A stretch of DNA of 60,377 nt, filler included, from Sphacelaria rigidula (Eukaryota): the NCBI GenBank assembly GCA_964200075.2. It is 10 parts of 10 records of this genome, joined end to end, with 100 filler letters (N's around TTAATTAATTAA, not from the genome) between each part and the next. Parts side by side here need not be neighbours in the genome. Positions count along the whole stretch, not along the records: positions 1 to 5,948 come from CAXNAA020023288.1; 9 more parts are not named here. One strand, written 5' to 3'. The notes under the pieces are model-generated. The model was not told where the DNA came from, searched no databases, and was given only the letters and a program-made list of their open reading frames with translations. Of the stretch, positions 1 to 60,377 are shown piece after piece. The number at the start of each line of letters is the position of its first letter. Position 1 is the first letter of the stretch. Position numbers and translations under genes: made by a program.

Positions 1-307
1 GTTTTGTTCGTGTTAGTTTTACGTTTTTTCTACATTCCAAATAATCCATAATTCTTGAGCCAAAAGCAAACGTACGGTGGAATCGAATTTGCTTGTACCT
101 GATACGTCCGCAGCATCCGTGTTCTCAACCATCTGAGAAAATGAATAGCGTGAACGAATCAGAAACGAGCATATTCGATTCGACCGCACGTTCTCGACAC
201 GAAAACAGTTTGATAAGACACGGCCTAAGACAGGCCCTGAGAACGATAACCTGATTAATTAAAATCTTCGTATATATACAACAGCTCCTCGAAATAGGGT
301 TGCATTT

Positions 308-900
308 CTTCACCTCCTTGTACGTGTAGCTATAGATAACTTCCACACTCCCTACAAATTTGGATTTCGATAACCCAAATATTGGGGTCCTAGGTGAAGA
401 AACGATTCTGGGGAAATTGGGCTGTCCGTTTCCATCGAGGGGGTCTGACGAAATGTACGTAAACAATGGTTGGTACTATTGGGATGCCGCCAACCCTAAC
501 GCTAACCCTAACGCAAACCCTAACGCTAACCCCGACCAAGGCATACCGAGAAGCTTCGGGCAGAGGGGGTGCAAAGTATCTCCTAAGCAAAGGGTGCGTT
601 GCCAGAGCTCAAATCGACGCTTTTGAGCCGATTTTGGACCAAAACATGTTCTGGACGAGCTGGGTCTACTGCTCACCACTTCTCACCTGCCCGAAGTCAT
701 AGATTTTCTCAGGACTTTCTTCAGTCTGGAATCAAGTAAAATCGAGTACCAACCATCGTTTATCTACACTTCGTCAGATCTACTATTTTGATCACCTCAT
801 TTCTCCCGAATTGTTTTTCACCTAGGACCTCAAAATTTCGATTCTTGGAATAAAATATTCATGACGCGTAGTAGTTGCCAATAGCTTCAAGGAGGTGAAG
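308..900. mobile_element. Foldback / long-TIR non-autonomous element with an internal telomere-like module
   Basis: Imperfect inverted arms ~308-478 and ~745-900 (GGTCCTAGGTG/CACCTAGGACC, ATGGTTGGTACT/AGTACCAACCAT, CTTCACCTCCTT/AAGGAGGTGAAG). An LTR starts at 905 at the end of the right arm. Related copies at ~12900-13340 and ~42390-42675. Confidence 0.7.
492..533 (+). repeat. Interstitial telomere-like array (AACCCT alternating with AACGCT/AACGCA)
   Basis: Read directly: AACCCT AACGCT AACCCT AACGCA AACCCT AACGCT AACCCC. Confidence 0.85.
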
Positions 901-904
901 GAAT

Positions 905-1164
905 TGTGACGAAATCACGCCTTCACGTTGAGTAGATGGTGATGATTAGATGATGACTTGGGATCTGTAGTGATGAGATGGATGATGACATGGACACAGG
1001 GGTGTTACCCTGATGTGATTTATGGGGCGTATGTGCTATGGGAGGCACTCCGGTAATGATAAGGTATTGTGAAGGCTGACAACTGAGACCTTGAGGCCAT
1101 TGGAACTGGGGAGTCCCTCAACAGCATTTAGACGCTGCAGTACTAGCAACCTGCTGGCGTCACA
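905..1164 (+). repeat. 5' LTR of Ty3/Gypsy element A (260 bp)
   Basis: TGTGACG...CGTCACA 7-bp terminal inverted repeat; homologous to the LTRs at 6171-6392 and 11193-11450; lies upstream of gag. Confidence 0.9.
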
Positions 1165-1477
1165 ATATCGGTATTAGTGTTAGTGCTAGGCGTACTAGTT
1201 GGTGCTATCGTTTGAGACTGCTAAACATTTCAGCAGGGAGACGTCTGGACAGCTTGTGATTAGCTTCGGTCATAGAGCCTCACGGACGCGTGAGGAGGTT
1301 TCAAGCTGAGGTAGCTGCAAAGGCGGCTGGCCCGTGAATGATCCAGACTGGAGACTTGCTGGAGCTGCGTACAGCGGGTGTTTATAGGACCCCAGGGCTG
1401 TGTGGAGCGGCGAAGAAAGCAGGTGTAAACTGAAGTTTGAGAGAAGGTTTCAGAAATCTTCGATTCTCCGCTCGAGA

Positions 1478-4400
1478 ATGTCGACTACTGAGGTACCGGC
1501 AATAGAGCCAGCGGAAACGACAGTAACCCCAGTCGTTCTAAGGGAAGAGTTGCGGCCGCCCAGTTACGGGAATTTGTATTCTGAGGGTGCTTCTCGTTCG
1601 TTTTACCCGAAATACGTGGAATAATAAAGGAGGATGGAGCATGCGAATGCAGGGGGTGCAGCAAGGCATTTGGTGGTTTCTATGGCGCAACTAGTGCCTA
1701 CCCCCCTGCAACACGTCTTCGCGAGAGGGTTCCACGAAAATCATACCAAAATGCCACTGCAGTTGGCCGCAGCGATGAAGAAGCACGCAAGGCATGCGGC
1801 AGGAGCGGAGGTAGAGCTTACTCAGGCGTCCGCGGCCGTGGCGAAGGCTGTCGCAATGAACCACAAGGGGAGAACCATGCGTAAGAGGGTAGAGCCCAGA
1901 ATGGGTAAGTTGGAGACGTATTCTTCAGAAAATCCCAACGTAGAGACGATTTATCGTTCGTCCGATGGGAAATCTCGCCCAGGTCCCGCTGCGGTGGTCA
2001 CGAAAGCGATGGTGGAGGGTCTGGCCCGGCGGAATTCAAGCAAGCCGTGCTTGTACAGTTACAGCACGAAATAAATTGGAAGTCGGACCCGTATTTAGTC
2101 ATGGATACCGTGGTGGCTGAAACTCAGGCATGGCGGCGGGTCGAAGTGTTCGGAAAATCATCCACTTCATCGCCGCAGTCTTCGAGCTCGCTTAACCGCG
2201 GATCAAAATCCGCAGGCAGTGCCGCCTCCAATATTACTTACTATCAGTGTGGTCAGGTAGGTCTCATCGCACGGAAGTGCCCAACGCCTTCTGAGGGGTA
2301 GTCTGGGCAGACGAGTGCCGTGCGCCCTCGCAGTCACAAAGGGGGGGAAGGTGATCGGGGTGGTGGGCGGAGGCGGATCCTCCAGCGATGGAGGTGTACA
2401 GTCCAGCTCCCAACAGCAGCAGCAGCAGGGGCAGCGGCGTCATCAGGGGTCCGGCTCTGGGTCCGACTCAGCCGCAGGAGCTGCTGCTCCACAACGGGCG
2501 GTCCAGGTGGGACCGACCTCTCTAGTGTCGGGCTCGGTGCCGGCGCCGCCGGGAGCAGAGCAAGGTGAGACGCCGGCTGTGGAGCCGGCCGGTTTTCAGC
2601 TGAAATTTGGATCCGATGCTGCGTCGGCCGGGGTATCGCTGCAATTTGGTTTTGCGGGCGGGGCTTCGTACCCGCCGGCGGTGCCGGTGACCCCAGCGGG
2701 GGCGTATGCCTGCGCCGCGCGCGCAGCCGTGACGCCAAGTGGGGATTACGACCCATCAGTCGGCAGAGCAGGTGCCGATCGAGGACCAAGACAATTATGT
2801 CCCTGCCGAGTTAGATCTCCCCAATCAACGGGCGCGGGGAGCTATATCGGTCAATACGTTGTTGGATTCAGGCGCCCACTTCACGAGCGTGTCGGTGCTA
2901 ATTGTGTGGAGATGCTGGAGTGTCTACTCCCCGGTGAGCAAATCCGAACTCCGTTCTCGCTCGGGGCGCCAGGCAGGCAGGCCATTACCGCATCGGGGCA
3001 ACGTATAAATGTGACGGAGCGTACCATTCCTCTACAGTTGGCGTTCCTGACAACCTGGGAGCCAGCAAAGTTCCCCTCAATATCGTTTGCGATCATGTCG
3101 GGGACGGATGGTGTCGTCCTGTTGGGCCTACCGACGCTTCGGGGGCTCGGAGTCGATCCGTATGATCGGTTGTTAGAGTCCCTAAAAACGCAAGTTTCGG
3201 CGCCCGTTTCGAGTGTCGAGACGCCTGCTTTTTTGGCCAGTTGCAGAGTGAGCTTGTCGGTTGATGCTGTCCAGAAGGCGGGGGGGCAGGTGTCCGAGGA
3301 GCGTGATCACGCGGTGGAACGCCTGGTGGAGCGTGGCCCCGATATGTTTATGGAGCCGGCGGAAGAAGAGTCCGCGCGAAAGGCTGCGCTTGAGGAAAGC
3401 GTGACGGATGCTGTGGAAAATGGCCTCGACGTCCCAAAAGCGGAGCGCTTGCGTGGCATATTGTATCGCCACGTTAACGCGTTTCGTCGTGCGCTGAGGG
3501 GTAATCCCCCTGCGCACGTGGAACCCATGAGGGCTACACTGAAGCCAGGGCCGGCCGCGGAGAAGGCAAAACCAAGGAGGTATGATCCGGTAAAGTCCAG
3601 TTGGCTAGCTTCTTGCATGGGAGCTCTTGTGGCGTTTGGGTTGATGTTCAGGAATCTACAGGCGGTGTGGTCCAGTCCAGCGATGGCGGTGCCGAAATAG
3701 GACTCTTTCCGTCTTGTCAGCGATTACGGAGCCGTCAATGATCAGGTGAAGAAGTCGCCGGGTGTCATGCCCAATCAGGAATCAGACATGATAGACCTGT
3801 TGAGTGCGCGATGTTTCGGTGAGTTGGACCTCCTACAGAGGGTACTGGCAAATGCCGTCGGCCGAAGAGGCGCACGAGGTATTCACAATCACGACTCCGT
3901 TTGGCATGTTTACCTCGCAAAGAGTACCGCATGGCGTGTTGAATGCTACTACTTCCTATTTTCAAGGTGTTATGGCAGACCTTTTAGATGGCTTGAAATG
4001 CAAGATTTGGGTGGATAATGTCTTTTTCTTCGCGGATACGGAAGACGAACTGTTGGATACGCTTGATGCAATCTTGGCTTGCTTAGAGAGTGTCGGTCTA
4101 ATTGCAGCTGCCCACAAGTGTACCTTTTTTGCTAGTGAACTAGTGTGGTGTGGGAAAGTATACTCACACGGCGGCGTCTCGCATGACCCGGTCCGCTTGC
4201 AAGGTTTGTCTGACATGCGACGTCCAGGAACAGCCGCAGAATTAATGCAATTCCTGCACGCAATGAACAGGTTGCGTACATCGTTACCACGTATGGCCGA
4301 AGTAGTGGCGCCCTTACGCGGTTCCCTAGAGGAGCTCATGGTGGGGGCTGCAAGGCGTACGAAGCGGGTGGCACAAAATCGTGTTATTCCAGCCGCCTCG

Positions 4401-5948
4401 TGGACGGAGGACAGGCTGCAGGCATGCGCGGCAGCGAAGAATCTGGTGGCTCATGCCGTGACGCTGTTCCATCCCCGCCCCGGTTGCCAGGTGCTGATGT
4501 TTCCGGATGAATCCGAGTGTCATTGGGGTAGTTTTTCAAGGCAGGTGCCTGATGCAGAAATGCAACGACGGTTGCCGGTTGAAGACATGACGCATGAACC
4601 GCTGGCTTTTCTGAGTGGTGATTTCAAAAGTTCACAGATGCGTTGGGCAACCGTTGACAAGGGAGGTTTTGCTATCGTGAGCACTTTTCGTTTTCTCGAG
4701 CATCTTTTGTGGAATGGCGTACACATTTTCACGGATCACCGAAATCTAGCGTACATTTTCAACCCGGGGGCATGCGTGACGTCTGTGTCGAAGGCGTTGG
4801 CACAACGATTGGGGGGATGGAAAGGTGTATTAGGACAGTATCGGTACAAGATTTGTCATATTTCGGGTGAACGTAACGCGTGGGGTGACTTGCTGTCGCG
4901 CTGGGTAAATATTCCCACTTTGCCTGCGCGCGCCGTGGCTGTGTATGGTCCGTGCGAATCTGATGACTCGATGCCGTCCAAATCTGTTGTCCGCCGAGCG
5001 CAACGAAAAGACGTTGGGGCCGACAATGCGGATGTGCAATCTTTCGAGTCGGACGTTGGTACTGCTATCTTGGACAATAAAGGTCTGTTTCGTGTGCATG
5101 TGGGGGGCTGAAACGTTTTGTGGATTCCGAGTTCTGACAAGCAGTTGCAGGTACGTCTGATGATTTGCGCGCACATGCGCGACGCCGGGCATCGTGGTGT
5201 GGCTGCGACGCTCGTGCGCTGGCAAGAGTTTTGTGTCTGGCAGGGGATAGACACTCTCATGTGCGCGAATTTGTCCGCCAGTGTCTTTACTGTGCTGACT
5301 CGAGGGCGGGCGATGTTGTTCTTCGCCCGCTCGGTGAAACGGTCCATGGGACCACGCCGAACGAAGTCGTTTATTTTGACTTCTTGCGCGTGGGCGAGAG
5401 TGTCCCGCTAGCTTCCCAAGGTTTGTCGGAGGATGCTGGGTTCCGATATATTTTGGTAATCATGGATGATTTGAGCAATGTTGTAGCTCTGGAACCAGTA
5501 GCAGTGTGCACTACTGAATCGACTGCTGCGTCTTTGCTGAATTGATGCAAAACTTTGAGGGTGCCCCGTGTGTGGGTGAGTGATACCGCCACGCATGTCA
5601 AGAATGCGAGCTTGGCTCGGTTGCGAGAGGCTCTGCGAGTTGATCACCAGTTTGCAGTAGCATATTCTCCGTGGTCTAATGGTACGTGCGAACGCATGGT
5701 AAAGGAAGTAGTTCGTGCTCTTCGATCTATTCTTCTCGAGCAGCGTCGAGAGGTGACCGAGTGGGTGGACGTGTTGCCCGCTGTGCAATGGGCACTAAAT
5801 ACAGCATATCGCCGTCGGTATGATAGTACGCCGTATCACGTGATGTTTGGCCGTGCCCCTCGGACGTCTTTCTCGGTGCTGGCGTCCTCGTCGGCGGGAG
5901 AGTGGAAGTGTGATGTTCTGGACGATGTTCAAATTAAGAGTGCATTGA
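1478..5948 (+). pseudogene. gag-pol pseudogene: degenerate Zn knuckle (YYQCGQVGLIARKC), protease (LLDSGA), RT (GYWQMP, RVPHGVLNA, WVDN), RNase H (MFPDESECHWG, FTDHRNL), integrase (HMRDAGHRG, MDDLS, VSDTATH, NGTCERM)
   Basis: Motifs spread over ORFs 1400-2301, 2315-3700, 2739-3008, 3804-5111, 5118-5545 and 5555 to contig end, separated by frameshifts and stops. Confidence 0.93.
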
Positions 5949-6048
5949 NNNNNNNNNNNNNNNNNNNNNNNNNNNNNNNNNNNNNNNNNNNNTTAATTAA
6001 TTAANNNNNNNNNNNNNNNNNNNNNNNNNNNNNNNNNNNNNNNNNNNN
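5949..6048. other. Artificial contig linker (N44-TTAATTAATTAA-N44); identical linkers at 11997-12096, 18045-18144, 24093-24192, 30141-30240, 36189-36288, 42237-42336, 48284-48383, 54331-54430
   Basis: The same 100-bp spacer with a six-frame stop core occurs nine times. Intervening segments are 5948 bp (seven) then 5947 bp (three), i.e. length-sorted contigs concatenated. Confidence 0.99.
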
Positions 6049-6170
6049 CCCCCCCCCCCCGGTATCGATCGAAGGCACTTGCGGACGGTACTTCCCTCGT
6101 GTTTTTGTCGCATACTGGCTAGCCTCGTCAAAGCTCATTTTATTGATCAACCTCATTTGATAGAATCCCC

Positions 6171-6392
6171 TGTTATATGGATAATGACTGGGGGCACGGG
6201 GATTTTGGAGGGTTGTGATTAATGACTGGGAACACGGAGATGGTACTTGCGTGTCTGGAAAGCTGGTGCCTTGGAAGGTCACTCCGATAGTATGATATGT
6301 TGTAAGGACTGATACCTGAAACCGAGGCCAGTAAGACTGGGGAGTCCCTCAGCAGCAGCGATCCAGCAGTTCTTCCACTGGCTAGCGTCACA
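6171..6392 (+). repeat. 5' LTR of element B (first ~35 nt missing)
   Basis: Aligns to 11193-11450 with roughly 18 mismatches in ~210 bp by manual count; ends CGTCACA. Confidence 0.88.
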
Positions 6393-9339
6393 ATATCGAT
6401 ATTAGTGGTGGTGTTAGTGCTAGAAACCTGCTGGAAAGGGATTCGGCGGAGTGAGTCTGGTAGCGGGGGACAACCTGAATCATCACGGACGCGTGACGGG
6501 GTTCCAGCTGGCGATAGCTGCAGACAGGCAGCTGGCCTGTGATTGATCCGGACTGGAGACTTGCTGCAGCTGCGTGCAGCGGGAGAATGGAGGTTCCTAC
6601 GACTGTGTGTTGCGGCGGCGAAGCAAGGAAAGTGCAATTCGCGAAGGTCCGCTGGCCTGCAAAGGTTCGCCGATAGCCTATTACCGCTACAGCTATGGCT
6701 ACGGCTCACGAATTACGTCCACCGCGACACCCGTGGTCATGCGGAAAGAGTTGCGACCTTCCCAATACGGGGACGGGAACTCAGAGAGTGCATCTCGAAC
6801 TTTTTACACGAGATATGTGGAATACAAGAAGCGTGTGGAGCACGCTCATGCAGGGGGTTTCGTGCGGCATCAGGTGGTGACAACGGCTCAACAAGTGCCA
6901 ACTCATGTACAGAGAGTCTTCGCTCGTTTGGAACGTAATGAGAGCACTATCACCCCGCCGCAATTGGTTGCGGCGATCAAAAAGCATGCTGGGCATGCGG
7001 CGGGCGCTTAGGTAGATCTGACACAAGCGTCCGTGGCGGTGGCGAAAGCTGTCGCCATGGATTCTCGGGGGAAAACGATGTTGGAGCGGGTGGAGCTCAT
7101 CCTGGCCATTTTCGAGAAGTACTTCACGGAAAATCCTAACGTAGAACTAGTATATCGTTCCCCCGATGGTCCGATGGTGAGTTCATCCCCGGCCCGGCTG
7201 CAGTAATTACTACGGCTTTGGTGAAGAGGTTGGTACCGGGAAAATCCAAGCAAGCCGTGCTTATCAAGCTGCAGCACCAAGCAGACTTGAAGGCCGACCC
7301 ATACCTGATGATGAGCACCGTCGTGGTCGAGGCCACGGAGTGGCGGAAAATAGAGGTGTTCGGCTAGTCGTCCACCTCTTCGCCGAAATCTTTGCGCAAC
7401 CATGGCTCGAAATCGGCCGGTCGCGCCGCGAGTATAACTTGCCACCGCTGTGGCTAGGTCGGCCATTACGCGCGCGATTGCCCAAAGTCTTCCGGTGGGA
7501 AGTGTGGGCAGTCTCATGCGGCGCGCCATCAGCATCGTCAGCACAAGGGCAAAATACGAGATAATCGTGGTGGCGGCGGCGGATCCTCCGGCGATGGAGA
7601 GTCGCAGGCGAGCCCTCAGCAGCAGACGTAGCAGCAGCAGAAGCGGAACCAGCAGCAGCAGGGGCAGCGGCGTCAGCATGGGCCTAGCTCTGGGTCCGGC
7701 GCCGCCGTAGGTGCTGCTGCTCTGCAACGGGCGGTGCAGGTGGGCCCGACTTCTACAGAGTCGAACACTGCGCCGGCGCCGTTGGTGGCGCCGACGGCGA
7801 CACTGGCAGCAGCGCCAGGCGCGACGCCTGTTGATGCGTTGGTCGGAGGTTCGCCAAATTCTTGGTTTGCTGGCTGGGGGGCGTACCCGCCGGCGATGTC
7901 GTTCGAACCTGCCGGGGCGTCTTCGCCTGCGCAGCTTGCGCAGCCGTGGCGTCAAGTGGGATTAGCGGCGCATCGGTCGGTGGAAGAATTTCCCGTGGAG
8001 CTTGCCGACAGATACATTCCGGCGGAGTTCTGTCTCCCGAATCAACGGCAGCGTGGAAACATTGTGGTTCGGTCTGCGTTGGGTCATGGCGCCCGTTTCA
8101 CTAGTTTGCCGGTGCAGATGGTTGAGATGCTGCAGCGTCAACTCCCGGGTGTGCCGCTGCGCATCCCGTTTTCGCTCGGGGCGCGGCCGGCAGTCACCGC
8201 GTCGGGTCAGCATGTTGCCGTCACGGAGCGTACTGTTCCGTTGCAGCTAGCTTTCAAGACTACTTGGGGGCTGGCGCCGTTGCCTCCGATCTCGTTTGCG
8301 ATTATGCCACGGTCGGATGGCGTTGTTCTTCTGGGGCTGCCGACGCTACAGGATCTAGGAGTCCACCCGTATGAGTGGTTGAAGGACCCCATCAAGACGC
8401 GGATGTCTCCGCTTCGTCCACGCTTGGAGACGCTTGCCGTTTTGGGCAGTCATCGCATGAACTTGTTGGTGAATGCTTGTCAGGAGGCTGGAGGGCAGGT
8501 GACCGAGGAGCGGGATGCGGCGGTGGAACGCTTGGTAGAGCGCGGCTCGGAGATATTTATTGATCCGGCGGAAGAAGAGCCCGCTCGGAAGGCCGCGCTA
8601 GAGGAGAGCGTGACGGATGCTGTGGCGAAAAGCCTCAGCGTCCCCAAAGCGGAGCGCCTGCGCGGCATATTGCATTGCCGCGTCAACGCGTTTCGACGTG
8701 CGCCGCGGGGTGGTCCTCCTGCGTGTGTGGAGCCCATTCGTGTTTAGCCAAAATCTGAGGCGTCCGCGGTGAAGACGAAGCCGCGGCGGTACGATCCAGT
8801 GAAGTCGAGTTGGTTGGCGTTGTGCATGGCGGCTCATTTGGCGCTCGGGTTGGTGTTACGGAATATGCAGGCGGGGTGGTCCAGCCCAGATATGGCGTTT
8901 CCGAAGAAGACTGCATCGTAGACGGAGGGCAGGCTGCCGGCGTGGGCGGCAGCAAAGGATTTGGTGGCTCATGCCGTGACGCTGTTCCATCATCGTCCTG
9001 ATTGTCACGTGTTTATGTTTCCGGATGCATCTGAGTGCCATTGGGGTAGTTTGGTCATGCAGGTGCCTACTGTTGAAATTCAAATGCCTGTGCGCGCTGT
9101 GGCTGTGTATGGCCCGTGTGAACCTGATGACTCGATGCCGCCCAACTATATTGTCCGCCAAGCGCAACGAAAAAACCTTGGGGCCGAAGATGCGGATGTG
9201 CAATCTTTCGAGTCGGACGTTGGTACTGCTATCTTGAATTACGAAGGTCTGTTTCGTGTGCATGTGCGTGGCCGAAACGTTTCGTGGATTCCGAGTTCTG
9301 ACGAGCAGTTGCAGGTGCCTCTGATGATTTGCGCGTACA

Positions 9340-9661
9340 TCGCCAAGTTAACCGCTTCGAAGGTTAAGTGGGATGAGTGCCCATCGAGCACGAGTACGTG
9401 CGGCTTCCCGTCAGCTAGCCCGGTGTCAACAATATGCTTGTGAAACGCATTTATGTAATTAACAAAGACCGGTCCCTTCATGAGCGATGATTCCGTTGCA
9501 GCATATAATGCACCCGGTGGACCCCCGCCATTAATCCACGCCGCTTGGACTCGCTGCCCTTTGAAAATAATCAGCGGGGGAGTAACCTTGCCCNNNNNNN
9601 TCTCGGGAATTAGAACGCTTCGTGCCGACGATTTTTTGTCCCTTCTCGGCAACAATCTTCC
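9340..9661 (-). mobile_element. Internal fragment of a pogo/Tc5-like (DDE_1) transposase inside the retrotransposon integrase
   Basis: Minus-strand translation KIVAEKGQKIVGTKRSNSRE-[N gap]-GKVTPPLIIFKGQRVQAAWINGGGPPGALYAATESSLMKGPVFVNYINAFHKH...HVLVLDGHSSHLTFEAVNLA, typical DDE_1 motifs; no TIRs seen. Confidence 0.85.
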
Positions 9662-9860
9662 GTGGGTGCGACGCTCGTGCGCTTGGGACGCTCGTGCGCT
9701 TGCAGGCGTTTTATGACTGGCGGAGGATAGAAACTCATGTGCGCGAATTTGTCCGCCAGTGTCTTACTGTGCTGACTCGAGGGCGGGCGATTGCTGTTCC
9801 CCGCCCGCTCGGCGAAACGGTCCATGGGACCACGCCGAATGAAATCGTTCATTTTGGCTT

Positions 9861-9970
9861 CACGGGTGGCCACTGGGGTGCCTGTAACCTCAAATTTGGA
9901 CGTTACAGACGTTGTGCAACGCCTGTAACGTCCAAATTTGAGGTTACAGGCACCCCAGTGGCCACCCGTG
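9861..9970. mobile_element. 110-bp fully palindromic MITE (CAC...GTG termini, 2-bp TSD TT), copy 1
   Basis: 54-bp arms with one mismatch. Element A lacks it at the homologous site (TTTTGACTTCTTG), which shows TT duplicated. Second copy at 55602-55711. Confidence 0.92.
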
Positions 9971-11192
9971 TTCTTGTACGTGGGCAAGAGTGGCCCGCTA
10001 GCTTCCCAAGGCTTGTCAGAGGGTGCTGGGTTTCGATAAATTTTGGTAATCATTGATGATTTGCGCAACTTTGTGGCTCTGGAACCAGTAGCAGTGTGTC
10101 CTGCTGCATCGACCGCTGCAGCTTTGCTGCATTGGTGCAAAACTTTGGAGGTGCCACGTGTGTGGGTGAGTGATACCGCCACGCATTTCAAGAATACGAT
10201 CTTGGCCCGATCACCAGAGGCTTTGCGTGTTGATCATCAGTTTGCGGTAGCGTATTCTCCGTGCTCTAACAGTACGTGCGAACGCATGGTCAATCAAGTA
10301 GTTCGTGCTCTTCGTATTATTCTTCTCGAGCAGCGTAGAGCGGTTTCCGAGTGGGTGGACATGTTGCCTGCGGTTTAATGGGCGCCAAATCCAGCGTATC
10401 GTCGTCGGTACGATAGTACGCCGTACCACGTGATGTTTGGTCGTGCTCCTCGGACGTCTTTCTCGGTGCTGGCGTCTTCGTCGGCGGGGGAATGGAAGTG
10501 TGATGTTCTGGACGATGTTCAAATTAAGAGGGCATTGCAAGGAGTCTTGGACTTGCAATAACGTTTCCACGTTCACGTTCAGGAACGTGTTGCCGCTGAA
10601 CGTGCGCGTAGACTTGAGTGGTCTGCGTCGGGGCTGGAATTGCCGAATTTTGAGGTAGGCGATTATGTCTTGTATGCACGCGTGCGTCGTCCGGGTGTTA
10701 CGCCCAAGTTGATGGCGACATGGACTGGTCCATGGACAGTGGTTGGTGCCCACCACCCGCACGTGTTTGAGATTCAGAACACTGTTTCGGGTCGTGTTCA
10801 GACCGCCCATGCAGCTCGTTTGCGCTTTTATGCAGACTCGCAGCTTAATGTTACGGCTGACGTTAAGGACGTGTTCCTGCATGCTTCCAATCCGGGGCAA
10901 TTTCAGATGGCTGGTATTGTCCGAGTGGCAGAAGCAGACGATCGTTCGTTGATCGTGCTGGTCGACTGGGTTGGTTTCGAAGTTGAGGAGCGTACGTGGG
11001 AGCCTTTCAAGGATATTTTTGAGGCCACTCCGGAATTTCTTCCGAAAGAGTTGCGTAAATTGTGCGTGACTCGTGCCGTTGCTGCTCGCATTACGAGTGA
11101 GTTTGGTATCCAATTGTGACTTACTCATCATTTTGGCGTTTTCTATGTGTGAAGCTTGTTGATCGATTTTCGTCCAACGCGCTTGGGGGTGC

Positions 11193-11450
11193 TGTGACGA
11201 AAATACGCCGTTACGTTGAGTTGGTAGTGATGATATGTATAATGACTGGGGGCACGGGGATTCTGGAGGGTTGTGATTAATGACCGGGGACACGGAGATG
11301 GTACTTGCGTGTCTGGAAAGCTGGTGCCTTGGAAGTTCACTCCGATAGTATGATGTGTTGTGAAGGCTGACGACTGAAAACAAGGCCAGTATGACTGGGG
11401 AGTCCCTCAACAGCAGCGATCCAGCAGTTCTTCTATTGGCTGGCGTCACA
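11193..11450 (+). repeat. 3' LTR of element B (258 bp)
   Basis: TGTGACG...CGTCACA termini; follows the chromodomain stop codon and G-rich tract. Confidence 0.92.
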
Positions 11451-12096
11451 TGCCCCTGGATGGCGCGGCTACTTCTTGAGTGACTATCCCAAAGTCCGCG
11501 AGCACACAGCGCTGGGCAACAGCGGTCTTGACTGCTGAGTTTATCATCTCAAAATGGAGGAAATATGGCGCTTTGGCTCAGCGCTGCGAGCTCACAGAGT
11601 CGGCAGAAGCGGCTAAAAATTATTCGACGACGATCCAGGGACATTACGTCGACAAAAACGTCGTCGAGTTTTATCAGTTTTAGGTTAGCGAAAGCGCTGT
11701 TTCGGGGCTGACCCTTCGTTTTCGAGGCGAATGCATATACTCTACGAATGCGTATAACATATGAATGGCCGATCGATAGAATGATACACAGAACCTCGTA
11801 TATGCTTGTAACACTTCACCAGGCAGGCGTTGGCCTTCGGTTGTATACTTGTCTCTTTTATTTTCAACAAGTATCCATGTCGTTTCATGAGTAGAATAAT
11901 CCTACGATAGGGGGGGGGGGGGGGTATTTTGGACCATTTGTTGCTCGAAATTTCGATTCAAATCGTTGTTGAAAAGAGCCAAGGTTGTTTGATAAANNNN
12001 NNNNNNNNNNNNNNNNNNNNNNNNNNNNNNNNNNNNNNNNTTAATTAATTAANNNNNNNNNNNNNNNNNNNNNNNNNNNNNNNNNNNNNNNNNNNN

Positions 12097-12260
12097 GAGC
12101 TGCATCCTGCTAAGATAGTTCGGCCCGAAGCCTACTGATTATCTTGCATTCGGATGACAGCCTGCAATGAGTTGTTTATTCTCTGGTATCGCCACTTCCA
12201 GAAACAGCCACGGCTTATACATTGCCTCATAGGTGCGTCACCATACAGAGTAGTTGGGGG
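12097..12260 (-). mobile_element. Fragment of the LINE-associated 3' repeat
   Basis: GAGCTGCATCCTGCTAAG...TATCTTGC matches ~30025-30090, ~47890-47960 and ~51690-51830. Confidence 0.65.
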
Positions 12261-12899
12261 CGCTATTCATGGGATTTTTCATTCAGATTTGTTTTTACTT
12301 CAGGAATTTTTAGACTTTTCAAAGAAAATAAATGCAGAAATAAAAGCAATGATAGATTTTCCGAGTAATATGCTGTCAGTCTTGAATTGTTCTATTCCTT
12401 GACCTGGTTGAGAATGTCAAAAGCCACCACCCCTACCCCCCTGGAATGCCTCGGATGTCCCAGAACTGTCAGCCTATGAAACTGTTCCGAAGCGATGCTC
12501 GCTGTCTAGAGGTTAGTGGGACTGTTTCTTTTCAGAGTTTCCAGGTTTTTCCGGGAGAAAAAACTTTCTCCCTGAGAAATTTGAGAACGTATTTTTCAAC
12601 CGAGGGCGTCCACGGGGGAGGGGTGGTGGGTTCTGCCAGAGGGGTGGGATTCTGTTCGCCGAACAGCCCAAAAGCTCACCAAGTCAACCATGTGTGTTTG
12701 GAAGTTTCCCACGGAAAAGTACAAGCTAGGTACGAGGCCCGGTAGGAGCGCCGTGACCATTCTGACCAATCACAGTCGTCAAAATGGTAACTTTGTTCCC
12801 CTGCAGGTGGACCAAGGTTGGAGTTCTTCGCTGTCTAGCCGTATTTCTCATTTCAGCAGCCGATCATCATCGGAATTGAAAATGGAGATTCTCATTGAG

Positions 12900-13340
12900 G
12901 ATGAAAACCCGGAGGATTAAAACTTCGTAACCACCAAATCTTCGAAATATGGTTGCATTCCTTCACTCACTAATAGCTATTGACAACTCCCGCACGCCAT
13001 ACAAATTTGGATCTCGATTACCGAAATACTGGGGTTGCACTTTTTTAGCGAAAAGCCTGTACATATACCAGTGGAATTAGCCGGAGCTACAGTCTACACA
13101 TGGTCGATGTTACTCGATTTTAGTTTCCACAACGATAATGGAATCTTTAGTGGGGCTTGACAATCCCGTGTGCTCCTAGCGTGCGCAGAACGCGTTTTCG
13201 TCCAAATCGGCGTCCAAATCGGCGCCACAGGCGCCAATTTGCGGTCTACCAACGTCACACTTTGCCAAAGAAACCCTGTGCACCTCCCTCGTCCGAGGGT
13301 CTCGGTACGCCTTGGGTTGGGGTTAGGGTTAGGGTGAGCG
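12900..13340 (-). mobile_element. Inverted partial copy of the telomere-bearing foldback element of contig 1
   Basis: 12940-13035 aligns with ~290-390. Reverse complement of 13100-13340 aligns with 490-760, including the telomeric tract at 13314-13335 and CCAAGGC.TACCGAGA. Confidence 0.75.
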
Positions 13341-15274
13341 ATAGTTATAAAATGTATCAATCACGAATAAAATGTAGCCCAACTCCGGTTACCTCTTTAT
13401 TATTCCAAACCATACGGAGGGATATAAGTTCTTCGCTACGATATTGACAAAAGTACGTGCGGCTGATCCGTGCCGCATGACAAAAACACCACCCCGACCG
13501 TGGTCACCAGGATCGCAAATTTAGTCGGGGCCAGCACAACCAGCGCAGAGTACAGTACAGCATGGTGCAGTACAGTAACATGATTTTATCTCCTCTCTCT
13601 ACTCGTCGCGTGGCTGACCTCCCTTTGTCTGCGTGACCTCCCACGGCCAGCTCGATTTGAAAAGTGGTGTGTATTGAGTATTCCGAATATCAAAGCTCAA
13701 TAGTCTACCCCCGCCTGCCTCTCATCCGTATATAAATACATCCCCGACAAATTATAGAGAGAAGGAGCTGCCGCGTGGTGTACCCGGCCACACAGATAAC
13801 CCAAGGTAGAGAGCATGGCGTGTACCGGAACAGCATCAGGGCGACCGTATTTTTGTTCACTAGCAATAACACTTACTCAATTAGCTCACTAGCAACCCAC
13901 GTAAGGGAGAGATGATGTTCAGTATGTATATAAAATCATGATAAACCGTACCCGGTTCCCCCCGGTGCGCTATCAACTTCGTTGGGATTGCGTTCATGAC
14001 AAATCATTGCCGCGTTCCCCCAGTGTACCACTACCTTGGTCAAGGCCGCTTCCAAATTGTTGCGATGCCCTGCGCAACTACTGAAATATTTTCGGAAAAC
14101 GATTTTTTAGTGGGCACTTTCCGCTCACCGTTCCGGGACTTCCTCATCCTTAATGAAGAGCTCCATCCTCATTTTTTTTTATCGGTGGTTAATGGGGGTC
14201 CTCCGCCCCGTCTGTCAACCATCTTCTCGACCCAGTCTTCCAGTCCCTTTGAAAACCGGTCAGTTACCCACGGGAAGTATCACACGTCTCGTGTCATCCC
14301 ACCGAGTGAGACGCTACGCGCGAACACTTATCGTCCTAGGTGAATTGAAGTGCACATATTGTACGTAGCATCTTCCTGCAAAATGGTAAATAGTTTGTAA
14401 TAATTGGCGGTCGCTACGAGCTGGGCCAGCCTCAAAACGGATTTAAGCCCTCACGGTCGTATCTCATCGACGGTGACGAATTGGACCGTGGTACACACAT
14501 CTTATAAGTTGTCAAATCAAGGGACAGATGCCCATCTGCTCAAAAGCCTGGTCAAACTTTTTCTCGTTGATTGAACGCCACGTCGAGTAAATCCCATGAC
14601 GTACGGAGATACCTGTATACTAACGTCTATACGAAACTTTGAACGATATGTACAGCGGAAGATGGTGTTTTTTAGTTTGAACACTCCCTGAAGCATGGCA
14701 AAACGATCGATACCCTCATCTCCATCTAATCCGTTTTCTATCTAGATATTGTACACACAAGATTCGATACAAAACATAACATATTGCGAGCAGAGGCACC
14801 GAGTGCACAAAATCTGGATTTCGCGTCTGGGTTGTGATGGTTGTGCGTTGAATTTTAGTATGGAGTACTGCAAGTTCACAACTAAAGCACATCGTTCGAG
14901 AGTTTGTTTTTTCCCATGAGTTAGGGAGGTTTTTGTGAAGACGAAAAAAGGATGCTCTTGACTCAGCTTCTCAGCTCAGCTGTAGAATTTTGCTCTGAAA
15001 TTCAGTACGAAGAATCGCAAGAGCATACTGGAAACAAGACAAAAATGGTCCTTGGTTTTTTCCGTGAGCTGAGGACGTCCTCATGAAAAATGGTCCTTGT
15101 GTTGCGAAAATGTCCCCAACTCTCCACAATAAAAAATAAGCAAATATCCCGCAGTTTGTTTGATCACTATGCCCTTGCCATTCTCCCCTCAAAATATCAA
15201 AGCACAATTCTCAAAAGTGGGCTGCTACATGGCCTACAGCATACAGCTCTGTTTGTAGGCTGGCACAGCTCGTT

Positions 15275-15627
15275 GCGTGTGTGTGTGTATGTGGGTGTGT
15301 TATCCCATCTATTCTAGACGTCATGCAGCCTTTATGTGGGCGCAACAGCCAGAATCACACAAGAAGGTGAGCACGGGAATTTTTATTTGTTTTCGGTACT
15401 CCACCTTCCTTTTGCGGTGTTGACAATTTCTTTTATCGCGAGACGCGTTCAGCAGCCCCTTCCCCTCGGCGACCGAAGACATGATTTTTGTACCCACGAC
15501 GTAGTCGCTCTCCACTATTAGGCATGATGTGAGAAAAAACCCAGATCGTGTGACTTTACTGAGACTCAAGCCAACGTCCCAACCGTCAGAAGGTTTCGAG
15601 AATTACCAAACTGAGCAACCGGGGCGA
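15275..15627 (-). mobile_element. tRNA-derived SINE, diverged copy with (CA)-rich tail
   Basis: Reverse complement aligns over ~350 bp with 36493-36845. Confidence 0.85.
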
Positions 15628-15769
15628 CCGGCTTTAAAACTGAAATCCCCATCTCAATTTTGATTGTTGGAATTCAAATTTTGTTGTTTGGATGACTTGG
15701 GGAACTTTTTAGTAAAACTGAATATCGTTTTCGGTCCTTAGCTCGTAGAATAACAAACACAGAGAAGAA

Positions 15770-16157
15770 CATGTTCGTGACATCAGGAATGTTTTTTTTT
15801 CAGAACGAGAGGTTTTTCGTGATTTACACCAAGACGGTCGAATCGTCTGAAACGGCCGTCACCTCCCTGGAAGCCCGTGTGATCTGACGGGGATTTCGGT
15901 GTATAAAAATATTTGAAATTGATGTGATCAGTTCATGAGGGAAATGTGTCCAAAAAGAGAAATTAGGTGTCGCACATTTTCGACCGTATCTCATGGGAGG
16001 CGTCACCGATTTCAAACCTGCTTGCACAAAAATTCCGGTCAGATCACCGGCTTTGAGGGGGGTGACGGCCGTTTCGGACGATTCGACCGTCCTGGTGTCA
16101 ATCACAAAAAACTTCCCGTTCCGAAAACAAAACTCGTTATCTCTTCTCACGAACATG
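15770..16157. mobile_element. Foldback MITE, ~390 bp with ~125-bp imperfect inverted arms
   Basis: 15770-15898 is the reverse complement of ~16030-16157 (GACGGTCGAATCGTC(T/C)GAAACGGCCGTCACC). Confidence 0.75.
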
Positions 16158-16189
16158 GATGGCGCTCAAGATCCCAAAGTTCTTCTTTG

Positions 16190-17050
16190 ATTATGCCCTA
16201 GTAGTTTGTCCTACCAATTATCCAACTGTAACTCTCCAAATTGAGGTGAGAATCGTGTCGCAACCTACAGATCCGCTTCTTGGCTGTCCCAAGTCGCATA
16301 TACTTCAACTGGCACACCATGAAAAACGGCCCGTTCTTCTTCAGCGTCCACGCTACAGCAGTCACCCCAAACTCCGTTGTTGCCAAACATCAACAAACGT
16401 GATCATCCCCCTGGATGGTCAATTCCCTTCCAACGTCACTCCGAAATCGACAACAGCATCCAGATCGTCAATATCTTCTCCGACATGCATGGTACATAGC
16501 CCCGTACGTCTCGGGTAGGGGTCGACCGAACGAATTCCGAGCTGACGAGAGGTGCAGTCTTGGGTAGCAGTTCTTGAGTGTCCAAATATACTGTGCACCA
16601 GTGCTTTTCATCCGGGTACTGCGGGTCGAGGGAATAATTGGCGGGCAATTTCTCCACTAGCGAGAGCTTTCCTATGTTGCCAAAGACTCATCTCACAGCT
16701 TCTGTGATAAGTCAACAGGTCCATCCCAAGATTTTTTTAGCTTCAGCAACTACAACATCCAACTGGTCTCCCTGCTTTTCGGAGCACTGTGCGCTCAGAC
16801 GCATTTGAAAGCTCCCCATTGGCGACGATGGCACCTCCCGTATTCACTATCCCTTACGGTGGTCTGACTTCGTCTGTATCCTGTCTGATGTGAATATATT
16901 CTGTTCATATGGGGAGCATGAAGGATGAAAAATTGTAGAGATTACACGAACATGGCAGCACATGAGGAGCTCACTCTTTGGTGTGGTGTGAGGCTTCGTA
17001 GAGCGATGAGCGTTGCAAGTTGGCAGTAAGCAAGTCCGGTTTCACCCTTA
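16190..17050 (-). pseudogene. Highly decayed Ty3/Gypsy pol remnant (different family)
   Basis: Weak RNase H-like segments (DAVVDFGVTLE; ATTEFGVTAVAWTLKKN) across broken frames; recognised by eye only. Confidence 0.35.
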
Positions 17051-17385
17051 AGGTGGTTGTCGGTGGGAAGCCTTAGGCAACGGATCTGAATTCCCACGTG
17101 ATTTTGGTTGTCCATACTCGGAAATTCAAAAACACGGCCTGACGCGTTATGGTGGATCGGCGCGCGATGATAAGGGCAGGCAAGGGGCCTCAGTATCAGG
17201 TTATTCAGTGGGCTGCCGCCTCCCTCTAGAGTAATCGCCTCGTCGTGGATTCCGCGCTGGGGGCGTGGTGGTGGGAGGTGAGGAGAGTACGCATTACTTT
17301 TGGTTTGGCACGCTTCTTTTGCATGAATAACGCCCCGTTACTCGTCGTACAACCTACTACTATCTCGCAGTCTTATTTCAGTTGT

Positions 17386-17598
17386 GAGTGATGCTACGGT
17401 AGTGGTAGTACAGAAATAATTTCTGAGGTTATAATTGTTAGGAACCCCTTATCTCATCCAAAACACGACTTATGAAAATATGCGAGAGTACNNNNNNNNN
17501 NGGATGCCCTGGCCCATATTCTTGTGCGTCTAGAATCGTTAGGAGCCCTGAACCACAACATTTTGCGATTAAAGTGCACCCCTACCGTAGCATTGCTC
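17386..17598. mobile_element. MITE with GAG...CTC termini and 4-bp TSD (TTGT), Sola-like
   Basis: TTGT|GAGTGATGCTACGGTAG ... CTACCGTAGCATTGCTC|TTGT; contains a 10-N gap. The same terminus occurs at 18229/18482, ~27490-27515 and ~54445-54477. Confidence 0.7.
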
Positions 17599-18228
17599 TT
17601 GTGAGAGAAGCGAGTCCATGAACGATTCGGAGGGAATACGTTTGACTGATCCATTCACCTATATATCCGCTTTATATTTTGTGCTACTCCTCAGTAGCAG
17701 GGCTGCGGCAGATGGGCTCCCACACAACAGCGGAGGACCCAGCACAGTGCGGTAAAAAAACACTACTTGTCACATAATGTGACCTCCACAGCATGGTGGG
17801 AATCTGGGGCATGGGTATGGGCATTCATTTTCATATAGTTCCGATCAATCAAAAACCGCTCCAAGGAAGGTTTTGCTTCATTTGTGTAGTGCCGTGTAGT
17901 TCCGACTTTAATATTCACAGAGGCTCATGAACTACCGGCACTTTTTACGATAGCCCCCCCCCCCCCAAACCAGCTCAAAAGTGTCACGAAAAAAATGGCC
18001 ATACAGCGCCTTATGTTTGGGTTCAGGCTGCATAAAGCGCGTCANNNNNNNNNNNNNNNNNNNNNNNNNNNNNNNNNNNNNNNNNNNNTTAATTAATTAA
18101 NNNNNNNNNNNNNNNNNNNNNNNNNNNNNNNNNNNNNNNNNNNNAGGCGATGTATGGCCATCTTTTTCGTGACACTTTTAGCTGGTTTGGGGGGGGGGCT
18201 ATCGTAGAAAGTGTCGCCTTTTGTTATG

Positions 18229-18482
18229 GAATGATGCTACGGGAGGGTTGCACTTTTTTGAGCGACAATGTTTCTCAGGGTGTTGCACGGATCATTTTGG
18301 GAATCGGTATTATTTTTACTTGAAAAAGACTAAAAATGATGCCGATTCACGAAAAGGCCTCTGTGTTCATCTACATGTCCTGTCCCTGGAGATTTAGGTT
18401 GCACAGTAAGCCCCATATATTTGGGCTTCTACAAAAACGAGACCCAGAAACAAAAAGTGCAACCCCTGTCGTAGCATTGCTC
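18229..18482. mobile_element. Second MITE of the GAGCAATGCTACG-terminus family
   Basis: ~30-bp imperfect TIRs ATGCTACG..AGGGTTGCACTTTTT / AAAAAGTGCAACCCCT..CGTAGCATTGCTC; no clear TSD. Confidence 0.65.
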
Positions 18483-18519
18483 AATACACCTTTACCCCGA
18501 GTGCTGTTTGAGGTGTCTC

Positions 18520-18726
18520 TAATGCGTGAGAGGACCGCGTGCTTAGAGGACCACGCCGTAGTTCAAAACACCTCAGGATCGATGTTTTTCTAAACCAATC
18601 GGGCCAGTCCCTGCGGGAACCGCGCCCCTGACCATAACCCCAACCCTAACCCTAACCCTAACCCTAACCATGGGGATGTTCAAACTCCGATGCGGCCTTC
18701 TAAGCACGCGGCCCTGTCACACATTA
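18520..18726. mobile_element. ~207-bp MITE with ~55-bp TIRs enclosing a (CCCTAA)n telomeric array
   Basis: TAATGCGTGAGAGGACCGCGTGCTTAGA... versus ...TCTAAGCACGCGGCCCTGTCACACATTA; array at ~18627-18669; GTGTCT close to both ends. Confidence 0.75.
18627..18669 (+). repeat. Interstitial telomeric repeat: four CCCTAA plus degenerate units
   Basis: Read directly from the sequence. Confidence 0.9.
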
Positions 18727-19029
18727 CAGTGTCTATCGCATCAGCTTCAGGCTCTTCGTCATCATCCATGAACCTTGAATCCCAGTGCGTCGTATAAATA
18801 CGCATAAAATGCTGTATATGGAGACTTCCTCTTTCCCAATTGTATTGCAGCACATCGACGGTAAGTGCGTTTCGTGTAATCATCATCGCAGAGTGTGTCG
18901 GTGTTTGATCAGCTATACCTATATCGTGGTTTTTTGTGTTGTATTTCGCGTAACAAAACAGTCGGGTAAATGGGAGCTTGTTGTCGTAAGCAAGCTGCGT
19001 GTGTTCATTGTTCCGCCTTTCGCGTACAA

Positions 19030-19330
19030 CAACATTCTCGTGATATTGAAAGTAAAGCTCTGATCGAAAGTGGCTTTGATCATTCGCTCTAGCTTGGCCA
19101 TTTTTCATGCCGTGTATGCTTCTCTCTGCCTCTTTGACTTGCGTGTGCTTACAGCTATACGTCGATATCATACTCGGGAATATCAAAGGCCTAAGTGGCC
19201 AGCTACTGAGGGAACTATATTAGGCCTCGTGGAGGGGCATTTCGGAACTGAAACGATTCATTCACTAATTAATTGACCTCTTACCACTCTTAATCGTATC
19301 CTCTACTCTCCATCTCACGAACACACTGTC
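19030..19330 (+). repeat. Dispersed repeat shared in inverted orientation with ~43130-43440
   Basis: Translations VLTAIRRYHTREYQ...GLVEGHFGTE and VLTATRRYPTEEYQ...GLVEGHFRTE align. Confidence 0.75.
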
Positions 19331-21425
19331 GTGCCTTCTACGTGTCAATTACCACCTTCTGCTGCGCGCACAAGAAACGCACCGCATGATTATGCGGGTT
19401 TCTCGCCCTTCAGGTAGACTATCTCACGTCCTCGAGACGGCCGAGCATACTGCTGCCGCCTACGCTCGAAACCATGTTCTCCACTGGAAAAACAGCTCGA
19501 GCAAGTCAAATCAAGTGAATGACTGACAATGTGCAAAACACACTGTCGCCTCGCGATACGTCCTGCCTCTCCCCCCTTGTTCACATCCTTCGTGATGCAG
19601 GCTACCACCCTGGCCCCCTCGACGGATTGAGGAAGTTTCACTGTCCCGGATGCGAGCAAGACACTACTTGCCCGCTCTGCATGACCACTTTGGTGAGTCT
19701 ACGTTCCGTGGCCAAACATTGCCATGAGTGCTACAAGTATGCATGGACGAAGGCCGATCGATCGGTGAGATGGACGTCGAGCGAGACATTGTCCGCATAT
19801 TCTACTCAGTCAGTGGTGGTGGACAGATGCACTGGGCAGCAGCATGTCGGTAGAGACTGTATGTGAGCACTGTGTTGCAGGTCTGCCGGCAATTGTCGCT
19901 TCGACACAGCGCAGTTGAAGACAAGACTTCGTCAGCTTTACTTCTCTGATCGGGGACCTGTGTATTTACAGCGAGTTGTAGCGATCACCTGAACGACGGT
20001 ACATCGAGTCGATGCATCTCGAGCATACCTCGATTCCCGTACGTACGCGTACGAATGAGGTACGCGTCTGACTCGAGAGCAGGACCGCCGAAGCAACGAA
20101 AGCGGTAATAAGGCGTGCTTCCAATCACCCGTCGTTACGATTCGGCGGGTTCCAGTATCGCAACTTCGTCGGGTGTTTGTTGGACTGAAGAGCCAGGCAC
20201 ACATGGTACTTCACTGCCGCGAGCAAGGGCTTCCGTGTTGATTCCATCGTTCGTGATCCGTGCCAAAACTGCAGAACAAGTAGGAAATAGCCACGCAAGT
20301 AAAGTACGTACACTGTCGTGATCTACATGGCCATTTTGTCTGCAAAAGAACGTGTGCGTGCTCAGACCGCCCTGTCAATCCGTCCCCGAATGCGAGACTA
20401 GCCCGTAATCTCATGGAACGGGTGCCCATCGGTCCCCTCGCACCTGCCGTGCACACTTTGTTATCGAGCATTGGGTCAACGCTCCCGCAGCCCGTCGATG
20501 CTCATCGGACTATCGTGTCAGCTCTTGTCCGCACGTTTCTTCACAACGGGGATTGGTGATGTCAACGTCGGTAGTGTTTGTGCATGTATGGTGCTCAGTG
20601 CTCATTGTAGCATATGATGTTCTGTGAATACTCGCTGCATCTAACGTCGTGACGCAAGAAGAGTGAAACATTGCGCATTCGTTCTATCTGGCAATCTTGC
20701 CACACATCAGTAAGTAGGCTACGAATGTCTGCCCCAGAGAACTTTGTGCGTTGGGTCATTCGGCAAACTCGCTCACGGAATCACACTGTTCATGCGACCC
20801 CCATGTTCGTCATATGCGCCGCTCGTCTATCATCTGCTCCGGGTGTTTGTCATACCTGTCGAAGCGTATTATCCCAGCTGCTGCTTGAATATCGGATATG
20901 TACCCGTGTTGCCCAGGGGTAGACGTCATTGTCTTGTTTTTATGTAGAAGTCAAACTCACCACTGGTACTGTACCGCTTGGGCCAGGTCAAGCTGAGTAC
21001 GCTGCGATTCGTACGTACATTGATTGACTCGTATGAGTATGGCATATGTACCATGGAAGAAGGCAGTGGGTCAGTTTCGGTAGTCACCCTTTATGTTTTC
21101 AGCCGCCAGCACTTGAGAAATACCGTTATGTAGTGCCGTCCACTGCACCATTGCCGGACGGGGGTCGAGCTTCACGCCTGTTTGGACTCGTACCCTAGCT
21201 AGCTCATGAGTTGATATGTGGTGATATACTGTTACTTGCACGTCATTCCTCTTATTGGCTGTGTGCCGAGAATTTGATAATCGCGTGCTGATCGCTATGT
21301 ACGCCATTACTTCGTCGTCAAGCTGGTTACGTATCTGACCGATATTCGACCTCCCCAATTATACGACCACCGTTGCCACGTGTAACGTTGCCTATCACCA
21401 GACGATAGCTGATATCAAACACTTC

Positions 21426-21618
21426 ATGTGCCTCAAGTGCGGAAAACGACTTAAAAATATCTTCGGTGATCCCGTGGGACACTCCACGGTGGTCGGGGTC
21501 ATCAACGCCAGCAGCGGTAACAGCGGCAGCAACAGTAACAGCGGCGGCGGCGGCGGCGGCAGCAGTAACAGCAACAGCAGTAGCAGCAGCAACAGCAACA
21601 GCAGTAGCAACAGCAACA

Positions 21619-21649
<31 letters not shown>

Positions 21650-24092
21650 CGGTAGTGACGCAACCGTTAACACCGGAAATGAGCTCAACATGGATCACAA
21701 CGCCAGTAACAACGCTAGCAACGGCAGCGTCGACACCGGGATCACGGACACCATCGATGACAGTGCCATCAACATCGCGGACACCCCGCGTAACAGCCTC
21801 AGAGAGGGCGACGAGGTGCCAGTAGCCAAGGGTGGGCGCGTCAACGTTCCGCTGTCGGCCTCCGTGCCCGTGGTAATTGACTGTGCGCTCCCTTATTCTT
21901 CGGAGGCTCTGACGTCGCACACAGAGCCACCACGGACTAGGCGCGGAGCAGTCGCCTCCACTGTCCGCCACACAGAGCTTCCCCGGAAGGAGGTTGGTGA
22001 GGCAGTGGTGCCGGGTGAAAATAGTGTCGCGAACGTGTTTCAACGTGAGCCGATGGTGGAGAGTAGTGGTGTCGCCGGTCCCCCGACCTCGAGCCACGAT
22101 ACCGCACGGGTGGAGGTGCCCAGTGGTGTGGAAGCGGTTGCAGCGGGCGGCAAGAGGGTGACGAGCTGGGCAGCCGGGTCTGAGGCGACTACGACTGGGA
22201 CCGCGGCCACGGCTGCCGCCAGTACCGCCACCACCAGCAAAAACCGAAGCAGCAGAACCAACTACAGCACCGGCAACAACAACATCGGGATCACCGACAA
22301 CACAGGTGACTACACTATCAACATCGCCGACATCCCGCACAACCGCCTCAGCGAGGGCGCCGAGGTGTCAACGTCCAAGAGTAGGCGCGTGATCTTCCCG
22401 CTCTCGGCCTCCGTACCCGTGGTAAGTGACGGTGCGATTCCTCGTTCTTCGAATGCGCTGGTGTCGCACATAAAGTCACCACGGACTAGGCGCGGAGCAG
22501 TCACCTCCACTATCCGCCACACAGAGCTCCGCCGGAAGGAGCTTGGTGCGACGGTGGCACGGGGTGAAAAGAGTACCACGAACGTGTTCCAGCGTGAGCC
22601 TGAGGTCGTGAGTGGTGCTGCCACCGGTACCCGGACCCCAGCTACCGACAGTTTACGACCCAAGGTTTCCAGTCGTGTGGCAGCGGTTGCAGCGGGTGGC
22701 AAGCGGGTGACGGGATGTGCAGCCGGATCCAAGACGACAACGGCTGCGGCCGCCGCCACGGCTGCCACCAGTACAACCACCACTACCAACGACGGTAACA
22801 ACAACAATGACGACAACGACAACGTCGAGATCACCGACCAGATAAATGACAACGCCGCCAACGCCGGGATCACCAACGCCGGGATCACCAACGCCATCGA
22901 TGACGACGCAATGAACATCGCCGACACCCCGCGCAACAGCCTCAGAGAGGGCACCGAGATACCAATAACCAAAGATGGGCGTGTCGACATCCCGATGTCG
23001 GCCTCTGTGCCCGTGGTAAGTGGCTGTGCGCTCCCTGATTCTTCGGAGGCTCTGCCGTCGCACAGGAAGTCACCATGGACTAGGCGCGGAGCAGTCGCCT
23101 CCGCTATCTGCCACACAGAGCTCCGCCGCAAGAAGCTTGGTGCAGAGGCGGCACGGGGTGAGAAGAGTGTCACAAACGTATTCCAGCGTGAGCCAGTGGT
23201 GGTGAGCGGTGCTACCACCGGTACCCGAGCCCCGACCGCCGATGCTTCACGAGTGGAGGTATGCAGTGGTGTGGCGGCGGTTGCAGCAGGCGGTAAGCGA
23301 GTGACGGGCTGTGCAGCCGGATGTGAGGCAACTACGGCTGGGACCGCCGCTATTACTGCCGCCAGTACCACCACCACCACCACAACTAATAGCACCAACA
23401 TCGGAAAATGCAACGACAACATCGGGATCACCGACAATATAAATGACAACGTCACCAAGATTGCCGAAACCACGCGCAATACCTTCATTGAGCGGGCCAA
23501 GGTGTCTACATCCAAGTGTGGGCGCGTCAACATCCCGATGTCGGCCTCCATGCCTGAGGTAAGTGACGGTCCCCTCTTTCATTTTTCGAAGGCTCCAGTG
23601 TCGCACACGAAACCATCACGGACAAGGCGCGGAGCAGTCGCCTCTTCTATCTACCACACAGAGCTCCGCCGGAAGGAGCTTGGTACAGAGGTGGCCGGGG
23701 GTGAGAAGAGTGCCACAAACGTGTACCAGCGGGAGCCAGTGGCCGTGGCTAGTGGGGCCGCCAGTCCCCCGACCCCGACCCCTGATACTTCACGAGTGGA
23801 GGTATCGAGTGGTGTGGCAGTGGATGGTACGGGCGACGAGCGGGTGATGGACTGCGCAGCCGGATCCAGGGCAAGTCCGACTGCGGCCACCGCCACAGCT
23901 TCCACCAGTACCGCTAGCACCGCCGCAACCACAGCCACCACCACCACCATAACTACCACCAATCGAGACACTGACAGCGACAGCAACAAAGTCACCACCA
24001 CCACCATCACTACAACCTCCACCAACGCCACCATTACCAGCGCCACCTCCGACAACATCACCACAATTACCATCACCATCAACAACAAGACA
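21426..24092 (+). CDS. Partial ORF (889 codons to contig end) of four ~180-200-aa tandem repeats separated by Thr/Asn/Ser-rich linkers; function unknown
   Basis: No stops over 2.67 kb despite diverged units starting ~21768, 22317, 22911, 23451 (motifs TRRGAV, HTELRRK, NVFQREP); N-terminal CxxC. Confidence 0.55.
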
Positions 24093-24192
24093 NNNNNNNN
24101 NNNNNNNNNNNNNNNNNNNNNNNNNNNNNNNNNNNNTTAATTAATTAANNNNNNNNNNNNNNNNNNNNNNNNNNNNNNNNNNNNNNNNNNNN

Positions 24193-24405
24193 TTGATTGT
24201 CCTTACCAAATTTCACTTTCCACCTCCAAGAAAAAAATTGCGAATTCGCCTGCAAAGTACAAATCCGCTCGTAGGCTGCCCCAGCCTGCAAGATGTTATC
24301 TCAACGATAAAGCCAGATTCTGCAGAAGAAATATATGTCGGGATTCGAACTCGTAACCTTCCGCCCTTGTGGAAGTCTCTTGTACCAGATACACGGGTGC
24401 AGCGG
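24193..24405 (-). mobile_element. Possible second tRNA-derived SINE head
   Basis: B-box-like GAGTTCGAATCCCG on the minus strand (~24340-24353); A box weak, no full cloverleaf. Confidence 0.35.
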
Positions 24406-25043
24406 TGCCATGCAAAAAGCGGAATCATGCACTGCCCAATTTTACGAGTCAAGTTTGAGTCGTAATTTTGCAAGGGCCTTCTACACGCGAGAGTGAAGAC
24501 TCGTCACGGAAGCATCTGTTTTTTTTTGTTTTTCATGGAGCTGTGACATTTTTCTTACAATATACTTCAAAAGTTACCAATTGCTCTCAGTTCTTTTATT
24601 TCTCGGTTGTTTCCGCTAATAAATTTGCCAATTGCTCTAAGGTATTCTATTTCTCGGTTGCTTCTGCTAATACCCGCGTATCTGTGGTATGAATAAATCT
24701 CGGGCCAATTTCTCACATCCTAGCCTCTAAAATTCAGCAGCACAACACACTATTCAACCGCCTAATAAGAGTTCCTGGCTGGCCCAGATCGTGGTGGGGA
24801 TACGAGAGACTTCGAGTATGAATACAATTATGTTTTCAGGTGGAAAATAAAAGAGAAGAAGAATAGTCGTGTCACAAAAAACATGTGCTCTGTGCAATAT
24901 CCCATTCGACTGCGTGGTACCGTAGTACTGGCTTATGACTCACATGTATTGGGTGTGTGGACAGTGCGGAGTATTCCCGTGCTGACTTTCGATATCTTGG
25001 TAGATGAACGCTCCTCCAGATAGATTCCAACAGTTTTCTAATG

Positions 25044-25335
25044 TCGTGTTCTGAAGGGTAGGATTTCCTGTGAACCCGGGATATTTACCGTAGGTGTTAC
25101 CCGTTCTCGACAGTTCTGTGAGTGCTGTAAACCTCTCATACCGGTACCCGACAGTTCTGTGAGATCCGTACGAAATGTTTACCCTTGCTACCCGGGGTAC
25201 GGGTATACCTTTGTGAAAATACCCGGATGCGGACCAGGGTTTTCTACGTCTTCTATACCCACCGGACATATTCTGTAAGTTCTGTAACACATCTCATTCC
25301 CTACCGAACATACCCTTACCCTGTAGAAAACAACT
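25044..25335. mobile_element. ~290-bp MITE with TACCC/AGTTCTGT subterminal motifs
   Basis: Imperfect TIRs GTGTTCTGAAGGGTA / TACCCTGTAGAAAAC; repeated CAGTTCTGTGAG inside. Confidence 0.6.
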
Positions 25336-26752
25336 TTGGATTTTTCTCTGGGCCAAAGGGACAACCCCCAATCCATGCACGCTTATCGCAAGAAATGTGT
25401 ATATATTCTCTGAGTATAGCAATGTTTTTGGAGATGATGAATGACAGGGTACCCGAACGCAGAGTGCTCCGGGTTTCTAAGGTATTTGCAATACCGAGTA
25501 CCCTCCATGTAGATTACCTGTACCCGGGAGACACCACATGGTCTGAACAGCAATACTGAGTGCTCTGAAATACTGAAATACTTGCTGAGAGAGAGCCTTA
25601 TCTGCACCCGGCCTCACGCTTGGTTACCCCCCTGCTTGCAATATGCCGAGGGTGGGACGAATCATCGCTGATTTGAATCACCATATATATGCATTGTGAG
25701 GCTTGATTGATCCAAAGAAAGAGACAGACAGACAGACAGACAGACAGAAAAGAAATTGAACGCGGGTGATCATTGTGCCAGCCCATTTTTTTCGCTGTTC
25801 CACATGCGTCGGGTGGGGTGCGCGCTCGTACCAGAGATGCAGAGCAACGCTGAGAATAGAGCCCAAGGATGATTGATTCGTACGGTACGAACCAATCGAT
25901 CATGCGAAAAGCAAGTAACTCTCAGACAAATAATTTCCCGTCCGACCCTCGCAATATTTCAAGTAGATGTCCCCGTGGTCATCTCGTACCGTAGGATACG
26001 ATGAATATCACCCCCAGGTAAAGAGTTTTGGGGATTTCGAAAGTACCTCCTCGGGGAGGTGTCCTTTTTTCGTTTCTCGACCACATTTATGTGCTCACTC
26101 CAATCGTTTTCTAATTTTTTTCGTGTTTTTTTATCATGGTTGAATCGACATGCAGTAATCATACGTATTGTTATACTATGTTTCATGCATCGCGGGTCTT
26201 GTTGTTCCGAACTGGTCTCTTTGACCTGTTCGTGGTGTCCACCTTCCCCATCGTGTTGTTTCTCACCCCTATGTATTTTCAAGCACATACCTCGGGAATC
26301 GCTTGGCAGAGATTTGAATATAGAAATCTGTGTGCCTGTATCGTGTGTTTTTTTTTTTAATTTTATTGATTGTCGGACATCAAGTAATCCCCAGAGTCAT
26401 AATATCACACCCTGGACAATAGAATACACACTGTCGAAAAGTGTACTGTGTACAGTATCGACTATTGTACCTATTGCAACAGGCAGTGTATTTCATACTG
26501 TACCCGGTATATTTTTTTACAGTAAAATCTATTATTCAGGGTGTGCACAAAATAGACATATGTGCGTGTGTGCGTGTGTGCGTGTGTGCGTGTGTGTTTG
26601 TCTGATCTACTCTGGACACGTGCACCTTCCGTCGAATATGCACGTGAAGAAAATGAAATCCCCCCACCTTTCTCGTGCGGTAATTGTATTCGTTTTTCTC
26701 TCGACAAGAGTACGTACTGTAGTACGTGAGATAAACAAAACGGATCGCAGCT

Positions 26753-26753
26753 G

Positions 26754-26796
<43 letters not shown>

Positions 26797-26808
26797 GCTG
26801 TTGCTGTT
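26753..26808. repeat. (GTT)n microsatellite; a (TG/CG)n tract lies at ~26560-26596
   Basis: Read directly from the sequence. Confidence 0.95.
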
Positions 26809-26897
26809 AATGATGTTATTGTGCCGAAATGATATTTCTCGCTGTGTGGTGTTCCCCCCGTGTGTTACCCTCGGTGTGAAATGTTGTTTGTAAGCAG

Positions 26898-27030
26898 ATA
26901 CCTCGGAGTGAGCCGACAGCGAGAGAGGTGGGAGGCGCGCATAAGCCGTCCATCGATCGGAGGAGAGACGAATCTCGGGCTCTTCGACACCGAGGTGGAT
27001 GCTGCAAAGCAGTACGACAAGTACGCCATT
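26898..27030 (+). CDS. AP2/ERF DNA-binding domain protein, internal exon
   Basis: GCAG acceptor; YLGVSRQRERWEARISRPSIGGETNLGLFDTEVDAAKQYDKYAI; GTACGT donor. Matches the AP2 pattern Y.GV...W.A.I...LG.F.T...AA..YD..A. Confidence 0.88.
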
Positions 27031-28190
27031 GTACGTACCGCGCCGCAGAAGAGAAATGTATTGTTTTCTCCCCAAGACCGCCGACTGGTTTCTTTGGAAG
27101 GGAAGGGAAATTGCAGAAAGATGTTAAAAAAAATACAAATCCGTTGTGAATACTTGGTACAAGATGTGCGCAAAGTGGCTGATTCATGGTTTGCAGTGGA
27201 GTGGAGTGGGCCAGCTTTTCAATACTTGGGTTGCGTTTGTAGATTGGTGCTGCGGTGGGGGTGCACATTTTTATTTATTTATGAGGTTTCAATTGCTAGG
27301 AATCCTCTATCTCATCCAAAAACGACTGATCTGCTATGAAAAAAACGTGAGAGCCCGCCACGGTTAGCATTCCAGTGGCATAGGGACATTCCGAATGTGT
27401 TTGGAAAAAGGAGATGTCCTGACCCCGTATTGTTTTGTGTAGCTCCCACCTTTAGGAGGCCCTGAATGAGAAAGATCTGGGCCCAGATATGCAACGCCTA
27501 CCGTAGCATGACTCTGAGCAGTTAGGTACATGTCGCTGACCATCCTCACGGGCGTAATCTGGAGTGGTCGCGTGATGAATAGACTTGTTGATGGGTCAAT
27601 CGATCGATTTAGTATCGTAATCGTTGGTGTATGTCATGATCCAACTGTTATCGTTTTTTTTTCCTTGGCGGAAGGAGGAAACTTAACCCAACCCAACACT
27701 TGCCCCACAAGCAAGCTTCGCAAGCGAGTTCGTGCGCCGATTACCCGAAGGCTCGGCTAGACTACCTCGCGACAGTCGTGTGGGGAAGGCGCATGCCTCG
27801 AGCGCTGGCTCAAGGCAGTGTGGGGGATGCTCCCACTAAAAAAACCCTTATCAACTTGGGGGCAGTACACGCGCCGCCGTGCTCTTGGGAGCTTCGATCC
27901 TAGCAAGTGTCATCGTTAGCGTGGACAGAATATCTGTTCGGTTCCCGCTAGCGGCGTTTTCGTTTTTGCTTGAAAGGTGTCTGATTCCCGCGGTTGAAAA
28001 AGCGTGACGGGACGTGAGTAAGCAAAACCGTAGAGTCAACGCCGTGCGGGAGTAGTGCAGGTCATGATCCAAGAACAACTCGCTAGGCTCAAATCCGAGG
28101 CGTGTACTGGAGAGGGATAGATGGGTTGATCCCTTGAGACCCACGGACTCGTCCCGAAGAAGGGAGCGTACTCATTTGTTGCTTGCCTCA

Positions 28191-28385
28191 GGGCCTGTCT
28201 CAGCACATGAGTTTTCGATCGAAAAAGTGCGGTGGATAACAAAAATCCTGATCTGATAGGTCATGTTTTCAACCATCTTCAAAGTAAACGACGATGGTTG
28301 AAATGATGACCTACGAGTATCAGATCAGGATTTTTGTTTTCCACCGCACTTTTTCGATCGAAAACTCATGTGCTAAGACAGGGCC
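28191..28385. mobile_element. 195-bp palindromic PIF/Harbinger-like MITE with 3-bp TSD (TCA), inserted into a LINE 3' end
   Basis: GGGCCTGTCTCAGCAC...GTGCTAAGACAGGGCC flanked by TCA. The empty site is visible in the inverted copy at 29499-29565 (GCC-TTA-GTCG). Related terminus at ~180-237. Confidence 0.85.
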
Positions 28386-29498
28386 TCAGTCGTTTGACCA
28401 TTGACCACGCATCCCTTTCGAGACGGAGCAAGAAGGGGAGGGGGTTGAAAGTGTGAGCTGACCTATCCAGCATTCAATCCCTGAATTATGACTGCCTTGA
28501 AAAATGACACAACCCACTACTGGACCAAAGGGGGAGGGGGGAAACATTCGTGTCGCCTGATCGGGTATATGATCTCAGTGGGCAGAAGAGAGACTCGGTG
28601 TTGCAGCTAAAACGTGTCAAATATATTATTATTTATTTATTATCACTACACTCGTTTCGGGGGCGGTGAGTATCTCCGGAGTATACTTGCAATTTGTTTT
28701 TCGAATGAACCCGAGGAAAACATAAACTGATTGATCACCGACGTTGCTTTTAGCCGTGGTCATTCAAGATTTACGCGTCCGAGGTGAAACAAAACATGAA
28801 GAAGAAAATTGATCGCTGAAGGAAACTCGAGAAGGGGACACCATGATGATGAGAAATTTTTATATATATATATATATATGTATATAGAATAAACAAACGG
28901 AGGAAAGTGAAACAAAGATCGGACCCGGTTGCATTCTGAGGCGAGATATTTTGCGTCGAACAGATTTGAACTCGTTCGTTTAGGGGTGGGAAACCTTTTT
29001 GTATCGGTCATGATTCAGGATTTCGTTGGGCCAGCTCGTCCCTCATTTTGTTTCCGCATTTGTCAAGCATTGACCGTTAGTCCGCTGGTTTCAATGATTT
29101 CGCCCACATTTCGTTGTCGTGACTCGGGCCAGATCGTTCCTGTCTCCCTATATCTCTATCTCTCTCTCATTCTTTTGCACAACGTTCTGAACCATACAGA
29201 TACCAGCCCCCATTTCCGTGTGTTGTATATTGCTCTCGATTGGTTATTGTGGCGGCGAGCTGAACCCCTACTTTGGTTTGAATTCGTTGGTTTTGTTTTC
29301 TTCGGTAAAGTTGTTGGCTGAAACAATGCGACGGGGGGCCTCTAGAGGGTTTCCCCTTAGGTTCGGCATTAAACCTCAGCCTTAGGTTTCTTTCTTCCTC
29401 TCCTGCTTTTTTTTCTCTCTCCTCCTCTCCATTCCCTTTACGTTGTATTTCTTCCTTATGTTCTCCTTTCTTCACTTTGCCCCCCCCCCTCCCCCCCT

Positions 29499-29580
29499 GC
29501 TCCGTCTCGAAAGGGATGCGTGGTCAATGGTCAAACGACTAAGGCAAGCAACAAATAAGTACGCCCCCCTCCCCCCCCTC
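29499..29580 (+). mobile_element. 5'-truncated LINE 3' end with C-rich tail
   Basis: Reads APSRKGCVVNGQTTKASNK* then GTACG and C runs; homologous to the LINE end at ~45022-45075. Confidence 0.7.
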
Positions 29581-29596
29581 CGACCGCCCTCCTCAG

Positions 29597-29845
29597 TTGT
29601 GGCTGAAAGATCCGGAGGTCAACTTCCCCAGGGGAACAGCCAAAAGTCGATCACGGGGCGCCGCGAGTGTCTCCGCAAGTACCCCCGCCCGACCGGCGCA
29701 ACCGTCGGCGTCGCCGCCCGAGACAGTCGTTGTAACGGCAGGGGACGGGGATGCGGCTGCCGCCGCCGGTGCTGCTAGAACAGAGGTGGCGGCAGCGGCC
29801 GTGGTAAAACAAGAGGGTGGGCTGGATACTCAGGAGGAGAGTCAG
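29597..29845 (+). CDS. AP2-domain protein, next exon (completes the domain with LWLKDPEVNFP, then an Ala/Pro-rich region)
   Basis: CTCAG acceptor and CAG|GTGAGG donor; phase 0 matches the exon ending at 27030; supplies the AP2 C-terminal NFP motif. Confidence 0.82.
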
Positions 29846-30386
29846 GTGAGGGCGGCGGCCAGTCGTCATTTGATTCATGCTGTATTCATGTTTTTGTTGT
29901 TGTTGCATGCCGCACTCGTAAGACCACTGAACTCACATACATACAGCAAACTAGGACTGAGCACGCTGGGTTTTGGCCGGACCAGGCCCATAATCACAAG
30001 ATGTGCTCGGCGAGTTGCACGGAGAGTGACCTGCATCCTACTAAGATTGTCCGACCCGAAACGTACCATTTAACTTGCATTGGATGACAGAGATTAGGGG
30101 GGGGGGGGGGGGGGGGGCATATTTTGGTTTTGTCGTTGAGNNNNNNNNNNNNNNNNNNNNNNNNNNNNNNNNNNNNNNNNNNNNTTAATTAATTAANNNN
30201 NNNNNNNNNNNNNNNNNNNNNNNNNNNNNNNNNNNNNNNNGGCATTAGGCCGACAAAAACGTCATTGGGCACCATCGCCGAAAGTGTGGGGAAAGCACTG
30301 TTTCAGGCTTGAACCTCATTTCGGAGATAAACCTCAATTCGCACAATTTGTCGTTAGTTTTATGTCGTGGGCTCTTTGTGCCCTTT

Positions 30387-31606
30387 CTACTGCCCTATAC
30401 CCATGCTGCCTTGCCAACTCCTCCTCAGTCTCATGAAAAACACGAATGGGACTTGGACGAACAAAGCATCGTAGCATTTCTTAGCTCGAAAATGTCCGAT
30501 CATCTGCACATAGAACACACAGAACGTCGACTGCATACTCTCCCCTGCTTTTACAGAACCGTCCCACGGGTGAATGCTTGTATTGTTACGTACTCTTACA
30601 AAGTTTGGTTGGTGACGTTGCCGTCCCGTATAACTATCGTATCGGAATTCAGGGAAACCACGTGGGTTGCTCTGCTGGTCGAGTTTTCCTGTACTCGTCG
30701 TGAGGTTACCTTGTGCACGTGCGCCCAAATGCATACTCATTTCTCTTTCGTGATCTACAATAGCATCGCATTTTGCGGCCTCAATGAGTTCTGCCTGTTT
30801 TTCTTCCATGAGCCGCAGTGTTTCGCTCTGTTGTACTTCCATAAGCCGAAGCTTCTCCGCCAACCCTTCCGTACTGAATTCCTTCTGTTAGCCATTGGTC
30901 GACTCTAATTATCTATTACTGTTGCTCGTTGTTATCTCAAATTGTATCAACCTCTCACTGTGTGACTTCCTCTCGTTGGCTCATGCGCTTTGACTGCTGC
31001 TGAATTCTGCTCAAACCATAACAAACGCTCACTGCGTGACTTCCTCAAGTTGGCTGAAGCGCTTCAAATACTGCTGTATTTTGCTCAAACTGTTACAAAT
31101 GCTCGCTGCATGACTTCCTGAAGTTGGCTCAAGCGCTTTAACTGCTGCTATGTATTGCTCAAACTCGCTTACTTCGCTGCTACACCTGGCTGTAACCGAC
31201 CCGTTTCAAATCCGCCAGCGCAATTGATCAAGGGAACGTCTCTTAGAGGACGCGCTTTGGTCAGGGGAATGTGTGGTAACTTCTTCTTGTGTTAAACTCT
31301 TATAACCTTCACTCACCAAACATCAACCATGCAAGCTCCACCTGAGCTGCTCTCTGTCACTCCACATGCAATGATAAACACACCGAAGATAAATAAACCG
31401 GGAGGGCAAGACCATACGCTGGGTTCCCTCATATGCCATACACCCAGTCATAACCCAATCCGACAACCCGATAATCCTATGATCCGATGCCGCATACGAT
31501 ATCTGGTACCCATGATACACCATCAACCTGTACCACATGTACCCGAATTAATCCACGTACAGATGCACTAGTGTTTAGCTCGGCAATATTCAATAATATG
31601 TCAACA
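30387..31606 (-). mobile_element. Possible 5' part of another LTR retroelement: LTR-like 31290-31606, leader with 74-bp repeats, gag-like coiled-coil ORF
   Basis: TGTTAA...TCAACA termini around a 317-bp segment; ORF 30387-30863 (LRLMEEKQAELIEAAK...FPEFRYDSY). No diagnostic pol motif. Confidence 0.35.
30954..31168. repeat. Three tandem 74-bp repeats
   Basis: CTC(A/G)CTG..TGACTTCCT...GTTGGCT.A.GCGCTT...CTGCT...TGCTCAAAC starting at ~30954, 31028, 31102. Confidence 0.85.
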
Positions 31607-32191
31607 CCCTGAGTGTGAGCATCTTGGGATTCGGCGTGTGCGTAGAGGCGGTTGACACCGCTGTCCAAAGCTGGCACGCACACCCTTGATACGGTACGTA
31701 CGTGGATGTGCATCATCCGCCACAGGAAACGGGGTCGTTGATGGTTCGGACGCTTAACCGGTCGCAGATGATCAGACGCCGCAATGGCGCTGGGGTTTCG
31801 GTGTCAGTCATTGACAAACTCCTGTGGTTTTCTATGGGCGGCGGACCGAGGACTGTTGTGTACATTGTTTTGATGTGTAGACTGGTTTTGGCAACGAGGA
31901 TGGAGGAGGAGCGGTCGTCGACGGAAGGGTTCGATCTGGTTGAGCCTCCTGGACTAGAAACTTACCACAAAACAGAACCAGAGTGCATAACGAAGGCGGA
32001 AGTGTGTCGTCACGAAAGGAAGCAAAGGGGGCACTGTTTGGGGATCATGGATCCCTGAGAGGATGGGCGATTGGCTTATCCATGGACGCTGGTGAGGGCA
32101 GATGGGAGCGTCACGATGTCAACTTTGAAAAGGACCTTGCAGCGGAGAAGAACAAAGCAGGCGGCTAATTTTCGTTGAGGGCGGAATATTG

Positions 32192-33604
32192 CACACGTAG
32201 GACAGCTAATGAGCTAGCTCATCTGCGGGCGGTAGCTCACTTGTAGTCAAACATGTACATGTGAGCTACGTCCGATAGCTCAACACAAGGTAAACGTACG
32301 CTGATGAGCTACGAGTTGGTAGCTCACCCAGGACAAACATGCGTAGCTCATGCAGCTCTCATAGCTCACCCAGGACGAATCTGAGCTGATGAGCTACGGG
32401 TTGGTAACTCACCTATGGCAAACGTGCGTAGCTCATACAGCTCCCATAGCTCACTCAGGGCGAATATGAGCTGATGAGCTACGGGTTGGTAGCTCACCCA
32501 GGGCAGATATGTGCAGCTCATATCGCTCTCACAGCTTATCCAGGGAAACATGTGCGGATGAGCTACACTCGATAGCTACCCAAGGCAAACATGTGTGGCT
32601 CACGCGGCTCTTGTAGCTCACCCGGGAAAAACATGAGCGGATGAGCTACGCCCGATAGCTCACCCCAGGGATACATGGTCGCGGCTCACTCACGTCATAT
32701 GCCTAGCTCGCCGCTGGCCAACCCCGTGTTGCTTATGATGTAACATTCTTGTTCGAACGGATGGTGCCACATATCATGAGGTTGTGATGTTTTGCCTCAC
32801 TGATCGCGATAGGAAGATGAGAAGCCAACACATATCCTCGTTCGCTTGGTCGGATGGTTAAAGAAAGTATCAATATCCAGTGTCTACAATAATCGACCGA
32901 TTCATTTCTTTTGATCGAATGGCCGCGAGGGTACGAGTCCATCTGGTCATGCATACATAATTCAAATGAAATTGGCGCCGATTCAACAGATGACTTGCGC
33001 TCGCCGTCAAGGGGTTAGCCCTTTGATCGCGACGGTCGGCGATCTGATAATCAGCATAATTCACTCTATTTTCCGGGTGTGAATGATGCCGATTCAGAGA
33101 CCTCCTACCCTCGCGGTCAAAGGGATGAGCAATCGTAGCTCTCATAGCTCTCATCGCTGATCCAGGGTAATTATTCGCAGCTCTCCTAGGTCTCATAGCT
33201 CATCCAGAGCAAACATGTATAGCTCATTCATCTCTCATAGCTCATCCAGGGCAAACATGTGTAGCACAGGCATTTCTCATAGCTCATTCGGGGCAAACAT
33301 GCGTAGCTCATGCAGCTCTCATAGCTCACCCGAGACGAATCTGAGCTGATGAGCTACGGGTTGGTAGCCCACCTATCACAAACGTGCGTAGCTCATACAG
33401 CTCCCATAGCTCACCCAGGCCTAATATAAGGTGATGAGCTACGGATTGGTAGCTCACGTACGGTAGACATGCGTAGGTCGTGCAGCTCTCATAGCTCACC
33501 CCAGGAAAAACGTGCGTAGCTCATGTAGCTCTCATAGCTCACTAGGGAGCTACGCTCAAAACGAGCTAGCTCGAGCTATAGGGAGCTGATCTGTCCGGCG
33601 TGTG
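32192..33604. mobile_element. 1413-bp non-autonomous hAT-like DNA transposon with AGCT-rich subterminal arrays
   Basis: TIRs CACACGTAGGACAG / CTGTCCGGCGTGTG; 8-bp TSD GAATATTG/GAATATTT; ~40-bp TAGCTCA units at ~32200-32700 and ~33135-33590. Confidence 0.85.
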
Positions 33605-34023
33605 GAATATTTGTTGTCTGTTGGGTTTTCGGTACAGTTGCAGTTGTTTGACGTACAGATGGTATCCCATGTTTTCATGGTTGGGTATAGGGTACTCTGA
33701 ACATGATATGTTTTTGCTGATAGCGCTGTGCCGTGTGTAGGCTAGACATGCCCGGTCTGTTGTGTTTCCATGACGATGCTACATGACCAGAACCCGAGGG
33801 AGGTCGTACTTCCTCGCTTTCCCTCCTCGTTGCCATTAGGTTGTCCTTTTTTTTCTTGTCGATTTTGAACCTTTCTATCCAGCGTTCTTCAGACTCCGGT
33901 ATGCAGGCTCTGTAGAACATCTCTTTGAACAGCACTCCAGACAGTAGATCTATTTTGGGATTGGTCTCTGTTCTATGCGACACTTTCGCTTGTCGGCTTA
34001 CTCGCTGCACACGCGGCATTCAG

Positions 34024-35807
34024 CTGCCTCCTTAAAATCCTCTATCGCGATTTTCATCCTCTCGAGGGTAAAGTGACCCTCGGAAGGATAAAAATACCTT
34101 CTAGAGGGTATTTCATACTCGGTTCCGGTCATGAAACGAGTCCTCTGGAGGGCATCTGTTGCCCCAGGGACTTCTGAGGTCTGAATCCCTCCAGAGTACC
34201 AAAAAGGTGGTGCTCTGGAGCACGTGGTTTTCGTGAACGTCCCTTAGAGGGAAATATGAACAGCAGAGGGCAATATGAGCACCATTCCTCTGGAGGAGGG
34301 ACCGACTACGGCCTCTAACGCATTTGTTGCGACTGCGGAGGACATAGCCATGCAGTATCCTCTAGCGTGTACAGTTACGTGTACATTTACACTTGTACAC
34401 TTGTATCTTAACTGCTTCCAGTTGACCTTTGGGACCATCACGACAGATATAATATATGTATCACCCGCCGTTCACAGATTGAATTGCAAACCCGACGACA
34501 CTTATTCCCAGCTACAATACCACCACAAAAACCCTGCAGCAAAAAGCACGAGTTGGACACAGGGATATAGATACACACTGCAGTAGTTGGGTATGATGTA
34601 TGTCTTGTTGGTGGAAGTTTCAACTTGAGCAGCGGTGTATGGTGCGGGTAATAACCAGCGGTTTCCTGGATACACAACCATGGATAGTGCAGGTAGACAA
34701 AGCTGCGCACACTGTTCAAGTCCTTTTCATGTCGCACTGCAGGCAGAAAACATGTATATAGTCCTGCGCTGTCTGTACTGTACTTTGTCCGCTTCTCTTT
34801 CACGTCCTACTGACTGCAGCGGTGAGCAAGCTGCAAGAACGGGCATCGTGGTGTATACTCAGTAGCTGACGGTATATAAGACCCCCATGCACCCAAAGTT
34901 ACACGCATCCACTTTGTTTAGCCATATGTGGCGCATATGCCGCGCTAACTCTGCAGTTTATTGCACCGCACGTATATGAGCACGATATGGTACTGTCCTG
35001 CACGGTATTGTACAGTTCACTACAGCATCAAATCATGCTTATTGTTGTGATGGCCATATCGTCATCAACATACAGAATAAATCGCGATCATACCTTTTCG
35101 CGTATTCACTCGAAAAATGCTTCACTTTGGTGTTAGAATGGTAAACACAGGACAACGGAGTTTTCAAGACTTGTATGTGAAGATATGTGAGGTCCAAACA
35201 ATTCATGCTTCATAACCACCAGCCAAACCTGTACAGCGCGGCCACGCGGACGTACACTCGCAATCAGTGTTTGGGATTTGAAACCAGCCGAGGCTGTTGA
35301 AGATTTCGATCCCCTTGCCCAATTGATATATGAATCGGGGGAAAGAGGATGAGTTTTCAACGGTTTCTTTTGTCTCTCGATTCTCATCCACTGATACGGT
35401 GGAGTATGTGGGACTTGAACAGCAGAAGCTGCTCGCAAAAAAGTCCTTTTTTTTCCCAATTTCAGGTATTGGCGAAAAAAATGAGGATTTATTTCGAACA
35501 GTTTCTGGTGTACAAATCCCATATGCGAGTGTATATGGGGTTTGTACAGCCTCTGCTGTTCGAAATAAATCATTGTTGCCTGATTCCAATAATTTGGAAT
35601 TACGACTTATTTCGAACAGCAGAGGCTGTAAAAATTCCAAATTTCCATAGCACTTGTGCCTTCAAAAACAATCAAGGGGATTTTCATATCGACACAGACC
35701 TTCGAGGGCCCCAACATTGAAAATCGTCTAGAGGATTACAAATACCCAAGATCCTCTAGAGGATTACAAATACCCAAGATCCTCTAGGGGCTATTTCAAA
35801 ACGGACG
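34024..35807. mobile_element. Probable decayed non-autonomous DNA transposon with CCTCTAGAGG subterminal motifs
   Basis: CCTCT(A/C)GAGG motifs cluster at ~34035-34320 and ~35720-35790 (including a tandem duplication); termini degenerate. Confidence 0.4.
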
Positions 35808-36492
35808 GAATCGGGATAACACGTGGAAATTTCTCTACGAGGTAGAAGAATGGCCGCGTGTGTGTGTCTACTCTCTGTGTATATACCAGTACGTGGCAAA
35901 GTAGTCGGAGAAGTCACACGCGGGGACTTCTTGGATTCCAGTACAAGTAGGTCTCCTGTAGTTCAACCGGTCTCATACTGATCTTTCGTAGTGTAGGTGC
36001 CCTCTGTCGTGTAGATGTTTTGTTTCTTGCCTTCTTCTGCGGGCTGTTTGGGTATGGGTGGTATGCTCCTTACACTCTGTGACCACGGGTTCGAGAGATC
36101 GAGCTAATGGAACGTATATGATAATAATAATGATAGTAGTGATAGTAATATTGATAATGGTAATAATGATACTAATAATGATACTAATNNNNNNNNNNNN
36201 NNNNNNNNNNNNNNNNNNNNNNNNNNNNNNNNTTAATTAATTAANNNNNNNNNNNNNNNNNNNNNNNNNNNNNNNNNNNNNNNNNNNNGAGCAACAAATG
36301 GCCCAAAATACCCCCCCCCCTATCGTAGGATGGCTCCCGGTAACGGTGAATAATGGTTTGAAACCATCATTCAATTTCTTCATACAACAATTACTGTACC
36401 ATTATTACCATTGTTATAATGATAATGATAATGGCCAGTTATATCTGGTACCATTTCCGAGCTCTAATTCTCTGATATTTCTGACTGAACTA

Positions 36493-36845
36493 TCGCCCCG
36501 GTGGCTCAGTTGGTGACCTCGAAACCTTCTGACGGTTCAGTCGTGGGTTCGAATCTCGGTGGAGTCACACGATTTGGGATTTTTTCTCACACAATGCCCA
36601 ACAGTGGAGAGCGACAATGTCGTGGGTACACAAAATTCGACTTATTAACGGTCGACGAGGGAAAGGGACTGCTGTGAACCCCTCTCGCGATACAAAAGGC
36701 AAGCACCGCAGAAGGAAGGTGGAGACCTAAAACAAAAAGGAAGGGAAAAGCTTCTGTGTTGGCTGCCCTCCTGTGTAATCCCGGCTGGTGCGCCCACATA
36801 TACCGAAAGCTGCAGACCGACGTCCAGAATAGATGGGATGACAAC
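36493..36845 (+). mobile_element. tRNA-derived SINE (~350 bp)
   Basis: A box TGGCTCAGTTGG (36502-36513), B box GGTTCGAATCT (36546-36556). Second copy at 15275-15627; 3' fragment at ~48665-48730. Confidence 0.88.
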
Positions 36846-37103
36846 TGTAGCCAAATGATACCAAGCCGTAGGTTTCAGTATAATCGCATGCATGATTGGA
36901 GCAGTGGCAGGGGACAGGGGATCCTGGATTGATGACCCTCATCTGTGTGGCTCCTTGCTGTTTAGCTCTTGATGTGGTCTGTAGAGGATCACTCCGTGAT
37001 AATAACAAGTGAGAAGGAAGGATTTGTCGAGCACGAAGCCAGTGCTACTGGAGGAGTCCCTCGTGAATAGTCCTCTTGTCCAGATCGTCTGGCAGAGGCT
37101 ACA
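36846..37103 (+). repeat. 5' LTR of Ty3/Gypsy element C (258 bp)
   Basis: TGTAGCC...GGCTACA 7-bp inverted termini; same length class and internal motifs as the LTRs of A and B. Confidence 0.88.
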
Positions 37104-37304
37104 ATATCTAGATATCATTCTTCCGGCACTCTGTTAGAGGAGTTTTGGCTGAGGAGAAAAGTTGGGCAGCAGCTGAGAGCCAGTTTAGCCCACAGACAGG
37201 AGGAGACCAACTTGAAGCGCACAGCAGAGGGGGATGCTCCGTGAGCTGGAGGACGCACAAGTCAGGCACTAGTCTCTCCGTGAAGTGTTTGAAGCATAGA
37301 CGAC

Positions 37305-40300
37305 ATGGCTCAAGCGGTGGCAGCGCCGCTGGTGTTAGGTGAGCCACTACAGCCGCCAGAGTATGGTGAAGTATGAACAGAGGAGGCATCACGGGTTTTT
37401 TTCGCAGCATACCTTGAATATGTACAGCGTCTGAGTCTCGCTAATGGACAAGGCATTATACGGCATGATAGAGTTGGCATAGGACAACTTATTCCTGTCT
37501 ACATTCACCGCTGCTTCGAAGACACGTACAAGGACGGTCGGGCTATGACCCCCGATGAATTGCTTGATGCTGTGAATCAGCATGCCGGGTATACTACAAC
37601 CGGTGGAAAGCATGACGCTACGCGGGCTACAGCAGACCTGCGTAGGATAGTTACCATGAAGCAAAGCGGTGGGAAGTCCGTGAAGGATTGTGCTATGATG
37701 GTTAGTTCAGATATGGAACGTTTTTTTGCAGAAAATCTGATGGTGCAAGCCATGTATCGTGCGGAGGACAGGAGTTGGTTGCCAGGCCCGGCCGAGTCGG
37801 TTTCCATAGCTTTGGTGGACGGGATTTCGCCTCCGGAATTCAAGGCGTATGTTAGAAGTGTACTAACGTATGTTGACGGCTGGAAAAAGAACCCGATGGT
37901 GGTGTTGAAAACATATTTGAGGCGACCGACCAGTGGGAGTTCATTGAAGCACATGGCCGGCGCGACTCTGCAACAAGTGCAGGTGGTATGCGCCACAAAC
38001 ATCAACAGCAACAGAAACAGAAGCCGTCTTCGCGAGAGTCGTCCACTCGCGCGTGTTACAACTGCGGCGACACCGGACATATGATCAAGGACTGCACCAA
38101 GCCTCGCGCTCGAGGCGCGGCACAGGGCAATGCACGAGGTTTGTCAGGATCTCGGGGCGGTCATCACGGTGGACGGGGCCGTGCCAATCAGGGATGCGGG
38201 CGCGGCGGCCGCGGTAGCAAACAATCGGCGGCGAATGGTAGCTCCTCCGCTGCTGTTGCTTCCACTACGCCATCAGGTGGTGACTCTGGATCTTATGCTT
38301 CGTCCGTAGCGCAGCGGACAGTGTACGTGGGAAATGCAAATACTTCGGTGGGGAGTGCTGGAGCCAATAGCTCGCAACCCCTCGGCCAGGAAGGATCCGT
38401 GTCTGGTGTATTCCCTGCTGCTGCGACGGCTGCAACAGCGCCGTCTGCATATTCGGCGACTTGGTCTGGTTGGACCGACGATTCACAGCTATCGATGTCA
38501 AGTGCTGGAGGGCAGCCCTGGCGTCAGGTGACTCTTGAGACAGAACAGGGTTCTTCGGCAGCCGTGGTACCTGTCGATCGCAAGGCTGAATGCTTACGCG
38601 CAGATTTAACCTTGCCTGGTTCTGTAGGTTCGTTCACGGCCCGCGTTATTCTGGATTCTGGGTCCGCGCTCACGTCGATCGGTGTGAGGTTGCTAGAACA
38701 GGTATCTTCGCAGTTTGGCGGCGCTCAGATTCAGATTCCGTTCGAAAACGGACCGCAAACGGCACAGACTGCCATGGGTGCTCCCGTGACGGTTACACAC
38801 AAAACGGTGCCAATTACTGTTAGCGTGCGTACGCCGTGGGGGGCTGTGCAGTTGCAGCCCATTACGTTCGCTGTCATGCCCGATAGGGACAACGTGGTCC
38901 TAGTTGGGATGGCGACAATGAAGGAGCTTGGGATTGATCTTTATCCGCCGGCGTTGGAGAAGTTACGTCCACGTTCTGTGCCGGTGCGAACCGGCGGGGA
39001 AAACCCTAGTTACCTTGCTGCAAGGCGTGTGATCGCATCCATACGGTCCAGAGCGCCAATGAGGAGGAGACTCTTGCTGATCAAGCGATAGAGCGCTTGG
39101 TCGATCGGGGGCCTGATATGTTGATGGACCCAGCAGAGGAGAGAGGTGCACGAGAACGTGCGCTTGAAGATAGTGTGCGGCAGGCCGAGCAGAAGGGCCT
39201 GAGCGCCGATGGCGCACATTGTCTGCGCGATATTTTGCCTCGTCGCGTAGATACATTTCGCCGTGCGCTGCGTGGTGATCCGCCAGCGCGCGTTGAGCCC
39301 GTGAAGATGCAGCTTAAGCCCCAGGCAAATGCGGTGAAGGCCAAGCTCAGACAGTACGATCCGGTGAATACCGGGTGGCTTGCCTCCATCATCGCAGCTT
39401 TGGTGGTGTTCGGTTTGTTGATTAGGAACATCCAGGCTGTCTGGGCGAATCCGGCGATGGCGGTGCAAAAAAGGGACACATTCCGTTTGGTCAGCGACTA
39501 TCAGGCGGTGAACGCGCAAGTGGAACAGTCCCCGGGGGTGATACCAAGCCAAGAAGACATGCGGGAGTTGCTGGGAGCCCAATGCTTCGGCAAGTTGGAC
39601 CTGCTACAGGGGTATTGGCAGATGCCTTTGGCGCCGGAGGCTCAGGAAATCTTCACGATCGTCACGCCTGACGGTTTGTTTACGCCTACTCGTGTCCCGC
39701 AGGGCGTGTTGAACGCCACGGCGTATTTCCAAGGTGTGCTGACTGACATTTTGCGAGGTCTAGATTGTAAAGTGTGGGTGGATGACGTTTTCTATTTTGC
39801 TGACACCGAAGAAGCATTGCTAGCTTTGCTTGACGAAACTCTTGACCGCTTGGAGAGTGTTGGTCTGTTCGTCGCTGAACATAAGTGTACCTGTTTCGCA
39901 CGCGAAGTGGTTTGGTGTGGTAAGGTGTACTTGAAAGGGTACTGTTTCGCATGATCCCGTCTGTATTCAAGGTTTGAGCAATATGCGACGTCCTCAAAAC
40001 GCTAGTGAGCTGATGCAGTTTCTGCAGGCGGTAAATTGGTTGCGGACTTCGCTCCCGCGCATGGCGGACGTAGTTGCTCCGCTTCAAGTATTTCTGGAAC
40101 AACTCATGGTCGGGGCTTCGCGTCGGACCAGGCGGGTGGCGCGTAATCGTACCATTCCGGAGGACGCTTGGACGGAGGATCGTGTGAGGGCATGGCGTGC
40201 AGCGCAAGATTTGGTGGCGCAAGCGGTGCCGCTGTATCATCCTCGTCCAGGGTGCGTTGTTCTCATGTTTCCAGATGCTTCGGAATTTCACTGGGGTAGT

Positions 40301-42236
40301 TTTTCGACGCAAGTGCCTGTCGCAGAGTTTAGTAGTGGCATTGCGCTCGAAAACACGTCACACGAACCGTTGACTTTTCTGAGTGGTAGTTTTAAGGGTT
40401 CACAGTTGCGGTGGGCGACAGTGGACAAAGAAGGTTTCTCGATAGTCAATACATTTCGAAGGCTAGAGTACTTGCTTTGGTATGGTATCCGCATTTGAAC
40501 CAATCATCGCAATCTTGAGTACATTTTTAACCCCGAACAGTGTGTCACATCGGTGACGAAGGCCATGGCACAACGGCTTGAAAATTGGAAAGGGGCACTA
40601 GGCCAATATGGGTACGCCGTTGAACACATTCTTAGAGAACGCAATTGTTGGGGAGATTTGCTGTCTCGCTGGGTGCAGGTTCCTACCGTGCCTGTTCGCT
40701 CTGTTACCGTATACAGCCCGTGTGATGCCGATGATTCGCTGCCCTCGTCAGACGTCATTCGTACCGCGCAGCGCAAAACAGTCGCCGACGGTGTTCATTC
40801 TTTTTCTATGACTTTCGGTCAAGCTACTTTGGCTAACGATGGTTTATTTCGCGTGCGTGTTGGCAGTAGTGATGGTTTGTGGATTTTGTCGGATGATAAG
40901 GCACTACAAATTCGCTTGATGGTGTGCGCTCACATGCGGTTGGCTGGTCACCGTGGTATGGCGCCGACTCTGTTTCGTTTGAAAGAAAACTGTGTGTGGC
41001 CTCACATGGAATCCCACGTTCGCGAGTTCGTTCGCCAGTGTTTGCATTGTGTAGACACTCGTGCTGGTGAGATTGTACCTCGCCCGTATGGCGATACTGT
41101 GCATGGTACTGCGCCAGGTGAAGTTGTACACTTTGATTTTCTGTACGTCGGAAGTAGCAGACCTGAAGGTGCTAATGGCTTGCCTGAGGAGGATGATTTT
41201 CGATACGTTTTGGTTATCATGGATGATTTGTCCAATTTCGTTTGCTTGGAGCCGACCGAGACTTGCACCGCCGAGGTTACGGCTAAGCTCTTGCTGCATT
41301 AGTGCAAGACTTTGGGGGTGCCGCGTGTTTGGGTTAGTGATACCGCCACACACTTCAATAATCGAATGATCGCGCAGCTGAGCGATGCGCTGAAAGGTGC
41401 AACACCAATTTGCTGTGGCGTATACTCCTTGATCGAATGGTGCTTGTGAACGCATGGTGAAATAGGTTATTCGCGTGTTGCGGTCTATTTCGTCAGAACA
41501 AAGACGGCCGGTGTCTGAACGGATTGATGTTCTGCCAGCCGCTCAGTGGGCGTTGAATACTTTGTTTTCGTGAACGCTACCGTAACACTCCGTATTGTGT
41601 GATATTTGGGCGTGCGCCGCGTACAGCGTTTTCCGCGCTGACTTCTGTCACTGGCGGCGAGTGGAACGTCGATGTCATGGATGCTGATTCGTTGCGTGAC
41701 AAGGTTCAAGGCGTGGTTGACGAGCAAGTGCGGTTTTGTAACGAAGTGCAAGCTGCTGTCGCGGTGTCTCGCGAAGCCAAACGCAAGCTTGCTCAGGACC
41801 AGGCTGTGTTGCCCAAGTTTGCAGTTGACGATTTCGTATTGTGTACCCGTGTTCGGAGGCAAGGTGTGACGCCAAAGCTGATGTCCACGTGGACAGGTCC
41901 GTGGCGAGTGGTCGGAGATGATCACGCTTACGTGTATTCGGTGCAGAACATTGTTTCTGGCGCCGTGCACTCGGCCTATGTCGCTCGTTTGCGCTTCTAT
42001 GCTGACTCGCAGTTGCACATCACTGCGGAACTAAAAGATAGATGTATTTCAGCATTTGTATGCTCAAGGTGAATGTCGCATGAATGCTTTGGTGCACGTC
42101 GCTGAAGATGACAATGATGATGCCATTGTTTTGGTCGATTGGGAAGGGTTCGGTGCTGAAGAAGGTACGTGGGAGTCTCTTCGCAAGATTCATTCTCATG
42201 CGCCTGAATTTGTTTTGAAGGAACTGCGTAAAATGC
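37305..42236 (+). pseudogene. gag-pol pseudogene: Zn knuckle CYNCGDTGHMIKDC, protease ILDSGS, RT (KLDLLQGYWQ, RVPQGVLNA, WVDD), RNase H (FPDASEFHWG), integrase, chromodomain (LVDWEGFGAEEGTWES)
   Basis: ORFs 37545-38084, 37988-39091, 39097-39954, 39974-40498, 40553-41302, 41599-42072 and 42056 to contig end, with frameshifts and stops. Confidence 0.94.
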
Positions 42237-42391
42237 NNNNNNNNNNNNNNNNNNNNNNNNNNNNNNNNNNNNNNNNNNNNTTAATTAATTAANNNNNNNN
42301 NNNNNNNNNNNNNNNNNNNNNNNNNNNNNNNNNNNNCGGGTTCTCATCCTCAATCAAAAGCACCATCCTCAACATAGATGATTGGCTGTTT

Positions 42392-42675
42392 GATAGCTAT
42401 TAACAACCGCTACACGCCATAGAAATTGAATTTCGGTCACCGAAATGTTGGGGTCCTAGGTGAAAATTTTGGTGGAATTCAGGGTGTCCGAGCGGACGCC
42501 AAAATGGTTCCGAAATTGGTTTTTTACCCAGGACCCCAACATTTTTGTGATCGAAATCCAAATTCCTATGGCGTGTGGCAGTCGTCACTAGCTATCAGTA
42601 GGTGAAGAAATGGAATCATATTTCGAAGATTTGGTGTGGATACGAAGCTTTTAATTCTCCGGGTTTCTCATCCTT
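42392..42675. repeat. Short-loop inverted pair of the foldback arm seen in contigs 1 and 3
   Basis: ACACGCCATAGAAATT...ATGTTGGGGTCCTAGGT (~42411-42461) versus ACCCAGGACCCCAACAT...AATTCCTATGGCGTGT (~42526-42576). Confidence 0.75.
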
Positions 42676-42759
42676 GATAAACGTATCCATCCCCAATTTG
42701 TAAGATCCCATGTTAACAATAGAGTGGCTAAGTTTTCTATCGATATGTTATTCATTGCA

Positions 42760-42995
42760 GTAGGCTCTGAATTTCGACCACCAATAATGTCTATTGCTGA
42801 TCACCTTAGGACCTGCATCGCGGTTACCAATGCACTTTGGTCACAATAGGACCTGAATTGCGACCAGCAACTCTATTCCTTATCACAAAAAGATCTGAAT
42901 CGCGGCCGCCAAGGTCTACTGCTGGTCACAAAAGGACCTGAATCGCGCCTACCGGTATCTTTTGCAAGACCACAATGGCACCAGAATGGCGTCGA
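42760..42995. repeat. Degenerate ~40-bp minisatellite (TCACA..AGGACCTGAATCGCG), 5-6 units
   Basis: Read directly from the sequence. Confidence 0.7.
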
Positions 42996-44706
42996 TCATT
43001 AATAGCTATTGATACACATTTTCCGGCGGCTGTTTGACGTTTGCCAGCTGTCACCCCAGACAGATGCGTGGGTATATGTTACGATTATTGCCGTTGATGC
43101 CGTAACACCACTGAAGTGAACACCATGTTATAATGATTTCGTGAGATTTAGAGTAGAGGATATGATCGGGAGTGAGAAGCGGTCAATGAACGAATGAACA
43201 ATTTCAGTTCTGAAGTGCCCCTCCACGAGGCCCGACACGTTTTCTGCATTTGCTTGCCACTGAAGCCCTTGATATTCCTCAGTAGGATACCGACGTGTAG
43301 CTGTAAGCACGCGCCAGTGTTTCAGGCAAAGACAACACACAGAGAATGTAAAATTGGTCACGATAAAGCGAATGATAATACCCACTCTTAGTCCGCTTTA
43401 CTTCCAACCTCACGAAAACAGTGTTATATTTGAAGGAAGATGTTGATTCCAAAGCTACTTTGATTATCGACAGATGCCCCACAATAGTTCATCATTGGTG
43501 GCGAAGGCTATCGATAGATTGAAAGGCTATCGATAGGTTGTTTACCAAATCCATTGATGACGGCAATGGCTATTGAAAGACAGCCATCCAAATCTTTTGA
43601 TGATGGCAATGACCATCGATAGATACATTCCATTACTTGCAGCATACAATACCCGTCGATTTCCAGTGATGTCAACATATTGTAAAAATCAAAACTTTCG
43701 GTCAACACTCACATCTACTGTCCCTCGCAGCACATATCAATATTTGACTGTCACCATCAATTATGTTCGACAACATGTGTGAATAGATTCCCCCCCGCGT
43801 CTAGCTAAGCGATGGACTATTGTTGTGTCCATTGTCCATAGTGTCAACTATTACCAGCAAAGCTCCAGCGGTCCCAAGTCAACCACGTAGGTATGTTAAT
43901 AGCGATCACAAAATAGCCAACGTGTTTACCAGCACGGTAGGGCGCAGCATTCCAGTAGAAAACACTGTCACAGTACAAGTAGCCATTTCGAGTCAGTCGC
44001 ACTGAGATGAATATCTTGCTTCATTCCATACAAAATTCGCAGGAGTTCCAGATCAACACTCCCTCATCCTTCCTCTGTAAACGTGCGCATCCGCTCCACT
44101 CAATTCCTTACCAAACAAAAATGGATGGCGATGAAAGCGACCGGGAAGGCAAAGCAAACCAGCGAAGCTGACAACGGATTGACACCATCACCTGAATCGA
44201 AACTGCGACCAGTTCGTATTGATTGATTGTCGCCCACTACTTTAACTAATTCCCGAGGGACTCCTCCATGGTCACAGGATAAACGTACCGAGGGAAAGGA
44301 ACGCGACGACGCGCAGTTAAGGCGAGCAAGGTCCATTCAACGCACTCTGCACCGACCAATGTCAACACCAAACGAAGATCATGAATATCAGTGGTCACAG
44401 ATGTCATCCCTGATCATATGTTATTAGTAAATTGTGGCCGTAAGTGTCGAAAGCTACCCATCTACCGGACACGATGGAGCATGACACCACATAGTAGACG
44501 CCAGGTGCTTCCCCACCCCTCAATTTATTGTAAAACCGCAACGGGCACACTGCCCGTATGTATCTTCTTGAGAAAACATGGTCAAAATCTTTCCTTTGGC
44601 GGCATATTTTCGGGATAAAAAGATCATGCTTCTCACAACAATCCGAATGAAACTATCAACTATTCTACAACTCGCCGGTGGTGTTCCTTCGCCACCTACG
44701 GAATGA

Positions 44707-44844
44707 CTATAGCGGAATGTTGTTGTGCTTCTTGGAAATTTTCTTGGGCGGTTTGTTGCGCAAAACCTCCAGATCTTGGCAAATAATTTTCCTCGTCATC
44801 GCAGGGTCGATGATGTCATCGATGAAGCCACGTCGCGCTGCCAC
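44707..44844 (-). CDS. PCCB: Propionyl-CoA carboxylase beta chain (carboxyltransferase), terminal exon
   Basis: CCTCAG acceptor then VAARRGFIDDIIDPAMTRKIICQDLEVLRNKPPKKISKKHNNIPL*, matching the conserved PCCB C-terminus (AA.RGF.DD.I.P..TR...KKH.NIPL). Confidence 0.88.
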   Translation of the reverse strand: MAARRGFIDDIIDPAMTRKIICQDLEVLRNKPPKKISKKHNNIPL

Positions 44845-45021
44845 CTGAGGCATGCAAGGAGTAAAAGTGCGAAATCGCAAAACGGAAAGATGGGCACAGC
44901 AGATCATGACAAGGAAAGTAAAAGTAGAAAGCAGCATCAAAAGTGAAATAGAGACGAAGAAAAAAAATTGCGCAACAATTCCAGGCAAAGGAAAGACCCA
45001 GGTCGCGTCAAATCAAATCAA

Positions 45022-47230
45022 GGGGCGGGGGGTGTACTCATGATCATGCATGCCATAGTCATAAGACCATTGACCTNNNNNNNNNNCCGGGTTTACGCCG
45101 GACCAGGCTTGCACTCAAACCACCAAGCGCGAAGCGCCGTGGTGTGTTCCCATCCTGTTTTGCCGTCTGTTGCCACCATTTATTTCCTAGTATAGTCATC
45201 ATTCTTTCCTACTGTCTAGTGCACCAAACGATTTTATACCACCGTTTACTTCCCGCATTCCCCCCTCAAACACGTCCCGTTCCGTGTTGTGTTGTTCACA
45301 TCTTGCCACTATATGAGTTTTGCGCCATTGTTTTGCCACAGGGGCAATTCTGCGCGTCTATATCCTCCTCCTCTCGACTACTGGTTATCTCTTCTTTCTG
45401 GCAAGTCCAGGTCTCCCACCCGGAATCGCAGTTTCCATTTTTTCGCTGCGTCCATGGAGCCATGCAGATACGCTTTCATCCTCATCCCCCCTCTCAACCC
45501 GCCGCATATCTTCAGGTGTTCTTCCTCGTCTACTTTGTGCCTGAGCGTTTATTTTTCCCTTGCTTCTATCATGTCCCTTACTTTTGTCTTGTTCTCCCCG
45601 CCTTCATCTATCGACAGTATCTCGTCTAGAGAATATTCTTCTATCTCCTTCCATACTTTCTTGACTTTCCTATCCCGCCTTATTCCAGCCTGCCCTTCCG
45701 TACTTTTCTTCAGTACAGCCCTATCAACTATGACTGACAATCTCTTTCTCTGCATGTTCTCTACGCTATATTGTCATTCCAATTTTCTCATGTCTGCTTT
45801 AACCTTTTTGGGACCGACCCCCCACTAACACAGGGTTGACCCTGTGTTAGTGAAATAATAAAAACAAGTCTTCGAGCGACCTGCCCAATCACGGTGAGGC
45901 GAAATTTATCGACCAGACCCGAACGACCAGTGCTGGGGTTGTTGGCGAGTATGATGCTACTGTAAAGATCGTGAGGACCCTATCCCTGGTCCAGATAAGC
46001 CTTCGCAGGTTTCCAAGCGCAGGTTTCCAAGCGCAGGGCGGTCGAAGCTTGGTTATATTATATGACTTGCATTTAGTATACCGTTCCCGAGTTTTCCGGT
46101 GGTTTTTTGGGTCTCAATCCCCTACTAAAACGTAGTAATTTCCACTAACACAGGGTCGACCGGAAAAGCCGGGAAGGAGTGTACATGCTACCATGTGGTC
46201 ATTTTCACCATGCCCTAGAACCAGGTGGGCTGTGGAGAGACAAAAGGATCTACTGTCACGAGTTCTGCTGATCCCTCTGGCGATGATTTGCAGGGTGCGG
46301 TTGATATGTATGTAGTGGGTGAGGATGAAGAAGCTGTATGTAGGCAGTTGATCTCGGTAGCTGAGAATTGCCCAGAAAGTTCAAGGGAGTATGCAGCGGC
46401 AGCTGCTGCTTCAGTCGGAGAGGCGTACTACACTGTACTGTACTGTACTGTACTGTACTATACTGTTGTATGTATGCGTGCCGCAACACTGATACGTAAG
46501 ATGATTTGACGCATGCAACAAAGGGGGAAATAGCGGCCCACCCCGACCACAAAGGGCTGTATGGCAAGGTGATGGGGACAAAAGTATTATCCAAAGCCAT
46601 AAGTGGCAGGAGGCCCGCCGGTCGCCGCATCCTGTTGGAAGCTCTCTACCGCGACCCATACTGCTTGCTACATCAAATGTACGCCATTGCACCTGTGCAC
46701 CTGAAAATAGACTAGATGAAACTTTCGGTCTTCGTCATAGCCCTGCGCTTACATACGCGGATTTTCAGCGACACGCCACTGTTTCGTGCAGACTCCAGAC
46801 ACGTCATTCCTGACCAGCCTCATTGATCGTTCTGGAGGCCCGGTCCCAAAAGGATTAGGTGGGTATATCACCAACTCTGCTCTCAACACTGTACTACTCG
46901 TCGTTTTCGAGCATCTGAGTATCTCCTTAGCTTCTGCCATCTGTACTGTTTCGAGCTTCTTCACCAACTTCACGTTCCCCTCCCATACTTCTTCTGCATA
47001 TTCCAGCTTTGGTACCATCACGTCCATCATAATACATCTCTTAATCCTAGTATCTAGGTGTGAGTCTCTGAGGATCACGTCCATCCCATTATATGTGCCT
47101 TACCCTTTTTAACCACTTTATTTATGTGTGTACCTCAACAACAATTTTTCATGTCTCTACGCCAAGGTATGTACACCGGTCTACGATCGGCAGTTCCTCT
47201 TCTCCCCTCTTTCATTTGAATTCCACCGGG
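45022..47230 (-). mobile_element. 5'-truncated LINE (RT C-terminal part to 3' end), split by a TTAA-type insertion
   Basis: TYLGVE...LDTRIKRCIMMDVMVPKLEYAEEVWEG...VLRAEL at ~46860-47225; continues DMRKL...YLHGSMD...LRFRVGDL at ~45150-45800; ends at GAGTACA plus C run. Confidence 0.85.
45803..46854. mobile_element. ~1.05-kb non-autonomous piggyBac-like element
   Basis: TTAA|CCTTTTTGGGACCG ... CGGTCCCAAAAGGA|TTAG; removing it rejoins the two LINE halves. Confidence 0.78.
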
Positions 47231-47721
47231 TTCTTCCTAGGGCAATGGCCAATGGGCGGGAAAAGAGCCGAATGTGTGGGCGCCATGGTTGGAGTTGACG
47301 CGTAGATTCCCTTGAGCGCGGTGTGCCGCACCAGGTACAGTGTGGGAAGCGATGGCCCAGGACGAGTACTCCCTGGGCTGACTAGTGGCCCAAATAAGGT
47401 ACGATTGAAAAATAATTCCTAGATCAGGTACAAGTATACCTGGCCGAAATTTGGCCTAGAAAGGGGAAGTGGTTTCTGGAGGCGAGACGTCCTTCTGGGC
47501 ATGGCCACATCTCGTGAGTAACATGTTTTTTTCTCTGTTTTTCTTTCTAGGCCCAGGTGCCGAGGAGCTCTCCGATTGCTGCACATGAAAAATTCTGAGC
47601 GAAATCGGTCTAGATGGTGTTTTCTGTTTTCGTACCTTTCTCAGGCAAAATACGGGAAGATATACCTTTTCTAGGCCATTGTCATTCTTCTCATCTTCGC
47701 TAGAGCATATCACACATATCA

Positions 47722-48235
47722 AGAGGGGGAGGGGAGGCGTACTCATGATCTTGCACGCCGTAGTCATGAGACAATTGACGTCGCATCCCTTCTAAGCCAG
47801 GACGGAGCACGCCGGGTTTTCGCCGGACCAGGCCCGCAATCAATCACCAAGGGTGAAGCGCCGTGATGTGTTCGGCGAGTCGCATAAAGGGTGAGCTGCA
47901 TCCTGCTAAGGTTGTTCGTGATGAACCGCAAGTATCTTGCACATGGATGACAACCTCCAGTGAGTTGCATAATTTTGTGGTATCGCCACATCCAGAGAAA
48001 GCACGAGTTACACACAACCTCATGGGTATCTCACCATATATGCCACACCACGTTATACCATTATTCCTCTTGGGCGGAGTTCGAGTTCTCCCACCCGGCA
48101 CAATGTGATCTAGCTCGACCGCCATCATGATTGCCGCAAAAAATGTTCGCGAAAAAACCCGGTAACCTGCTTGCATAGCTTACGCAATGAGTGGCGTGGT
48201 TTACAGCGCCATTGGCAACCGACGCCAACCCTGAA
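47722..48235 (-). mobile_element. LINE-associated 3' region with C-rich tail (~500 bp); fragments also at ~29900-30090, ~51652-51900, ~52535-52650
   Basis: Shares its 3'-terminal ~120 bp with the LINE end at 45022-45150. Confidence 0.7.
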
Positions 48236-49936
48236 TGGGGAAAAACAGGGTGGTGGTGGTGGGGGGGGGGCGTACTCGTTTGTNNNNNNNNNNNNNNNNN
48301 NNNNNNNNNNNNNNNNNNNNNNNNNNNTTAATTAATTAANNNNNNNNNNNNNNNNNNNNNNNNNNNNNNNNNNNNNNNNNNNNGGGAAAGCACTGTTTTA
48401 GGCTTGAACATCATCTCGGAATTAAACCTCAATTCGCAGAATTTGTTGTTACATCATAAACGCAGCCGCTTGTATCGCGGCCAACGTGTACACAGAATAT
48501 CACGCCTCGCTACGCGCTATTTTGCTACGCACATTTTGTAAAGTTGTCCGTGTTGCAGCTACAGCGTGCATTAGCCCCACGTGGCGCACGCAGGAGTGAA
48601 AGTCTGCCCCCACCGCTGTAATGGCTGCCTGTATCTTGGGCGAAGCTGTGTGGTAACACAGCCGCGGCTGGTGCGCCCACATATACCGAAAGGTGGGGAC
48701 CGGCGTCCAGAATAGATGGGATATCACACTGACTTTGCGCAGAACACTTTCAACAACGTCTTCGTACTGACTGCAGAAATATTTTGTCCACGGTCGGGTT
48801 ATTTCCATATATAATAATGCAGGGTCTGGTATATTTCCACCCGTGCATGTATGTAATGTTATTCGGGGATATCGAGAAAAATCCGCAACGTCTGAGCGAA
48901 TTGCAGGTGAGACAATCGCCGAAATATTCACCTGCAAACCCTGCTCCAGTACACTGTAAGTTGACATCGCTAGAAGGACACCACCATCACCACCTTGCCG
49001 GCTGCCAGACTGTCACAACACTGTCAGGACGTAGGATCCGCTAGCATGCTTCTGTCTATACTAGGGTGTTGCCTCCCTGTCAGGTTCGTTTTGGAGGATG
49101 ATACTAGATGGAGATCATCCTTCCTTGTACATGTGCACCAAACGCTGGGGGTCCTCACTCAAGACTGCGATTTCGAGGATGATACTAGGTAGGCAGCGGC
49201 AACTGCTATGTGGCCAGGTGCTCCTTGGAACAGAATGCGTTTGGTGTCTGTTTGACGGAATTATCACCAAAAATCCGAAATCAATGGGGGTTCTAGAATG
49301 GAAAAATCTAGCAAAAAAACTATCACAAGAACGGGTCGCAAAAACCTTGTCGCAAAAACACGATAAGTCGAGCTTTCACCCGCAGCAGAAACCAGATTTA
49401 TTTTGTGAAATTGGAACAAGCTGATCTCGTCGGCATTCATTTTCTCCACGATCTCCCCTTGAAATACATTTTTCATTTCATCGCACAGCACACATGTGAA
49501 CTCATCATGCATGTACTTTCATTTCACACTCAGCAGGTTCAACATTTGCCAGACTGAACTGATATCGTTTGCATTTTTTATTTTCATGGTCCACTTCGAG
49601 ACACGTTTGATTTCATGACACGCACAGGTATAACCACACAACTGAAAACTGACTATGATCACAAGGTAGTACAGAATACTGGGTTTTCATAAATGCTACT
49701 GAGCAGTCTACGCCAGGTATCCTGATAAGCAGCCACGTCACGGCTGCTCTCTCGCCCAGTTTAACATCGATAAACACAGAGACGTATGCAAGATGCTACA
49801 GAAACAAAATACACTATTCTATTTTTAACTGGCAGCATTACGGCTGCTCTCTCAGCCGCTGTAATGCTAATCAACACCGAAGGCATCCAAGATGCTAGAG
49901 AGAAAAACAAAGACCAACAATTGTCAAGGTCACAGA

Positions 49937-50083
49937 TTAAAGCTTTTTTCGAAGCGCCTCTCTCGCAGCGATTTCCTTCTCCCTCTTCTTCTGCCTCTTT
50001 GTGCGATTCTTCAAGTTCGTGTTGGCTTCCGCCCGCGCTTCCACCCGCTGCTCTGGCGCCTTCCTCACTTTACGATTTTGAAC
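49937..50083 (-). CDS. Putative terminal exon (basic, coiled-coil-like) of the Tudor-like gene
   Basis: GCGCAG acceptor then VQNRKVRKAPEQRVEARAEANTNLKNRTKRQKKREKEIAAREALRKKL*. Confidence 0.45.
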   Translation of the reverse strand, partial: VQNRKVRKAPEQRVEARAEANTNLKNRTKRQKKREKEIAAREALRKKL

Positions 50084-51375
50084 CTGCGCGTGTACCCGGA
50101 AAGAGCGATTGGCCCACAGGACAGGAGGGCACCGAGAAGCACAACATCGGCGCCAAAAACGTAGAATGCATGTAATAGTGATGATAGGGTTGTACATCGG
50201 TGCCAAAGCGCCGACTCAATCCGCGGGACCCAAAGGTAAGACTTGTACTGGGGGGATAGATGAATTGATTCCGTGAGACCAAGGATTCGTCCCGAGAGAG
50301 GGAATGGGTTCAATGTGAGAAGAGAAGAAAAAAGAACGTGGTCAGCTTATGTATTTATGATCGCTCGAACCCACCCGACCCTTGTTGCGCCACGAAAAGA
50401 CTTGGGGCAGACAAGCAGAGAGCTTCCGGTCATGTCAAGGCAGTCACAAAAATCAACACAGCGACTCCTACGATCGATGTGCGCCTGTCGAATAAAACTC
50501 ATGTACATGAGGACCGAGTACTGTAGTACACGCCAAGGGGCACCAAGGAAACAAATTGGGCTTTTGAACGCACCTCCCAGTCACTTCTTCGCTGTCGCTG
50601 ATGTCTCACGCTAGACGCGCCGCGCGGTGGACCTTTTCCGGATGAACGAACACATGTCATCGAGGCAACATGGGCGCGACTACTTTGTTAAACATGAAGG
50701 CGGTCACACGCAGGGTGCCTCGAGCATAACATGCAGAGGCACGAAGATTCGGGTGCTTTCGAAACGTGTAAAAAGTACAGAATTTTGTGCACCACGCCTT
50801 ATGCTGTCGTGTCTAGCGCGGCGCGACAACTATGCGGGCAGTGCACGTCTGCTCTACAAATCATATCGACATACGCACGCTGCCTTCCACCAGCCTAAGC
50901 GATAGTCTGAGCTTTATTCAAGTTGGAATAAGCGTCCAGGCGAGAATTTACTTTACCGGCTCACGGATCCCCAGCGAACTAACAACGAGGTTAATATACT
51001 TCCGTGAAGCAAGGTGCCGAGCTTCCACTCCGCATGTTGGGGTTGTGATCAGAATGGACAAGACGTCAGCTGGGCAACCTCAGCCTCGCCCACGGGACTT
51101 ACAGAACTTACTCGCTGCATCCACGAAGCTGGCTTCAGACCAATCATGTCTGGCAAAGTCCTACATCAGCATGCACAGGTCATGCGGGGTCAACAGCTGT
51201 TGGCAGGTACAGTTGAACATGGGGGTGCCTGGTGCAGGTGATAACATACTGTGCATCAGACAATGTAGGGTTAACCAGCACGATTCGAAGCTCTACGCAG
51301 CAAGGCAGTCGCGTTGGGTGCCCTTCGGCCCCTCCCTTATGCGAGCACTGGGCGACGAAAATACACGTCTCCAAC

Positions 51376-51523
51376 CTTGCACAAACTCCTCGGGCTCAGA
51401 ATCCGTTTCTTCGTCCGATGGTAGTCCGGCGCCGAGGCCGGGACGTCGCAGGAGAGAGGTATGAACTTTGCTCTCTTTTTCTCCGTCGTCGTATGCCAAA
51501 TTCACCAGACCTCCTGGAAGGGT
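51376..51523 (-). CDS. Tudor-like domain gene, exon with the second half of the domain (3' boundary uncertain)
   Basis: TTAG acceptor then TLPGGLVNLAYDDGEKESKVHTSLLRRP...; in phase with the exon ending at 52860. Confidence 0.72.
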
Positions 51524-52859
51524 CTAACGTCGGACGGCATGGCATGAGAGGGAGATAGAGTAGGAATGGCAGAACACAAATGATCGACAGCGTGAAGAAA
51601 AAAGTAGAGAAAGATTCGTGCGTCGTGTGCAAACAGGGCTGCAACTACTACTGGTGGGGTGGGGGGACTCATGACCATGCACGCCATAGTCATCCTGCTA
51701 AGATTGTTCGGCCCGAAGCGTACCGATTATCTTGCGTTTGAATGATATCCTACAATGAGTTGCTTCACTTTCTGGTATCGTCACTTCCAGAGACAGCCAC
51801 GGCCTTCATACACTGCCTCATGGGTGTCTCGTCATTCAAACACTACGTATTACGATCATCTACTTTGCAGGGAGTAGACGTTCTCCCACCCCGCCCAACA
51901 TGATCTGCAGTAGTGGGCTGTCTAACTATTTTGGGGGTGTTTTGGGGTTTTCCTCGCGTACCACTCTTCAATAGAACTCGAAATTGCTAGCGTCGGTAGA
52001 TTTTGGTACGACAAAGCAGATCATCCTCGAAACACAGTGCCCAAGTCAGTGTTGGTTGGTGTTATCGGGCGAAACGAGTAAATACCTCGTTCATCACGAT
52101 GGTGTTCTTGACCGTGAAACACAGCTTCTCGGCCCTAGTGCAATGAGTAGGCATAATTGAAAAAAAAATGAAAATGTACATTTCTTTACAAATGTGACCG
52201 GGACGGGCTCGATCGACCGAAAATAGAGAAGAGTAAGAATCTGGCCTGAAACGTGGCAGGACCCCCGATGACCGGTCAGCCCGTGAGTCACTCAATATTG
52301 AGTACAGGGGATTTTTTCTTCTTGGGATGTGGACCGGATACAAACATCTTCAGATTCCCGATGAGAAAAGCGGTGGCAAGCGAAAAGAGCCCAAGAAAAT
52401 CGCAAATTACAAAAAATCACAAAATGCCACAAAAGGATTAGTTAGACCACCCACTACTGTGGCTCGACTACCATCATGGTTCCCGCAAAAAAACGCAAGC
52501 GCGCAAAACCAAATCGGTAAACTGGTTGCCTAGCTTACGCAGTGAGTGGCGTGTTTTACAGCGTCATCACCAACCGACGCCAACCCATAGGGAGGCCCGG
52601 CCCTACAAAGCGGGGACGCAGCACGCTGGGCTTTCGCCGGACCAGGCAAAATGCTGTTGGGCAGGGGGAGTGGGGGAATCACAGTTCACTTGCCTTCTGT
52701 ACAGAGTTTGTACCAGGTACTTAACATGCACGTCGGGCATGACACGACACTCAGCTCCAGGGGTAGTGCACGTCAGAGAGCACACGAAATCCATCAAGTT
52801 TTTTGTTCGAGTGTTCACAATCCTGACCAATGGGTTGGCATTCGGCATGTTGTCTTCAC

Positions 52860-53224
52860 CTTCGTCACGGTCGCAGGAAACCACTCCAACCCCCCGTCAA
52901 ACCGGGCTTCAACTCTATCACCCACGCATATACGCCCGGTCTTCGGCTCCTGACCGACACGTGCAGCGCTCACGGCAACCGTTGGAGCGTGTTTCTGCTT
53001 CGCTTCCATCAGGTTGGCATGAAGCACAGCAAGGTCTTCTCGAACATCCAACAATTCCGGATCACGCTCAGCCATCGCTTTGGCTCGGAGAGCGGGCCAT
53101 TCTTGATCTTTCAAGGCCTGTTTCCTTGCAAGAGCCTCCTCCTTTCGCACGCTTCTTTCTGCCGGTTGCCCCGCTGATGTGGCGGCCTGGCTTGACGCCG
53201 CTTGGTTTGATGTCTTCTTCCCAC
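52860..53224 (-). CDS. Tudor-like domain gene, exon with the first half of the domain
   Basis: TTTCAG acceptor; ...ICVGDRVEARFDGGLEWFPATVTK then GTGAAG donor. Joined sequence fits the Tudor/Agenet-like pattern VG..VEAR......W.PA.V....Y.DG..E.V. Confidence 0.75.
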
Positions 53225-54480
53225 CTGAAACACGTCGGGCATCCACCAACGTGTCAGACTTGGCAAAAAAAAAAAAACGCTGTGTAGTGAAACAGTGTGT
53301 CTAATGACATGACTACAAACCAAGGAATACCATGGACGCGACTTTCGGTAGATGAGCTGGGACCCGTTTGTAATATACCACGTACCCCTGTACTGCAGAC
53401 ACCGACAGGAGCCAAAAAAAGCCAAACCCTCATCACTTCAGGGTGGGGTTCTCAACAAAATGTGATCTACGGAACGGTACAATGTTTTTGCTGTCGTGCT
53501 CCGACGGTCTAATAGTACAAGTCTGAGCCATTAGGTCGGAAGACTGCGACTTCGATTTCCGGCAGATGGATTATATATATGATTTTTAAGAATCGCATCT
53601 TAGTTTGGTCGTTGGAAACACGACCATATGGACAGCAGACCAAGATTATTCCAATGGAGTCGACACGGGGCGGAGGTGCTGATTCAATCCAATCCGCGGT
53701 AGCAAATGCAAGGTGTGAAGCGGGGAAGAGATGGGTTGGTCGCCCCTTGAGAGCATGGACTAGTCCCCAGGAAGGGGAGGAGTCGAAAGCGTGACAAAAT
53801 AAACGTACCGAGCGCCGAAACACAGGTCAACAGCACATACTGGGTGAGTCACATCCTCTTCAAAGAACCTGACAGAGAGTGCAGTTAAGCCAGGGGTGGC
53901 ACATATCTTGGTCTTTCCTGCACCTTCCCACGCTTTTTTCGGTTTGTTTCACAGGATATTTTTCACATCGGCCGATAATCATGACGGCAGTGTGAAGGCC
54001 GTTACACGCAGCTGCATCAGCTGCAGCCGTGATCCAACGCACACACAACCGGTCGGGCCAACGGATCATTTTTCACACCGGGTACCTTGTAGGGAGCGGC
54101 GCGTTCTCCGGGCACTTCTAACTCAGCCGCCTCACATTTCTTGTAATCATCGCATCAGTTCGATTTTTCCGACTCGCGCTCATCTCGTATCGGTCTCTCA
54201 AAGGCGTCGTATATCCAAGACAATGTATCTCCTTGCTCCGAGGCCACAACCTACTCTCAAGATTTTGAGCCTCCGTTCCCCGTCCTCCGACGAAGGCCAT
54301 GACCGGTCTTGTCGGTACGGCGTGGGGAGGNNNNNNNNNNNNNNNNNNNNNNNNNNNNNNNNNNNNNNNNNNNNTTAATTAATTAANNNNNNNNNNNNNN
54401 NNNNNNNNNNNNNNNNNNNNNNNNNNNNNNAGACAAAATTTCGCGAAAAAAGTGCACCCCTACCGTAGCATTGCTCTTCT

Positions 54481-54514
<34 letters not shown>

Positions 54515-55601
54515 GTCAATGTTATTCTTCTTGTTTTCCGATGCCATATAGAGTCCATGTCTTGCTCGTGGAGAGCTTAAGGGTGAGAGATCCAGCCCTT
54601 CTTTTTTTCCGTTTCGTTCTTATGCGACCCACATATCAGAAACCCTGCAGCAGGAGCCCGCCGTTTGTTTGTTTGGTTTTGCGCTCGCATTGCTGTGCTC
54701 CTTGTCTCATTTCTTAATCTATCCTTCCCCCCACCCGAAATCCCTTGAGCGAGCGTTCCGTCCTTTCCTGTTGGCCACGCCATCCTTGTGGCCGCGGCTA
54801 GGTTTGTAGCGGAGCAGTTAATGCATCACAATCAATCAGCGAATCAGCGAATCGATCAATTGGTGAAACCTTTCCCATTTGAAGAGTGTATACCCCGACC
54901 AAACTTGCGTGATATGGGCGAACAATTAACGCCATCAGCAAGATGTCGTATGATAGCCATGAAAGATATTCACCGGAGTTTTTTCAAGAACAAGGCTATA
55001 TAGTAACGAGCATGCAACCGTCCGACGCAGGTAGTGGATTGCGAGGACATCCCCAAGTATTTTCTACCCAGTTCCACAGTAGTGTCTTTCATTTTCTTCG
55101 CGCACATACACCGCGCCGTCGAAATCACGTCCTTGTCAGGACTGCAAAACTGCTAACCTGATCGACATCACGAGGATGCAGAAAGGGCGGAACAATGTAC
55201 GACTTTCGGGTCCTACGATAACTCAAATATTTCTGATTTTCGAAAACTGTACTCGGGTCCTACGGGGAATGAAATCTCAAGACACTCTTGAGAGGGCCTT
55301 TTGTTCGCGAAGACGCGCGCGCTTGGATTCGGGGACAAATCAACCGTACGACTCAGAGTTGCGCCCTGTACTTCCATCGCAGGTTCTCGTAAAAACTACC
55401 AACCTTGCTGACCTGAGAGGGGCCAAGAAAAAGACGCGGGAAAGCAATCGTACACAAGGGAGGTCGCTGGCCGCAACCCTGGGCTTCGGGAAGCGCGACA
55501 TGTCTCCGCCACCTCCCGCTGCTGTGACCGAACTCAAGGGCACCAAGACACGTAGAAGGTGCTTGATGTTCAGGGGTACACACTACTCGTGGGAAGGGAC
55601 G

Positions 55602-55711
55602 CACGGGTGGCCACTGGGGTGCCTGCAACCTCAAATTTGGACGTTACAGACGTTGCACAAGGTCTGTAACGTCCAAACTTGAGGTAACGGGCACCCCAGT
55701 GGCCACCCGTG
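55602..55711. mobile_element. 110-bp palindromic MITE, copy 2 (2-bp TSD CG)
   Basis: CG|CACGGGTGGCC...GGCCACCCGTG|CG; near-identical to 9861-9970. Confidence 0.92.
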
Positions 55712-56148
55712 CGGATGGTTATACCCGCGGGAGGCTTGGCAACACTGAGGTTTCAAGCATACGATTTATATACTTCATATCAACGACACCACTGGTACGT
55801 CCAAGATCGACTGCAACTAGAGTTGACGTTCCAGGTCCGGGCGTATATCCTGGAAGTGACGTTCGTCGCTTGCAATGAGTGACAGGGGTCACTTTTTATT
55901 GTGAGACGCAGCTTACAGGAGTTTTTTGTGCGCCTGAGTAAGTGGTACTCTACAGAGTCAGCGTCAGATATTTGCAGGATCCGTAGTTTTGAAGTTTATA
56001 CTGAAAATAGAACAAACGCGTAAGTCCGCTGCTTTTTTTTGTTCATGTAGTACCCCGCGAAATCAAAGGACATAGCTGACACCTCCTCCTCCGTGTTACT
56101 GTTTCTCTGTCCATGAACTTGTTGGCGTGTATTGTCTTGCCACTCCAG

Positions 56149-56287
56149 ATCTGCTGTCTTGGGAGCAGGCCTGATGGAGACGACAACGACCGTCACAAAA
56201 CGAGCTCATCTGCAGGAAGTTGGGGCGCCAACGGCAGAAGAGGCACGGGTGGCATCAGCTGGGAATAATGACAGTGACGTTATGCAG
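56149..56287 (+). CDS. Putative exon of an unknown low-complexity protein
   Basis: CTCCAG acceptor, open frame SAVLGAG...DSDVMQ, CAG|GTAAGA donor. Confidence 0.55.
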
Positions 56288-57252
56288 GTAAGAGAGAGTC
56301 GGCCGCAACACGTTCCAACTGCGATTTTGCCATTCATTAGTAATCTTCCGACACAGTCATATCACGAGGCATGCTATTTTTTTCCGTGCAAACTCAAACT
56401 CTTGTTCTCATCTTGTTTATCCATTACTTATCTTTGTTGGTGCTGTTCAATACCATATCAGTGCTTGTGACTCGCTCCCGCAGAAGTCGCGGACGAGAGT
56501 TCCTGCCGTATAGTAGAGTGTTCCACGTCCTCCTCTGCTTTAATTTGCGTTGTCTAGTCTTTTATTGCCCTGTTTTTTTCTCGTCTTTTTACGGCCTCCT
56601 TGCCGGAAGTCATGCGACAGGGCCCTGCCGGGGTTTTTTTCTTCATCTCGGCACCGGTACTAGATCGTAGCCTAGCATTTTGCATGTTGTTTTGCTTTTC
56701 CTTCATTTCTATCCATTCAGATTATATCTCGTTCATTCGTATTCTAGTGAAATCGTCTCCAGCGCATGTTGCCTCTCCTTTCTTGTTCATCTTGCCCTTA
56801 TTGGAGTTCCAATTTTCCTCGTCTTTCCGCTCAAACATACCTCGGGTACATTATTATTAGCTCTTGTGACCACGGCTGGATTCAGAGCGAGCCAATCAAT
56901 GTGCGACAGCCAAAGCAAAAGCAACCGATCAATCTATCCATCTAAATCTGCGGCATCTGCTTATACTCAAACGCGATTCACGCCTGCATGTCTTATCAAA
57001 AATGCCAGGTGGAGCTTTCGGTAAAACGTGCCTTCGGCATTCCCGTTGCAAGGGACTCTCGATTGAGTGACATCAAACAGCGAGGCATGCGTGCGTGCCT
57101 TTTCTACGACGCGGGAGAGGAGATCGACAGGTGAGCTCAAGTTCCACGTCGTGTATATCGAGGAAAATATCGTTTTAATGACTCCTCAATCGCCTGATAA
57201 TACACTAGCGTGAGAGCGCGCAGATATGTGCACACCGGCACGTACACCCGCA

Positions 57253-57295
57253 TGTGTATGTGTGTGTGTGTGTGCGCGCGCGCGCGCGCGCGCGC
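57253..57295. repeat. (TG)n(CG)n alternating purine-pyrimidine tract
   Basis: Read directly from the sequence. Confidence 0.9.
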
Positions 57296-58637
57296 TTGCT
57301 CTACAGCACCTACCTATCTAAACGTTTTGGATGAAGCAGACAGGCTCACTGTTTGACTGGATAGGCGATGCTTGCAGCAATAAATGGGCGACCGCTGATT
57401 CACATCAGTCGTGGTAAACTGAACGTCGTCACGGTATCTAATCCCATCTCTCAAACACCACGTAATCTCAAACACTCTCTCGTGCAACCGGGAAAATAGC
57501 AGTGTTCCTCGCAACTTCGGATCGGAAGATTCCCCTGTCCTCGGAAATACAGATGGCCCGACTGGATTGTTTTTCTTGCAATCGAAGCGACATGTTTCTT
57601 GCGCCTAGCATAGCTAAATATGTCTGACGAGAAAATTATTTTTGGCTCCGCAGCGGAGGGCAAAGCCTATCATCTGCGGGTAGAACTGGATTGGTGCTGG
57701 CTACATGAACATATGGTTCTCATCCGTGTATGAACAGTAATGTGGGTGAAATTGTGGTCGCAGCTGAGGTGTGTCGTGCACTGGGTTGTCCATATGCAAA
57801 ACGAATATTTCAGCGTGATTGCTCACTGCTGTACGTCGTCTAGGGATGCTGGAGAGCGAACGTCGGAATACGGAGAGCACTTCTTCGGCAATACATACAA
57901 GACACTCGCCATACAGCATTCCCAGAAGGAAGAGCAGGTTAGCCCGAAGCGTACAACCGTCTGTGTACTGGCAAGAAGCTCGTTGTGAGTAACTCCGCCT
58001 CAAGCGATGGACGGCAGAGTTGCACACTTCACTGTATGTATGTACGCCGAGCCTTGAACAAAGACAAGCTGTGATGACACGTTCTCGGGTGGGTATTGTT
58101 ATGTGATGTGTACGCTGCCGGGGTTGGAGCACTAGTAAGCGAGCGACAAGGTGGATTGCGTATGTAGCCAGACCTGTCTCCGGCTACTACACTGAACCAG
58201 GCGGGTAGTTCGTACGGGTTCGACAAACGTGCAGTCCGGACAGTCTTGTTTAAACGTTATCCGACCACCCTGTCCTCTAAGTTGGAAGATGATCAGCGCC
58301 CCATTCCCTCTCGTGAACCCTCCCTACTTCCTGCCGACGCTACCTATTCTACGTTTCTCTCTCCCCTCCTCTTTTATCGGTCTACTACGACATCACTTTT
58401 ATTGGTATTGACGCATTCGGAAAACAAAACGCCTCGGAATCTGCAAAACAACAACAGTGGTTATTCCCGGACTCGTCGGAGGGCGAACGAAAATTCCTCG
58501 TTCGTACGGATTTTGGGAGGGAGAACGCCGAGGAACACGGACAACGGAGTCAAAGAAGGAGGAAAGCCGACTCACCGAGTTCTAGCCGCATCAGGGAAAA
58601 TCTGTACTTGTTCGTGGAGCTAACATGCACGGTGCAG

Positions 58638-58820
58638 ACAGCAACAGACGACCACGCCGGCGACGGAGATTGGGTGGACGGCGATAGGCTTGGTGGAGGT
58701 GCGGTTCGCGGTCCGTTGAAGAATTTCCGGGCGGGCAGGGGCAACGGCCGTGGGAGGAAGAGGCGAGATCGAGGTAGAAACAATCCCAATGATGATGACG
58801 ATGACGACGACGATGATGGC

Positions 58821-58855
<35 letters not shown>

Positions 58856-58898
58856 CGATGGCGGCTCGGGGTTGGAAAATGACTCCCGACACAGCGAG
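58638..58898 (+). CDS. Exon with Gly/Arg-rich segment and poly-Asp
   Basis: Branch-like GCTAAC, TGCAG acceptor, 87 codons, GAG|GTACGT donor; phase 0/0. Confidence 0.72.
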
Positions 58899-59403
58899 GT
58901 ACGTAAATGAGTGAGACAACGAGGTACGTGCTTAGTATGACAATCGTTGTGACTGAGGTATGATACGGTTGACTACAAAGTGCATCCATGTGTTCATTAT
59001 GAATTAGTGAAGAAATGATACATGCTCGATGATGCAAGGAATGAACAATGGTACGTGGTATATTGTGCAGTGGTACTAAGGGATGTGGCTGATTCTACGT
59101 ACCAGCTGACGTGAAAAGTTGTGAACAATTAAGGTCCGTTTCCCCGGAGTCCTAGCCATGTTCGGCCCATGCTCGACCGTGTTTGCAAGGTCGCGTTGCA
59201 CATATTGGAGAGAGCTGAATGGCCAGCAGGCCATGCGACTTAGCCAATTCGAAGCACGCTGTATTGCTATTTCTTAAGCAGCAAGAGGCTGGAGTAGAAC
59301 CCATGGCAACACCAACACCCTCACCTAGTCCTGTCCTGGACAAATCTCGGCACTGTCAGTTCTCGTGAACTTAGTCCGCAGTTTGTACGCTTGCCGTCCA
59401 CAG

Positions 59404-59652
59404 CGCCAAAGGAAGGGTTCCGACACGGCAAGCACGAGCGACTACAGTACAAGCGGCACCGAACGCGATAAGAGAACCAACGGCAGCAAGAGGCGTGGGC
59501 GCGGGAAAGATCGCGATCGGGTCCGTCAGCTCGTGGTGCGCAAAAGGGGCCGTAGCCTACCCTCATTGTCAGCCAAGGTCAACAAAGGTCGAGGAAATGA
59601 TCGCAGGGGTCGTACCGCAAGCGCGGGCAAGAGTTCGAACAAGAGGAGCAAG
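59404..59652 (+). CDS. Basic Arg/Lys/Ser-rich exon
   Basis: CCACAG acceptor, 83 codons, AAG|GTGAGA donor; phase 0/0. Confidence 0.72.
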
Positions 59653-59792
59653 GTGAGATGTGAACCCCGCGAGGACCGAATGTGACTTACTTTGCCGGCT
59701 GACCACTTGGCTGGAAACTATCATTCCATCAGCAGAGGTGAACGGAAGGACGTTAATTTCTTCATTTGCTCTCTGATCGCAATCGTGGCCAG

Positions 59793-60278
59793 GGAGTAAG
59801 CGGGGAAGGAAGAACCGAACGAAAAAAACGAAATGTTCGAAACTACACCGATAGTGCCGGTGCTTCTGGCGAGAGCGACGGGGGTGACGACTCCTCTCCA
59901 GATTCCGGCCGACGAAAAAGACGAGGATCTTCATCTTCATACTCTGAAAGCACTGAGAACGACGGCGATCATCACGGTAATCATGCAGGTAGCAGAAAGC
60001 GCAGAAAGTCATCAATCGGCCACAGTCACCGCAATGAGAAGGGCGCCAAGAAGCGTAACGGCAAAGAGCGGCCTGCGAAGGCGGGGTGGAGAGGGGCATG
60101 GCGGAGCGGGGGCGGGGGCGGCGGCAAGGAGGATAAGCGCCGATCTGGGGCGGGGAGACGACGAGCGCATGGCAAGGGAACCATGAGCCCCAGCGATGAA
60201 GATGATATAGAGGCCGGAGAAGCGGCAGAAAGAGACGACGGAGTGGTGGATGTGGAAATGTCCTGCGGCTGGGCGTTG
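59793..60278 (+). CDS. Charged low-complexity exon with NLS-like RRKRR/RKRRK (absent from the ORF track)
   Basis: GCCAG acceptor, 162 open codons GVSGEGRTERKKR...VEMSCGWAL, TTG|GTAAGA donor; phase 0/0. Confidence 0.7.
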
Positions 60279-60377
60279 GTAAGATGGTCTGTAAGGCGGG
60301 GGGGGGGGGGGGGGGGTGGGTTTGTTTTGTTGCTTTGGGGTTTGTCCCTTGCGCCCCCCTCCCCTTCGGGGGGGGGG

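Follow-up and report, generated by a model that had tools for sequence, protein, structure and literature searches.

Reviews of LTR-retrotransposon priming distinguish three types of primer and leave over some elements in which no primer-binding site (PBS) is detectable, as set out in the available sections of PMC6317226. In the fungal GalEa Copia elements the PBS is replaced by a palindrome that includes the last A of the LTR and is accompanied by a second arm, the accessible text of the source giving no mechanism (PMC5445492). The Sphacelaria rigidula lineage described here is similar to GalEa, as far as that text describes it, in that a tRNA PBS is absent, the conserved sequence following the 5' LTR is palindromic together with the last LTR A, and the site has no complement in the LTR. 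The likeness extends to the occurrence of two symmetric variants and to the frequent location of the site within a larger hairpin, with the loop at the LTR junction. The differences, judged against the same portions of text, are that GalEa elements are Copia with a 10-bp palindrome whereas the Sphacelaria lineage is Gypsy with 12-14 bp, that GalEa has a complementary CHSeq2 arm 12-41 nt downstream which the Sphacelaria lineage lacks, and that a long U5-leader stem is predicted to close the site in the Sphacelaria lineage. The site thus resembles that of GalEa in position and symmetry, while the lineage, with its Gypsy domain order, is not a GalEa member.

Elements of the Tf1/Tf2/Tj1 and Tf1/sushi/Tcn1 type share with the lineage the Gypsy domain order, the lack of a tRNA PBS and, judged from weak matches in the lineage, a C-terminal chromodomain-like region. 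In the available parts of the sources, however, the PBS of Tf1 is non-palindromic and complementary to the transcript's initial 11 bases, whereas complements of this kind were present here at 0 of 72 junctions (PMC7175516, PMC4600332, PMC6317226). The 4-bp target-site duplications seen in 5 of the 11 copies checked are a further difference from the Tf1 group. Retroviral DIS elements and the Ty1 PAL are likewise palindromes proposed to pair two genomic RNAs, the DIS being located at a hairpin apex, but in the accessible descriptions they coexist with a tRNA PBS, while the Sphacelaria palindrome occupies the PBS position itself (PMC4974528, PMC5445492). SM-Tcn1 (PMC2864245), Cryptococcus Tcn2-5 (PMC7175516) and bivalve TRIMs (PMC6934838) similarly have neither a tRNA PBS nor a recognised self-primer; unlike in the present lineage, the available text on them describes no perfect palindrome at the first position after the LTR (+1). 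A literature search that was short on subscription papers, Repbase and the primary Tf1 papers returned no report of a palindromic PBS in Gypsy elements, nor of brown-algal or oomycete PBSs. The +1 palindrome is a real feature, of a kind already known from GalEa and new in Gypsy as far as the literature found extends.

The window, the whole 60,377-nt stretch of S. rigidula DNA that was analysed (assembly GCA_964200075.2), consists of separate contigs strung together with linkers, and its elements A, B and C are therefore not neighbours. The three sequences that a sequence-only reading had placed directly after the 5' LTRs were all found in position: CACA-ATATCGGTATT-AGTG from 1161 in element A, CACA-ATATCGATATT-AGTG from 6389 in element B and TACA-ATATCTAGATAT from 37100 in element C. 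Gypsy domains are present in each of the three elements, all of them broken copies, and the 3' end of A runs off its contig at 5948. The LTR ends were confirmed by 3' or solo B and C LTRs genome-wide, in which unrelated flanks follow the same end. Coordinates are collected in the table.

Table. Features of elements A, B and C in the window.
Element	Feature	Position	Strand	Remarks
A	5' LTR, TGTGACG...CGTCACA, 260 nt	905..1164	+	Homologous to the B 3' LTR and to the paired LTRs of other A copies
A	PBS-position site including the last A of the LTR; one change relative to the family palindrome ATATCGATAT	1164..1175	+	
A	Predicted U5-leader stem, limits approximate	1118..1218	+	Folded on other A copies; window copy is 1 of 19 aligned rows
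A	RT and RNase H, broken copy	3804..5111	+	Pfam RVT_1, RT_RNaseH
B	5' LTR, first ~40 nt missing; 91% identity to own 3' LTR	6175..6392	+	
B	Perfect 12-bp palindrome AATATCGATATT, last LTR A plus +1 to +11	6392..6403	+	
B	Integrase C-terminus, weak chromodomain match	10562..11119	+	PF00385 E=0.0015, below curated cut-off
B	Purine-rich tract GGGGGTGC 5' of the 3' LTR; common to families A-D	11185..11192	+	
B	3' LTR	11193..11450	+	Same CGTCACA end as the B 5' LTR
C	5' LTR, TGTAGCC...GGCTACA, 258 nt	36846..37103	+	
C	Perfect 12-bp palindrome ATATCTAGATAT at +1 to +12	37104..37115	+	In most family members, 14 bp when the LTR's A is counted
C	Predicted U5-leader stem, palindrome at apex, limits approximate	37071..37155	+	Variable-length pyrimidine-rich spacer just 3' of the palindrome
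C	Broken gag(CCHC)-PR-RT-RH-IN frames; 3' LTR lost to contig end	37877..42072	+	

The window elements are decayed copies of one brown-algal, putatively chromodomain-type Ty3/Gypsy lineage. The lineage displays the domain order gag-PR-RT-RH-IN of Ty3/Gypsy, and the named elements most closely related to it come from brown algae and oomycetes: the closest RT relatives (58-61%) are from Ectocarpus and Cladosiphon, and more distant ones (36-40%) from Phytophthora and Aphanomyces. In an RT tree constructed without named chromovirus references, A/B, C and a further family, D, are separate and all fall in one group with brown-algal proteins. Unbroken relatives of ~1,650 aa present the order RT-RH-IN, a weak chromodomain match and conserved acidic residues, which we take to be the RNase H motifs. 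The PF00385 chromodomain was matched in element B and in three of four unbroken relatives with E values of 7e-5 to 1.5e-3, all below the curated cut-off, and a chromodomain is annotated in several more distant relatives. The RT catalytic motif, usually of the form YxDD, is WVDD in the lineage and WVDN in the window copy of A (window positions 3804-5111 and 39010-39954 for A and C, respectively).

LTR pairs (TG...CA) were identified in 22 of the 60 RT-selected loci examined, out of 150. No intact copy was present among those compared. The site counts given below derive from one genome, since the five loci retrieved from viral, metagenome and prokaryote collections include none with a usable 5' LTR junction of the lineage. 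Another Gypsy of the same genome, with an ordinary TGG site, was the sole LTR-paired locus among the 20 RNase H-selected loci examined (of 150). Algal elements of the lineage also occur as contaminants in bacterial MAG records (P0005, L171-L173). At L004/L011 (G000:C23814) only ~1.2 kb separates two B-type LTRs, and both the PBS-position site and the purine tract are kept, constituting a short non-autonomous derivative.

In this lineage the 5' LTR is followed immediately not by TGG but by a perfect palindrome from +1, usually lengthened by the last A of the LTR. The family palindromes are ATATCGATAT in A/B, ATATCTAGATAT in C, and ATAAACGTTTAT and GTAAACGTTTAC in D. When 83 5' junctions were called from LTR and downstream similarity, leaving the site itself unused, a perfect palindrome from +1 was observed in 13/21 A, 7/18 B, 18/32 C, 4/7 D1 and 1/5 D2 junctions. 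Patterns anchored in the flanks matched 182 A/B, 116 C and 23 D copies genome-wide, compared with 2, 0 and 0 for the reversed controls. By hand count, ATATCGATAT is perfect in 57 of the first 100 A/B copies listed of the 182, ATATCTAGATAT in 51 of the 100 C copies listed of the 116, and the D palindrome in 7/23; the remaining A/B and C copies differ mainly by scattered single changes. The next T also pairs with the last LTR A in 49 of the 100 listed copies of A/B and, equally, of C (hand counts). Family C usually has this T at +13 and thus a 14-bp palindrome with the last LTR A; the window copy has lost it. Perfect 10-mer and 12-mer palindromes start at just 91 (0.15%) and 53 (0.09%) of the 59,558 window positions, respectively, and the coincidence of three distinct family palindromes with +1 is therefore not due to chance.

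Of the three palindromes on which the sequence-only reading relied, those of B and C are indeed perfect and differently centred, but the three amount to two independent cases, since A and B share a type. The change in A that leaves a G-U pair is present in the window copy and is a variant of individual copies, seen in 3 of the 100 A/B copies listed, rather than a conserved wobble. The further pairing of the LTR-terminal CAC with the downstream GTG in A and B was recovered in the predicted structures, with AGTG 94-100% conserved in A/B, and is absent from C.

Symmetry is maintained while sequence and length vary between families. Three mirrored pair differences separate C from D1, and the central TA that distinguishes A/B from C is a symmetric indel. 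Overall, the family forms display four mirrored substitution pairs and one symmetric insertion, the centre being self-complementary throughout, with TCGA, CTAG or ACGT as its four bases. The mirrored changes among C, D1 and D2, together with the symmetric indel between A/B and C, support the earlier proposal that self-complementarity, not sequence, is conserved. The +1/+12 pair of D is A-T in 10, G-C in 7, G-T in 1, A-C in 3 and another combination in 2 of 23 copies (hand count). The outer G-C pair coincides with one downstream subfamily tag in 7/9 copies, so that D1/D2 represents one compensatory event at subfamily level. Inside families, decay has affected the site much as it has the LTR end, with 82-100% conservation per position in A/B and C. 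Ranked by LTR-pair identity, the five youngest-looking copies (94.6-99%) include four with 1-3 site changes, and across 21 LTR pairs 13 site changes were counted against ~14 expected from LTR divergence (hand arithmetic). Pairing with the last LTR A is broken in a B subfamily (5 of 100 listed copies), and the outermost pair is broken in some C copies. Mirror-image variants within families, such as ATATCGGTAT and ATACCGATAT, are expected from independent transitions and were set aside as evidence.

In copies with a perfect site, the site self-duplex has a calculated energy between -9.3 and -15.7 kcal/mol. The best pairing of the site with the LTR reaches -3.8 to -8.3, which is no better than with shuffled LTRs. 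The local hairpin of the site is weak (-0.1 to -4.5). For 12 of 13 120-nt fragments, the dimer MFE structure is predicted to hold the entire site in intermolecular pairing, while the predicted monomer folds of C and D contain a hairpin of 4-6 bp with a 4-nt loop. The self-complementary centre and these folding energies favour an intermolecular duplex over the small hairpin. In the 120-nt folds of C, D and some A/B copies, the palindrome is further predicted to cap a long, imperfect stem of U5 and leader; a U5-leader stem around the PBS is a property of retroviruses and Tf1. Compared with shuffled leaders, and with the palindrome removed, the U5-leader duplex has a mean z of -2.1 in C (15/24 below -2), -2.3 in D1 (5/7), -2.0 in D2 (1/2), -1.3 in A (5/13) and -1.0 in B (2/15), where a distal control pairs equally well. 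No U5-leader stem was formed by the B reference copy (L020). Pairing between U5 and leader is best within the own family for A, C and D1, which does not hold for B and D2. In A, C and D about 85-88% of the stem cells are paired, with few two-sided changes, and in C a spacer of variable length (3-7 nt) follows the palindrome within the loop adjoining the LTR end.

These observations may, tentatively, be explained by a palindrome that acts as a PBS supplying its own primer in trans, through pairing of two RNAs, RNase H cutting of one and priming of the other. U5 would pair with the leader in each genomic RNA, displaying the palindrome at the tip of a long stem-loop, and two co-packaged RNAs are predicted to pair there as a 10-14 bp duplex. 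The RNase H of RT would then cut one of the two strands where the duplex ends on its 3' side, by analogy with Tf1, whose RNase H cleaves an RNA duplex according to the accessible text of PMC7175516. The new 3'-OH, facing the LTR end of the uncut RNA, would prime minus-strand DNA, and plus-strand synthesis would copy the palindromic primer, which would restore an identical site for the second strand transfer. With the primer as the source of one strand of the site and the template as the source of the other, each cycle would both require symmetry and rewrite it. Such a scheme costs the PBS of one RNA per cycle, and we know of no described element that makes this sacrifice.

One junction in family C fits plus-strand read-through into a U5-bearing primer. 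At L058 (G000:C7549, about 9340-9680), LTR and palindrome are followed by a 7-nt duplication, a 51-nt inverted U5 and the normal leader; the inverted arm displays four differences from its own LTR and ends in the GGAGTCCC motif conserved in the LTRs of A, B and C. This single case is the only such junction in C, no inverted-U5 junction was found in D, and fold-backs of this type can alternatively arise at the DNA level.

The palindrome could instead be a dimerisation or packaging signal of the DIS or Ty1 PAL kind whose location at the PBS position is coincidental, the primer being a protein, a 3' end or an unrecognised RNA. The predicted position of the palindrome atop a long stem-loop corresponds to how a DIS is arranged, the available part of PMC4974528 describes palindromic dimer signals in Ty1, and the self-complementary centre is explained equally well. 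This explanation is nevertheless unlikely, as DIS hairpins, in the accessible descriptions, accompany a PBS (PMC5445492) and no other PBS was found here, and as the exact +1 register of all families would be unnecessary. Intramolecular fold-back comparable to that of GalEa-CHS, in which the small hairpin on the U5-leader stem would be cut 3' of the palindrome and prime on its own U5, agrees with the monomer folds of C and D, would be expected to leave the same junction as L058, and recalls the larger hairpin around the GalEa site in the available text of PMC5445492. It is made quite improbable by the weakness of the hairpin alone, by loop bases that are self-complementary in all four types though a hairpin would not need it, and by a cut that would part the PBS from the rest of the template. 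A CHSeq2 arm is also missing: in 43 copies with a perfect site, the best CHSeq2-like second copy of the 9-mer within +150 has 2-5 mismatches and no fixed place. Perfect palindromes are, in general, typical of sites for dimeric proteins, and the site might act in DNA by binding a host or element protein with a promoter or integration role; yet the families differ in sequence and length and agree in symmetry, and the element would still need a primer site at the PBS position, which renders this role highly improbable.

As regards known primers, no family form has a TGG-initial site and the best match to a tRNA 3' end is 1 nt, and the absence of TGG excludes tRNA 3'-end priming. The interpretation drawn from the sequence alone is partly supported; the U5-leader stem around the site and the GalEa precedent had escaped it. 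Exclusion of internal tRNA segments or other RNAs is partial, since the 58 distinct organellar and nuclear tRNAs compared, from 63 scored of 16,541 candidates, form an incomplete set in which the positive control, the TGG-type Gypsy of the same genome, found no cognate tRNA. A host RNA or fragment outside this set (an internal tRNA piece, an snRNA or a small RNA) could thus be the primer, with symmetry as a by-product. The search of the site against this incomplete set of 58 tRNAs gave no match above chance: the best matches were of 6-8 nt with Watson-Crick pairs and 9-10 nt with G-U allowed, and pairing of D sites over 10 nt (3 G-U) with a tRNA-Met was rejected as a candidate, such length being reached by 14 of 60 shuffles. 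With four different palindromic host RNAs required in addition, a host primer appears very unlikely. The claim that the LTRs hold no Tf1-type complement was confirmed. Under the definition in the available text of PMC6317226, at least 10 nt of LTR are complementary to a region starting 0-5 nt after the LTR; 0 of 72 junctions (the 83 without six rearranged or degenerate ones and five with <230 nt upstream) reached this length, or 1/72 with G-U pairs, the mean best length of 4.3-4.9 nt being like that of shuffles. A relaxed form of priming by the transcript 5' end might use a GU-rich LTR stretch ~91-97 nt before the LTR end, which pairs over 5-7 nt with the start of the site at a similar position in A, B, D1 and D2 and, in A, with 5 nt of U5 as well. 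However, this stretch (near -97) is absent in C, pairs no better than shuffled LTRs, remains unchanged alongside the D1/D2 substitution and leaves the palindrome unexplained; it was rejected as a Tf1-type primer, and the relaxed form is just as improbable as a DNA-level role. Four runs of contigs showed no transcript start, and the strand stayed the same at all 15 joints listed of 31, which speaks neither for nor against this form. Trans self-priming from the palindrome is ranked first because it accounts for the +1 register, the exact PBS register common to four sequence types, as well as for the self-complementary centre, the mirrored changes and the absence of any other primer.

If true, trans self-priming would couple dimerisation to priming and free the element from host tRNA and from control by tRNA fragments; it would also explain why LTR finders based on the PBS would miss such elements. 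It predicts that symmetric double changes are tolerated and asymmetric ones are not, that priming depends on RNA concentration, and that the element's own U5-PBS RNA is attached to strong-stop DNA. With four symmetric sequences and hundreds of copies, the lineage constitutes a natural mutagenesis series. Possibly, trans self-priming is a fourth start of LTR reverse transcription, next to whole tRNA, half tRNA and cis self-priming of the Tf1 type, reached independently by stramenopile Gypsy and fungal GalEa Copia elements.

Several further features of the window and the assembly were noted. Locus L193 was considered as a second fold-back and dropped, the A/B match being ambiguous; it was not counted because its 10-nt arm may equally be a damaged LTR start. 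The locus (G000:C25716:4588-4870) comprises an A-type LTR, the palindrome and 15 nt that terminate in TCACA. This integrated unit, nearly devoid of internal sequence, lies within an 84-85 nt tandem repeat and has a 4-bp duplication at its flanks. A 42/84-85 bp tandem repeat family of the same type as this insertion host occupies window positions 32235-33547. At 21339-24140 a 933-aa open frame contains a Gln-rich stretch and four repeats of ~550-600 bp, with no Pfam match, and short interstitial telomere-like CCCTAA runs are located at 488-532 and 18626-18669. Two different mitochondrion-like tRNA clusters were identified on G000 contigs C5 and C13 (L065, L083, L084, L086), the C5 cluster including a tRNA with anticodon TCA and the C13 cluster Trp(CCA); from these two clusters, the assembly may hold the organelle of a second organism.
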